From Lytechinus pictus (taxonomy: Eukaryota), in contig NC_087245.1 of NCBI RefSeq assembly GCF_037042905.1, forward strand, positions 24,616,001-24,680,000: a stretch of 64,000 nucleotides of DNA, given 5' to 3'. Numbering within the stretch: position 1 is the first letter of the stretch; each line of letters starts with the position of its first letter. A program made the translations under genes and the position numbers. The notes below the pieces were generated by a model, which was given only the letters and a program-made list of their open reading frames with translations, made no database searches and had not been told where the DNA came from. Below, piece by piece: positions 1 to 64,000 of the stretch.

Positions 1-103
1 TTCAGTATTTTACATCCGATTTTGATCAAATTTTCAGCATTATTCTTGTTAGATTTTTCTCTATTGATTTTAATCAACATTTTTTATGGAGTGGACTTGA
101 CCT
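1..103. mobile_element. Right end of a Kolobok-like MITE, truncated by the window edge
   Basis: Ends GTGGACTTGACCT followed by TTAA (104-107). Same terminus as the element at 9592-11723. Confidence 0.65.
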
Positions 104-282
104 TTAAAGATGAGTATTTAATCTCTTCTATAATCAGCTAGGCATAGTTACGCAATTTGGACATTTTTTTTCAAGCCTTTATAATAGTTTTATGAATCAT
201 TCTGCCGTGAACAGCTATATTTAGTCCACATATTCATTGATGTGCCTTCTAGAATTCTATTTAAAATCAAATCATACATTAT

Positions 283-1740
283 CAGGGGCGGATCCAGCTT
301 TCGCCATTAGCGAGGGGGGGGGGGACTATTTCCATCAATGTTTTTCACCATCCGGTCGTTAAAAGCCGATTTTGTTGTCGTTTTTGAGGGAGTAGTTCTT
401 ACTAAATGAGTTATTTAACATTTGGCTATATTCCTATATACAAACAAGTTAAGGAAGATCTATTTCAGACAGCCAAATAAAATAATGCAAGCGCGAAGCG
501 CGAGCTAAATTTTGGGGAATTTTATGTAGACCTATTTAACACTTGAAATTGAACATTAATCTGAACAGTTTTATAAGCATGAGTAGGATGGGTATCTAAC
601 CAAACAATTGATGAGACCATTTTGAAAATTCTTAATTTTCTTACCATACACTTGGACATTCTAAGCACTTTTGGTGATCATGAACACGCATTTTGATGGG
701 AGCACTTTAAGCTCAAAATAATTTTTTTTGATATTCTCGACCTAAAATGTGGACCTTCTAAGCACTATATTGTAACCATGCACAGGATGGGGATCTATGA
801 ACAATTGTTGCGAGCGAGAAGCACGAGCTGAAAATGTTTGATATTTTTGACCTATTCTAGATGCGTATCCAACAAAACAACTTATTTGATATTGCAAATA
901 CAAAGTGGGAGCTGGAAATATTTGATATACTGACCTAAAAAAAAGGATTATCCAAAGACAGTTTGTTGGAATTCAAGGATAGGTCTGCATACGTATCTCG
1001 GCTTATCATAAATAATGCCAGCGTTTTTTGTTTTTTTTTTTTACACCCAACATTTTAATCTTTGTAATCATGCGGATGTAGGCCTATATCTCGCTGAATT
1101 ACAATAATATATAATATGATGAAAACTCGAATTCCGGCAGAGCAGAGGAATTTGTGCATATTGACTTAAAACAAACGGGATATATATTAAGCCCCGTGTT
1201 CTTGAGATGATTATCCTTATACCTCCTCCAGGCAGCCGGCAATGATTATAATGACCTGACAGTTTGTTTATTTTCCAATATTTTCCCCTTCCTTTACTTC
1301 ATCAATTCACTTTTATCGATATCCCTCGACCCTTTTTTCTTTTTTTTTTATATCCTTCTCACTAGCGTACCTAAGGGGGGGGGGGACAGGGGGCAGACTG
1401 CCCCCCTGACGAATCACAATTTATGCAGGGGACGTACCCCTGCCCCCCTGACGAGTCACAACTGATCCAGGGGACGTCCCCCCCCCCCCGGTTGCTTGTC
1501 AATTTTTTTCCAGGTACGATATCCTTTATTTGTGGTTGAAGACCTTTTTTTTTTTTTTTCAAATTTTTTCGCTGACGAAATATCCTCCAAGATATATTTG
1601 CCCCCCATTTGGAAAATCTTGGGTACGCCGCTGATCCTTCTCCTTCCCTTTTTTTCTTTCTGTTTTTTTTTTTTTTGCACCACCAGTAAGGCGGGGGGGG
1701 GGTACTGCAGCCCCTTCAGCCCCACGTGGATCTGCCTATG
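283..1740. mobile_element. Non-autonomous TIR element of the CAGGGGCGGATCCAG family
   Basis: Starts CAGGGGCGGATCCAG and ends TGGATCTGCCTATG. Flanks ATTAT/ATTAC are a near 5-bp TSD. Internal GCGAGCGCGAAGCGCGAGC-type motifs. The left end matches the right end of 40610-41664 in reverse complement. Confidence 0.65.
1360..1633. mobile_element. hAT-like MITE nested in the 283-1740 element
   Basis: TIR CACTAGCGTACC / GGTACGCCGCTG with a perfect 8-bp TSD ATCCTTCT (1352-1359 and 1634-1641). Confidence 0.8.
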
Positions 1741-2264
1741 ATTACCCCCCCCCCTGGTATCTGTAAATTTTGACATGTTTTACTCTATATCTCGCTTTTT
1801 TTCCTTTCTTTTTCGACATTTCGGCGACACGTTGGTCGCGCCAAATTCAATTTTTTTTTTATCATGTAGGGCTTATAGCCTTAAGCTTGTCGCCTTTTCG
1901 AAGCACTGACAGATGACGTCTGGTTCTTCTGACATAATTTATAACTACAGCAATGGTCCTCTCCTTCAACCCCTGCCTTTCGGATATATGGTACGTTTAT
2001 CGAAATTTCATGTAACTGTGCTGTAGTTTCATAATCATGTGTACATTGCTTTCGCTGCTTCGCATGCCCACTGACACTGTAAATTGTACTTTTGTAGCAC
2101 GCCAATAAATGGCATGGCAATGCATTCAGTCCCACACACACTGATTTCTGTTGTCCCTAACCTAAGTCCACCCATGCCCATGGGTGCATCGCTGCCGCCG
2201 TGCATGGTAAATTCAAGGCACGACGCATGCAACTCTCTCTAGACTATGAGCTGATCCTTCCACA

Positions 2265-2412
2265 GAACTTAATACACATAAACATATGGCCATTGAGTCC
2301 CCTGTACAGATCGCGCTAGAACTTCGGTCTCTGTATTTGGTGAGCATGGTGAGTGAAGCCAACGGAGTTCAGCTGAACAACCAACATAACATTAACAGAG
2401 ACCGAAGCTTTT
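2265..2412. repeat. Direct repeat of 6284-6456 with an internal inverted repeat
   Basis: Both copies share GAACTTAATA...CATAAACATATGGCCATT and AACTTCGGTCTCTGT...GGAGTTCAGC...ACAGAGACCGAAG. Confidence 0.8.
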
Positions 2413-5159
2413 GGTATAATCAAAGACATGACAAGGGAAAGACTAGGGCCTAGGCACCTAAACTATTTTACACGCAAATCGACACAAAGCATTACGCGAA
2501 GTCCGTGAAGTGTCCAATCTTTTCATCATATAGACTTTGGTAGACCGTATTATTGACGTTCGTTAAACTAAACTAAGCTTGTAGGCCTAGGCCTACTGCT
2601 GGTTTCGTTCACTCCTAGTACCAATGAGGTCCAAACATTAACATGTATGGACCTCATAGGCGACATTACCCAAATTATGGGTTGGACAATGCTGTTCTGA
2701 TTTCCAACCCAAGACTTTGGTAAATGTACACCTTAATACAAGTTAGAGTTATCCGATATACCTTTCATTCGGACGGCAAACCTTTATTTAGTTGTAAAAA
2801 TAGTTGAAATTAAAATCGATTGTTGTTAAACTTACATTTCAGGCCCTTTTTGTTGATTTTCTGTGAGCGTTCCACACAGCTGCGACGAGTGATCAACTCC
2901 GAAGTGATACGCGTACTGGTCAGCTGATCGGTTGGTTATCTTTTTGTCAGACGTTCATAATTTATGTTAAGCGTATCAATCTTCAGTATCTTGATTTCAA
3001 AGCATCAGTATTGCAGAGAAAAGTCATTATTGATTGGAATCAGTGGCGGGGGGGGGGAGGGGGGGGGTTGGGGTGAGCATTTCTGCCCGTTCCCCCTTTT
3101 GAGATTTATAGTAAACATTTTGGAATTAAATTAATACTAGTTATGTGCCCCCCCCCCCCTCATGAGAATCACGTACAGCATTATTTGTAATGGGGATATT
3201 TCGTTCATATTCTTTTCTCTTTTTTTTATGGGGGTGGGGGTTGGGGGCTTGCCAAATATAATCAATGGTGGAAAAAATGACCTTCTTTTTAGTGACAACT
3301 TTATAAAAAAATTGTCAAATTTTACGCGAGACAAAATGACCTTCGATCATTGCTATAGTTAAAACCTTTTTTTTTTGGGGGGGGGGGGTTGCCAAATATC
3401 ATGTGGACAAAATGACTTTCATTTTGAGTGACCATTTTTTTTTTACTTGTCAAACTTTACGCGAGACAATATAATGACCGTTTTTTTTTTTTTTAGTAAG
3501 AACCTTTTTTGGGAGTTGTCAAATTTTACTTGAGAAAATTCACCCCGCCCCCCCCCCCCCCTACTTAATTTGGAAAATCTTGGATGCGCCTCTATATAGT
3601 TTGAATCATAATGAAGATTAAGATCATGCGTATATATAGCTTACATCCACGGCAGAGGCGTAAACCGCCGGGGGCATGCAGGCTGGCCCTTGATCCCCGG
3701 TCCAGTGGATTTCACCACAAAAAAAAACGGGATAAGAGAAAAGGAATGAAGGAAGGAAAAGAAAGAAAGAAAGAAAGAAACTAAAGACAGAAAGAGAAAG
3801 GGAAGAGAAATAAAAGGCCATAAAAAAGCAAAAGGAAAGAAAAATGCATGCGAGAATAATTCCGAATGTTATGTCAAAATCTATTGCAAAATTGATATTT
3901 GTAATAAAAGTGACAAAGGTTTTGCTCGCTCGCCTCTTCATCTGGTAGGCGCGTAGCTAGGGGCGGTGCCCCCCGAAAAGGTCCCTCCCCAAAAAAAAAA
4001 ATAAGGAGGGAATAGAGAAAATAAAAAGCGAAATGAGAAAAGGGGGATGTATATAACTTAGTTTATAATTGTTTTTCCTTTTTTTTTGGGGGAAGGGGTC
4101 AAAACATTAATGTTATGTTTTTCTATAAATAGGTCTAATTGCTAAATATCCAGAGTTATCGAGACCCACCTGCTGATATTGCACTGGGGGTACACAATGG
4201 AAGGGTTAGGCCTAGGGGCCCCCGAAAGTTCTACAACCAAGATAAAAAAGAAATGAAGGGAATTAATGAAAAGAAAAGGAAAAGTGTAAGTTAAGATATC
4301 TATCTCAAATTTAGATTTGCACGAAAAGTTTTTTTCTCGCTTGCTTCACTCGCTTGGAACATATAAAGCAACTTTATTCCCACGCGCCATGTATGCCTAC
4401 ATTGGCCCTCTTTCTTTCTTTTATTTTATTTTTTTTTTACTCATCACGCTACCGTACTGCCACACACGGGTTTGCCCTAATGATCGTGGACAATCATAAA
4501 AAATATCATTTTCATACCATGTGACTGGGAAATTTTTGGCTCCACCCCCCCCCCTCTCGATCCCTGTATCGATTTTGACTTGATAGGGGCCTATACCTGA
4601 TGGAATTAGCTTCATTCAATATAAAATCATAACGGATAGAACGCCTTGAATACAGGCCAAACAGCCTAACGACATTGCCGTGTCACGTGACAACCAGTAT
4701 TAAACGAGAATGTGCACAACCCTATGGCGACAAAATTTGCCGCAAAAGTTGAGCAAGTTCTGGACAAAAAGGCTTCAATACCCCAAGAAAAGACCAGGCG
4801 AGTACTATTTATACATTTTTTCAATTTAGTAATATCTAGAGTCTAATTTAAGAACAGATTTCGTCATGGAGCTCCATGGTAAGATCTAGTAATTTAAGTC
4901 CAACATTTAATTCCCGTGTACTCACTTTTTTAACACAGGAATTAATAGCCTTGGTGCTTAGAGTGGTTTCGTTCCAGGTACGTAGATTTTTTCAATTTTT
5001 TTTTATTAGTCATCGTTTTAAATTATTTATTTGCAAAAAAGTGTTATCATCGCCAATAATAATCTTGAATTATGTTTATGAAGGTATTCCATTTATAACT
5101 GCGCATTCAAAGAATTTAGACACAGTTATAAAATTACAGAGGAGCTGAATCAAGGTTGT

Positions 5160-6805
5160 GAAATTTATTAGCGCCACCAACGGGCTTCCTTGTATTTCCG
5201 TAAAAAGACATGCGAAGTCACTTTCCAGGCCGAGGTAAGCGAATTTGCTCTTTTTTGTACGATTTTGATATTGAATTTCAATATAAAAATTATTATTGTA
5301 TTGCTACTTACCGGAAAGAGCCCCGATGAGTAGCGGGATGGAGTTTTGGCAAATATTACTTCTGCAATGAAGCGATGTTTGCAGACTACTTAGAAATCCA
5401 GGGTCAAACGCGGTACGGTGTACGAGGTTAGTATACATACTAACCTCGTACTAGTGTGAGTGACCAAAGTCAGAACACAGATGCTGATCCGAATGCACTC
5501 GAGGGTTCATTACTTCATTACATGCCGCTGCGCACAGAAAAATCAAGCCATATAAGTCGTGTGTTATGGACACCAGAAGTGGGATCGCAGCACGCGCGAC
5601 CCACTAGTTAGAAATCCACTGACAAACGCGGTTCATGGTGCGAGGTTAGTATATACTAACCTCACAATACGTGTGAGTGATCTGAATGGGTATACGTAAC
5701 AGTTAGACAGCTGGCAGCCGTCTGTTTCGAGGAGTTTTTATTTTTGTTTATTCCTCCTCGTACACAGATGGCTCGGGATCATGCAGCCGCCATTATTAGG
5801 GGATTAACAATGCAAAATCACTCCAACTGGGCTCATAGATTTTTGTCTTAGTCATATTAGAACGAGACCAAAGGAGACCAGGAGTCATCCGTGCATAACG
5901 AGGCAGACACGGGACTGGGTAGATTGGGGTCGCAATAGCACTCTAAATAAAATGTGGAAACAGAAATTATGCACTTACCACGATATGGATGAAGGTCTAT
6001 CGTGATCGTGACACACAAATCCTGACAAAAATCCCAAAAAATGAAAAGTTCTGTCGCGATACCTCTCCTTCTTTCACAATTTAAAACAAAATGGCCGATC
6101 GAGACCGAGGCTATATAGCGCTAGGTCATATAGACTTGGCCAAATTCGCACATGCGCCCTACAGCCTCGGTACCGGTCTCGCGGGCCTGAAATGCACCAA
6201 AACGGGAAAAATTAACTGAAAAGGGAAAAAAAAACAGTGACTTACTTCGGCTGTCGCGCAGCTCCTACTTCCCTGGTTTATCCGAACTTAATACATAAAC
6301 ATATGGCCATTTATTGGCATTGAGTCCCTGTACTACACTGAGGCTGTACAGATCAAGACTCAAGTTAGAAGTCAGAACTTCGGTCTCTGTAATTGGTGAG
6401 TGGAGCCAACGGAGTTCAGCAGAACAACCAATATAACACAACAGAGACCGAAGTTTTTCGGTCTAGCATATATGTAGCAGCCCAGGAGGCTCCTGGAGAT
6501 CACTCGCACTAGTACGAGGTTAGTATGCTCGTGAGTCGTACACCGAACTGTGTTTGGCCCTGGATTTCTATGTTGTCAGCAAACATTGCTTCATTAAAGA
6601 AGTAATATTTGCCCAAACTCCTCGCTACTCACCGTGGGCTCTTTCCTGTGAGTAGCCATAGATCTACAGTTGTAATTTTTTTTTAAATTCATAAATCAAA
6701 ATCATACAAATAAGAGCAAATTTGCTTACCTCGGCCTGGAAAATGACTTTGCATGTCTCTTCTACGGAAATAAAAGGAAGACCAATGGTGGCACTAATAA
6801 ATTTC
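5160..6805. repeat. Diverged inverted repeat of about 300 bp (5160-5463 vs 6500-6805)
   Basis: TTTCCAGGCCGAGGTAAGCGAATTTGCTC (about 5222) is mirrored by GAGCAAATTTGCTTACCTCGGCCTGGAAA (about 6714). CATACTAACCTCGTACTAGTG is mirrored by CACTAGTACGAGGTTAGTATG. Confidence 0.85.
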
Positions 6806-9591
6806 AGCTCATAGAGAGAGTTGCATGCGTCGTGCCTTGAATTTCCTGTGTTCGGCGGCATGTAATGAACCCTTGGGTTCCTGGAGATTAAAGTCATACC
6901 ACTGACGTGCTTAATTTCCATGGAGCCAGCCATTGCACTACACGCACCGTCTATTTTAAACTTTGCCACAATTATAACTTTTCTTTACGGTTTTGAGCCC
7001 AAACTTATGTAAATGGGCTACCGCCCGCACGCACTAATGGTCCATGTATTTATAATAATAGTAATGATATAAGGGTATTTATATTGCGCACATATCCACC
7101 TTGTTAGGTGCTCAAGGCGCTCCTATATTACCCGGCTAAGCTAGGCATTCATACTATCTAGGCTCTAGCGCACACAGCTTTTTAAGAAATTCAATTAAGG
7201 AATTTATTCACATAAAGTGTAAAAATAATGAAAAATAATTAAGAGCAGGAGCGTTTACTCACAGTCTGTTATTGTCGCCATCTTGTCTTCTTTATTACAG
7301 ATGTAGCCTAGCTACCAGGCGCGTATAGAGGGCGGCAAAATCATGAGCGGTGCTAGATTACAAAAAATGTGTGCATTTGCCGAGAAATATCATGAATCTC
7401 ACCTCGATGCTAAAAATATATCCGCACGCTAGACCAGTTGAAGCAGGATCTCTCTTTGAACAAATTTTTTTTAAAGAAATCAGGAATTTGTATTCAAGAA
7501 TTTCCAAGCCATTCTTGTGTTTCTGTATAAATATATTTTAGTGGGATTTTCCAGCAACGAGAGATTAGGGTTATGAAAAAAAAAATCATCATGCGTTATA
7601 ATCAGTTTCTCCTTTTCTATTCCTTCCCTCATTTGCAGCTGTTAAAATGGACATCAGAAGTGAATTTTTGGCATCTCTATGAAAATGATGCCAAGTTTGT
7701 GGCAAGAGAAGAAAGAAAGAGCCAAGACCTGACATCATGGAGGAGTTCCGTTCCATTCTAGCCTGGGAAAATGGCCGGAGAATCAAGAGCCATTTTGTTT
7801 TACCATCACCAAGACTTATGTATGTAGAGTCATTCATGAGTTCCAGTCCTCCCTACTCAAGGACCTTGTTGGACTATCTTCAGTGCCACACCCCCTCAAA
7901 GCCACACCCCAGAGCCTCGCCCCTGTTTCCACTCTACTGCTTGGCCTTCAGGTTCACAAACCCCTACCTGTAGGTGCACCAATCTTTGCCTCTGCATCTG
8001 AGTGACAAGGAAGCCGTCAGACGCACAATAAGTGGATGGCAAAATAAAGTCCAAGCTCTCGTTCAACATTAGACTCAAGATGTCTCCTGGGGTTGCGGCA
8101 GAAAATAAATGACTGATGCAAAGCCTTCTTTCATCAAGCCAAAATTGGAGATGGCTCCTGATTCCAATAAATTGGGAGCACAGGTAAGTTGACTCTTTCT
8201 CACCGCGAGATGAATTTGAACAAGTGTCTGACAAAATAAATAAAGAATGGAATTTATCCTTTGAGAAAATATCCTTCGTGCAATAAACTTGGCTCATGCA
8301 TTTAAAAAAGTATTTTGTGATCTTGTTAGCATTTCATGAAACAAATCTCAGTCTTTTTATATACTTAATAAACAAGTCTTTTTGCTGATTATCATTAAAA
8401 CCAACTGCAAAACCTTGCAACTACATCAAATTGGCTGAAAGTAGGTACCATAGCTGTATCATAATGAAGTTTTAAAAGTATCTCACTACTGTTTTATTTG
8501 TCAAAATTATTTTAGAGCTCAATGAAAGATGAATTTTGATACCCCATTTATCCAATTTGGAGTTCTACTTTTGCAAATATAGCAGAATATGTGATTGACG
8601 AAATGGTCAAATTTTGCATAAGTACGCTAAAATCTTGATGTCGGCATAGGAAATGTTTCTAACATGTCGACATGCACGCACCCATATTGATACAACAACT
8701 TGAAATAAATATAAAAGGGGTCTAACCTATGTGTAAGTCACAAGTAAAAGGCTTTCCTTTTATGTTTTATTCATCTTCATTTATTTCTTTCTCTTTTTAA
8801 GAATTAGTTTTTGCTTTAATTTATGCAGGCCTACGCTACATTTTTTGCTTGAAATTCCATACCTGCATCTGCGGAAGCTCCGTTTACCTGCAGTTGAATG
8901 GACTATTAAGTTACATGTACATGTAATCAACATCAACCAGATTTAAACAAGGTGAGCATATTATATGTACATGTATGATGGAAAAGGAAATTAAAAACAA
9001 ATATATATATTTCAAGTGCATTTTCTGATTGACAAAGAAATCATTGCAGCTATACATTCATTATTTCATTATATTGTCTGCCTAAGAACTTGTTAATATA
9101 TTTATAAAGCTCTATTTCATTCTTTATTCCTTCTTCATATTGAGGAACAATGGGGATGCAAATACATAATTACTTTCACTTTTACTATTGATTCATTGAT
9201 TCATTTTACTCTCATTTAGAGCTATGCTCCAGATTTTAACCTGCTCTCTGATACACCACTGCCCTTGTCTACTCTAGCAGCTCGGAATAGATCAGCTCAC
9301 CTGTGACCTAATAGAAACCGGTAATCAAGAATTCAAGCTTGATTCAACTTTCAACTGATCAGATCAAGGTGAGCAAAAAAATGAGATAGAAATACTTCTA
9401 TCTGTTCTCCAAGTTCATTATATTCTAATTGGCAAAGTAATTGTTGCAACCATAACTTTATATTCCACTCAGAGTCAGTCTAGTATAGTCAAAGAACTTT
9501 TTGTATTGATACTTAATATTCATGCTTTATTCTGTCTTCAATCAAGGCAGAATGGAAATGTAATAAACAATTAATTTGGGCCATTACTGAA

Positions 9592-11723
9592 AGGTCAAGT
9601 CCACCCCAGAAAAATGTTGGGTTGAATCAACAGAGGAAAATCAAACAAGTTTAATGCTTCAAATTTCATCAAAATCAGATTTAAAATAAAAAAGTTATGA
9701 CATTTTAAAGCTTTGCTTATTTTTCACAAAACAGTTATAAGTAGAGCTGGGCTATAAATGGGTGATATTGTAAAACCAAGTTTTACATATCTCATTTGAA
9801 GCAGATTGTTGTCCTGATCAATATGACACCATTTTAAAGAAAATTGGCCTAAAAGTGCTGAGTCATCATTTCTTGAGAATGGAAAAGGTCCTTATTTTCT
9901 TATTTGAAGGCCTGTTGAGCTTATTCTGGTGTTTACCGGTAAATGTTTACTAGCCTGATAAATCTATTGGCATTGTCAAAAATGCATAAAATATTCTAAA
10001 AAGTATCAATTTTTTAACGGTTGAATTGAAACCGCTGCGTTTTATGCCGGGCCACTTCCTGATTTTGTTTTAGACTTGTGCATCTTTTGACACCAAATTT
10101 ATGAAATTTGGTTTTACCATTACAGAATTATGTGACTTTTGGTGACCTTGCGTAAGCCTAAAAATTGAGGATTTCTCAGTTATATGTATAAAGCGTTTCC
10201 ATTCATTCTTCCATAATATTTTTTAAAATTTATTTCTTTATGTTCTTATCAACTTTTCTTACTGAATACTGGTTAAAGTAAAATCCTGGAACAGTTGAAC
10301 TTGAAAAAAAGCACATAGGGCTTAAAACAAGTTAAACTTGAAAAAACAAAGAAATACATAAGAAATGCATTAAACAATAGAATTTATTAAAATTAGAATC
10401 ATATTGTTCTTTATTTTCCTTATTATATTTTCAATGTTTGTTTCCAAGCCTTTAACAAAGAAAAAAATATCTTTTGGACTTTTAATACTGATTATCAATT
10501 AAAATTTATATTTATTTTGGCCCTTTCGTTTGTACACAAAATTCTCAATTTTGGGTTCACATGAGGTCAAAAGAGGTCATGTGCTTCGCTACTGGTAAGG
10601 ACCAAATTTCATGCATTTGGTGTCAATAAGATGCACAAGTCTGTATAAAACAAAATTCAGGAAGCGGCCTGGCATATAACACAGTTGTTTCAATTCAACT
10701 GCAAAATTTGAAAAGGTATGGCCCCTAAGAATTCAAATGTGTTGTTGTTGTTGTTAACTTAGGTTTTAAGGCGCGTGTCATTCAGATATGAATATTTACG
10801 CCTGTGATTAATTTGTCGTTCTTATGGTTATAAAATTTGATGCATTATGGATCAGCGCTGCTTTAAGAAAATTTATAATGAGATCGTGAAAGGCGGCTCA
10901 TCACAAATCATTGATTGTTTAATGGTTAAATGGTTTTAATGGTTAAAATAAGAATGGCCTTGTTTCAATACTTTTTAGAATATTTCAAGCATTTTTTACA
11001 ATGCCAATAGATTTTTCAGGCTAGTAAACATAAATTGACACCAGAATCAGCTCCATACTGTAGGTCTTCAAATTAGAAAATGAGGACTTTTTTTCCATTA
11101 TCAAGAAACGATGACTCGGCACTTTTAGGCCACACCCCCTCAAAATCGTTTTCATGGCCCGCACTGTCCCATTTTTCAACCGATTTTCTTTAAAATGGTG
11201 TCATTTTGATCAGGACATGATTCTGAAATATCACCCATTTTTTACCCCTCTATAGCCCACCTCTATTATAAGCACAACCCAGTGACATGCATATGAGAGA
11301 GTCAATGATGTCCCTCACTCACTACTTACACGACTTATGTTTTGTTATTGTTTGAATTATACAATATTTCAATTTTTACAATAAGGATCAACTTGACTGA
11401 ATCATAAAATATAAAAACAGTGGTAATTACACATGTTCAGGGAGGAATATAGCTTTGTTTCACAAGACAATGAGGAGAAAATTAGAATATTTTATAAAAC
11501 AAAGTACAAAGAAATAGTGAGTAGGTGACATCAGTCCCCTCATTTGCATACAAACTATGATGGGGATATAACTATTTTGTGAAAAAAAGCAAAATTTGAA
11601 AATGTCGTAACATTCTTATTTTACTTTACATCCAATTTTGATGAAATTTTCAGTGTTTTGCTTGTTGGATTTTTCTCTTGTTATTCAAATTAAATCAACT
11701 TTTTGTTGGGGTGGACTTGTCCT
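9592..11723. mobile_element. Kolobok-like MITE interrupted by a fold-back element
   Basis: TIR AGGTCAAGTCCACCCC / GGGGTGGACTTGTCCT, flanked by TGAA and TTAA. Confidence 0.7.
9742..11265. mobile_element. Fold-back non-autonomous DNA transposon with long imperfect inverted arms
   Basis: Termini TAGAGCTGGGCTATA / TATAGCCCACCTCTA with a 7-bp TSD TTATAAG (9735-9741, 11266-11272). Arms about 9800-10010 mirror 10965-11215, and about 10020-10160 mirror 10550-10700. Confidence 0.8.
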
Positions 11724-11856
11724 TTAATGACTTATGAATTTGTTTCAGCCTGATGCCCAGAGATTTGAACCACTGTGAATCTTCTACCACTGGTACCAAT
11801 AACATCTTCCCATTGCCCCTGACGACTGGACTGCAGCAGCTCCGAACATCAGATCA

Positions 11857-12465
11857 GGGTCCCATACCATGAAGCTAGTCTATTGATCATAGGGCTGATT
11901 TTTATGATTAATCACACACCACAATCAATGCAATCAGTCATTGAAATCAGCCCCATAATCAATGCAATCAGTCATTGAAATCAGCCCCATAATCAATGCA
12001 ATCAGTCATTGAAATCAGCCCCATAATCAATGCAATCAGTTATTGAAATCAGCCCCATAATCAATGCAATCAGTCATTGAAATCAGCCCCATAATCAATG
12101 CAATCAGACATTGAAATCAGCCCCATAATCAATGCAATCAGACATTGAAATCAGCCCCATAATCAATGCAATCAGTTATTGAAATCAGCCCCATAATCAA
12201 TGCAATCAGTTATTGAAATCAGCCCCATAATCAATGCAATCAGTTATTGAAATCAGCCCCATAATCAATGCAATCAGACATTGAAATCAGCCCCATAATC
12301 AATGCAATCAGTCATTGAAATCAGCCCCATAATCAATGCAATCAGACATTGAAATCAGCCCCATAATCAATGCAATCAGTCATTGAAATCAGCCCCATAA
12401 TCAATGCAATCAGTTATTGAAATCAGCCCCATTATCAATCGGTAAAGCTTTGTGTTACGGGGCCA
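11857..12465. mobile_element. Harbinger-like MITE whose interior is about 15 copies of a 34-bp tandem unit
   Basis: Ends GGGTCCCATACCATGAAGC / GCTTTGTGTTACGGGGCC. Unit ATAATCAATGCAATCAGTCATTGAAATCAGCCCC spans about 11922-12431. Confidence 0.7.
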
Positions 12466-13235
12466 TGATCATCAGCTCAGCTCACCTGCAAAGCTTGGAT
12501 GCGTTGCTACCAGATCATCAGCTCACCTCACCTGCAAAGCTTGGATGCGTCGCTACCAGATCTTCAGCTCACCTGCCAAGCTTGGATGAGTAGTAACCAG
12601 ATCATCAGCTCAGCTCACCTGCAATGCTTGGATGCTTAGCAACCAGATCATCAGCTCAGCTCACCTGCAAAGCTTGGATGCTCAGCAACCAGATCATCAT
12701 TCAGCTCACCTGCAAAGCTTGGATGCGTCGCTACCAGATCATCAGCTCAGCTCACCTGCAAAGCTTGTATGCGTCGCTACCAGATCTTCAGCTCAGCTCA
12801 CCTGCAATGCTTGGATGCATAGCAACCAGATCATCAGCTCAGCTCACCTGCAAAGCTTGGATGCGTCGCTACCAGATCATCAGCTCAGCTCACCTGCAAA
12901 GCTTGGATGCATAGCAACCAGATCATCAGCTCAGCTCACCTGCAAAGCTTGGATGCGTCGCTACCAGATCATCAGCTCAGCTCACCTGCAAAGCTTGTAT
13001 GCGTCGCTACCAGATCATCAGCTCAGCTCACCTGCAAAGCTTGTATGCGTCGCTACCAGATCTTCAGCTCAGCTCACCTGCAATGCTTGGATGCGTCGCT
13101 ACCAGATCATCAGCTCAGCTCACCTGCAAAGCTTGTATGCGTCGCTACCAGATCATCAGCTCAGCTCACCTGCAAAGCTTGGATGCGTCGCTACCAGATC
13201 ATCAGCTCAGCTCACCTGCAAAGCTTGGATGCGTA
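12466..13235 (+). repeat. 46-bp minisatellite, about 16-17 copies
   Basis: Unit CAGATCATCAGCTCAGCTCACCTGCAAAGCTTGGATGCGTCGCTAC. Spacing is 46 (for example 12781 and 12827). Confidence 0.95.
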
Positions 13236-15832
13236 TCAAGTAGATCGATCAAGACAAGTCAAGGTAAGCAAAAACTATAAATGCAAAAATATCACATTCG
13301 ATGTCTATGTTACATGAATACTTAATAGGCATTAGGCACCAGTGAATTTGACTATTGAACTCACCAAATTGAATAATATGCTCCAGTATAATTAACCATG
13401 TCATTGTCCCAGTTGTGGCTCTGTTTTCCCGTCTAACTCAGCCAGTGGTAGTAGTATTATGGTATTTATTCAATCAAGAAAACTGGCAAAACAGTCCAAA
13501 GACTAAAAAATCCAGTGCACAGTATAAACAAAGGCAAAGTACAATATTCACAATGATAAATAAAAAGCAAAAAACTACATCCAATCGATTATCATATTAC
13601 ACATAAAAGATATACCAGCTAAGGAAAGGCTGCTCGTGATAAAGTTATACTTGAGGACCTCTGACCCCAAATTGGATCAATTAATTATTTTATCTCAGAT
13701 ATTAAAAGCACTCAGTCTTTATGATTATCAGGATTTGGCTACATAATGTAGAGTTAATCTTAAGGAGCTTTTTAAATTTGCTGAAATTTAAGAAATATAC
13801 TCTTTACTGTCAGGATAAGGTGTAATGTTGGCATGTAATGTGATGCCATTAAATTATGGTCTTCAATTTGTCAATCTCTAATGTTGGCCTTCCCATGGGA
13901 AAATCATATCAAGTAAATATGCTGTGAACATCATAAACTTTGTTTTTTTTTTCGGTTGGATGACATATTTCAAATGTAAAATAAGAAATCATTTTTAGTC
14001 TGGTATTGTGCAGTAACAACATTTTTTGGTTTTAGATTTGTTTTTTCTTTGTTGCCATGGATCTATCCACATATGTACATGCCTTTATCATCCTGGGCTG
14101 GAATTAAACAAAATTGTAAGCTCACAATATGTCCTTTACCTTATTTCTGCAATGAAGTCATAGTTATAATAATATCAAACAAACTTTTGTTGTATTGTTT
14201 TTTGGACAGGATGTCTCCATGGAGGGGATCAGATGAAAATGTCAACATTGTTAGACTAAATATGGTTGCAAATGAGAGGTGACTTTCCTTTGAATTCTTT
14301 TTGAGAATAAACTACATGTAAATCAAAATATTAACCAAGGTTACTCCTTATAGAAATATAAATGTACAACTATGTGTTCATGAACCTTGGACAAAAGGGT
14401 AATCAGCTATCACTGATCAGCTTGCATGAATTGCAGGTCACATGATCAAGGTCAAAAGTCATTTAGGGTCAATGAACTTTAACCAAGTTATGGAACGTAC
14501 ATGTATGCTATCAATAACTAACCAAGGTTAAGATTTTTGAAATCATTATGATTTAAATGCAGGTGAGACTGGCAGAGATATTCTTTCCAATTGTGAATTT
14601 TAAAGGTGATTTTTAGTTTGAGTATTATGGAAACATGGATATAATGGTTAATAGTTATCAGAATTTAGATGATTATAATTTCAGGTAACTGGTTCTAGGT
14701 CAAGGGTCATTTCAGATAAAAATGATAAGAATAATGATATATCATTCATTATCTTTTAATAGGATATTCAAGCTCGCATTCAATGAAATTTATATGAGAT
14801 GGTTATCACAAATGATATAAAAACGCTGTACAAGTTTCTAAATGTTTGCTAAATGTATCATCAGTTTACTTTTACTGACTAAAAGCAATCAATATTATGT
14901 TATTCATGACTGAAATAGTGTCGCTGAAAATTTCCTTTTAAGAAAGAACAATAAATTACTAAAAGTTGAAAAACAAACAAACAGAAATGAAATTTTGAAA
15001 ACAGTGAAATGCGTCAGAAAAAATAAAGCTTTGGGGCTGTATTTTTTAGTTAATGAGAGCATTTTTTTAAATTTAAACATAAAATTGCATAATTCATATT
15101 AAAAACTATATTATTATTTCATAAAAATTATCCAAACAGCCTTGGAGATTACATCGCAGTCTACCAGTGTGCAAATTTTTGTATAATCGAAGACCAAGAT
15201 CCCCCCCCCCCTCCCCGTGTTTGAGATGGGTCAAAATAACCCAGCTCAAATAGAGTTTAGATCAAACACCTGATCTTATATGCATTTTCAGCATAATTTG
15301 ACAATCACTCTGAGTCAATTCTATTTATCAAATTGATAACTGAGAACTGAATTTTTTATTAAATGTACCTATTTCTCTGCAGTGAGTGTACAATGTTATT
15401 CATGAGAGCAAAACCCTACAAGGTTCATCTGGCAGAAGTGGCCCAACAAGATGGAGCAAGATTATAAGGAAGTCATCATGATAGAGGATTAACTCAGCAT
15501 ACTCAGGTCAAAGGTCAAGAAGGTGTCCAGAAATATGCCACCAGCGGTAAGTTGAGCAGTGTTTATGATTATGGTAATGTTTTAAATAGCAGCGCATTTT
15601 GAAAATGCTTATTTCACTACGCATGATTTGTCTGTGCAATATCAGAGATTATAAAACGGGTTCAAGGTCGAGCCAATGATGAGGGAACTATTTTTCTGGT
15701 ACTGCGCAAAGAATGAGATGCCATCTGAAATAAGTGTACTTTCAAAGTAAAATCTATTGCAAGGATTTTGATGGGCTTACTAATAAGTTTGCATGCTAGA
15801 TTCAAATTATGATATACAAACAATATAATCAA

Positions 15833-16448
15833 GCTGAGGGAAGTCGATAGGCATGGGCTATCGGTATCTTCTCGGCTTCTTCACGAGGTACGTTGAGGAG
15901 CTCAGCGAAGGCAGACGTCATCTTGACCAAAACATTTTCATCTTCTTCCTGATCAATACCATAAAGTAGCAAATTCATCTTTCCTGCAAGATTAACTTTT
16001 CCTCTAAATCATTCACTAATTTCTTGCAATCAGCAGCAACATTTGGTAAGATGACAAATTCCATGGTACTTACTCATGCCGAGTTGCCGATGACACATGC
16101 TTCAAGATCAGCAACAAGTTGCTTGGTGGCTGCCAGATCAGCCTTAAATGTTGATATCTCACGTAGTACTAGGTCAAGCTTCTTGTTGATTTCTCTGTAT
16201 GATTTGGCGTTAGATTTCTGTACCGCTGCTTTTACTATAGCCGCTAGTTGAGGGTCGGTCCTTTGTGTGGAGGCAGCTGTGCGTGGCGAAGCCCCAGTTG
16301 CTATGTTGGGTCTCCTATTGTCGGAATGAGGTGTGACACCACTTGCCGCTGGTTTCTGACCAGTGTTCTTCTCCTTGTTTGACGGGGTTGGCTTGCGCAC
16401 TGGAGTAGCTAGACCTCCGTGTGAATCCTCTTGAGAGCTAGTCGGCAT
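15833..16448 (-). pseudogene. Degenerate non-LTR retrotransposon (LINE) ORF1 fragment: coiled coil plus start of RRM
   Basis: ORF 16448-16074 carries a heptad coiled coil (INKKLDLVLREISTFKADLAATKQLVADLE). After a stop and a frameshift it reads KMNLLLYGIDQEEDENV...IAHAYRLP, the NLxxxGIxE...AHR pattern of L1-type ORF1. Confidence 0.75.
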
Positions 16449-16664
16449 TTTAATGGAGATTGGTGACAGAATTCTCCCTTTTTGACTTTCGAATGTAGGT
16501 GATCCTTCATAAGCTGCTAAGTGCAGTACACCTCAGGATATAACACAGATAGTCAATATGTAGGTGTGTATTTTGAAGGGTTTTCTTGACATCAGATTCA
16601 CAATGTTATACAAAGCATACAGCACAAGCACCTTGTGCTTGTGACTTATTGTAAATAACCTCAA

Positions 16665-18791
16665 GGGCGATTCCACACTAGAACTTCAAAAATATCATAA
16701 ATTTCAACATGCTTTCAATAAGTCATAAGTAGTGTAATATTTTACTATGATACCTAAATTTTATGAAAATTATGAGTTTTAACCAAAAGTGAAATCAGAT
16801 ATAGTTTTTTTGGGGAAGAATAATGGAATTTTCAATTTTCAATAATTTTGCTATTTAAATAGTCAAGTACAAACACTGTCTAAAACAATTATTGGCAAAG
16901 CACGAGAAGATTGAAAATATTGCAGGTCAATGGAATAATGTATCATTGATGGTTCCAAATGATATCTACAACATTTTCATGATCCATAATAGGGGCAGCC
17001 CTGATTTTTCCGAACCTATTTTTGGCAATGTCCCGTACGACACATAAAGATGCAAAAGTTTGTCCTACAATTTTATTTTTGATGATGCAATTTCACAATA
17101 TCAGTTTCTCTTTCTTTGACCCATGGGTGATCGATTTATCCCATAAGGATCTAATCACAGCCCTTCATTTTTCAATAATTGTCCTATTAAAAGTTGTCCC
17201 GTACGACACACAATATATAATGCATTTAATTGCAGGATTTTGATTCAGAAACTGTAAATAGTAGGCCTATTTTAATTCAAGTAATTGATTTGACATAAAG
17301 TGAACTGAAAAAAAATACTTTTTTTTATCTCCATAGAACATGAAATAGGTGATTCTAACCATTTTAATTGATGTCATGTAGGTGTATTCTATTGTGAATC
17401 CCTTCAGCTAAACTGGTGATTTTCACTGGTCAGAGCAGGTTAATTTCTTTGTCACTGAGCATGAAAAGAAAACATTTATAATTGATTCACCCTAGCCTGG
17501 AAGATGACTTCATCTTGCATGGAATTATTATAAGATGTAAAAAAATTACATATCAATCAACTATTTGGACTTCCCTTGATGATCACTAATTTTTTTATAT
17601 ACAGTATATTGAAACTCCTTACTTTTTTCAAGTTGTAAAAAAATCTGGAAAATAAGACAAACCATATGGTTTCATGAAATGCAGAAAGGTTTGAAAAAGT
17701 AGAACCGCATTTCTTTAGAAAAAAATATTTTGTGGAATTATAAGTGACAGTTGTGACATATATCATAAAAATTATAACATTTTAGCCCCATAATTTACAC
17801 AAACAGTTTCATTCATTCATTGTTTAAATAGTGTATTGGAAATCATCAATTAATTCACTAAAATATAACTTCACACAAAACCTCAAGTTCTTCAGCTTGG
17901 AAAAAATGCTGCGAACCCTTGTACATTTCCCATCATGAAAAAAAAAATGATAACATATTGCTCCCGATTGTATACATTGAGGTTACTTAATTATATTGTC
18001 CTGAATGACTACTTATTAAAAGACTTTTCATTAAAAAGGAAGAATTTAGGGGCAATGCTCCCCTTCTAATTGAGAAAAGTTCATTGTTTTATTCAGACTG
18101 CCCAGTACAACACGCAAGTGCCTGTACAACACACAAGTGTCCCGTATGACACACAAGTGTCCCGTACGACACAGAAGTGTCCTGTACGACACACAAGTTT
18201 CCCGTACGACACATTATTTTGTTTATGATATATTGACAGAAATATTCAGCCAATTGCGGTTTCTAACATAATGAATGTCTTTAGTTTGATAGGACTATCA
18301 TTATCATCAGCCAAATAAACTGATTGAAGAAGTCAAAGAGACATAAAGTAAGAAAGTTTGGCTTCAATTTAGAGATGTCCCGTACGACACATTTTTAGTG
18401 TCCCGTACGCCACAATGTTCTCGAAAATTGTAATTTGCTTTATTTATTCATGAATGTTTATTTTGCTTTCTTTCATAGATGTGTTTGTTCTTGGGTAATT
18501 GAATATCAATTTGAGTTCAGTTTCTATGAAAATTATCTGTCCAACTCACAGACTTTAGAGTACAAACTTGAGGTTTCGAAAAAAGCCACTTTTCTGCGTC
18601 CGTACGACACATTACTATTTTAAATCTGTATTATCCAGGATGGGAATTCAAGTCATTTTAAGTCTTGGTTTTTCTAACACTCTGGTAGTACTTGATGATC
18701 ACCTTTAGTTACTGGAATATTTTTTGTTTTTCTTGTCAAAAAACTGTCAAATGTTCTCTAAATGTCCCGTACGACACGTATGGAATCACCC
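16665..18791. mobile_element. Non-autonomous TIR transposon with a 4-bp TSD and a repeated internal motif
   Basis: TIR GGGCGATTCCA / TGGAATCACCC, flanked by TCAA on both sides. Motif TGTCCCGTACGACAC at about 17029, 17196, 18105-18212 (tandem), 18376, 18399, 18598 and 18763. Confidence 0.8.
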
Positions 18792-19066
18792 TCAAGTGCA
18801 CTGCATCACCACAACACACTTACATCTGTATTATTTGTATTATAGCAGGCAAAAAAAATTTCAGGGGCTACATTTCACAACCTTCTGCTGAAATAGATCT
18901 TAATACTGTAGTAAATGGGGAATTTTCTGGGGGGTTTTATGGTGTAATTTCCAGGGCTCTATCAAGTATTTCGGAGGTGATTATCACCGCAAGACAGAGG
19001 AGACCATGTCGGTGGGAAAGCTGCTAGTGGTAATAAAGCAGATGATGTTGCTGGCTGATCTTGTGG

Positions 19067-20130
19067 CTATTCCCTCACAAGAATATTGTTAATGATTGTC
19101 TGTTCTTCACAGCTGACATGTTGCAGCTTTACGGCTGGAATCGATATTGGCACAGCTGCAGGAGCATCTTTATAGGAGCTTGACTGGTGATCATCAGTAA
19201 CATCCAGCTGATGTTGTCCAATCTTACGGCTCATTTCCTTCTTTCTCCCTGCATTTGTCTCTGTGTAGATTTTGATGGAGCTTTCTTTTCTCACAGACAT
19301 TGTGTCCCTGGATGGAACCTAGACTGATCCAGTTTAGTGACACAAGTGGTCCACAAACAATGATTTGTCACAAATCATTGTTTGTGGACCACTTGTTTGT
19401 GTATACTTGACTACATTTCTTACTTGTGAAGATGTCAAGGTGTTGAAGCTGATTGGGTTCACTATCATTCATTGGCCATTACAGTTTAGGCTTCTGCGAA
19501 AACCATTGATATACAGGGTTTAGTTAGACATCTTTCAGTATTTGGAGTTTTATACATCAAACTTCCGATAGCTTTCTCATCTCTGTGTTTACGCTTTTGA
19601 ACATGCGTTGACCCATGATAATCATCGACACAAACCATAAAATCTTTAGAGCAGGTGCACATTTTCTCTTCTGCTGTTGCAGAAATAGGTTAACAAGTCC
19701 TAAAACATCTTATTCTGCAGGATTGTTAAAATCCAACTCGGCCGAGGTCTGACTTTGTCTCAATATCAGCATGAGAAATGGTATCTTTATGCTTAGTACT
19801 TCTTAATCCTTCCGGCGTTAGTTTGATCAAAAATGCCTTGAAAGTGTGTTCTTGCAAATGTCTATGTTACGATTTTCCAAATAGTGATGCTGGAACCTGT
19901 ACCTAATGTACTGCATTGACTTTGTTGTGTAGGACTTTCCATCACCCTTACGCAGTGATGCATAGATAGCAGACGACAGCAAGTCCAAATCCGCTGTGTT
20001 CTCTCCAACAGTTATGATAGTATCTTCCTTTTGTTTTAGTCTGGCAAAGTGTTCCAGTGTGGAAAATCCAAATCTTTGCTAACTGCATCTGTCAGAAGTT
20101 TGAGCATGGTCCCTCTGTGGTGGACGGCAT
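19067..20130 (-). pseudogene. Decayed Crypton (DUF3504-type) tyrosine recombinase
   Basis: Frameshifted minus-strand peptides: IYASLRKGDGKSYTTKSMQYIRYRFQHHY; EGLRSTKHKDTISHADI; LQNKMF; TYFCN; TNHCL(W)TTCVTKLD (HxxR position, TGG probably from CGG); MSVRKESSIKIYTETNAGRKKEMS (catalytic Tyr region). Confidence 0.75.
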
Positions 20131-21359
20131 ACATATATTTCTTATTTAGAAAAGATACCGTTTCATAAAAGATAGCTATAGTGCACTAAAGTGGATATCA
20201 TTCATGCATCCAGTAAAAAAAGTCATCTGCATGACCAATCAGATTGCAGGACAACAAAAAGTAGACCCATTCTGTAAAAAGGGTCGGCACTATGAAATTG
20301 TAGTGGAAAGTTTGTTTGAATCTTTCCAAATGTTTAACCTTAAAAGGCCCGGCATCTTTTGCAATAAATCCGCTGCACAATATTAATTTAAAACCGCACC
20401 ACTCACTGACTTTTTACTTGCAAGTCTTGTGCAACCTTTGAGATCAAATTTGCGGAACCCGTCTGCGAAGTTCCAAAGACATGTAACATTATGGGAATTG
20501 CTCAAAAATGTGATTTCATGTCAAAATCCACAGCAAGTTCTGTATGTTGCCAAAATGGTAAATGTATCCTTACTTTTACTGAGTATTATGCAATTGATCT
20601 CATTGTGTTAAGTGTCAGAAATACATCAATTAAAAAAAAATATGAAGATAAATAAAAAAAATGTGATGTCAATTGTTTTTAACTACATTTGATCAGAATC
20701 TTACAAAGACTCTTTGAATAGAAAGTAAGCAGTTGGGGGGGCATATTTGTTGATCAACTAGAGTAGATTTATCATCATATGCATAAATTAGCATGAGAAA
20801 TTTACCATACATCATTGTAGACTACATCATACTCGACCACTTTGCAAATTTTTGCATCGCTTGAGATCTCAAGTATGGGGCGGATCCCCTCCCCCTGGGT
20901 CAAAATACTATTAGGATGTGTGTTTTTCTCTTACATGTACATGTATGTACATTGCTATCTAATACATATGTGCTTATGTTTGCCTGACAGCACATCAAAA
21001 TCCTTGCCATAATCTTTTCTTTGAAAGAATGCGTTATTTCGGATGGTGTTTCAGTTTTTATGCGCTACAAGAAAAATATCCACCCAAATGTACACTAAAT
21101 GACTAGATGCACCCCTGACATCCTGTGGGTAAGGGGAATCTTGGTTCTACCTCTCCCCCTTTTCAGTTTACAAAATACCCCAGTATTAATTGGGTTACCA
21201 TGTGGCATACAGTATGAAAAGTGCTGCATATTTGGACAAATACTCAGAATGTTTGCATGCATTGAAAATAACATATATATGGTTATGTATACATGAAGGT
21301 TTCTCAGTCAATTATGTATCAGTTACACAAGTTCAATTCTCATGGCAGGATTTTCTTAA

Positions 21360-21868
21360 AGGGAATGTCCAAGCTAGAGATCCTGGATATTGATATCTCA
21401 ATAAATAGAGTAAAATTCACAAAGCTAAATGCTGAAAATTTGATCAAAATCGGATACCACATAACAAAGTTATTGAATTTTAAAGATTTGCATTATTCCG
21501 GTGAAACAGTTCTAGGCACGTCTTTATGAATATTCATTAGGTGGGCTGATGATGTCATATCCCCACCTGTTCTTTTGTATTTTATTATATGAAATTAGGT
21601 TTATATAAAAATTTTCTACTAAAGTGCATTAGTTATTTATTGCCGTAACTTATTTCATCATAGTGGAGACACATCATTTACACATGTATGAAAAAATGAA
21701 AAATTGATGATTTCAGATGATAACATAATATAAGAAGAGGGAAAGTGGAGATGTGACATCATCATGACGATGTGCATATAAATGTTTTCACAAAATATTG
21801 ATAAACTTTGAAATTCAATAACTTTGTTATTTGTTTAGATATAAATATTTTCAGTATAGACCATCCCT
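21360..21868. mobile_element. Kolobok-like MITE; a partial related copy lies at about 35997-36245
   Basis: TTAA|AGGGAATG...CATCCCT|TTAA. The interior is shared with 35997-36245 (TAAATAGAGTAAAATTCAC..., GGTGGGCTGATGATGTC). Confidence 0.7.
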
Positions 21869-22198
21869 TTAAACATTCTTGCTGTTATGGTTTATTAGTG
21901 GCTTAATATTGTGAAGGCATTTGATTTATCTCTTGGTGTGTCATCATTGATCATTATACCTAAATACTCTTTGTTTTTGTGTCATTTTTGCTGCAGCCAT
22001 TATAACAAGGGAGTGAATGCTAGAAGAGAGACGAACGGATTCTGATCCTTGTCATCTTGCCAAACGTAAAGGACCTAATGACTTTTCAACAGAGGCAAAG
22101 GAAACTGAAGGCTGTGAAAGCACTGATTGAATGTAAGTCAAAAGCATGTATCTTATTTGATCTGGTTGACAATTTGTGCTTTCTGCTATACAGCCAGT

Positions 22199-22600
22199 GG
22201 TTTATTTCAATTTGTCTAATGCCGATTCGTCCAATTGCCAACTTGTCTACTATCATTTGGTCTACCATCAGTTCGTCCACTCACCACATGGTCTACTTTC
22301 ATTTAGTCTAATGCCATTCCGTGTAATAACCAGTTGGTCCAATAGCCATTTAGTCCATATACCATTTGGTTTGATTGGACCAAGTGTTAAATTGTGCAAA
22401 ATGAATGAAAATGAAAAGGATATTAGACCAACTGGTTATGAGATGAAATGGTCATAGACAAAATGGTGATTAGACGAAGTGACGATTGGACCAAATGGTT
22501 GTTAGACAAATTGTTGATGGGTGGAATGGCATTAGACTAATTGAAAGTAGACCATGTGGTGTGTGGACAAGTTGGCAGTAAGACGAATTGGCAATTTACC
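22199..22600. mobile_element. Palindromic MITE built from short AGACCA/TGGTCT-type units
   Basis: The left half (TTCGTCCA, TGGTCTA units) mirrors the right half (TAGACCA, GACGAATTGGCA). CCAGT occurs on both flanks. Confidence 0.6.
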
Positions 22601-23424
22601 CAGCCAGTAGACTTGATTATCCTGCATTAATAAAAACTCTGGGCAACATTTCTTCTATTTTTCTCAAATAAGTATGTAAATATTTTTACCATTAAATGAT
22701 TTTTATGCTATGATAAAGCTGAGGCCCCATTTTAGGATTTACAAAGGAAATAAATCTTTTTTGAGGAGTACACATTTCAAACATTTTCATTTCCAGTTTA
22801 TAGCTTGAAGTGTATTGTCTATAACAATTCAGATTTTCTTTACCACACCGTCAACAGGTCCCTATGTTGTTACTGTGTTTTGGTGCAATTTTGTTGTGTT
22901 ATCCTGCAATGTGATACCACACAGCATACCCAGAGAATTTGTTGATATCCATATTTGTTACATTTAACATTGACATCACAGATTTGTAGCACAAAGACAA
23001 AGATCCACAAATTTCTTTGTGTTCAGTAGAGAAGAAGAAAGGTCATATGTGGAACATAGCCAGATCACATGACTACTGCACAATCCTCATATGGATAACG
23101 GAAACCATATGTACGTCCAATCTGATGTGAAAGAAGAATAAATGACATGTCGGAATAGTTTTCTGACATATATCAAGGCAGCAATTATGTAAAAGACTAA
23201 ATACATCAAACTGTAAAAAAAAAAAGGAAAGGAAAAGCATCTATCGGTAGTGCATTTGTCCCAATGCATACTTTGATTTATTTCCTATGGACATATGTCA
23301 AAGTATGTTGTAAGAATTATATTTTGTTCTTTCACTTTACATTTGCAGTCATGTCACTCAGTGTACAACATGGATCCACCCCCTATCTGGTGCTAACCAT
23401 CTTCTACGAATAGATTAGAGAGCT

Positions 23425-23572
23425 GGGGAGCGTTTCATCAACATTTATGTTCGACAAGTTTTCAGATTTGACAACTTTCCCCAATTCTGATTGGCTGAGA
23501 GGTACTGTTGCTATGGTAATTGTCGGATAAAACAGGACTTGTCAGATAAAATCCTTTCATGAAACGCTCCCC
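23425..23572. mobile_element. Short MITE with TIR GGGGAGCGTTTCAT; related copies at about 29619-29736 and 31661-31799
   Basis: GGGGAGCGTTTCAT...ATGAAACGCTCCCC. All three copies have a central ATTGGCT/AGCCAAT box. Confidence 0.75.
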
Positions 23573-24689
23573 TGGTCTACCAGAGATGAGAACATGACCC
23601 CAATCCTCGAGTTTTCATCTACACGGAATGTCTGGTGTGAAGGTCTTTGCTGAAGTATGCTCAACATAAGAATGGATTTGACACCGAAATCTTCATATAC
23701 ACCCTCCATCTTGTGTTAATATTGTAGCATTCATGATAGAGATAGTTTACAGGGATATTCTCTTGACACCATTCATTATCTACACTCTATGTCTGATGTT
23801 AGCCCTATTTCAACTGGGCTTTTAAAGATTTATCCGTTAAAGAGTGTAGATGATGGAAAATGGTTAAACCTTAGTAAGATATTAGTTGAAATTTGATGTA
23901 AATTATCGAGACATTTTTAGTATGAAATATGTGACTTGCAAATGCATTCATTACTTAAGATAGAACCCATTTAAATTTGATGAATATTGTGTAGCTCTGA
24001 GGAGCAGGTCCAAGCTATTATAATTTTAAAATAGTTTTAGGAGATATTTGTGTAGTTAATAGTTAACTATATAACTTTTGTATTTTTTTAGTTTGTATTT
24101 GTGTTTGTATTTTACTTAATATTTAAATGTGAACTCTAAGGTTTTCCAGAGTTATTCCTGATTGAGTTTTATCCGTTTTTTTTTCTTTCTTCTTCTTTCC
24201 CCCTCTAGATCTACTTGTCGTACTACTCAATGGAGGGGAAGGGGGGTTGGGTTGGGGTTGGGCTGACTATTCTGCAAAAGTGGACCCAAAGGTTTTCCAG
24301 AGTTTTTCCTTATTGAGTTTTATCTCTGGTTTTTTACCCTGGATCTACTTGTCGTAGAACTAGTCGGGAGGGGGTGGGGGTTGGGGTTGTCTTAGCGCAA
24401 TAAATCTAAATCACAAAAAGATTTTGTAGCAACATAAATTACATAATCAATGGAATCATTCCTTTTTTTAAATAACTATACAATATGGTTGATTGGAACA
24501 CTTGACTGCCAAGATCATCAGAGGAAAAAAGTTTGTAATATTAATGTTTTTATTTTCAGTATTACCTATTTCAATTGCCAATTAGAGAAAAGGGTATTTC
24601 AAATGTACAGATATCATGTGTTTGACATTGTTAATCTTGAATATTTTTTGTTTATACCGTACCTATCAGCCACAAGCGCAGCTCATTAG

Positions 24690-24910
24690 CTTATTAAATT
24701 GATTAGACTGTTCATTTTTATGTGACAAAATATTTTAGTATCATCTGCATAAGCAATTTGAATTTGATATTTCAGAGGAATCATTAAAATGGTCCGAGTA
24801 CTTCCTTGCGGGACACTGTACGTTATGGGCAGAAAATCATATTTAACATTAATTAAACAAAAGGTAGACTTTTCGTGAACAAAGAGCAAATTTTCAAACC
24901 ATTAAAGCAG
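24690..24910 (-). pseudogene. LINE (CR1/L2-like) reverse-transcriptase fragment
   Basis: Translation contains SVPQGS and AYADDTKIF, the RT motifs GVPQGS and YADD. Confidence 0.75.
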
Positions 24911-27049
24911 CAGACCTGATGCTGTAGTTCCGAGGATTTTAGGGTCACAAGGTCAGGTCGCAATGGCCACAGAGGCTATTACTTCAAATTAATAGAAGTT
25001 GGTTGTGTAATATATTCTATATTTGGCAATCAATTTTGTGCAGTCAAAAATCCCATCAGTTTCTATCAAATTTAGCATTGCCCACTACCTATACTTTTAT
25101 TGTTCCAGTCACGTAGGGTCTTTTTGATTAAGAAAAAAAAAACCTCTACTGTATTATTGTTTGAAAAGTGATTTTATAAATATTAGATCATTTTGAAATT
25201 AATGTAAAGTTTTTCACAGTGTTCCACAAATAGTTAAAACTGACTAAAAGTCATGCTTAATTATTAATACGCACATGATAATTTGACTTTGAAGTCTTTT
25301 TTCTAAGTACATGTATGCAGTAGTGCGTATCCTCAGATTCTGATCCAAACAATGTGTTATTTTCCAATTTCCACATACAAGTGCAAAAAAAGAGAGAAAT
25401 TTTAATCACTTAAAATCTTTGTGAAACACCTCATTGAGTTGTATCTTCAAGTCAAATGTTCTAGGGACAGTGATATTTCATTCATTAGCAAATCAAAATG
25501 GTAAATCTGTGTTCTTTAATTTTCATGTCTGTAAAAAATCAATGAATTTACCTTTGACAAACGGAATTTGTTTTTGCTGTGTACATTTTAATGACAAAAT
25601 GGATAATCCATTTTAGATCAAATTTTCATAAACCGGAAAGACCATTTATAAAACCGAAAATTACTGTCCCTAATGTCATGTCAAATAGCTTGGACCTGCC
25701 CTATACATGTACATGTGTAAAATTTTCAGTACTTTATACTTACTTTGTATTTTTGCATTTCTTTATGAAAAAACTGATGTAAGACCAGCAGCCGAGAAGA
25801 TTCATTCAAGTTGGAGGACCAGAGCATTTGACCTCATTGATTGCTGGGGTAGGCCCTAGACCTCACAAACATGGCCTGCTGTCTGGTTTGAGCTGGGATC
25901 TTCCTGCCAAAATCACACAATATGTGACATCACTACCAAGAGTTCTATTTTTCAGTGTGCAGAGGAGGGCACTTGACACTGGTGTGCGTGGTATACAACC
26001 TCTAGAATGTAAGTGCTTTATTAATGATTTCAATGATATTTTGTGTAGCCGAGAGTATGTGAGACAATGCAATTGGTTTTCCAGCAATCATTACTGAGGG
26101 CATTTCTGATTAGTTTTGGAGATATTGGGCAGCAATTTTACCAACATTGGGCTTTTTATCCACGTTTTGCACTTTTTGATTTAATTACATTCTGTGTAAT
26201 CCCTGGAATGATATTCTTTGTATTTTGAAAATCAGTCAAAATAATACATTCCTGATGGAAAATTTGATAAATTTGTAGGGGCTTTTGTTGATCCATTGAT
26301 TGCCATCTGTATTTTACCTCCCTGTACTATATGTATTTATCTGCGCTACCTCTTAATTCATCTTTCACATTCTTGCAACATGATATTCGCCATGACTGAT
26401 ATGATAATGTGCTGAGGGGACAAAAACAATTTTTTTTTCAATTTTCAATTATTTACATACTTGATCTCGTTATTTTTTTAAATTAATTATTTAATTAAGT
26501 ATTGTCAATTATTTTGCAATATATTTATTCCTGTGTTCTGTACATGTCAATGTTTTAGACAAACCTATCAGAGATACTACTAGTATTCAAAACTTTATCT
26601 TGATCTATTCCCCATTCACCATAAAATTCATGTTTGTGACGTTTGCTGAGTGTGTATCCATCATGAAATCAAAGCAATGTGTAGAGATTTAGTGGCCTGC
26701 ATTGGAATGACATAGTGATGAGGGTGGCTTCTCGATATCGGTTAGTCCGCAAAAAAAATCAAATGGAAAAAAAAATGTATTTACTCAATTTTGGTTATCA
26801 AGTTTTAACCCATTTTTATGAGGATTGTGTGCTTCAATGGTTTTTCCACAATGTGTAAAAAAAAATGCTCCTCAATTAAAGCAATACATGTACATGTTAG
26901 TCTGAAATCCAGTTTTAGAAGTGCAATGTCAAATTTTGATTTCTTTCCTGCCATCAGTTGTCATTTACTTCTTGATCCATATTACAAGAGCCTTGCCATT
27001 GTAGTGTTTCTATTTGACCCTTGGTGAGATTTGTATTAAGACTTGCATG

Positions 27050-28400
27050 ATTGCTAAATTTCATCAATGGAGCTGTTTAGCAAAGACAGCTTTGGGGCCT
27101 TGTGGCATTGATTAAGATCGTTCAAGAACCAGTTTGTACTCAGAATTGACCCAGGTATCCATTTGGTCTGCACAAGAAGAGAAGAGAGGAACTGTTGACC
27201 TATCTTTGAACACAGCACTGCTGGCTCTCGGAAATTTGGTTCAGTTACATACATATTTTTATTTGGTGTTTGGAAATCTTGTTATGTCAGGATAGCTCAG
27301 GTGTTGTCTGACCAAGATGAATGGTGTCCTTTTCAGTTTACTTGTGGTATCCAGAGCTCTTCAAAACTTGCACATTATCTTTTGTGTGAAATCAAATGCT
27401 GATATCTTATGCAAAGCTGCCAACCAGTAAATTTTTGCCAAAATTAGTATATTTTTTCCAAACAAAATATGGCATTTTGTTTTTCTTCATAAAATGAATG
27501 AAAAAAAAATCATGTCATTGAGAAAATTACCTCTGTGTATATCTCTATTTCATAAAACTTATACAAGTATGGTTCATGGGATAAACTTAATTTCAGGTAA
27601 CTTTCATCTAACAGTTTTTTTTTTTTTTCTTTTTCCAATCAGTAAACTTGAACCATTTTGTTAAATCCACAGTGAGATAGCATTATTAATTCTAATGTTT
27701 TCAGTTTACAAGAGCAGTGCACATTTTGGCATAGAATACATTTCCCCCCCCCCCTTTTTTTTTTTGGGGGGGGTGAACGAAAATACAGTTTGGGGATCAA
27801 AGAATATAATTATTCATTCCCAGAGGTTGGCAGGTTTGTTTATTAGGTGCTGTGCCTTTGATTGTTTTACCAAAGTATGATGCCATGCTTATGGTCTGAT
27901 GAGGATATTAATTGTTTCGTTTGCTAGACATCATGGCACTCTGATATGCATAGCCCTCGTCATCTAAACTTATCACCATCTGGGATTGTCTTTTTCTGAT
28001 ATCCAATGAGAGTGTTGGCTTCTTTGTGGTCGCATGTGGATAGAGACCTAAGTTTTCCATTTTCTAAACTGCCGATTCTGTGTCCTTTGTTCTAAACATC
28101 ACAATCTGTGTTCATCAGTGACATATCCCTGGATATCTTGCACCATCTGCATTGTAAAATCTTTCCTGGGAACTTGCAAGTCTTTCAGTGTCTTTATAAT
28201 GATGTATAGGTCATATTTGCAGACCATCATAGAGCTGGTTCCTGCTTCTTTATTGTTCATCTTATCAGTATCGGGCGAGGTTGAAGGTTCTCAGCCACGT
28301 TCTTGGGCTTGACATGAGGTGCTGACCGTGCTGTAGGGCTGTTCATCCGCCTTCTGGTCCTTGAGTGTTGCAAAGATCCACCCGATCGTCCAATTCATGT
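27050..28400 (-). pseudogene. Heavily decayed coding relic, possibly LINE ORF1, interrupted by a MITE at about 27415-27835
   Basis: Fragments such as DNVQVLKSS and SKLKRTPFILVRQHL resemble the ORF1 C-terminal domain. Many stops. The insert has TIR CTGCCAACC / GGTTGGCAG. Confidence 0.3.
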
Positions 28401-30269
28401 TTTTTCAATCATTGAATCGTCTGGCAGTTTTTCCCTAGGGAAGTCGTATCCTGTGTGAACGAGAAGTGCATTTATTCACTTGGCTGGAGAGAGGTTACAA
28501 TGTTCAAGAAGGCATTTGGTGGAACTTGGCATATCTGATTTGGTTGATCCCATTGTCTTTCAAATTCACATTAGCTCTTTTCTTGGCTTAAAAAAGAGCT
28601 GCTTCATGACCCAAGAGGTGACCTGAGAATCTTGATTATGGTGATTGATGAAAGAGGCTTCAAAGGAGATTATTTTTCTGTTTAATTTCTTCCAACTGGA
28701 GATTTCATTGGATGCCATCTGAAATTTGACATTGCTTCCCTAGACCCTTTGGCTAAGAAATGTTTTTTGCTTTCAGTCTAGAACGAGTTTGTGAAGTTTA
28801 ATTGGGTGCTGTCTGTGAAAATTTGACATTGCGCTTCACTACTAGGGTTCATACATTGTACTGTAATGATTGATGGAGCATTATAAGTTATTGTGGGATA
28901 TAAAGTGCACTTCCTCTGGATTAGCCTATGTTGAGGGCTCGATAAATAGATCTAGATTCACTTGTCGTTTCATTGCCTTGCCTTGTCTCTCAGAGTTCAT
29001 GGTGGAGTGATGGAGAAGTAGCAATCACAAATATTTGATTCCTGTATGGTGGTGAATGAATTCATATGGGAAAACAAAAAAAGCATATATAAAAAACGTC
29101 CCGTCCCCCCCCCCAAAAAAAAAAAAAGTGTCCATGTTGGTTTCTTTCTAAATATTTGACCAACATGCAATATACATTTGAGTTCATAAAAGAATTGCAT
29201 CATGTACAGAAAGGGTGTATTTATTTGCAAAATTGTTTCATTTGCACATTTGATAAGAAAGCCCCCCCCCCCTCAAAAAAAAAGATTAATAAATAAATAA
29301 AATTATAACTATGATAAATAACTGATAATAAATGAATAAAATTTAATAATAAATACCAAATTAATCAATTAAAAAAATGAAATTTAAAAATGAAAAAGAA
29401 TAGAAAGTAATTTTAAAATTAAATATGAAAATGAAGAAAAAAGATGTTAATGTATAAATTATTAAGATAAATGAAATGATACAAATACATAAATAAATAA
29501 AGATATAAAAGTAATTTGTAATAATACTCATAAATTCTATTTTTTAAGAATTTAAAAGACTACTTAAATATCAGTCATGGCTAGTAAATGTTGAATGATG
29601 TGAAATGAAGGCAGATATGGGGAGTGTTTCATGGAGAGGTTTATCAGTGATTTTCACTGATTAGCTCTCAGCCAATCAGATGCAAGGATTTTTAGTCGGT
29701 GAAAATCACAGACAGAAATCTTCATGAAACGCTCCCTAAGATGGACAGTACAGGGAGGTATGGAGAAAGGTCACACTCAGTGGATTAACTGGTATATATG
29801 TAGAGGGGAGGGGGTGGTAATGAAGAAGAGGGTTTTGTTCTAGACCAATTCTGGGGGGGGGGGGTAGAAAATCAATGCATTGTCTTGCATACATTTGGCT
29901 ACACAAAGTAGCATTGAACTTGGAAATAAAGCACCTACATTAAAGATGTTGTTTGCCATGCATGGCAGTGTCCAGTGCCTTGCTCTGCACACTGAGGACT
30001 ATTGGTGGCGCTGTTACACATTGTGTGATTTCTGTCAAGAAGACCTCAGCTCACATTAGGCTGTTGGCCATTTTGTGAGGTTTAGGGGTTTACCCCATTG
30101 TCTCAAGAGGTCATTTGCTCTGGTAACCTCTTTACTTGAATGAATCTTCTTGGCTGCTGGTCATTTTTTTTTGTAATTATTTTTCTTTGACAAAATTGAT
30201 AATAAACCCCTTTAAAAATGAAAAATTATTACTTCTCACTTATGTTTATTTGTGTACACTGACTCGCCC

Positions 30270-30560
30270 TTCCCCTTTGTTTATCCATCGTGATGGCCCC
30301 CCATCTGAAACTTTTTTATCCATTGTGACCCCTTCCCTGCCCCCTTTTATCCATTGTGACCCCCATGACCTTCCCCTTTTTATCCATTGGGATCCCCCTG
30401 CCCCCTTTATCTATATGACCCCGACCCTGCCCCTTTTATCCATTGTGACCCCTCCCCAAGTCCTGCTCCTTTTATCCACTGTGACCCCCTCCCTGCCTCT
30501 CTTTAATCAACTGTGACCCCCCCCCCCCCAGTTGCCCTGCCCCTTTTTATCCATTTTGCA
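30270..30560. repeat. Degenerate minisatellite with a unit of about 30-35 bp
   Basis: Repeated TTTTATCCATTGTGACCCC...CCTGCCCC. Confidence 0.8.
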
Positions 30561-32462
30561 AGCCAAAGTTGACATTTTTCCTGAAACCTCCAGGAATGGT
30601 ATTCTAATAATTTTGGTAGGTAATCTAAAAATGTTGAAGGATTAAAATAAATTAAAATTTATAGATGCATTATCCGGTTCAAATTTTTAAAAAGAAAGGC
30701 CAAGTTATCAATAGAAAGTCAATGATATCTTATTTTCATCCAATTTGGATTTTTGAATTTTCTTTTGCACTTAAACATGCAGATTTTTTAATTTTGTGGG
30801 TAATCAACTTGAAAAAATCAGTTAAATGCAAAATCATGATTTTTACTTATACAGTACTTTCAAGGAAAATGTCATATTTTGGCTTGCAGTAGATCAGGTT
30901 TAATCACCCTTAAATTGAGCATTGCACATCCACAAAAATCACTTCGCTATCTGGGGAAAAAGAATTTGATAAAATAAAAAATTCGAAAAATTGTAACCCT
31001 TGTAGATGTGCAACCCTCCACTAGTGTTCCTCCACCCCCCCCCCTCCTGATCATGGACTTGATAAAATGTTGCAAAATTGATTGAAATTGATGGTAAACT
31101 CTTACTATTTTCAAATATTGATGTCTTCTCATACCATAGCAGCAATTGCTATATTATCCCGTTATTTAGAGATTGAACACGGGTATTTTCACTATACATC
31201 CAAATGGATGCTTGATCAACCACAAAATTTTCCATAATCCAAAATAAAAATCATTAAAATTCATAGAGTGTAACTAGATACCAATCCACTTTGCAACATT
31301 TCGAGTATATTTTTATTTAGAAATAAGGGATATACCCAGAGTGAACTTCATAAAATGAAAGTAATTAAATAGATTTTTGATTAAATTTGTTTGAAGGGTG
31401 TACCAAAATGTGCTATATATTTTTGTTATACATTGAGAGATTAAATACATGAAGAAAAAATGTCATTTCAAAGTGAGAATGAACTTTGGATCAAGTTAAT
31501 GTTTCGTGCACATTTTAAGTGTATATCACAAGGGTTTTGGATCCAAGGATAATTGAAAATTTGTTCAGTTTTTATTTACCATTAAATTGTTGTTTGCTGA
31601 AGTAATAATTTATTTCATGAAGTTCACTCTCTGTCCGCTGTGTGAAAATTGGGTTGACATGGTGAGCATTTCATGAAACAGACCGCCCGTGATTTTCATT
31701 CACTATTGTTATAAGCTCATGTGAATCCTTGCATGTAATTGGCTCAGAGCAAATTGGTAAATGAAATTCACTGGCAAAACGTCTCATGAAATTCACCCCA
31801 TTGAGCATGGGGGGAGAGATAGAAAGAGGAATGATGAAATGAAGTTTTTAATAGAGAAAGTGACCAATGACAGAGTCGTGGGTTAAGTTGGATGTGACTG
31901 AGCAAGAGATATAGACCAACATGAATAGGTGAAATAGTCAGGGTTAAGTTGGATGTGACTGAGCAAGAGATATAGACCAACATTGATAGGTAATATAGGA
32001 CTAAGGTGAGAACAGATGAGTGATTACTGAAAATTGAAATAAACAAAAAAGGCTTTAAAAAACAAAAAAACACGATGACAATTGGGAATGAAATGCAAAG
32101 ATGTTCAAGATGGCCCGGATGTGAAAATGGAAAGGGTGATTTTTTGGGGGGAGGGGGGTAGAATAAGAAAGTATGAATTCAAAATTTGAAGTATAGAGAA
32201 TGATGTTTAAGGATGAGTTAGAAGGGAGAGGATGGATTGTATTGGGTTGAGAAAGAAAGTTGGAAAGATTTACAAAGAAAGCATGGTTGAAATAATGAAT
32301 GCAAATCGTTAATATAAAAACAGTGATGGAAGTAGAGACAATGGGAATTGGGTAATTATGGAATAGACTTCAAGAGAAGACAGAGGGTGAGGAAGGGGGG
32401 AGGGGGCAAGTATTATACGAAACCAGTACGAGAATAAATACAAATAACCAAACGGAGATTAA

Positions 32463-32851
32463 GGTAACCGCACACCTTACGATTGGTCTGCGACCTGATT
32501 TTACAATAAAACGTTGTTACGTTTGATGCCAATATTTTATAGACATGGTACGTCTTACTGTGAAAAAAGTAGTAAATCATCGTAAAAATGATGACTATGA
32601 TAATTATCCTTATTATAATAAAATCGTATATAATATCTAATCGTAATGATGTCATAGCAAGCTAAACATCGGCTACGATTTGAAACCAATTAGACCTATA
32701 CGCCAAAATAAGGCTCTATCAATTATCCAAAATTTTGATGTTAGTATTTTGCAGTCACTTGGAACAGATTCATTCATAATTTTCAGATAACGAGCAAAGT
32801 GGGATTTTACCAAAATCGGGTCGTAGACCAATCTTAAGGTGTGCGGTGGCC
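32463..32851. mobile_element. MITE at a TTAA-like target
   Basis: TIR CCGCACACCTTACGATTGGTCTGCGACC / GGTCGTAGACCAATCTTAAGGTGTGCGG, flanked by TTAA and ATAA. Confidence 0.75.
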
Positions 32852-33778
32852 ATAACACAAAATACCATTTAATAATCAATCAATTTGGGCAAATTTAACC
32901 CAAATGTCATTTGCAGAGATATTTATACTTCGATTTTTTTCAGTGAAGTTCAGAAAAAAGCCCTATACCATTTTATCATTCTACGCCAAGGCTTCAAGAG
33001 ATATCAGCAAATGAAAGCCTACAATACAGTTTTACTTTTCAAATTCTATGCATAATTGCTTGGTCGAACTAATTCTGACGATCTAAAGTTTATCAAATGA
33101 TGATTACCGTAGGTTGTTGCTCTAAAAGTTCACAGGAAATAAATATCAATAACAGGTCTATTATAATGTTGAAGAACCACAAAAGCTGCATTTTTTACTG
33201 AAATGGCATTGAAATGGAGGGATTCTTTAGTGTTCTACTACAAACTTTATGAAGGCAATCAAGTTTAATAAACTCCATAAAACTATGTTTAAATAGTCCT
33301 CTATCTATCTATCTGTCTATCTATCTATCTATTTATCTAATATAATCTACTCATATTGTGGTCTTACTTATCCATTCCTTCAAGTGTTTCAAAAATGCTG
33401 CAAAATTCAACAGATTACACAGTATAATCATGACCTAAGCAATAGTAATGTACGAAACCGATAAGAAAGGAAATTACTAATTGAGTATACGAATTTAAGA
33501 ATGACCACAAAAGTCCACAATAATTCATTTTGAGAAATCAAGGGAAATGAAAGAATTTTTGTATTCATCTAATCATTTGGTGCACTTTTTGGTAGATTTG
33601 CAGGATTATAAATTATTAGTACAAACAAGATCCTGCATGGACCTGGGTCGTTCTTATATTCCATTTCTCAATTGAACGTCAATTCTTAATAGCGGCCACA
33701 TTCAAAATAAGATATATATTTTCATAAAAACGTGGAGCACCTTACCATACTAAGATATACATATAATTATTAAATAAA

Positions 33779-33990
33779 CAGTTCTCAAAAAGTCAGTGAA
33801 CCCCACCACAAAATGCACTCCTTCATGCTGAGTGAAGACAACAAGCCCAGAGCCCAGCGAAACAAACTTAATTGAATGTATTACTTTATCACCTGACTTG
33901 ACAATCAAATATCTAAGACATGGCAGAACACTTGAACACCTTAAATATGTTTATTTTCTGGTGGGGTTCACTAACTTTTGAGCACCACTC
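33779..33990. mobile_element. Tc1/mariner-like MITE remnant
   Basis: Inverted ends CTCAAAAAGTCAGTGAACCCCACCA / TGGTGGGGTTCACTAACTTTTGAG. Confidence 0.6.
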
Positions 33991-36475
33991 ACTGCATACA
34001 AGCATGATGATTCAATTATGATTTGATTACCGATTCAGTGACGCGATACAAACTCGTAAATGAAAGGATATATATCAGGGGCCGCGAAACGGTTTTGAAA
34101 GTGGGGGGGGGGGCTGACCATGCGAAAAATCACAATCAAATGGTAATTGTTACGTTTTTGTACAATATTTTGGAAAGAAAATGGGGGGGGGGGGCTGAAG
34201 CCCCCCCCCCTCCCCCTCCTCGGTTCCGCGGCCCCTGTTTATGTGTGATCCTGTTGCTGACTTAATTAGAGTTTAGTCATGCAAAACATAAATTAAATAT
34301 TAAAATGAGGATTCGATTAAAAAAAAAAGAATAAAAACAAGGATATGAGACGGTGCCCTTTTCCTGCAGGCGATCTGGGACAAGTGTTACTTGTGCGCCC
34401 CTTCAAACCATTTTTTTTTCACGAGGGGGGGGGGGTAGATAGCCTTTTAAGCACATCCTTAAAGTGGCGCCGATCAGGTCGCATGTCCAAAATAAGTATT
34501 AAACGAATTCCATGACGTATGTTTGACAATAAATTAATACCACCTCTTCCATCACACTTTGAAAGTCGTTATTACAGCATGAGAATGTCCCAGGGAACGT
34601 TATATACTAAAATAGAATTCAGTAGTACAGGTAATAGACGAGGGTTACAACTCCCTCGTTTTTTGCAAACATTTTGTCTGAATAAAGCCATAAAAAAGAG
34701 CCAGTTTGGTTGACCCGTTTTGTTGCATTGAATCCTATCGTAGTATCTAACGTCCTCCTGGACATTCCTGTTGGCCAACTGAATCCTTGATCAACCCTCA
34801 CCATGATGAGAGTGCATCGGGTGAACTTTCCAATCATCTTGACCATCGTCACCGACCGGAAATACACCGTCCACATCATATTCCTTCTCTTCATGGTAAG
34901 ACTATCGGTCCTCTCAATATGGTGAACTGTGACGTCAGACCTCATCTCACCGTAAGATAGTCGTATGAGGATGCCTTCCAGAACCGCCTCACCTCCCGAT
35001 GAGAACCTGCCTCCATTCCTCGCTGACCCACGCCAGATGGATGATGATGATGACTTGTGTACTCTAGAGCAGACCTATTCCATTTCAAAATGTGGTTCAG
35101 CATGCATGAGACGGGAATTGATCGTATTCAGTGGGACAGAAGTCTTGGTCGATATGTCAGGCTGATTCTTAGCCTGATGTAAAACAAAAGAAAACAAACT
35201 CAAGTGAAAAAGTCTTATGCGCACATGACAAAAAAGTAACAAACCTATAGGGCCGGTTTCAGGAAGAATTAAATCTATAGTAACTTTTTTTGGGGGGCAA
35301 CAACCATGGCATCATGTCTCGGAAGCCAATCGCAATTAATCTAAAGTTAATATAGTTTTAATTATTTAATTTTTGTTTGATCTGGTGTGTCTCGTATAGA
35401 ACACTTCAACTCCATTAAAGTTGAACCTATGTGGATAAACTGTGCTGGAAAAAGTACAGAACACCCGCCCCGGCGAAAAGGAAAGTGGGAGAAAGAGGGA
35501 GGGGAAAGAGAAGTAAGGGAAAAGGGATAGTGGGGAGAAAAGAAAGGGGACAAGAAAGAAAAAGAAACGAAATGAAAGGGGGCAGAGAGGGGGGGGGGGT
35601 AGATAAGGAATAGAATTGAAAGAGAAAGGCGAAATTAATAAAGGAGGGAGAGAGAGAGAAATGAGAAGGAAGAAATAGAGAGACGAATGAAAAGGAAGGG
35701 AAAATGTCAAAGTTAAAAAAAAGAAAAGGGCAGCTCTATCCTGGCTTGAGCGTATGTTGATATGAAGGGCGGGGACTCACTGAATTTTTTTTTAATTTTT
35801 TTATTATTTTTCTCTTTTTTTGCTTCAAAAGAATGGAAGATAAAAAGGTGATAACTAAAGAAAAGGGAAAATTAAGGTAAGGTGCATGTGGAAAAAGACA
35901 TTGTCTTTGGCAGGCGCGTATCCGTGGGCAGGGTGGGGGCAGAAAGGTGATCGACGAAAGGGGATCGAAATGTTCCCATTTCAGGTCAATATTTAAAGGA
36001 ATAGTCCGGGCTGAAAATATTTATATCTACATAAATAAAGTAGAATTCACAGAGCAAAATGCTTAAATTTCATCAAAATTGGATAACACATAACAAAGTT
36101 ATTGAATTTTAAAGTTTATCAATATTTTGTGAATACAGTAATATATATTCATTCGGTGGGCTGATGATGTCGTATCCCTACGTTCCTTTTTCTTATGTTA
36201 TTACATGAAATCATAATTGTTTCATTTTTTCATACATGTGTAAATGGAGTAGTCGTTTTCATGAAATCGTCATAAATGTGAGATTTTGTAGTTATCTCGT
36301 CCCAAGTTAAGTTGTTCGGGGAGGGGGTACCCTTTTAGGGAGTTATCCTCAGTGGGACTTATTCTAGGAGGTATCCGTTAGCTGGGAGTTGTCTCCTAGA
36401 GTTGACCTCCGGGAAGATGTCTTGATACGTTATTATTATTCTTACAATATCATATTTTTTGATAATCATTTATAC

Positions 36476-36595
36476 CGTCACGCTCAGCATCCCTCAAGCA
36501 CTCATTGAACAAGCTGGGGAATGTACAACGTTGCAGTTAGTAGAGCAACTCATCATCCTGTTCACCACAAGTTGGCGAGCAAAACCAGTCTCGGT
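36476..36595 (-). pseudogene. DUF6589-like gene exon: end of PHD2 and the LRDAxRxG motif
   Basis: ttttag|AC...GACG|gtataa. Reads DRDWFCSPTCGEQDDELLY*LQRCTFPSLFNECLRDAERDG. Phase matches the upstream exon; one in-frame TAA. Confidence 0.75.
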
Positions 36596-37032
36596 CTAAA
36601 ATCGAATTGCCAAAAAAATGATAATCATAATGATGATGATACTCTCATGATGCCACGGATATTAAATTGAAATAAAGCTACATGTAGGGAATTGTCCGAT
36701 GGACAATTCTTATATGAGCGCAGGGTGGAGCAAAATTTTATGTTTTTAGAATGCAAAATTAGGTCAATGTAAGCACGTTGACTACATTTAAAGATGTGAT
36801 AGTTTTTCCAAGCATTATCATAAATATTCATCATAAAATCAAGGAGCTTCAAAACGGAGCTCCTTGATAAAATATATCGTTTCTGTCTTGAAAGGCGGTG
36901 TGGATGACATGCTATCACTCCTCTCTGAAAGGTTGGTGGTGATATTTCCCCACGGATTACATCCGTGACGCGAATTAATTCCCTGGTTCGTGACTTAGTT
37001 GTGCAGTTGGACCAATATGTTTTAAAATTTAC

Positions 37033-37296
37033 CTTGAGAAATCGTAGTCGATCTCACGCAGGAGTGATGGAAGGACTTCCCCTTCTCACAGGAACTGTTC
37101 GAACAAGTCCATTTTAAAATGCCTCCATCTGTACTCCTGCATATACAGAATTGGCCGTTACCAGATTCTGTGCATTCTTTACTGCAGAACCAGTCAGTCT
37201 CTTCTTCCCCGTCTGTCACCATCACGCAGTCCATATGGAACCATCTATCCTTGCAGGTTACATTAGAGCACTCCACCACTGACGTACCATCAAGTT
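37033..37296 (-). pseudogene. DUF6589-like gene exon encoding most of two PHD fingers
   Basis: ttttcag|AA...CAAG|gtaaat. Open frame ELDGTSVVECSNVTCKDRWFHMDC...DWFCSKEC...FCICR...WTCSNSSCEKGKSFHHSC. Confidence 0.85.
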
Positions 37297-38376
37297 CTGA
37301 AAAGTATATGCATAGTTTGTTGATGTGTTATTATTATCACAATTATTATCATCAGATGATTTGTCATTACATACAGATTAGATTTGATGCAGTACAACTC
37401 AGATATTATTATGATTATCATCATCACCATTATCATTATCATCGAGAGAGAAACGCATCTCTTTTATTTTGTTCAGTTAATTAATAACCCTCTTTTAGGT
37501 CAGGATATCAGGGCATTGATTGTATATATGAATACAAAATGTCATTGTGTTATGATGTCATGTAGACACAAATAATTGGACCTCTAGGTCGCTCTCACGT
37601 CCCTGATTATATCAATGGCTCAGAATAGAGTGATCCATTCGTATTATTTTTGTAATGTTGACATAATAATCTTAATATATTGTACGATGTACTTTGTTGT
37701 GATTTTAAACGGTCAATAAAACCAAACCAAACCAAAGAATTGTAATAATTCTGATGATTAATTATACTGAGAACAGTTTATGTCATGGCCCTGGGAAGCG
37801 GGGTGCAGATTTTCCAGGGGGGTGATGTCGTATATTTTCCACAGGCAGCACTCACTGGAAATCCGGTAGATGTGGCAAAATGCACAAATACAACCAGAAG
37901 TGCATGCCTACAAAATGACCTTAACGTTTTAGCACTATCCACTTTACCGCCTTTTATTCACTTATTTGATTTATTTATTTATTATAATTTTTTTGGGGTT
38001 TAAGGTTTGTACAATTTTTCGGAATCCAAATGACCTTCACATTTCAGTGAAATCCTTTTCTGCTTGTAAAATTTGTCCGGACAGAAATTACCTTCATTTT
38101 TTATTGAAATTAATTCTTTGCCTGTCAAATCTCTTGGGACCAAAATAACCTTTATTTTTTCATGAAATACTTTTTCTGCTTTTAAAATTTACATCAGCAC
38201 CCACCCCCTCTGAAAATATCCTTCCAAGGGTCCTGGTTTATGTATGAAATTCAAGGACTATGTATGTTATTGCTCAATTTGAATAATTTTTGCACTCCAA
38301 AAAAATTCGTCATTATTTTGTACCCCCTCCCTCCCTTCTATGATTCAGATTGGGCTCTCACAAACAAAAGTTTTAC

Positions 38377-38572
38377 CTTCTTTGCAAAAGCATAGATTAT
38401 CGTCATATCCTTCGGTGGTTGCATTAATGGTATCTGCAACTTGGTTCATTGGTAATTGGAACCAAGTTCTCCTAAGAATTTCTTCAGCCGCTGAGTCGAG
38501 GTCTGGATCTTTGTTGCCTTCATTGGCCTGTTCCCGAATTATTTCATGTGCGAAAAGCCGACCACAAATGAC
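38377..38572 (-). pseudogene. DUF6589-like gene exon ending at the first CxC of PHD1
   Basis: ccag|GTC...GAAG|gtaaaa. Reads VICGRLFAHEII...EILRRTWFQLP...DDNLCFCKE. Phase 1 joins 37296. Alternative acceptor at about 38583. Confidence 0.75.
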
Positions 38573-39160
38573 CTGGATATGAACTGGATCAAGATAGAAG
38601 GAATACATAGAACATTTTTACTGGCCATGCTGATCAGAGGTTCAAACATTTTATTTTAATGAACACAATCATGATGTTGTGTATTTCTTTTCAACACGAT
38701 CATGACAATATTTATACAAAATTTAAAGAGCGTCAAATATCCATCCAAATTACCCCCGCCCTGAAGAACGAGACGCGTATTCTGAAGTCCAGTTGATTTT
38801 TAAAATCACAGAGTGAGACCATGTCATAGGATTAACCAGACTTCAAAACTTATTATTTTCTGTACTTAGCATCGTATAATAATGTTTTAAAAAGGGCCGT
38901 ACCAACTTGGGGTTTGATGGGCTCGAACTTTCATCGTTTTGGTTTTGTTTGTCAAATTTTCACCGACACGAATTTTGGCCTATTTTAGATGTTTTCTGCG
39001 GAGGAAAATATGTACGAATTTGGTTTACATCTACTTTATTTATTTATTCAATTTGTTTATTCACTTTATCATTTATCTATTTTTACAGAAGAAAAAGTAA
39101 TCTTGCACGGTTCTGTACATTATTACTTGTTCGAGCAACCGATTGAACACATACATGTAC

Positions 39161-39297
39161 CAAGAGAAAATCATCTGTGTGATTGAAACTGGTCATCTGT
39201 TCATTCACGGAACGGTGCCCGAATGCCTCTCTGATGTTCTTTATAACGAGTCTTTCTCCGTGTGAGAGGAGTTTGAATACAATTCAGTGATGATGTC
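39161..39297 (-). pseudogene. DUF6589-like gene exon with a 1-nt frameshift
   Basis: aag|GAC...TTG|gtacat. Reads DIITELYSNSSHTEKDSL/KNIREAFGHRSVNEQMTSFNHTDDFLL. Confidence 0.7.
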
Positions 39298-40504
39298 CTT
39301 CACGGAGATAAAAAGAAAATCAACAGAGTTAGGCTGTCATCTTGTCATTACCTTTATTGTATTTTTTCAGCCACTTGTATTTAAACGGTCTTGATGGTTT
39401 TCAGAGAACCTGAATCTCATCTTGTTTAAAGGCAAACGAAGTGGGAGTTCTCACTATTAGGACTAAACAATTTAAAATCATATTATTATAACAACCTATA
39501 TATAAGATTTACCTTTTCTTCTACAGTGCATATAAAGTTTACATTTTGTAAAATTCCAATAAAATGATATATTTGAATTGTTTGTTTTTGTTACACATTT
39601 ATGCTTAGGTCTCTAAGTGAATGACGATAATATAATCATTGCATATTTGTTCCGCTTTAGTGAGTATCACTTATATTCTTTTTTTTTAATAGTTCGTGGA
39701 AAATAATTTGAGAAAAATTGAAAATAGTTATATGAATAAAAATAGATGTTGATTATGAAGAGCGCATAGACTTTAGCTAAAATTAATGATTTCAAGATAT
39801 ATATAAATAACTTTTTACATTGGTCAAAACACTCCCTCGAGCGCCATTGCCCCTCCCTCCCCACCACACACCATTATGACCCTTGCGATGATAATGTGCG
39901 TTACATGTAGCAGGGATTATATAATAGACTTGATCTTCTGTTAATCATTGTAATGTCTAGGGAAGTGTGGATACAAAATTATGACATGAAGAATGAATAA
40001 TCATACTTTCATCTGGTAGATCGTAGACCAAAGCCTACGAATATGTGCGTAATGTTATCCCCAAAATTTAATTTTAAATATTAAGGGCCTTTTTACAAAG
40101 TGTTAACTTTTTATTGATATGCAATATATGCAATATACAAATACAAATATGACATTGTGTATTTTCTTTATATTTTATTGCATGTATATTAAAGAAAATC
40201 GATTTGATCGTAGTCAATTCGACTGGAGACATAGTAGGCCCAACGAAGTTATAGTAGAAAATAATAACAGACATGTATGCCATTTACGACAAATTTGTTT
40301 AAGTATGTGGCCGCTATGAAAGCATTTGCACATCGCCCACACTGTGAATACTCTTTATGCTGAACTGTTAAAATTCCAAAACGATTAATTTGATACTGTA
40401 TAAACTTTATGGGATTTTGTTTAATTCCAAGAATTAACTGTGTGATTGTGTTCATTTCTTTTTAGGCATACATTAATGATGATTACGAGAAATATTATAC
40501 AGAC

Positions 40505-41782
40505 CTTCATTACAAGAGACCGGAAATGGAAATCCTGGGGGATTGGATGGAATTCTCTGAGTCTATATTTTTTGGTAGGGACCATCGCGGCCGCAAGCTT
40601 CGCCTTGTTCAGGCGCGGATCCAGGAGGGGGCCGAGCCGGCCCCGGCCCCCCCTATTTTTTGACAACCTGCAGAAAAAGTGTACTATAGGAAAAACACTA
40701 AAGAAAAGTAGGAAAGAGGTATCATACCCAGAATGTGTAATTTACAACCTCGTAACGGCCGGCCCGACCCCGAAAGGAAACAAGAAAAGGGTGAGGGGAA
40801 GAATTGGAAAAAGAACTTTATATAAAAAATTTCGCTCGCGCTTCGCGCTCGCATTGCCTGTGCCAATGAATCCCATTCAAGAGGATTAAATGATACTTAT
40901 ATATCCAGATCTGAAATCAATTTGCACACAATATTTTAGCTCGCACATCAAGCTTTAATTATTTTGTTTGTTTTACACAAATTGTTTATATCAAAATTTT
41001 CAGCTCGCGCTGCGTGCTCGCACTGTTTGATTTGTGAGTTACCTATCCTCTTTGGAAATTCTTACCAAAATTTGTCAAAATGCTCCTTTATCATGTCAGT
41101 ATATAAAAAAAATTGAGCTTGTGCTTCGCGCTCGCATTTAATTGTTTGAGACACACAGCTTTTTCTGTATTTAAATAAAAACGCGCTTAGACTGTCCAGT
41201 TTTCAGGTCGGAATATCAAAAATTTTGAGCTCACGCTTCGCACTCTCATTATTTAATTGGTGATACTTGTATCCTCTTCATTAATCACTAAAAACAGTCC
41301 TAATTGAGTCCCTTTTCACGTTACTATGATAAAATTTCGGCTCGCGCTTCGCGCTCGCATTGTTTAGTTGGATACTTATCTTTTTCATGATTATCTCCTC
41401 AGAATCTTCAGGTCTAAGGACATAAAATATCAAAGGATTTGAGCTCGCGCTCCGCGCTCGCATTATATATTAAGACCACATGAGATACCTTATCTTGTTT
41501 ATAACAATAAAAACTAACATATACTTAAAACTTCAGTCTTTAGTTAGGACTACCCCCTGAACCCCCCACCAAAAAAAAAATCAGATTATAGCGGCCAATC
41601 GAGAAAAATGTTGATAAAAATATTTTTCGGCCCCCCCTATTGGCGAAAGCTGGATCCGCCCCTGTTGTTGGTGGTGTCAACGGTTTTTTGGTCTCCATGG
41701 AAACAGATTGGGTAGTCCTCGGGAACGCACTGCACAAGTTCATTGAGGATTGCGTGCATACCTGCAGTTGTACTTGGGTTCT
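40505..41782 (-). pseudogene. DUF6589-like gene exon carrying the GDQxT and DFH motifs, split by a MITE
   Basis: Removing 40610-41664 and one TTGTT copy gives an open exon, NPSTTAGMHAILNELVQCVPEDYPICFHGDQKTVDTTNKAKLAAAMVPTKKYRLREFHPIPQDFHFRSLVMK, bounded by ttttcag and gtctgt. Confidence 0.8.
40610..41664. mobile_element. CAGG(C/G)GCGGATCCAG-family element with a 5-bp TSD
   Basis: TIR CAGGCGCGGATCCAG / CTGGATCCGCCCCTG, TSD TTGTT (40605-40609, 41665-41669), and internal GCTCGCGCTTCGCGCTCGC repeats. Confidence 0.85.
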
Positions 41783-42924
41783 CTGAAAAAATGCAATGAG
41801 GACAGAAAAATTAAAATCCTTGTCTTGGAACTTATTTCTAATCACCATAACACAGGGGCAGTCGAACAGGGGTGGGCACTTGCCCTTCAAACGTTTCCCG
41901 TATGACAAAATAGTATTCTTTTTTCAGCTAGATGACATCACTCCCTTACAAAAAAGTTTAATTACATGTCTAGCGACAGACAGATGAATGGTCATAGGCA
42001 GATCCAGGGGGACCGAGCTCCCCCCCCCCCCCCCCTATTGGCGGAGCAAAAAGGGGGGAGGCAGAGGAGGAAAAAAGAAGAGGAAAAATAAGAGGAAGAC
42101 GAGTGAATAAAATAAGGTGAGAGGAAGACTTGAAAACAAAAATCATGTCACTATATGAAATTTTCGCTCGCGCTTTGCTCTCACATTACCTCTTTGATGA
42201 GGCTGATATAGCTGATAGGAGTTTAAAATACCAAGTCTTGAAGTCAATATACAATATATTTTTCAGCTCGATCATGGAGCTTTCATTATATTGTTTCATT
42301 AACTGATTAATTTTAAAAAGTGCTCATGTCCGTTTTTATTGTCTGAATATCAACATTTTCCTTGCAATGCGCTTGCATTATGTGATTTTCCAAGTGTATG
42401 TATATATTGTGTGAGGGTGTGTGTGTGTGAATGTGTGAAGATGCAAATAAATCAATTGTAATCATAAACAGGAGAAGTATCTCCCTAATCAATATCGCGA
42501 GTGTGAAGCGCGAGCTGCATTTTTTTTTATTCAGAACTGAAAAAGGGACACCTTTTGATGACTGCTTGACGGAATTCATGAAGAACTAGGTATGAAACTG
42601 ATAAAATAATTAGAGAGCGAAGCGCGAGCCTTTTTTATTTATATTCAGACCTAGAAATGTGAATTTTAAGTAATATTTGTAGAAATTTATGAAGAATAAA
42701 CATATTTATCTCATTATTAACATGATTTATCAAAGGCGACGTGATTTTTGAGGAACTTTTAGTAATCATAAAATGCGTAGTATTACCACTATTTCCCTTC
42801 TATCCTCCCCCCCCCCCCCCCTCGTTCTTAGGATGAGTGATTTGTCACATTTGTGAAGTACTAAATGCTTTTGGGGTTCAATTTTGTTCGGAGGTTTATT
42901 TTGACAACATATTACAGACACATG

Positions 42925-44712
42925 CAGTGGCGTACCTGGCATATTTCATCAGGGGGAGCAAGCGCCCAAAAAATGAGCAAGGTGGGGGGGTGGGTAGTAG
43001 GCATAGACGTATAGGCACAATTTTTTAAGGGGGGTTGATAATCATTGCCCAAATATCAACTTCACAGTTTTTAATTTTCGAGCCAGCGAAGCGAGCGAAC
43101 ATTTTTTTCAATTATTATTTAGCCATTTAACATATGAAACTTGCAGAAATTATACATTCGGTTATCAAATTACCAATACACGAGGATATTTGGGCACCTC
43201 GTAGTCCTCGTTGCCCTGCATTTTGCAGCCCCCCCCCCCCCATACACGTTTGGATGTGTAGGTCTGGAAGTGGCACTGAAGGTGGGAAAGGTTACCCAGG
43301 GGATGCCCAATAAAACAGTTGAGATCTTGCTACTACTAATTATTTGCTATCGGGCGATTGCACTTTATTGTCGAAATTATTATTTATTCTTTTGTATATC
43401 ATTCCAGAAATGAAATGTATTAGATGGTGATCGATATATTTCTAATCAAGTGGTAATTGCAATGTTTATATTAAAATAATTATTTTATTCCTCTTTGAAG
43501 GTGTTTACATTATGTTCCCAATTCTGCTCATTTTGGAGACGTTATAAAAGAGGTATTTGACATTGAAATCAGTTGTATTAATGTATTGATTTGCATTTGT
43601 TTTATTTCCATTTACACAGTTAAAGCAAAAATAAATGCATCCTTTCACTCATAAAAAAAAAAATATGAAAAAAAAAAATATATGCGACAGTAGCACGATA
43701 TATCACTAGATATGGGGAAAATCACTCACTCACTGGCAGGAATGTCAGAAGGTTGAGGGAATTGAAATTGGAAAAGATAGATAGGCGGACGAAGGGATCA
43801 GGTACATAGGATAGAAAGGGGGACGGTAATAACCAGAGGAATGTGTAAGCAGGGTTATAGCTAGGCCTTTACCCGACAGATATCAGTATACCGATTACTG
43901 ACGTCCGACGAACAGTACTCATCTATATCCAACCCAGGGGCAGATCCAGGATTTTCAAGGGGGACATATTGTTTACAAAAAATTGACAAGCCCCACCCCA
44001 AAAAGTCTTCACTTTCAATTGCACGTGCCTAACAATTTACACTAAAATTATATATATAAATAATAATTGCGAGCGCGAAGCGCGAGCTGAAATTTTCTAA
44101 GAATTTAGACCTAAAACGATACATTTTTATGCACTTAACTATGAATAGGATGGATATCTTCCTTAATAAATTATGCGAGCGCGAAGCGCGAGCTAAAATT
44201 TTTGATATTCCTAACTGGACACTAGACATTCTAATCAGTTTTATAAGATTGGTATCTAAAGAATCGTGCGGGCGCAAAGCGCGAGCTAAAACTTTTGATA
44301 TTCCAACTTAAGAACTGGATATTCCGAGCACTTTTAGTAACCATGAACAAATTGGTTTCTTACTAATCAATTGACGCGAGCGCGAAGTGCGAGCTGAAAA
44401 TTTTTGATATTTCAACCTGAAAACTAGACATTTATCTTAGGTACCCAGTACTAGTACCCAACTAAATAATTGATGCGAGCGCGTAGCGCGAGCGAAATTT
44501 TTATTGTTATAATTATATTACCTGCAAGTTGTTCTCTACCTTTTTCCTGTCCCTGGTCAGCCCAGTCCATGCTCAGAGAGCTCTAAAAGTCGCATTGCGT
44601 AAAAATCAAAATTTACCGATAAAAGTGTACAGTTAAAATTTACCGACAAAGATGGTGGAACTAAAAAAACAAAGCCCCCTGCCCCCCCCCCCCTCTTAGG
44701 TATACGCTAGTG
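42925..44712. mobile_element. hAT-like non-autonomous element with nested inserts
   Basis: Termini CAGTGGCGTACCT / AGGTATACGCTAGTG with an 8-bp TSD GACACATG / GACTCATG. The right end matches the left end of 1360-1633. Confidence 0.6.
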
Positions 44713-46886
44713 GACTCATGTAAAAAATACAATGCAGCTCAGATTTTCAAAGTTAAATCAATGTTAAACCTCCTTGGCAAACATCAATACTTTGACTGGT
44801 ACTCGGCGTTGGAAAACTAACGTCTCTGAGCCTGAAATGTTCCCAAAGTTTCGAACATTCTTCGAACATGTAGGTTATTAATTCACTTACCTTGTTATCA
44901 CCAATGTTTAAAATCAAAGCCGAAGTCAGTTCCTGAAGTTTCCAGCATTAATTTTTCCTCACATCCCCAGAAATATCAGGAAAAGAAAGTCTCTCGGATG
45001 TCTAGTCATAACAAAACATGTATAGGCCTACGCTGTTTAAAATGTCATTCCTTCCCTCAGTATTGTGTAGGCTAGCTTACATTCCTATCTCGCGCCTGTC
45101 TCGTCAGCCTTTTCAAATTTCCCACTATTGTGCGCTCGTTTCATCGCCCCAGTGCATTACAATGGACCTGTTATCATGGGTGGACATTCGGCGTTTGTGA
45201 ATGGATTCACAGTGATTGCCTCCGTCGACGTCGTTTCAATAAATTAATAGATCAATAGTTAATATCAATGTTCTGAAATAATGGGAAATCCATGTGCAGC
45301 AGTAGGCTGTTTATTGCATAAGAATTGATGCATTGATTTTACCGGTAAGGGTTATACATGTAATTTACTTCGATTTGATTTTTTTTGTTTTAAATCTAGC
45401 TTTTAGTAATATATACTAATTAAGAGGGTCTCCATTCATACTAGGGTGTTTCACTCTGCGACGTACGGATGATTCAAGAACAGTGTAAATGTATTGAAAA
45501 TGCCCTGAAATGACAAAGAACAGCTGAAGAGGGCTTTGTCGAAAATTGGTGAACCGGAACAGCAATTTTGTGCTAAGTTTCAGAGCTGTCGAAAAATTGC
45601 AAATATGTCGTTTGTCCAGAGTCAAGGACTAAAGCTGCTGTTTTGATTCACCAATTTTCGACAAAGACTTCTTTGCTTTTTTTTCTTTGTCAAAACAGGC
45701 ATATGACAATACATTTAATCTGTCCTTGGAACCATTCGTACGTAGCTGAGCAAAGCCTTCCATTATGTAAAACATAGCTGTATAGACTACTAACCAGTGG
45801 TGTTATGAACCCCCCCAAAAAAATTATGAGGATGCACAACATGGAGTGTGTGCAAAAAATTCATAGAAATCACAAGGGAGCGAAGCAAGAGAGAAAACTT
45901 ATCTTTTCAAAATGAAAATTAAATTGTGTAATATGTTTTGACATACTGTAATATTAAGAAAAAAACGTGATAGGCCTATACTATCCCCTTCCCCGAACTT
46001 TTCTTTCATTTTTCCTTTTTCTATATTTTTTATCGGTAGTGAAACTGTTTTTTGGGGGTATGGCCCAGAGGCCCCCTATCTGTAAGCCATTGGTAATAAC
46101 ATATTAATTTACTTCTATCCATTAACATGATAAGGGTATACTATAACAACTGAGGGGGGGGGGGCTTGGGGCAAACCCTCTACTGTACTAGTCCAAAGGG
46201 GAGGGGGCGAGGGCTAGGTGGAGAATACTGCACTAAATTTATGCGTTGTTGCAGGGTTGCGAACAAGGCATATCAACACGCGACTTGCATTTTGATAATT
46301 CTTTAACGTGATTCATGAAGTAGTACCCTGTAACCATCATTAATCAAAAAGTTTTTTTTTCTGGCTCGCTTCGCTCTTACGAACCATATAAAGGAGGTTG
46401 GTCACGTGGTCAACGAGCTGCCATTGTAGAGCCTTTTTTAGTTTCATTCGGCAACACCTTTATCAGCCCTACATTTTGATAGACAAGAAAACGTAGTACG
46501 AAGTAAGGATAACAGAATTCGATTAACACCATTTGGGAAACATAACCTGCGAGATGGGTTTCAATTTCAATTTGAAATTTATTTTCCATCTTTGAAAAAC
46601 CAAGATACATTGTAAATATAACATAGTATTGACGTGATATATACATATATAAAATGGAGGGATACCAAAAGCAGATTGCTTGCAAGCAGGGTCCCAACAT
46701 ACCAATCAACATTCATTAAGAAAGACAGTATATAACCATTTAAAATGAATTCCCTCCATACACGCACGCACGCACGCACACACGCACACACACCCTCACA
46801 ATAAATAGAAGAAGTAATGAGGTCAGGTCATGACAAAGAAATGAATTAAGATTGTGAATAGAAAATGAGAGGAGAATTATGTAGTA

Positions 46887-47117
46887 CACAGTAAAAACGC
46901 TGTTTAAGATTTTATACAACGCTGTTTACTATATGAACCTTACAGTAGTTGTTTAACACTTTAAACAATCATGTTTAATTTATTGAAGATTATATATTGA
47001 AAACTGAACTATGTTGTTTAAGATTTTAAACACTTGTTTAAACTGTTTAAACAATTACTGTAAGGTTCATATAGTAAACAGCGTTGTATTAAAAAAATAA
47101 ACAGCGTGTTTACTGTG
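46887..47117. mobile_element. Near-perfect fold-back MITE with a TA TSD
   Basis: TA|CACAGTAAAAACGCTGTTTA...TAAACAGCGTGTTTACTGTG|TA. The interior is also largely self-complementary. Confidence 0.8.
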
Positions 47118-47343
47118 TAGAGAGGAGAAAGGCAATAAGATAGAGGAAGATGACTATAACATTGTAAAATCTACTCAGAATGTAATAATTTTATAAAATA
47201 AAAATACATTTTTTTTTAATAAAGTGAGTTTGAATGTGGAAAGAGTTGAGCTTTGTTGGGTAGCGTGATAAAAGTCATTCCATAGTGCAATATGATGTTG
47301 TGCAGGGGATTAATTTAAAGCCATGGAAGAGGAAAGTTTTGAT

Positions 47344-47940
47344 TTAGTTTTCAAGTTCTGCAGCAGTGTTATCTTCGTCACACTTCTCGAGTTCAGTCAT
47401 TTTATCCTTTTCTTTCTCTGCTGCCTTGCTGGCTTCTTTCGCTTTCTTCTTCAATTTCATAGTCTCTCTCTTTTCACTGTCAATGATACCAATCCCTGAT
47501 CCGAGCACTCGAAGGACCCTTCCCTGTGATGTTTCGATGCCGGTCCCTAAGACCTCAAACTCGACGCCATCTTGGTTCCATGTGGCCTTGGTATCCAAGG
47601 CGAGGCCAAGCGAGAAACCGAGGCAACCGAGAATACAATTTGCGCTGCAGAGTTCCATCGTACAGTCGGTTACGAGCTGCAAGCCATCGTCACAGCCACA
47701 GGACAACTCACAGCCAACGTTTGGATACCTGCATTCTAGATTGGTAAACCCGTCACAAAAGTCCTTTGAAGCTGACCCCACCCCCGCCGAAGCGGATAGA
47801 CATGCCCCGGGGACGATGGCCAATTCGTATTCGAGCTTTGAACTTCCTTCGATGTCGACATCGATGTCGCTTAGAGCTGTGGTCTTTCCGGCATCCTTGG
47901 TCGATGAGTTTGGTTGAGTTGTGATAACATTTGCTGGATT
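47344..47940 (-). CDS. Exon 2 of an uncharacterised 312-aa protein (Cys/Gly-rich beta-strand-like domain plus Lys/Glu-rich tail)
   Basis: ttttcatag|AAT CCA...TAA. 597 nt open in phase 0, with GC-richer, codon-like composition. Confidence 0.75.
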   Translation of the reverse strand, partial: NPANVITTQPNSSTKDAGKTTALSDIDVDIEGSSKLEYELAIVPGACLSASAGVGSASKDFCDGFTNLECRYPNVGCELSCGCDDGLQLVTDCTMELCSANCILGCLGFSLGLALDTKATWNQDGVEFEVLGTGIETSQGRVLRVLGSGIGIIDSEKRETMKLKKKAKEASKAAEKEKDKMTELEKCDEDNTAAELEN

Positions 47941-48406
47941 CTATGAAAATAGAAATCAAACTTTCATAAACATCACTATCATCATCATTATTATCATCGT
48001 TATCATCGTCAATATCATCACCAACAAAATTGTAATCATACTCTCTTTTAAATTAAAAAAAGATATCGGGGTTATCCTAAAATATGAACAATTTCTTTCA
48101 GTTGAAATATTTTCGAAAGTTTCAATTTGTGGGTAAATTTGTGGGTTTTGTAATCAGAGCTGATAAACGTGATAAATTTCAATATATTCGAAGCATTGGC
48201 AAACATTTAAATTTGAATCATTCTGGACTGATTGCGATAAGCATAATACTTTCCCAATAATTGCATTAGCCGTTTGCATGTATATAACACTAATAAGCAA
48301 TGATAGATTACAGGAAAGCCTGGAATGGGAGGAGATAAAGTTATCGTATAAAGTTAATGTATTTTTTTTTATTGTTTTATTTTGTTTGTTTGTATTTGCG
48401 ACGTAC

Positions 48407-48748
48407 CAGTGTAGAATCAATGTCTGAATTAGGCGTATTGTTTCCTTTCTCCGTTCTACTTTGTCCGGTCACGCGGCTCTCATTTTCCTCCTCCTCGGTG
48501 TGATGATCTTCCTTGGTACTTTTATTCTCCTTTTCATCAACCAGATCGTTCTCGTCATCAAAACCTTTATTAGACTGGCCGAGGTCTTTAGCTCCACATT
48601 GATCGTCATCATGAAGCACGATTGGTTCTCCTTCATCGTCATGGTCATGGTGATCGTCTTCGACATCATTGATGTGATCATCTGATTTCTCATTGACCTT
48701 GTCATCGATGCTGGTCACAGATGTTTTGATTTCAACGGCGTTCTCCAT
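48407..48748 (-). CDS. Exon 1 of the same gene (acidic Asp/Glu/His-rich low-complexity N-terminus)
   Basis: ATG at 48748, 342 nt open, donor CTG|gtacgt in phase 0 matching exon 2. Confidence 0.7.
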
Positions 48749-51361
48749 CCTCACGCTCTATTATCCTTTATTCTTTGTCTTTTTATTTATTACTGTCAGT
48801 AGCTTTCTAATTCAGAGCGTTTTGTATCACAAATACCACAATGACAATCATCAATCAGCACACAAGTTTGAATAAAACCAAATCCAACTGTTTAGATTCT
48901 TTAAATGATATTCTTGCATTTTCCCTCGGATTTATAACCTTAACGGGTTCCAACCCATTATACAGCCCCTACCATTAGGTTATTTCCCCAATTCTAATGC
49001 CTGTCATTGTTCTATTTTGGCTTCTTCATTATCAGTCGATTGAATTGATCAACCTATTTGGGTTTCATCTATAGTCCTGAATGTAAACAAGAATAATCAA
49101 GTATTGATATGTCGCATGACAAATGTTTTGACATGTTTGTGGGAGATGATAAGACATCGTGTTGAAATAATCTACCTCGAATTGATATAGAGATCCTGTT
49201 TTGACGTCACATATTCGGCAAAGTGACGACGAAGAGTTTTGTCTTTCGAAATCCAGATTATATACTCTAATAATTGGGGGATGTTATAATAGTTCATGAA
49301 GTTCAAAACGATTAGAACAATACAGCCCTCACAATTTTCCAAGGGGTGGCATTTTTTGTTGAGAAAAAAAAATGACAAGCAAAAAAAGATCTATACTCCC
49401 GAGTTATGATGGCGAGTTATGTCACATTTTCATCTTCATTTGTGTATGGCCCCGACAAATTCCATTACCAAATATTTTTCAATGGCTTTCAAAGGGGGAG
49501 GGGCAAGGGCCGAGGCCTGGTGTTCCCATATCTGGTCATTCACTGACGGAGACTACATTGTAATTAACTAATTAATCATGATTAATTATCGAAATATGAT
49601 AAGATGCTCCTGAGTGGAATGTTAGCTATTTGAATAATTATATCCATATTTATTAACGGTATTAGTATGTGCAATATTTTGGTATTATTCTCGTTAAAAA
49701 ATTTAAAGACTAATTTAGCTCTTAAAAGTGAAACATGCATGATCAGATTATTGACAGCTTTCCCTCAGCATTATCACTGTACAGTATCATGATTATTACG
49801 TCATGATCATCAATGTATTTTTCTCTGAGCATTACATTGTCGCGTCATAATCATTTTTAATGCGCGCTGACTGCGTAACAACCGGCCATTATCATTAATG
49901 CAAGCAAAAAGACAAAACAAAAAGCATAATATACCCCAGCAAGACTAAACATGTAGGGATAAAAAAGATTCACGGAAAACAGAGCTGAAAACAAGATAAA
50001 CAGCAAATATGCGATTTTCACTAAAAATAAACGTTTTTATGTTACTAATTTATGACATAGGAATATCAACTGTGGTGGCGGAACTTGGAAGATTTAAGGC
50101 AAGTTTGATTCGTCATAAATTATTGTTTTTTTTTAGGGTTTTCCAAAAAAAATATTATATACACCTTGCATTGGTACATTTACATGTATCTTCAAGACTC
50201 TTCTTAATATTTACGTAGTTTTAAATATCAGATCTTAGTGAAAAAATGTAAATATTACTTCATAAAAACTTTCTCCCATATCAATGGCAGCAGAGGCGTA
50301 TATCAAACGGGGGGGGGGGACGGATCACATGTCCCATATAGGTCTCATGCACTCGATCTTTCAAAGGGGCGAAAAAGTTAAGAAAAATATATATTAAAAA
50401 AAGGCAAAGAGCGGGAAGCAAGGAGGGGGGGCAATAACGAGCCAAATCAGACATAAAGTTCAAAGGGGTGCGATTTGATTGCTGGCCCCAGGTATGTTTG
50501 ATTATAAGTAAACTTATTTGCCTTATCTTAGCAAAGGGCACAATGGATTGAATCCGTGTTTGTATTTCCAATCTTGATTAGAATTGCCATTTGGAACCAA
50601 GGAATGATTATTTCCCTGTATACATTACACAATTTTCATTGCTGACGAGTGTTGATTTTCCCCCTCTGATGAAAGAATTATGACGTCGTACATTCGTATT
50701 AAATTTACTTTAATACTATGAACATCGTATGAAGACAAGTAACGGGGAAGACCGCCCTGACAAAAAGTTTATTGAAATTTTTTTTTTATATAAGAAAAAT
50801 ATTAAAAACTTATTCGTGACGTCATATACAAGCAGGTTTCCCACATATCGTATGTCTTAAAAACTCAGTGGATAATTGTCATTTGCCAAGAAAATTGAAC
50901 ATATTTTTTATTCAACCTTCAGTTTATCAATAGAGAAGTCATTTCACACACGCTCGGCGCGCCATGCAGAAAGAGAAAAGAAACCGAGTTATCATGAACC
51001 ATTAAATATTTGAAATGTAGGGCCTATAAATTGTATTTTACATGGGGCAGATTCTCTTAGGCCTATATGACGTCACAAATGAAAAAAAAACTTAAAATTC
51101 CTTAAACCTTTACCAATATTTTCATTATTATAGTTTTTATTTCTACTATTTATAAAACAAACTTTCTGGGTGAACTTCTCCTTTTAAGACAGATTTTCGT
51201 CAGTTTCATGGGTCAGAATCATTATTTTTTGCTGATCCTCAAAATTATGTAATATTGGGAATATATACATGTATGAAGAAAGTTACATCGGTGGAGCCTT
51301 GGGGCGATTGTATGGTGTCCAAAATCGGGTAAAATTATGAAAGATTGAAAGGATCTCTAAT

Positions 51362-54300
51362 GGGGTGTTGCAAGAAACTTGCGATTGAACGCAAATCGAA
51401 CGCAACTCCCAAAATTGAGCGTAAGTCCTCCGATTAAACGCAAATCTGCAATTGAACGCAAGTTACGTTCAATCCTGTTGCAAGAAGAAGTTGCGTTTGA
51501 TCAATTGAACGTAGATCAAGCGCAAATTGATTGCAAATCGAACGTAACTTATGTGAGATTTTGGAGGACACGCAAAATTTGCGTTCGATTTACGTTCAAT
51601 TGATTGTCCATAGGCTTGTGTACTAAAAATTCTGCAAAATTTTTTTTTTTTGTATTTTGTTTTGAAAACTTGTGTAAATTATGCCATTTTCAACTTTCCA
51701 TGGGTTTTTTTCAAGAAAAACTTGAAATAATGTTATTTTTAATCTTTATAGGCCTCTTCAGCAATTATGCCATTATTATCACACAATTTCACTACATTCT
51801 CTCCTAATATCATTTTAAAGTGTGTCAATCACCAAAAATATTCTGCTCTTGTTATCAGAGGTCATGGAATATTCAAATTGTGATTTCTGAAATAATTTGT
51901 ATGAAAAAATATTGAAGAAATATTAATTCTCCATAAGCACAAAAAAGCCACTCTTCATTAAAACACTTCATGCACTGGCAAATTCTTATCAATATTTCTG
52001 AGGGTTTGCAGTAAATACAACTCAGAATTTGTTTTGCAAGAGCACCAAATTGCTTCAATGCTTTCATTCATAAATATCATAATGAATAACATGCCCAATT
52101 AAGTTATTTTAGTTTGATTTTCAAATAAAACATACATTTCAGGAGATTGCTACACTTCAAAATCTGAAGCTCTCTTGTTTCTCTCTCTTTAATCATGAGA
52201 TTGCATGGTAGATATATATCACACTTGCATACAGGGATGAGGTCGAGGCTGATTCTTCCGAGTCATGAGTCAGCTTGAGAGAACTTCCCATAGATTCTGT
52301 ACAGTGACTCGGACCAAGGCCAGCAAAATGTTGTCTCGAGGTCAGCATTGACTACATCCCTGCTTGGAAATGAAAAGATCCATTGATCTGTGCACAAAAA
52401 GAACACTGCTCAAGACATTCATTATTGATGGACCTTTTATTTTTAATTTTCATTGTTTCTTACTCCTGAGGAATTACTTCTGAGATTCATTTATATCAAA
52501 TAAAAATTCATATCATCTTCAAGTGTTTTACCACTGAATGTCAGCCCACAGTCCTTAATGTTGGCAAGAAGAATCCATAGAAGTCCAGTCAGGAAAGCCA
52601 GTCAGGAAAGCCACAAGCTTCTCTGCTTGAAGGAACAAATTTGGTTTCCAGAAGCAGTCTAATTTGAGATGAATATGGAGAGCTCCATGGAGTGAAGTTT
52701 TTAAACCAACACCCTCATTCTGAAGTCCACTCTAATAAGATGTTACGACAGACAGGAGCAGCTCTGAATTCAGTTCTGATAACCAACCTGTTCGTAAAAA
52801 AATAATAATATAGGAAATAATGCAAGCCCATAACCATACATAGCTTGGGTTAGTTCAAATTTTGTCCTTTCAGTGCAAGAACGCCCTTAGCAAAACATTT
52901 TTGTGCACCCCATCAGTGCAGAAATGCCCCTATGCCTGCTGGTAAGGGCGTTGTTTGCAACGACAAGATGATATGATAGAGGGATAGTGGCTTACTCCTG
53001 AGACCATAATAATTGGCAATTTGCCATGATGTAATCTAAAAAAGTGTGAAAACTTATTGTTTTTCCCCCAAATAAATGAATCATGGAAATTGAAATATGC
53101 AATAAATTAAATCAATGACAGCAAAATTCACAATTTCATTCAGTACACATTGGATGAGCACAACAACCACCCCCTCCCCCCCCCCCCCCATCAATGGGGA
53201 TGTCTTCATTGCTGAGAAGTCCAAGTCAAGATAGAGATTTGTATTTGCCTTTTTCATTTTGCATTATCCTTGGGTTAATGTGTACAGATTTCACCCCCAT
53301 CCGCATTACGATCATGGTGAATAATTAATAATACAGTTTACATGTAACCTACCATTTGAGAGTTGATAAAATGAATCAATCAGCTGGTTGCAAGAACACA
53401 CATTGTAGCAGACACATTTATGGTGGTTCGGAGGTTTCTTGTTTATTCCAGACTTCTTTGTCATCATAACTGTAGTAAGCAATTAAAAGCAAAAAGCAAA
53501 GAGATAAAACATGTTCATGAAATTAATATACAAGTTAAGCTCAGTTGCCAGGGTGTTAATCATTATAGTAGTCCCAGGGTGTTTTGATTAAAGTCACTTC
53601 TGGCCTGGGGAGGGGCACTATGGTTCCTCATCCATGGGCGGTGCAATTAAAACAATTATGAAATCATACCTTTGATTTACTAAAAAAAGCTCGTAATAGA
53701 ATGCTAAACTTTGTTGTACATATTCCTTTCTAGAGCATTCCTAACAACTTTACTTTAAAAAATCTGGTATAAAAATAAATTCCTTTCATGTTTTTTTTTA
53801 AATATTTTTTCTTAACTTCTTAAATGTATTTCTTTTAATTGTTATTTTCAACACAAAGTTCATCAGTGACATTGAATTACTATTGTCAATAAAAAAATTA
53901 CCCAATTATGAATATTGACTTTTTACATGTAATCATGTTTTTGTCTGACATGTACTTAAACAAACACAATGTTGCAAAATTTCCTGACCCTGTACCTGGG
54001 AATTGCAAATTTGGTCTCAAAAGTTGCGTGAGACTTGAAAGTAAAACGTCAGTCAATGGTGCGGTAATACAATTTTGAGTGGCAGATTTATTCTGAAAAA
54101 TGTCAAGGGAGACCATATGCCCCCCCCCCCCGAGTATTGTGCTTGATGTAAAAGGATGTAAAAAAAAAATTGATTATGCATTCAATATTAATAATGATGC
54201 ACCAAATGAGACACCCTTTTACTGTAAGCACCTGGAAAAGCATTGTAATCATCCATTAAATAATTTAAAGTGAAAAAAAAAATCTGTCATCTATATAGCA

Positions 54301-56018
54301 CCTCATGTGCTTGCATAAAAATCAAGTTAAGACTAGAGTCAGTTACATAGTAGCCCGGGGGGGGGGGGGGTTACTCACGAAATAATGCATATGGGGATGT
54401 GCCGCTGGAATGGGTCGCCTTTTTTGAAGAAATCCCTAAACATGGGGTATGGATTTATGCTGGAAAATCCCTAAACATGGCCCAATTTTTAGATACTGGA
54501 CTTAAACATGGGTCCATATTCTACTCCAATGTCTTAGGTGCAAATGCAAAATTACCTTACATTTTGGGCGATAACCTTTTTCTTTTTTTTTTTGCTTGTC
54601 AAGTTTTCCAGGCGAAAATGTGCCCCCCCCCCCTTTTGGAAATCCTGGATCCGCCCCTGTAATGAATCCCCAATAATGGGCCCCTTTTTAGCCAAAATGA
54701 CCTGTAAATATGGGTACGGGTTTCAAACCTTCAGCCGCACACCTTTGTCCAAACCAAATCTAAGTACCTCCCCCCCCCCCCCCCCCGGCATAGTAGACCT
54801 ACATATTGAATCTAAAAAATAGATGTATTTAGGCTTACATGTATATCTTTTTATATTTATATGTGATGGATATTAAAAATGTGACTCATACGGCACATCA
54901 TTACATATCAACGTCACAAATAGACTGCCCTTGCAAAGAACCTCTTGTGCAATCTGCCCGTAAGAAATTTTAAAAAGAGCCCCGGGCGGGCAACTCCCTA
55001 TTCAATGTTAAAACTTCCCCAAGAATGAGGCAGATGTGGCCAATAGATTCTGAAAAGTAGCCCAATACATGTAGACCCCCTATACTTTTTTCTTTTTTTT
55101 TCTTGTCTGGCGAGATATGTGGAGTCTTGAGAACCCCCCCCCAAAAAAAAAAAAAAAAAAAAAAAGAATAAATAAATAAAAATTGAAATGAAATTTTTTT
55201 AATCCTCCAAAGACAAAAGTCGAAAAAGCAAAATTTTCACTTTATCCCAGGCCAGGCCAAGGAAAGTCCTTAAAAGGGAGGTTAACGTTAGACAGACTCT
55301 TAAGAGACAAATGGAGAGGATTTTTTTTCTTGTGGAAAAAAAAATAGAAGGTAAACTAATGAAATTGTTAAAGTCTTTAATTTATATTTACTGGATGGCT
55401 ATTCGCCGTTGAAACCGATATAACTTAAAAATCATTTTCAATATGAACAAAAATTATCTTTAAAGGTCATTTTCGATGTTTCATACATAATTGGAGCCTA
55501 CAGTACATTTACTTGCTTCAGGGTGATTTTTAACAGCACTGCACCGGCAATGACCTGCCGTGTTGTTGATACAACCGTGCATTACCGACACAAAAAGTCA
55601 AGTATGGGACTGGGATTAAAAGTGTGCAGTAGAAAATTTGTTGAAGGTGAAATTTCGACCGGCGATGAAGATACATTTTCCCTCTTTTCAAAATAATTTT
55701 TTCCCTGGCATAGGTCTAAAATATATAAATTCTCTGAAAACATACATAATGGAGAAAGAATTGTCTGAAAAATGAATATTTTCTACTTACTCTCTTCCAG
55801 GTTCAAGATTGTTGCAAGCCAATATTTTGCTTTTTCGGCTAGTCTTGTGCTGCAGACCCTGTTTACAGCTGCAAATCAGCTGCAACTTGCGTTCAATCGC
55901 AAGCCGTTTTCTTGCAACGCAAATTGGCGATTGATTGCTAGTTGCAGTCAATCGGGATCGGCTGCAAAGTTGCAGTCGATTTGCAATCAATTGCAACGTA
56001 ACTTTCTTGCAACACCCC
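51362..56018. mobile_element. 4.66-kb non-autonomous ISL2EU/Harbinger-like DNA transposon
   Basis: 16-bp perfect TIR GGGGTGTTGCAAGAAA / TTTCTTGCAACACCCC with a 2-bp AT flank on both sides. Subterminal TTGCG/CGCAA/TTGAACG repeats. No transposase ORF seen. Confidence 0.75.
54354..54788. mobile_element. CCCGGGGG-terminus MITE nested in the 51362-56018 element
   Basis: CCCGGGGG...CCCCCCGG with CATAGTAG duplicated on both flanks. Confidence 0.7.
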
Positions 56019-56279
56019 ATAAATGTCATTGTGAGAAGGCGATGCGCGTGAGCCTTTAAAAGCTTTCCTCAGTCGTTTGATAAGTTTAAGGATAGTTCAA
56101 AATACAAAAAACACGATACAAAATATATAAGAGGGAAAAGGCGTTCTTACCAAAAAAGAAATCACAATTCAGAAAAGAAAGTGAAAAAATGTGTAATTAT
56201 TTTCAAAACAAGCGAATAAAGGTTGAATTTTGCGCAAAAATGTATTTGTCATGCAAAGCACAATCAAAATCTATAATAT

Positions 56280-56420
56280 TAATAATAATAATAAAGGTAT
56301 ATTTACCCAGGGTAGCCACTTCAGTTCCGAAAACTGTTCTCCCAGCGGGCCCTGCTGTTCTTACCCGGCTAAGCTAGGCTACCTATTCGGTGCACACAGC
56401 TTTTTGAGGAATTATTTCCT
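56280..56420 (-). repeat. Interspersed repeat, probably a SINE 3' end; related copy at about 7050-7190
   Basis: Both copies share an (AAT)n tail, TTACCCGGCTAAGCTAGGC and GCACACAGCTTTT. Confidence 0.5.
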
Positions 56421-59400
56421 GCCGGACACCCTGCCGGTATCTATTACCCCGTACCCCCTACCACTTTTTAAAAATTAATGAATGAAAGATTCAGCTGTGA
56501 CCAACTGAACTTAAGCCAAATTTTACTATTTTATAGTCAAATTTTACTATGACACAACTATTTTTTACTCCAAAAATGTATGACTGGAGTTGTCAGTTGC
56601 ATTCAGCTGACGACATATTTGTCATATAACATGGTTTACTTTTAGAATAGCAATTACGTCCGAGAGGGGCGGGAATGACCAATGGTTGCCTGAAGAAGGA
56701 CAACTTTCATCCAATTGTTTAGGTTAAACATTCTTTCTCAGGATAATGATTATACTGTATAATCAGATGTTAACTTTTTTACTATTTCCTGGTATAAAGA
56801 AATCCATTTTTTTTTTCACAGTTCAGCAATAAATGTATTGATTTGAAAGGCATACGTAGCATTGGAGGTATATAAATCTGACAAGGTTTCATATATTCTT
56901 TGTCCATGGTTTAGAGGGGTTTTGAACTTTCTAAAGAAGACTTGGAACTCTACACCAGGAATCATGATACTATTGAAGGTAAGGGACTCATCACGTGTTA
57001 TTTTATCATGATAGGGAAATTTCGCAACAGCTACGCAGAACGCTTGCTGGAACGTAGATAATCTATTGCTTAATGCAATTTATCATAATTCATAATGAAG
57101 TCATTGTCAAGGGGATGTGAATAGAAACAGCAGTTTCGTTCGTGAAACGAAATAATTTGCTATTTTTCGTCAGCTTCGAAACGTTGGACGAAACTACTCT
57201 TTCGGCTCACCAATATCGACAAAGACCGTCCATATCCCTTTGCGTGCGACGGGCTTCCACAGAAGCCCAGCGAGTCATTCACTTAGCTACGACGGGCTTC
57301 TACAGAAGCCGAGAAATGTTTGGTTTAATTCAATTAAGTTTTTCAGCTTTTTCGTAATTGTTATGTACTAAAACCTCTGCCACTATTTCCTTCATAAACC
57401 TATTTCGATAACAGATTGAAAAAAATATACAGCTACGTGGGGAAAAATCCCGAAAATAGGAAATCATTTCAACTTTACCCGATTTTTTCGTTGGAGTCGG
57501 ACGGGGAGGATAAATTTTGTGACGAGCACGTACGCGCGCGCATAAGGCCTGATCACGTGATTTGTTCTGATCACATGATTTGATCCATATCGTTGTTCTG
57601 ATAGAGCATCTTGGTTTTCCACGTATTGGCAATAATAATAATAAGACATCAGAAATGCGAAACAAATTCACGAGTAATGCAGTTTTTACAGTGCCAACAT
57701 TAAGTTCTTTTATTCTGATAGATATACGCTAACATCTTTTCTGCAAGATCGTCACGTAATAAGCTACGCGTTTCTTCACCATTTTCGTCTTATTTGTTTC
57801 ATCAAGAAGATATCACTCTAGATAGAATGATATCTCCTTGGTTTCATCGATCGATTGCATTTTCAGAAAAGCAAAAAGCTTGTAATGTCTTAGTACTTTG
57901 AGCTGATCTCGGTGCACTTTTGAACTTTTTCCCTCCCAATCATCCCTCTTCTTCTCATTATTTTTGTCTACTATTCTGAAAAAAGGAGAAAAGAAGGCAG
58001 CTTAGCACACCATTCATCTTCTGCTCTTTTCAAAAGGGGAACGTCCATGTAGTTCATGATATCGGCACTACCCGAACAAAAGAATGTCTGGGCGGCCACT
58101 CAAACAAATTCCTTTCGAAAAGAGCAGGATACAAATGGTCAACGCCCCGAACAAAAGGAAGATTAGTGTTTATCGGCAGGATGACCCATTGAACGCCTTT
58201 CGTACTTAGCAATACAAAAAGCTTTTATGAATCATTTTTTTCGACCAACATACCGTATCTAAAAAAAAAATGTCTCATTACCGACAACACAGGTGCTTAT
58301 GACATCCGTCAGTAATTCTTATTGCAAAAAGGCGCTTCCCCTGGGTGATGATGCATATAAGGATGAACGAATAATTATTTAGGGAAATTATCGAAAAAAT
58401 ATGTTCAAATGTCAGGGAGGACGAGAGAGAATGAGAGACAGAGATAAAAGGGGGAACAGACAAGTGCGCTTTTGCTAAAATTCTATGAATATCTACTTAA
58501 ACGAATTACAACATGACTTTATTTTTTGGTTAGATTACTTTTAAAAAATCCCACAATGTTTGTTTCTTGCAACTCGGTCATCAGACCCTTCCCAAACTTA
58601 TGACTTTTTATTATTGTTCTTGTTTGACCCCCCTCCCCTGATGGAAATGTTCTGACCTACACTCTAATATTGCTTGTTTGTCTCCTGTCTCCGATTTTCT
58701 GTTTTTAATTGCGAGTAACGCGGTAGAAAAGATAAGAATAAAGACCGTCCTGGACCCCTTTCCCCCCCCCCGTTACGACCAAAAAAAAAATCGCATTTGG
58801 GGCGCTTACCATGGTTAGCATCTAAACCATTTTGGTTTAGATGGTTTGGAAAAAGAAGGGACAGCAATGTTTTTTATGGTGCAGGTGTTGAGCTGTGGGA
58901 CGGGGATGAAGCGGCTAAAAAATACAATTTGTTAATTCATGTCATTTTACAGAATGAATTTATAATAGGTTAGGTTTTAGAAGCTCTTCATCTTATTTCC
59001 TTTTCTCACCCAGATTAAAACTTTTGCATTAAAAAGTTGACGGAAACATAATTACTTCAAATGATAAAACCAATAATGAACTAAAAGTTTCCTCGCGCGA
59101 AATGGAGGAAATAGAATGATACAGGATGATAAATAACGCTGAGGCACCCCCTATAAAGAAAACACGTTTGTATGGCATGTCACCCGATAGAATGCTATCA
59201 ATCCTACAAACTTTTATTCATGTGTAACCTACATCCTCCCCCCCCCCCCAAGAAAAAAAAGGTTGATACCGACCCAAATTTTATTGATTTTCCTACTTTT
59301 TTGCCAATTTCTTTCTCATTTTTTAACTGGCGAATAGCGTGCTAGAAAAGATTCATAGAGGACAAAAAATGTTTCCGTGACTGAATGTGGGAGGGAGTGG

Positions 59401-60433
59401 ACCAGCCGAAAAAAAATCAGAAATTTATATAGACTTCGGATTTTTTGTACATGTTTGCTGAAAGGGGTGAGGACGGTGAGGACTGAAACTTCCTACCAAC
59501 TCCGCCGCGTCTGTACTATTAGATTGAACGATTAAAACGATAGAGACAAAAATGAATTCTAACTATTGTGAATATTTTTCTAATGATTTATTATCGGTTG
59601 TGAAATCAAGGAGACAATAGAACAAAACGAAAGAACAAATAAAAAACCACATATGATTGCGGATGCTATAATTTATTCAAGAAAAAATACTTTCTTTTAC
59701 TTTCAGTAATTGCTTTGCTCTTTTTGAGGGAATAGTAAGATAAAGAAAGAAACGTAGAAAGTGACAAGAAGAGAGTTGGGAGGTATCAGTTTAGACTTAC
59801 AATTTTAGTCACTTTTATTCGTTTAACTCTTTGAAATAATTTCAGGATATTACAAATCGAATACCGATGCGCAAACTTCAGGAAAAAAATGTATTTTATT
59901 ACTATAATATCTGCGTGGGAAATCAAATTAAATGAAACATATAATTTATGAAAAAATCTAAAAAAGAAAATAACTTTTAGTGAAAGATTGAGGCCTCTGT
60001 CTTGCCATAACCCTAAGCCCCAGGTTCACAAAAAATAGTTTAGTCGTGCATTTTTATACGATGATGATGATGATCATCATCATATTGTCTTTTGCGAAAG
60101 ACTCACGTTATCAATATAGAAAATGGAAGATAATATAGAATTTATTGTGAAATGACAGTTACAATAGTAATTTTAGAAGGTTTTTCGGGACATTATATGA
60201 GAAACAGGGGAAAAACGCCAAAATTTTCGACATGATGAACACGATGCAAAAGGACGAGAGGCCCACAAATGCAACCATCTCCGATCAATACAAGTTGGCA
60301 AAAACGAGGCATTCTCTCGGAACCGTTACCGATGAAGAGAGAGGGGGGGATGTTAGATGTAATGTAAAATGACAGGTACTAGAAGAAAAAATCAGAAAGA
60401 AAGGATTGAGGGGGGTGGGGGCGGGTATATACC

Positions 60434-60735
60434 CAGAAGCGGATCTAGAGGGGGGGTTGGGGGGGTTGCAACCCCCCCAAAAAAAAAAAAATCCGGGGAC
60501 CATTTTTTTTAATCTTATCTTTTTTTTAAAACTTGTAATTTTATTTTATTCTATTTTATGCAAGAAAACGCCATTTTCACACACAGATTTTCAAAAATTT
60601 TCCCTACTGTGGGAGGGGGGACACCCCCCTCCCACACCCTCCCCCCTCGCTCGCTCTGCTCGCTTGGACTCGGTCGCTACGCTCCCTCGCATACCACCCC
60701 AACCCCCCCTTTATAAAAAGCTGGATCCGCCCCTG
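60434..60735. mobile_element. CAG..GCGGATC-family MITE with a 5-bp TSD
   Basis: CAGAAGCGGATCTAG...CTGGATCCGCCCCTG with TSD ATACC (60429-60433, 60736-60740). Confidence 0.8.
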
Positions 60736-61397
60736 ATACCTCGTAATCCAAATCGGGAAGAAAGAAGACGATACAGATATAATTCAAATGAAAAGAACTC
60801 CGAGAAAAAAGGTGTAGAAGGGAGGGGAAATAGAAAGACGATAGATATAATGGAATGAAAGCGGTAGATAATACATTCCGTTACAGGTTAGGAACCAGAG
60901 AAAGGGAAAACGAGGAAATCCCTAATTGGTACCGTTTTATAAATACATTATGCATGCACATGTTACATTGAAAAATGCGCAATAATTTAAACAAATTTAC
61001 CATCCGCCAGTCAAATAGAATGATATAGCTTTCAAGTGTTATTGAAAATTTGTAAACAAATTTTATATAAAACGGGCCCCTGGAAAACTTTTGACTTTCT
61101 CTCGTTCTCTCATCCGATATTGTTCTTATTTTTGTCTTCTATTTCAAAGGAAACAAACAGAAAACAAAGGAATTAAAAACACCGTTTATCCTCTGCTTTT
61201 TTAAAAATGAACAAAAGAAAGTCATGGCGGACGCTCAAACAAATTCCTTATAAAAAAGAGCAGGGGACTAATAGCCAACGCCCTGAATAATAGGAAGATT
61301 AGTGTATTTCGTCAGGATGACCTAGTAAATGCTTCTCGTATTTAGCGATACAAAAAGCTCTTAGGAATACAGCTTTTCATATTACGACAGTAACAAT

Positions 61398-63067
61398 AAA
61401 CTAGATTTTAATTCGTCATGCGGACGAATTAGGTGGTCTGTCCTTATTCTCGCCATCATGATCACTATTACCATGTTCAAGCAGATCAATATGATCTTCA
61501 TGATGACAACGGAATGTTCATTATGGATGGAATACTTGTGAAAGAAGGGAGATGATAAAGCACTGTGAAAAGGGTCTCTTTGATATATGAAAATACATGT
61601 GATATGAAAAAAGTTATTATAATCTGTTTAATCTTGCTAAATTTTAACTTTCATACCTTTTAATTATCATAAAGGATCATGTACGAGGTGGTAAAAAGAA
61701 AAAAAAAAAGAAAAAAAAAATCGTCTTGTTCACCCCCAGGACTCGAACCTGCGCCCCCGAGAACTCAAGTCAAGTGCGTTATCCATTGAGCCACGATATT
61801 CCCCATAGAGATTACACGTTCCCATAGAGATTACACGTAAGCAAATTTGAGAATTACAAATCCAATTTTGCAAGCAAAAAACGGGCATGATCCTGACATC
61901 TGATCGAAAAATGGAGGGCACATTCCGAAAGCTTAGAATCTCAGCTACATCATACCAAAAGCTCAGGGATAACTAACAAGAAAAAATGGAGATATAGCTC
62001 ACGAAATAGAGGAATGTAGAATCTAGTTTTGAGAAAAAGTCATGTCCCATAGAGATTACACGTAAAATGAGGAAAAATGACATGCCTCTTTTCATCGCAA
62101 TTTTACACCATGATGCGTTTTTCAAAATGAAAATTCATGGTTACTGACGAGAAAGAGTACATTCTAATCTACGACATATCGAAATCTGGGCGACAAATGA
62201 TCAATATTCACGGAGTTATGATCAAATTTGCATAAATTTGATGACGTCATTTTTGAAAAAATGAAATTTTCAGTTTAGGCGCAATTTTGATGACGTCATG
62301 ATCAAATTGAGGGACAATGGTGACATAAAATCAAATTTACAACTCATACTCTATCGATATATGAAAAAAAATTGGGGGTCAACGGACTATTTAAAGAGCT
62401 ACAGTGAATTTTTATTAGGCATGTTTTTGCCCATATATGGCCTATAGTAAGAGCTCGCGCGCACACGTGCTGCAAACTTTAACGGGTGTTAATTTCGTTA
62501 TTAATGGTCGTAGAAGGTTGATCAAGGTATAAAATTGCTCAGAATTATATTATCAATGCAATGATATAAAAAAATGGCGTTTCTGCGTTGCGTTGAAGGC
62601 GTTACGCGCGGAAACGCGCGCGCATACGTGTGCGTGCGCAAATTTTTGAAATGCTTGAAATGACCTGAAACGTACTTTACTTTGGTCAAAAAGTGATTTT
62701 GAGCATTTTAAAAATTTGACGAGCGCGTACGCGCGCGTCGTGACCTCCAGGTGACCTTTGATGACATGACCTGTTGACCCTTGACCTGAAGTTGATGTGA
62801 TGTTAATTTGATCGATTTTTAATTATTGATAATGGAGATATGATCGACAATGTGATTTTACAAAATGGCGCCTGGATGACGTCATCATGACCTGATGACC
62901 TTGACAAAGTTGATTTTACTTGAAATCATAGAGCTTGATGACTGACAGAAATTTGAAGGAAATTGACCATGTCGATTTCGAGTGAACGTGTGTACAAAAA
63001 AGTGTACGGAAGAAATAAAAATTCTGGCGAAATCAATAGGTGATCTGTCGTTGACAGACCACCTAAT
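61398..63067 (-). mobile_element. Helentron-like non-autonomous element (HINE/DINE-type)
   Basis: On the minus strand, the 5' subTIR TAGGTGGTCTGTC is part of a palindrome (63037-63065). The inverted 3' subTIR (61430-61442) is followed by stem-loop TAATTCGTC/GACGAATTA and then CTAGTTT. Confidence 0.7.
61728..61797 (-). ncRNA. tRNA-derived Pol III cassette (pseudo-tRNA) inside the HINE
   Basis: A-box TGGCTCAATGG and B-box GGTTCGAGTCC, followed by a long T-run (plus-strand A-run about 61693-61720). The acceptor stem does not pair. Confidence 0.6.
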
Positions 63068-63085
63068 AAAGAAGAAAGAATTGAG

Positions 63086-64000
63086 CTAGAGTATTTCCCA
63101 TAGACTTTACACGTAAGGAAAATACGAGAATATCCAATCCAATTTTGCAAGTGAAATACGGGCATGATCCCGGCATCTGATCGAAAAGATAGGGTGACAT
63201 TTTCGAAAGCTTAGAATCTCAGCTACAACATACTAAAAGCTCAGGAAAAACTGACAAGAAGAAATGGAGATATGGCTCACGAAATAGAGGAATGTCGAAT
63301 CTAGTTTTGAGAAAAAGTCATGTCCCATAGAGATTGCACGCAAAATGAGGAAAAATGACATGTCTTTATTATTTGCAATTTTTGAGGATGATCCGTTCAT
63401 TAAAATGAAAATTGAAGGCAATAATTCAGAAAGAGTAAGACTTAAGCTACAACATATCGAAAAATGGGCGAAAATTGACCAATATTCACGGAGTTAGAGC
63501 CTAATTTGCATAATTGTTATGACGTCATAACAAGGAAAATGGATATTTTAACTTCCGATGCCATTTTGATGATGTCATGATCGAATTGAGGGACAATGGA
63601 GACATGAAATCAAATTTACAACTCATACTCTATCGATATATGAAAAAAAATTGGGGGTCAACGGACTATTTAAAGAACTACAGTGAATTTTTAATAGGCA
63701 TGTTTTTGCCCATATATGGCCTATAGTAAGAGCTCGCGCGCACACGTGCTGCAAACTTTAACGGGTGTTAATTTCGTTATTAATGGTCGTAGAAGGTTGA
63801 TCAAGGTATCAAATTGCTCAGAATTATATTATCAATGCAATGATATAAAAAAATGGCGTTTCTGCGTTGCGTTGAAGGCGTTACGCGCGGAAACGCGCGC
63901 GCATACGTGTGCGTGCGCAAATTTTTGAAATGCTTGAAATGACCTGAAACGTACTTTATTTTGGTCAAAAAGTGATTTTGAGCATTTTAAAAATTTGACG
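63086..64000 (-). repeat. Adjacent tandem copy of the HINE body, running off the window
   Basis: 63095-64000 aligns with about 61820-62720. The last roughly 400 bp (from 63600) are almost identical to 62320-62720. Confidence 0.85.

Follow-up and report, generated by a model that had tools for sequence, protein, structure and literature searches.

What kind of gene lies at positions 36476..41782 of the window (the whole 64,000-nt stretch analysed here), where two ING-like PHD fingers sit inside a DUF6589-type domain? The feature is a real gene remnant on the minus strand, from which five exons were recovered. It is probably what remains, in decayed form, of the middle third of a twin-PHD AcademH transposase gene with introns, some 315 residues out of about 900-1000. 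The locus itself is transposon debris, useful as a pointer to this gene family.

Exon layout and lesions

All five exons lie on the minus strand. Exon A is divided into a 5' part (41665..41782), whose HGDQ motif holds the second Asp of the predicted catalytic triad (D249 in the relative P0018), and a 3' part (40504..40609), carrying the PxxxxFH motif (H284 of P0018) followed by a GT donor. The two parts are separated by a non-coding miniature transposon of 1055 bp (40610..41664) with CAGG...CCTG ends and a 5-bp duplication, TTGTT, at 40605-40609 and 41665-41669; the duplication is CTTAT at another copy, and 37 of 39 scored candidates are copies of this insertion at 91-100% identity. Exon B (39161..39297) contains a frameshift near 39250. 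Exon C (38377..38583) contains a second, caused by a 2-nt insertion near 38555 that is missing from all three other copies spanning the site, and its 3' end encodes the first Cys pair of PHD1. Exon D (37033..37296) supplies the remainder of PHD1 and most of PHD2, while exon E (36477..36595) adds the last Cys pair of PHD2, a TAA at 36539-36537 and the DAERx motif; at the D of 'DAERD', the closest copy (C16:20.96 Mb) has an E.

The motifs quoted in the first-pass annotation are all found in these exons, and its proposal of a dead copy is supported. Of the three predicted catalytic acids, the locus retains one, the second Asp. The locus is incapable of transposition now. Two details needed correction: as proposed, exons C, D and E are joined in phase at GT-AG sites, but exon C begins at the acceptor 38583, shared with a spliced contig and the public model P0001, and not near 38572; the stop and the insertion are present as described, but two frameshifts are needed instead of one. 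The five-exon join is a reconstruction; a single spliced contig was recovered, which supports the C-to-D join but leaves out exon E and continues to 35173. Four intron positions are common to the locus and two intact paralogues.

Beyond exon E, a 140-bp stretch (36317..36456) is missing from the C16:20.96 Mb copy, and the sequence common to both restarts at 36316 and stops at 36245 in a common repeat. Further transposase exons were found neither downstream of 36476, as noted at first pass, nor upstream of exon A. The GC-rich stretch 34600-35175 was considered as a missing 3' exon and rejected because neither Pfam nor the family profile matched it.

Family membership, predicted fold and PHD fingers

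The DUF6589 assignment of the locus is a profile-based one that comes via relatives. Pfam finds DUF6589 in none of the five single exons, and a genome-wide PF20231 search returned 26 matches that do not include the locus. Searched against a profile built from 44 relatives, the 180 residues N-terminal of the PHDs score E 1.9e-29, while a reversed-sequence control gave nothing at E<=100; the family match is therefore beyond chance, and the earlier assignment stands on residues outside the fingers. All six twin-PHD relatives scanned against Pfam (P0022, P0031, P0055, P0018, P0050 and P0152) score above the DUF6589 cut-off in matches that span the PHD insertion. Such relatives are present in oyster, hemichordate, lancelet, echinoderms and fish; many of the 150 representatives are fragments. 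An Atlas search yielded only DUF6589 or unnamed clusters.

In the tree, support of 0.999 places the window protein in a clade of mainly twin-PHD proteins, and two helicase-linked PHD-less genes fall apart from every PHD-bearing protein sampled (support 0.996). The four DUF6589 genes that consist of one long ORF branch as a clade of their own, at a distance from the rest; since Pfam finds no XPG domain in the three that were scanned, we only infer that they may be AcademX. The AcademX layout (single long ORF, C-terminal nuclease domain) does not fit the locus, whose gene is intron-rich.

The RNase H-like DDE fold anticipated at first pass is supported for the family by the predicted model of the intact relative P0018 (pLDDT 88), not by the remnant. 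The model matches Hermes at Z 9.3 (rmsd 7.5, 307 aligned), slightly higher than the background Z of 7-8 of the comparison tool, followed by ASV integrase (8.4), the P element (8.0) and RAG1 (6.4); Foldseek returned no match at E<=0.001. The catalytic triad is predicted to be D100/D249/E621 of P0018, and D/D/E are kept in 20/27, 32/38 and 38/44 of the rows spanning each respective column. The DAxRE(G/N)DG motif does not supply the third catalytic residue: it sits in the helical insertion, with the predicted third acid E621 ~75 residues further on. The exon carrying this acid is missing from the locus. None of the six family fragments yielded an exon for the first or the third acid, which counts against the AcademH reading; the catalytic competence of the family is therefore putative only.

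As described at first pass, the two fingers lie inside the domain; in P0018 they occupy residues 417-517, after the second acid (D249) and before the third (E621), and their best sequence and structure matches are ING-family PHD fingers (Yng1, ING1-5). Exon D matches PF00628 at E 0.0032, which falls short of the cut-off. The cage positions are Leu/Val/Trp in window PHD1, with the Leu/Val noted earlier at the ING Tyr/Met positions, and Phe/Lys/Ser in PHD2, which has no cage Trp, leaving the ING-type aromatic-Met-Trp cage incomplete in both. The closest copy has Met at the PHD1 position where window PHD1 has lost it, the intact sister genes at C4:6.96 Mb and C2:16.53 Mb have a complete PHD1 cage, and PHD2 has the full aromatic-Met-Trp cage in 13 of 15 twin-PHD relatives. 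The PHD pattern search undercounts fingers: P0050 scored one yet shows two. Because this genome also has two AcademH genes without PHDs in which a C2H2 finger fills the same slot, the slot looks like an exchangeable targeting module.

Element hallmarks, dispersed copies and possible re-use

The DUF6589 family is a transposase family. An element of 17 kb at C10:32,259,752-32,276,882 has identical inverted ends of 111 bp (TAG...CTA), is flanked by the 9-bp duplication GCACTCCAC and contains a PHD-less DUF6589 gene convergent with a RecQ-like helicase frame (Helicase_C + RecQ_Zn_bind). A helicase and a 9-10-bp target duplication are AcademH hallmarks according to the available excerpts of PMC10045372. 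An SF2/RecQ-like helicase gene also accompanies a related gene at C5:55.95 Mb, and helicase motif IV-VI remnants are convergent with the twin-PHD genes at C16:9.37 and C16:9.49 Mb. The twin-PHD group thus most likely belongs to the described helicase-carrying Academ transposons.

These hallmarks bear directly on the first-pass view of an unclassified transposon, in effect RAG1 plus the RAG2 PHD in one chain. With a DUF6589 element of the same genome carrying them, the label 'unclassified' is unsupported, and we consider a new kind of transposon very improbable. RAG1 does appear among the fold matches of P0018, but below the best one: the RAG likeness is one of function only, RAG1 ranking under Hermes, retroviral integrases and the P element. 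The name AcademHP and a tie between DUF6589 and Academ were not found in the literature searched, although absence there is not absence in print. In that literature, the combination of an Academ transposase with a plant homeodomain was likewise not found; the accessible portions use the term DUF6589 only in an unrelated passage, and the accessible portions of the AcademH literature examined describe no PHD group within AcademH. Against novelty stand also the helicase remnants adjoining twin-PHD genes and a PHD-bearing AcademH sublineage that Kojima 2020 is said to have described, reportedly under the name AcademHP and with remnants in fish.

Around the locus itself, no helicase was found in 104 kb by motif scans, fragment searches and two profiles (23,505 segments), so the locus is not classed as an AcademH element. 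A protein search with a helicase fragment as query found nothing, and the same 104 kb yielded no inverted ends from which a target duplication could be read. Scanning 14 regions for TAG...CTA ends (<=2 mismatches in 14, <=45 kb apart) gave four matches, only one of them flanking a DUF6589 gene, and paired ends with duplication for none of the PHD-bearing copies in these regions. Self-comparison of the sequence around the C5 element and each of the four long-ORF genes showed no ends in the parts covered.

The intact ancestor would have been a cut-and-paste element whose RNase H-fold triad (the fold predicted, the triad deduced from conservation) performed excision and insertion, with the twin PHDs set into the helical insertion domain, which separates the second catalytic acid from the third. 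A RecQ-like helicase gene, placed tail to tail within the element, would have assisted, and a 9-bp duplication would have been left; helicase and duplication are modeled on the PHD-less DUF6589 element, with helicase adjacency at two twin-PHD genes. The PHDs may have tethered the enzyme to methylated H3 tails, directing insertion into open chromatin or licensing cleavage.

The window's own family comprises five further fragments at dispersed loci, and three of these have intron sequence 70-95% identical to the window's. The six fragments, window included, are spread over five contigs, and pairwise comparison of five of them revealed no common outer flank or termini. At C4:21.10 Mb, the first exon of a helicase gene is found 3 kb away from the last exon of the family and adjoins a 74-bp piece also present in the C16 fragment. 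This is a weak hint of a link to the helicase, because the helicase exon is not convergent with the transposase exon and a second copy, at C3:62.48 Mb, has no transposase match nearby.

The window protein joins the two sister genes in the tree with support 1.0 and shares their intron positions. Both sisters have all exons intact, their first-acid motif has no Asp, and their catalytic motifs are lost; judged by these residues, they are probably catalytically dead. No helicase lies near them within the regions compared, and their counterparts labelled as a second Lytechinus species are 92-96.5% identical. The two genes, the nearest intact relatives, look like host genes, and no mention of intact acid-less sister genes of sea urchins was found in the literature searched. 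Accordingly, the locus could derive from a chromatin protein that was already domesticated and catalytically dead, which would make it a pseudogene and the third member of the C4:6.96/C2:16.53 Mb clade, with fragments spread by duplication or by capture within other elements instead of by transposition of its own, a reading also favored by the failure to find ends for any family copy. We judge it unlikely: the HGDQ and QDFH motifs are still canonical in the window but have diverged in the sisters, the six fragments on five contigs have unshared outer flanks, and the C4:21.10 Mb exon gives its faint indication of a helicase. The first-pass proposal that a single-copy gene with no element boundaries would denote a host gene yields a mixed result, the locus being multi-copy, yet with no boundaries found, and its nearest intact relatives host-like.

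The AcademH reading is compatible with later re-use of the remnant as a PHD-only gene of 181 residues, in which one PHD is complete and the other truncated. A 970-nt contig from run X1 (presumed RNA; depth 16.6) matches without mismatches across two GT-AG joints, 38377/37296 and 37033/35173. Model P0001 (44570-44522, 41782-41762, 38583-38377, 37296-37033, 35173-stop) is identical to the window letter for letter. Its first coding exon (44522..44570, minus strand) lies inside a dispersed repeat (43231-44673) that matches C11 at 95%, so that the transcript would start in an upstream repeat and splice past the insertion, the exon-B frameshift and the stop; the route of the spliced contig itself avoids the lesions of the locus. 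The downstream exon (34782..35173, minus strand), joined to exon D in the contig and the last one observed, contains the stop codon of the 181-aa P0001 and shows no detected likeness to the family profile. The window-specific 2-nt insertion keeps the 181-residue frame open.

Such re-use remains distinctly improbable. It draws on a single contig from a single run whose RNA nature is guessed, and three raw RNA runs, of each of which about 6 in 100 were sampled, have zero depth across the bins that cover most of exon C together with exon D. P0001 forms a cluster by itself, and among 13 candidates it alone matched. Window PHD1 is without the cage Met kept by the closest copy, from which the window differs by 14 silent and 15 replacement changes over 141 codons, a pairwise count not assigned to lineages. 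More broadly, and as a tentative possibility, twin-PHD Academ transposases may be chromatin-guided enzymes with a swappable slot (PHD, twin PHD or C2H2), domesticated more than once in urchins as nuclease-dead readers, the locus being a very young spliced PHD-only re-use.

Comparison with known systems

Most likely the kind is already known, and the locus adds a member to a described transposon group. With the PHD sublineage of AcademH it shares a DUF6589-type DDE transposase with a PHD built in, an occurrence of relatives in oyster, hemichordate, sea urchin and fish, a convergent RecQ-like helicase by related genes and a 9-bp duplication on a related element; it differs in being fragmentary, without helicase, ends or duplication, and its two tandem PHDs may be a further difference. 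With Pfam DUF6589 (PF20231) it shares the motif order and, through relatives, the profile match, although the locus spans only the middle of the domain. Pfam assigns that domain no function; the inverted ends, target duplication and DDE fold found here give it a likely identity as an Academ transposase. ING-family PHDs are the best finger matches, but window PHD1 has Leu/Val/Trp at the cage and PHD2 is without the Trp.

A widespread group of DDE enzymes has putative histone-reader-type fingers built into its catalytic domain, and its nuclease-dead sister genes in sea urchins, which provide a model embryo, may encode domesticated chromatin proteins. Rehavkus, a Mutator-related group, likewise combines a PHD finger in a DDE transposase with a 9-bp duplication, but it belongs to another superfamily, has a single ORF and has no helicase listed in the available part of PMC6446971. 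According to the available excerpts of PMC10629977, the RAG2 PHD binds H3K4me3 and guides and stimulates cleavage, and hemichordate RAG2L-A carries a double PHD. RAG1/RAG2 and RAG-like transposons, as described in those excerpts, resemble the locus family in coupling a PHD to a DDE enzyme with a large helical insertion, and RAG1 is 11% identical in sequence to P0018 in the structural alignment. Intact P0018-like relatives, with full triad and full cage, offer a test case for site choice by H3K4 methylation in cis. In the RAG systems histone reading is supplied not in cis but through RAG2, with the PHD on a separate kelch subunit (PMC10629977, same excerpts), whereas in the locus family ING-like PHDs lie within the catalytic chain.

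The gene remnant and its family

The gene remnant is encoded on the minus strand of the window. Exon A (41782-40504), interrupted by a 1055-bp insertion, contains the HGDQ and PxxxxFH motifs; exon B (39297-39161) contains a frameshift. The exon C acceptor lies at 38583, from which an open frame is read in three other family copies. The C-D and D-E joints are GT-AG, keep the frame and yield two Cys4-His-Cys3 fingers; the joined exons C-E also hold a stop (36539-36537) and a DAERx motif. Exon C of the window has a 2-nt insertion missing from the three other family copies covering it. The first-pass annotation listed one stop, one insertion and one frameshift; these stand except for the frameshift count, since the exon C lesion adds a second, so that the breaks in the gene are two frameshifts, a stop and an insertion. 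Only the second predicted catalytic acid remains. Across 104 kb around the locus, no helicase and no exons for the first acid, the third acid or the gene end were found, and a scan around the locus found no paired ends with a target duplication. The feature is real, dead and truncated, and most likely belongs to a known kind.

The insertion in exon A is a miniature element (40610-41664) with CAGG...CCTG ends and a 5-bp duplication, and 37 of 39 scored candidates are copies at 91-100% identity. The element is abundant, one other copy is 100% identical, and the 5-bp duplication flanks it at both sites checked.

Single window exons matched only PHD in Pfam, below threshold, being too short, and a genome-wide DUF6589 search gave 26 places, the window locus not among them. 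From among these places, a frame whose DUF6589 domain encloses a PHD served as query against 1.84 billion protein representatives, yielding 1569 matches at E<=0.001. The window's 180 residues ahead of the PHDs matched a profile of 44 long matches at E 1.9e-29, with no match for the reversed 180-residue control, supporting the DUF6589 assignment first made from the sequence alone. Pattern counting among the best 150 of the 1569 matches gave two PHDs in 15, one in 36 and none in 99; the pattern undercounts, and many of these representatives are fragments. All six twin-PHD relatives scanned exceed the DUF6589 cut-off. The sources named for these relatives are oyster, hemichordate, lancelet, sea urchins, starfish and teleost fish, so the layout is old, widespread and not unique to the window locus. 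The window protein is filed with the PHD-bearing Academ transposases; the locus is not classed as an element of AcademH, the helicase-carrying lineage, since tests for a helicase and for element ends at this locus both came back negative.

A single 970-nt contig from run X1 (0 mismatches) is spliced between exons C and D and then runs on into an exon at 35173, with exon E left out. The public protein model P0001 (181 residues; one whole PHD, no catalytic motif) follows the identical path, plus two short upstream exons. Three raw RNA runs, sampled at ~6 in 100, showed zero depth over exon D and most of exon C. The contig and P0001 hint at read-through from a repeat and give no evidence of function. 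Window 42925-44673 is a dispersed repeat (two copies, 93-95%) providing the start-codon exon of P0001. Window 34600-35175 is GC-richer and without Pfam match, and over 34778-34838 there is a stack of stranded RNA reads derived from a related locus.

Fold, predicted triad and PHD fingers

An AlphaFold2 model (mean pLDDT 88) was built for P0018, an intact twin-PHD relative. Structural ranking placed Hermes at the top (Z 9.3), together with retroviral integrase cores and the P element (8.0), with RAG1 lower (6.4). A best Z of 7-8 is common for this aligner; the evidential weight lies in ranks 1-30, which are all DDE enzymes. Foldseek by itself returned no match at E<=0.001; support for the proposed DDE fold, checked on P0018, comes from the ranking. 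The integrase cores align across model residues ~94-662, which places a large insertion, with the PHDs at residues 417-517, within the RNase H core. Conservation and secondary structure point to D100 (20/27 rows), D249 (32/38) and E621 (38/44) as the predicted catalytic triad.

The nearest solved relatives of the window fingers are ING PHDs, and the PHD1 cage positions carry Leu/Val/Trp; both had been anticipated from the sequence. In the closest copy the second PHD1 cage position is Met, so the loss in the window may partly be decay. The PHD2 cage Trp is absent in the window's subfamily. Of the 15 twin-PHD relatives, 13 have a complete cage in PHD2 and three have one in PHD1, and a C2H2 finger occupies the PHD slot in two PHD-less helicase-linked genes. 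Intact members would likely read methylated H3K4; the RAG2 PHD (PMC10629977) provides the functional precedent.

Relatives elsewhere in the genome

Two intact spliced twin-PHD DUF6589 genes, at C4:6.96-6.99 Mb (P0173) and C2:16.53-16.54 Mb (closely matched by P0174), cluster with the window protein in the tree at support 1.0 and have four intron positions in common with the window gene. The first-acid motif is gone from both and the second acid also from the C2 gene; no helicase was found near either, and each is matched at 92-96.5% identity by relatives that carry the label of another Lytechinus species. These genes look domesticated and are candidates for that status, and the window gene could accordingly be a pseudogene from their clade, a reading that the grouping and common introns favor but that is countered by the canonical HGDQ and QDFH of the window and by the dispersal of family fragments in the genome. 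The C2 gene product ends in a long Asp-rich tail.

Five such fragments, all scattered and rearranged, lie at C16:20.96 Mb (88-95% nucleotide identity to the window), at C2:47.81, C10:28.49 and C10:30.03 Mb and at C4:21.10 Mb (final exon only), with no intact copy among the best candidates scored. Intron-containing fragments that occupy unrelated sites and have no common outer flanks are consistent with an old mobile family, in line with the mobility proposed earlier, but no element ends were recovered. In the scrambled copy at C16:20.962-20.966 Mb, exon C is inverted and the D-E intron contains an inverted insertion of the family's last exon; the C10:28.489-28.496 Mb fragment repeats the exon-B region seven times and the exon-A start three times. 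A tandem array at C4:22.40 Mb (758-bp period, at least six units) has a Cys-rich frame weakly resembling the twin-PHD exon.

The genome's best DUF6589 match sits inside a 17.1-kb element (G000:C10:32,259,752-32,276,882) with 111-bp identical inverted TAG...CTA ends, a 9-bp duplication, a C2H2-like finger in the transposase insertion, and a convergent spliced gene encoding a Helicase_C domain (E 3.6e-16) and a RecQ zinc-binding domain. It is apparently a complete AcademH-type element and a candidate young copy; according to PMC10045372, AcademH is marked by a helicase and by duplications of 9-10 bp. Another DUF6589 gene (C5:55.94 Mb) likewise faces a helicase, and downstream of the twin-PHD genes at C16:9.37 and C16:9.47-9.49 Mb, on the other strand, lie remnants of helicase motifs IV-VI. 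The C16 genes form an inverted pair with degenerate catalytic motifs, and both carry an intron tandem array whose 121-bp unit includes part of PHD2. Long single-ORF DUF6589 genes (L108-L111; 1451-1854 codons) have a C-terminal CXC (TCR) match in 3/3 scanned and no Pfam XPG match; they probably represent the nuclease-carrying Academ lineage.

Comparison with known transposases

The literature searched contained no mention of AcademHP, the name of the PHD-bearing sublineage, or of Academ together with plant homeodomain, and DUF6589 appeared only once, in an unrelated context. Kojima 2020 reportedly described a sublineage of AcademH in animals whose transposase contains a PHD finger and which has left remnants in the genomes of fish. 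What gives the feature value is the reader-in-transposase design, which can be tested, and the sister genes that are candidates for domestication, not the window copy itself. Transposase PHDs are already known from RAG-like elements and from Rehavkus (PMC6446971).
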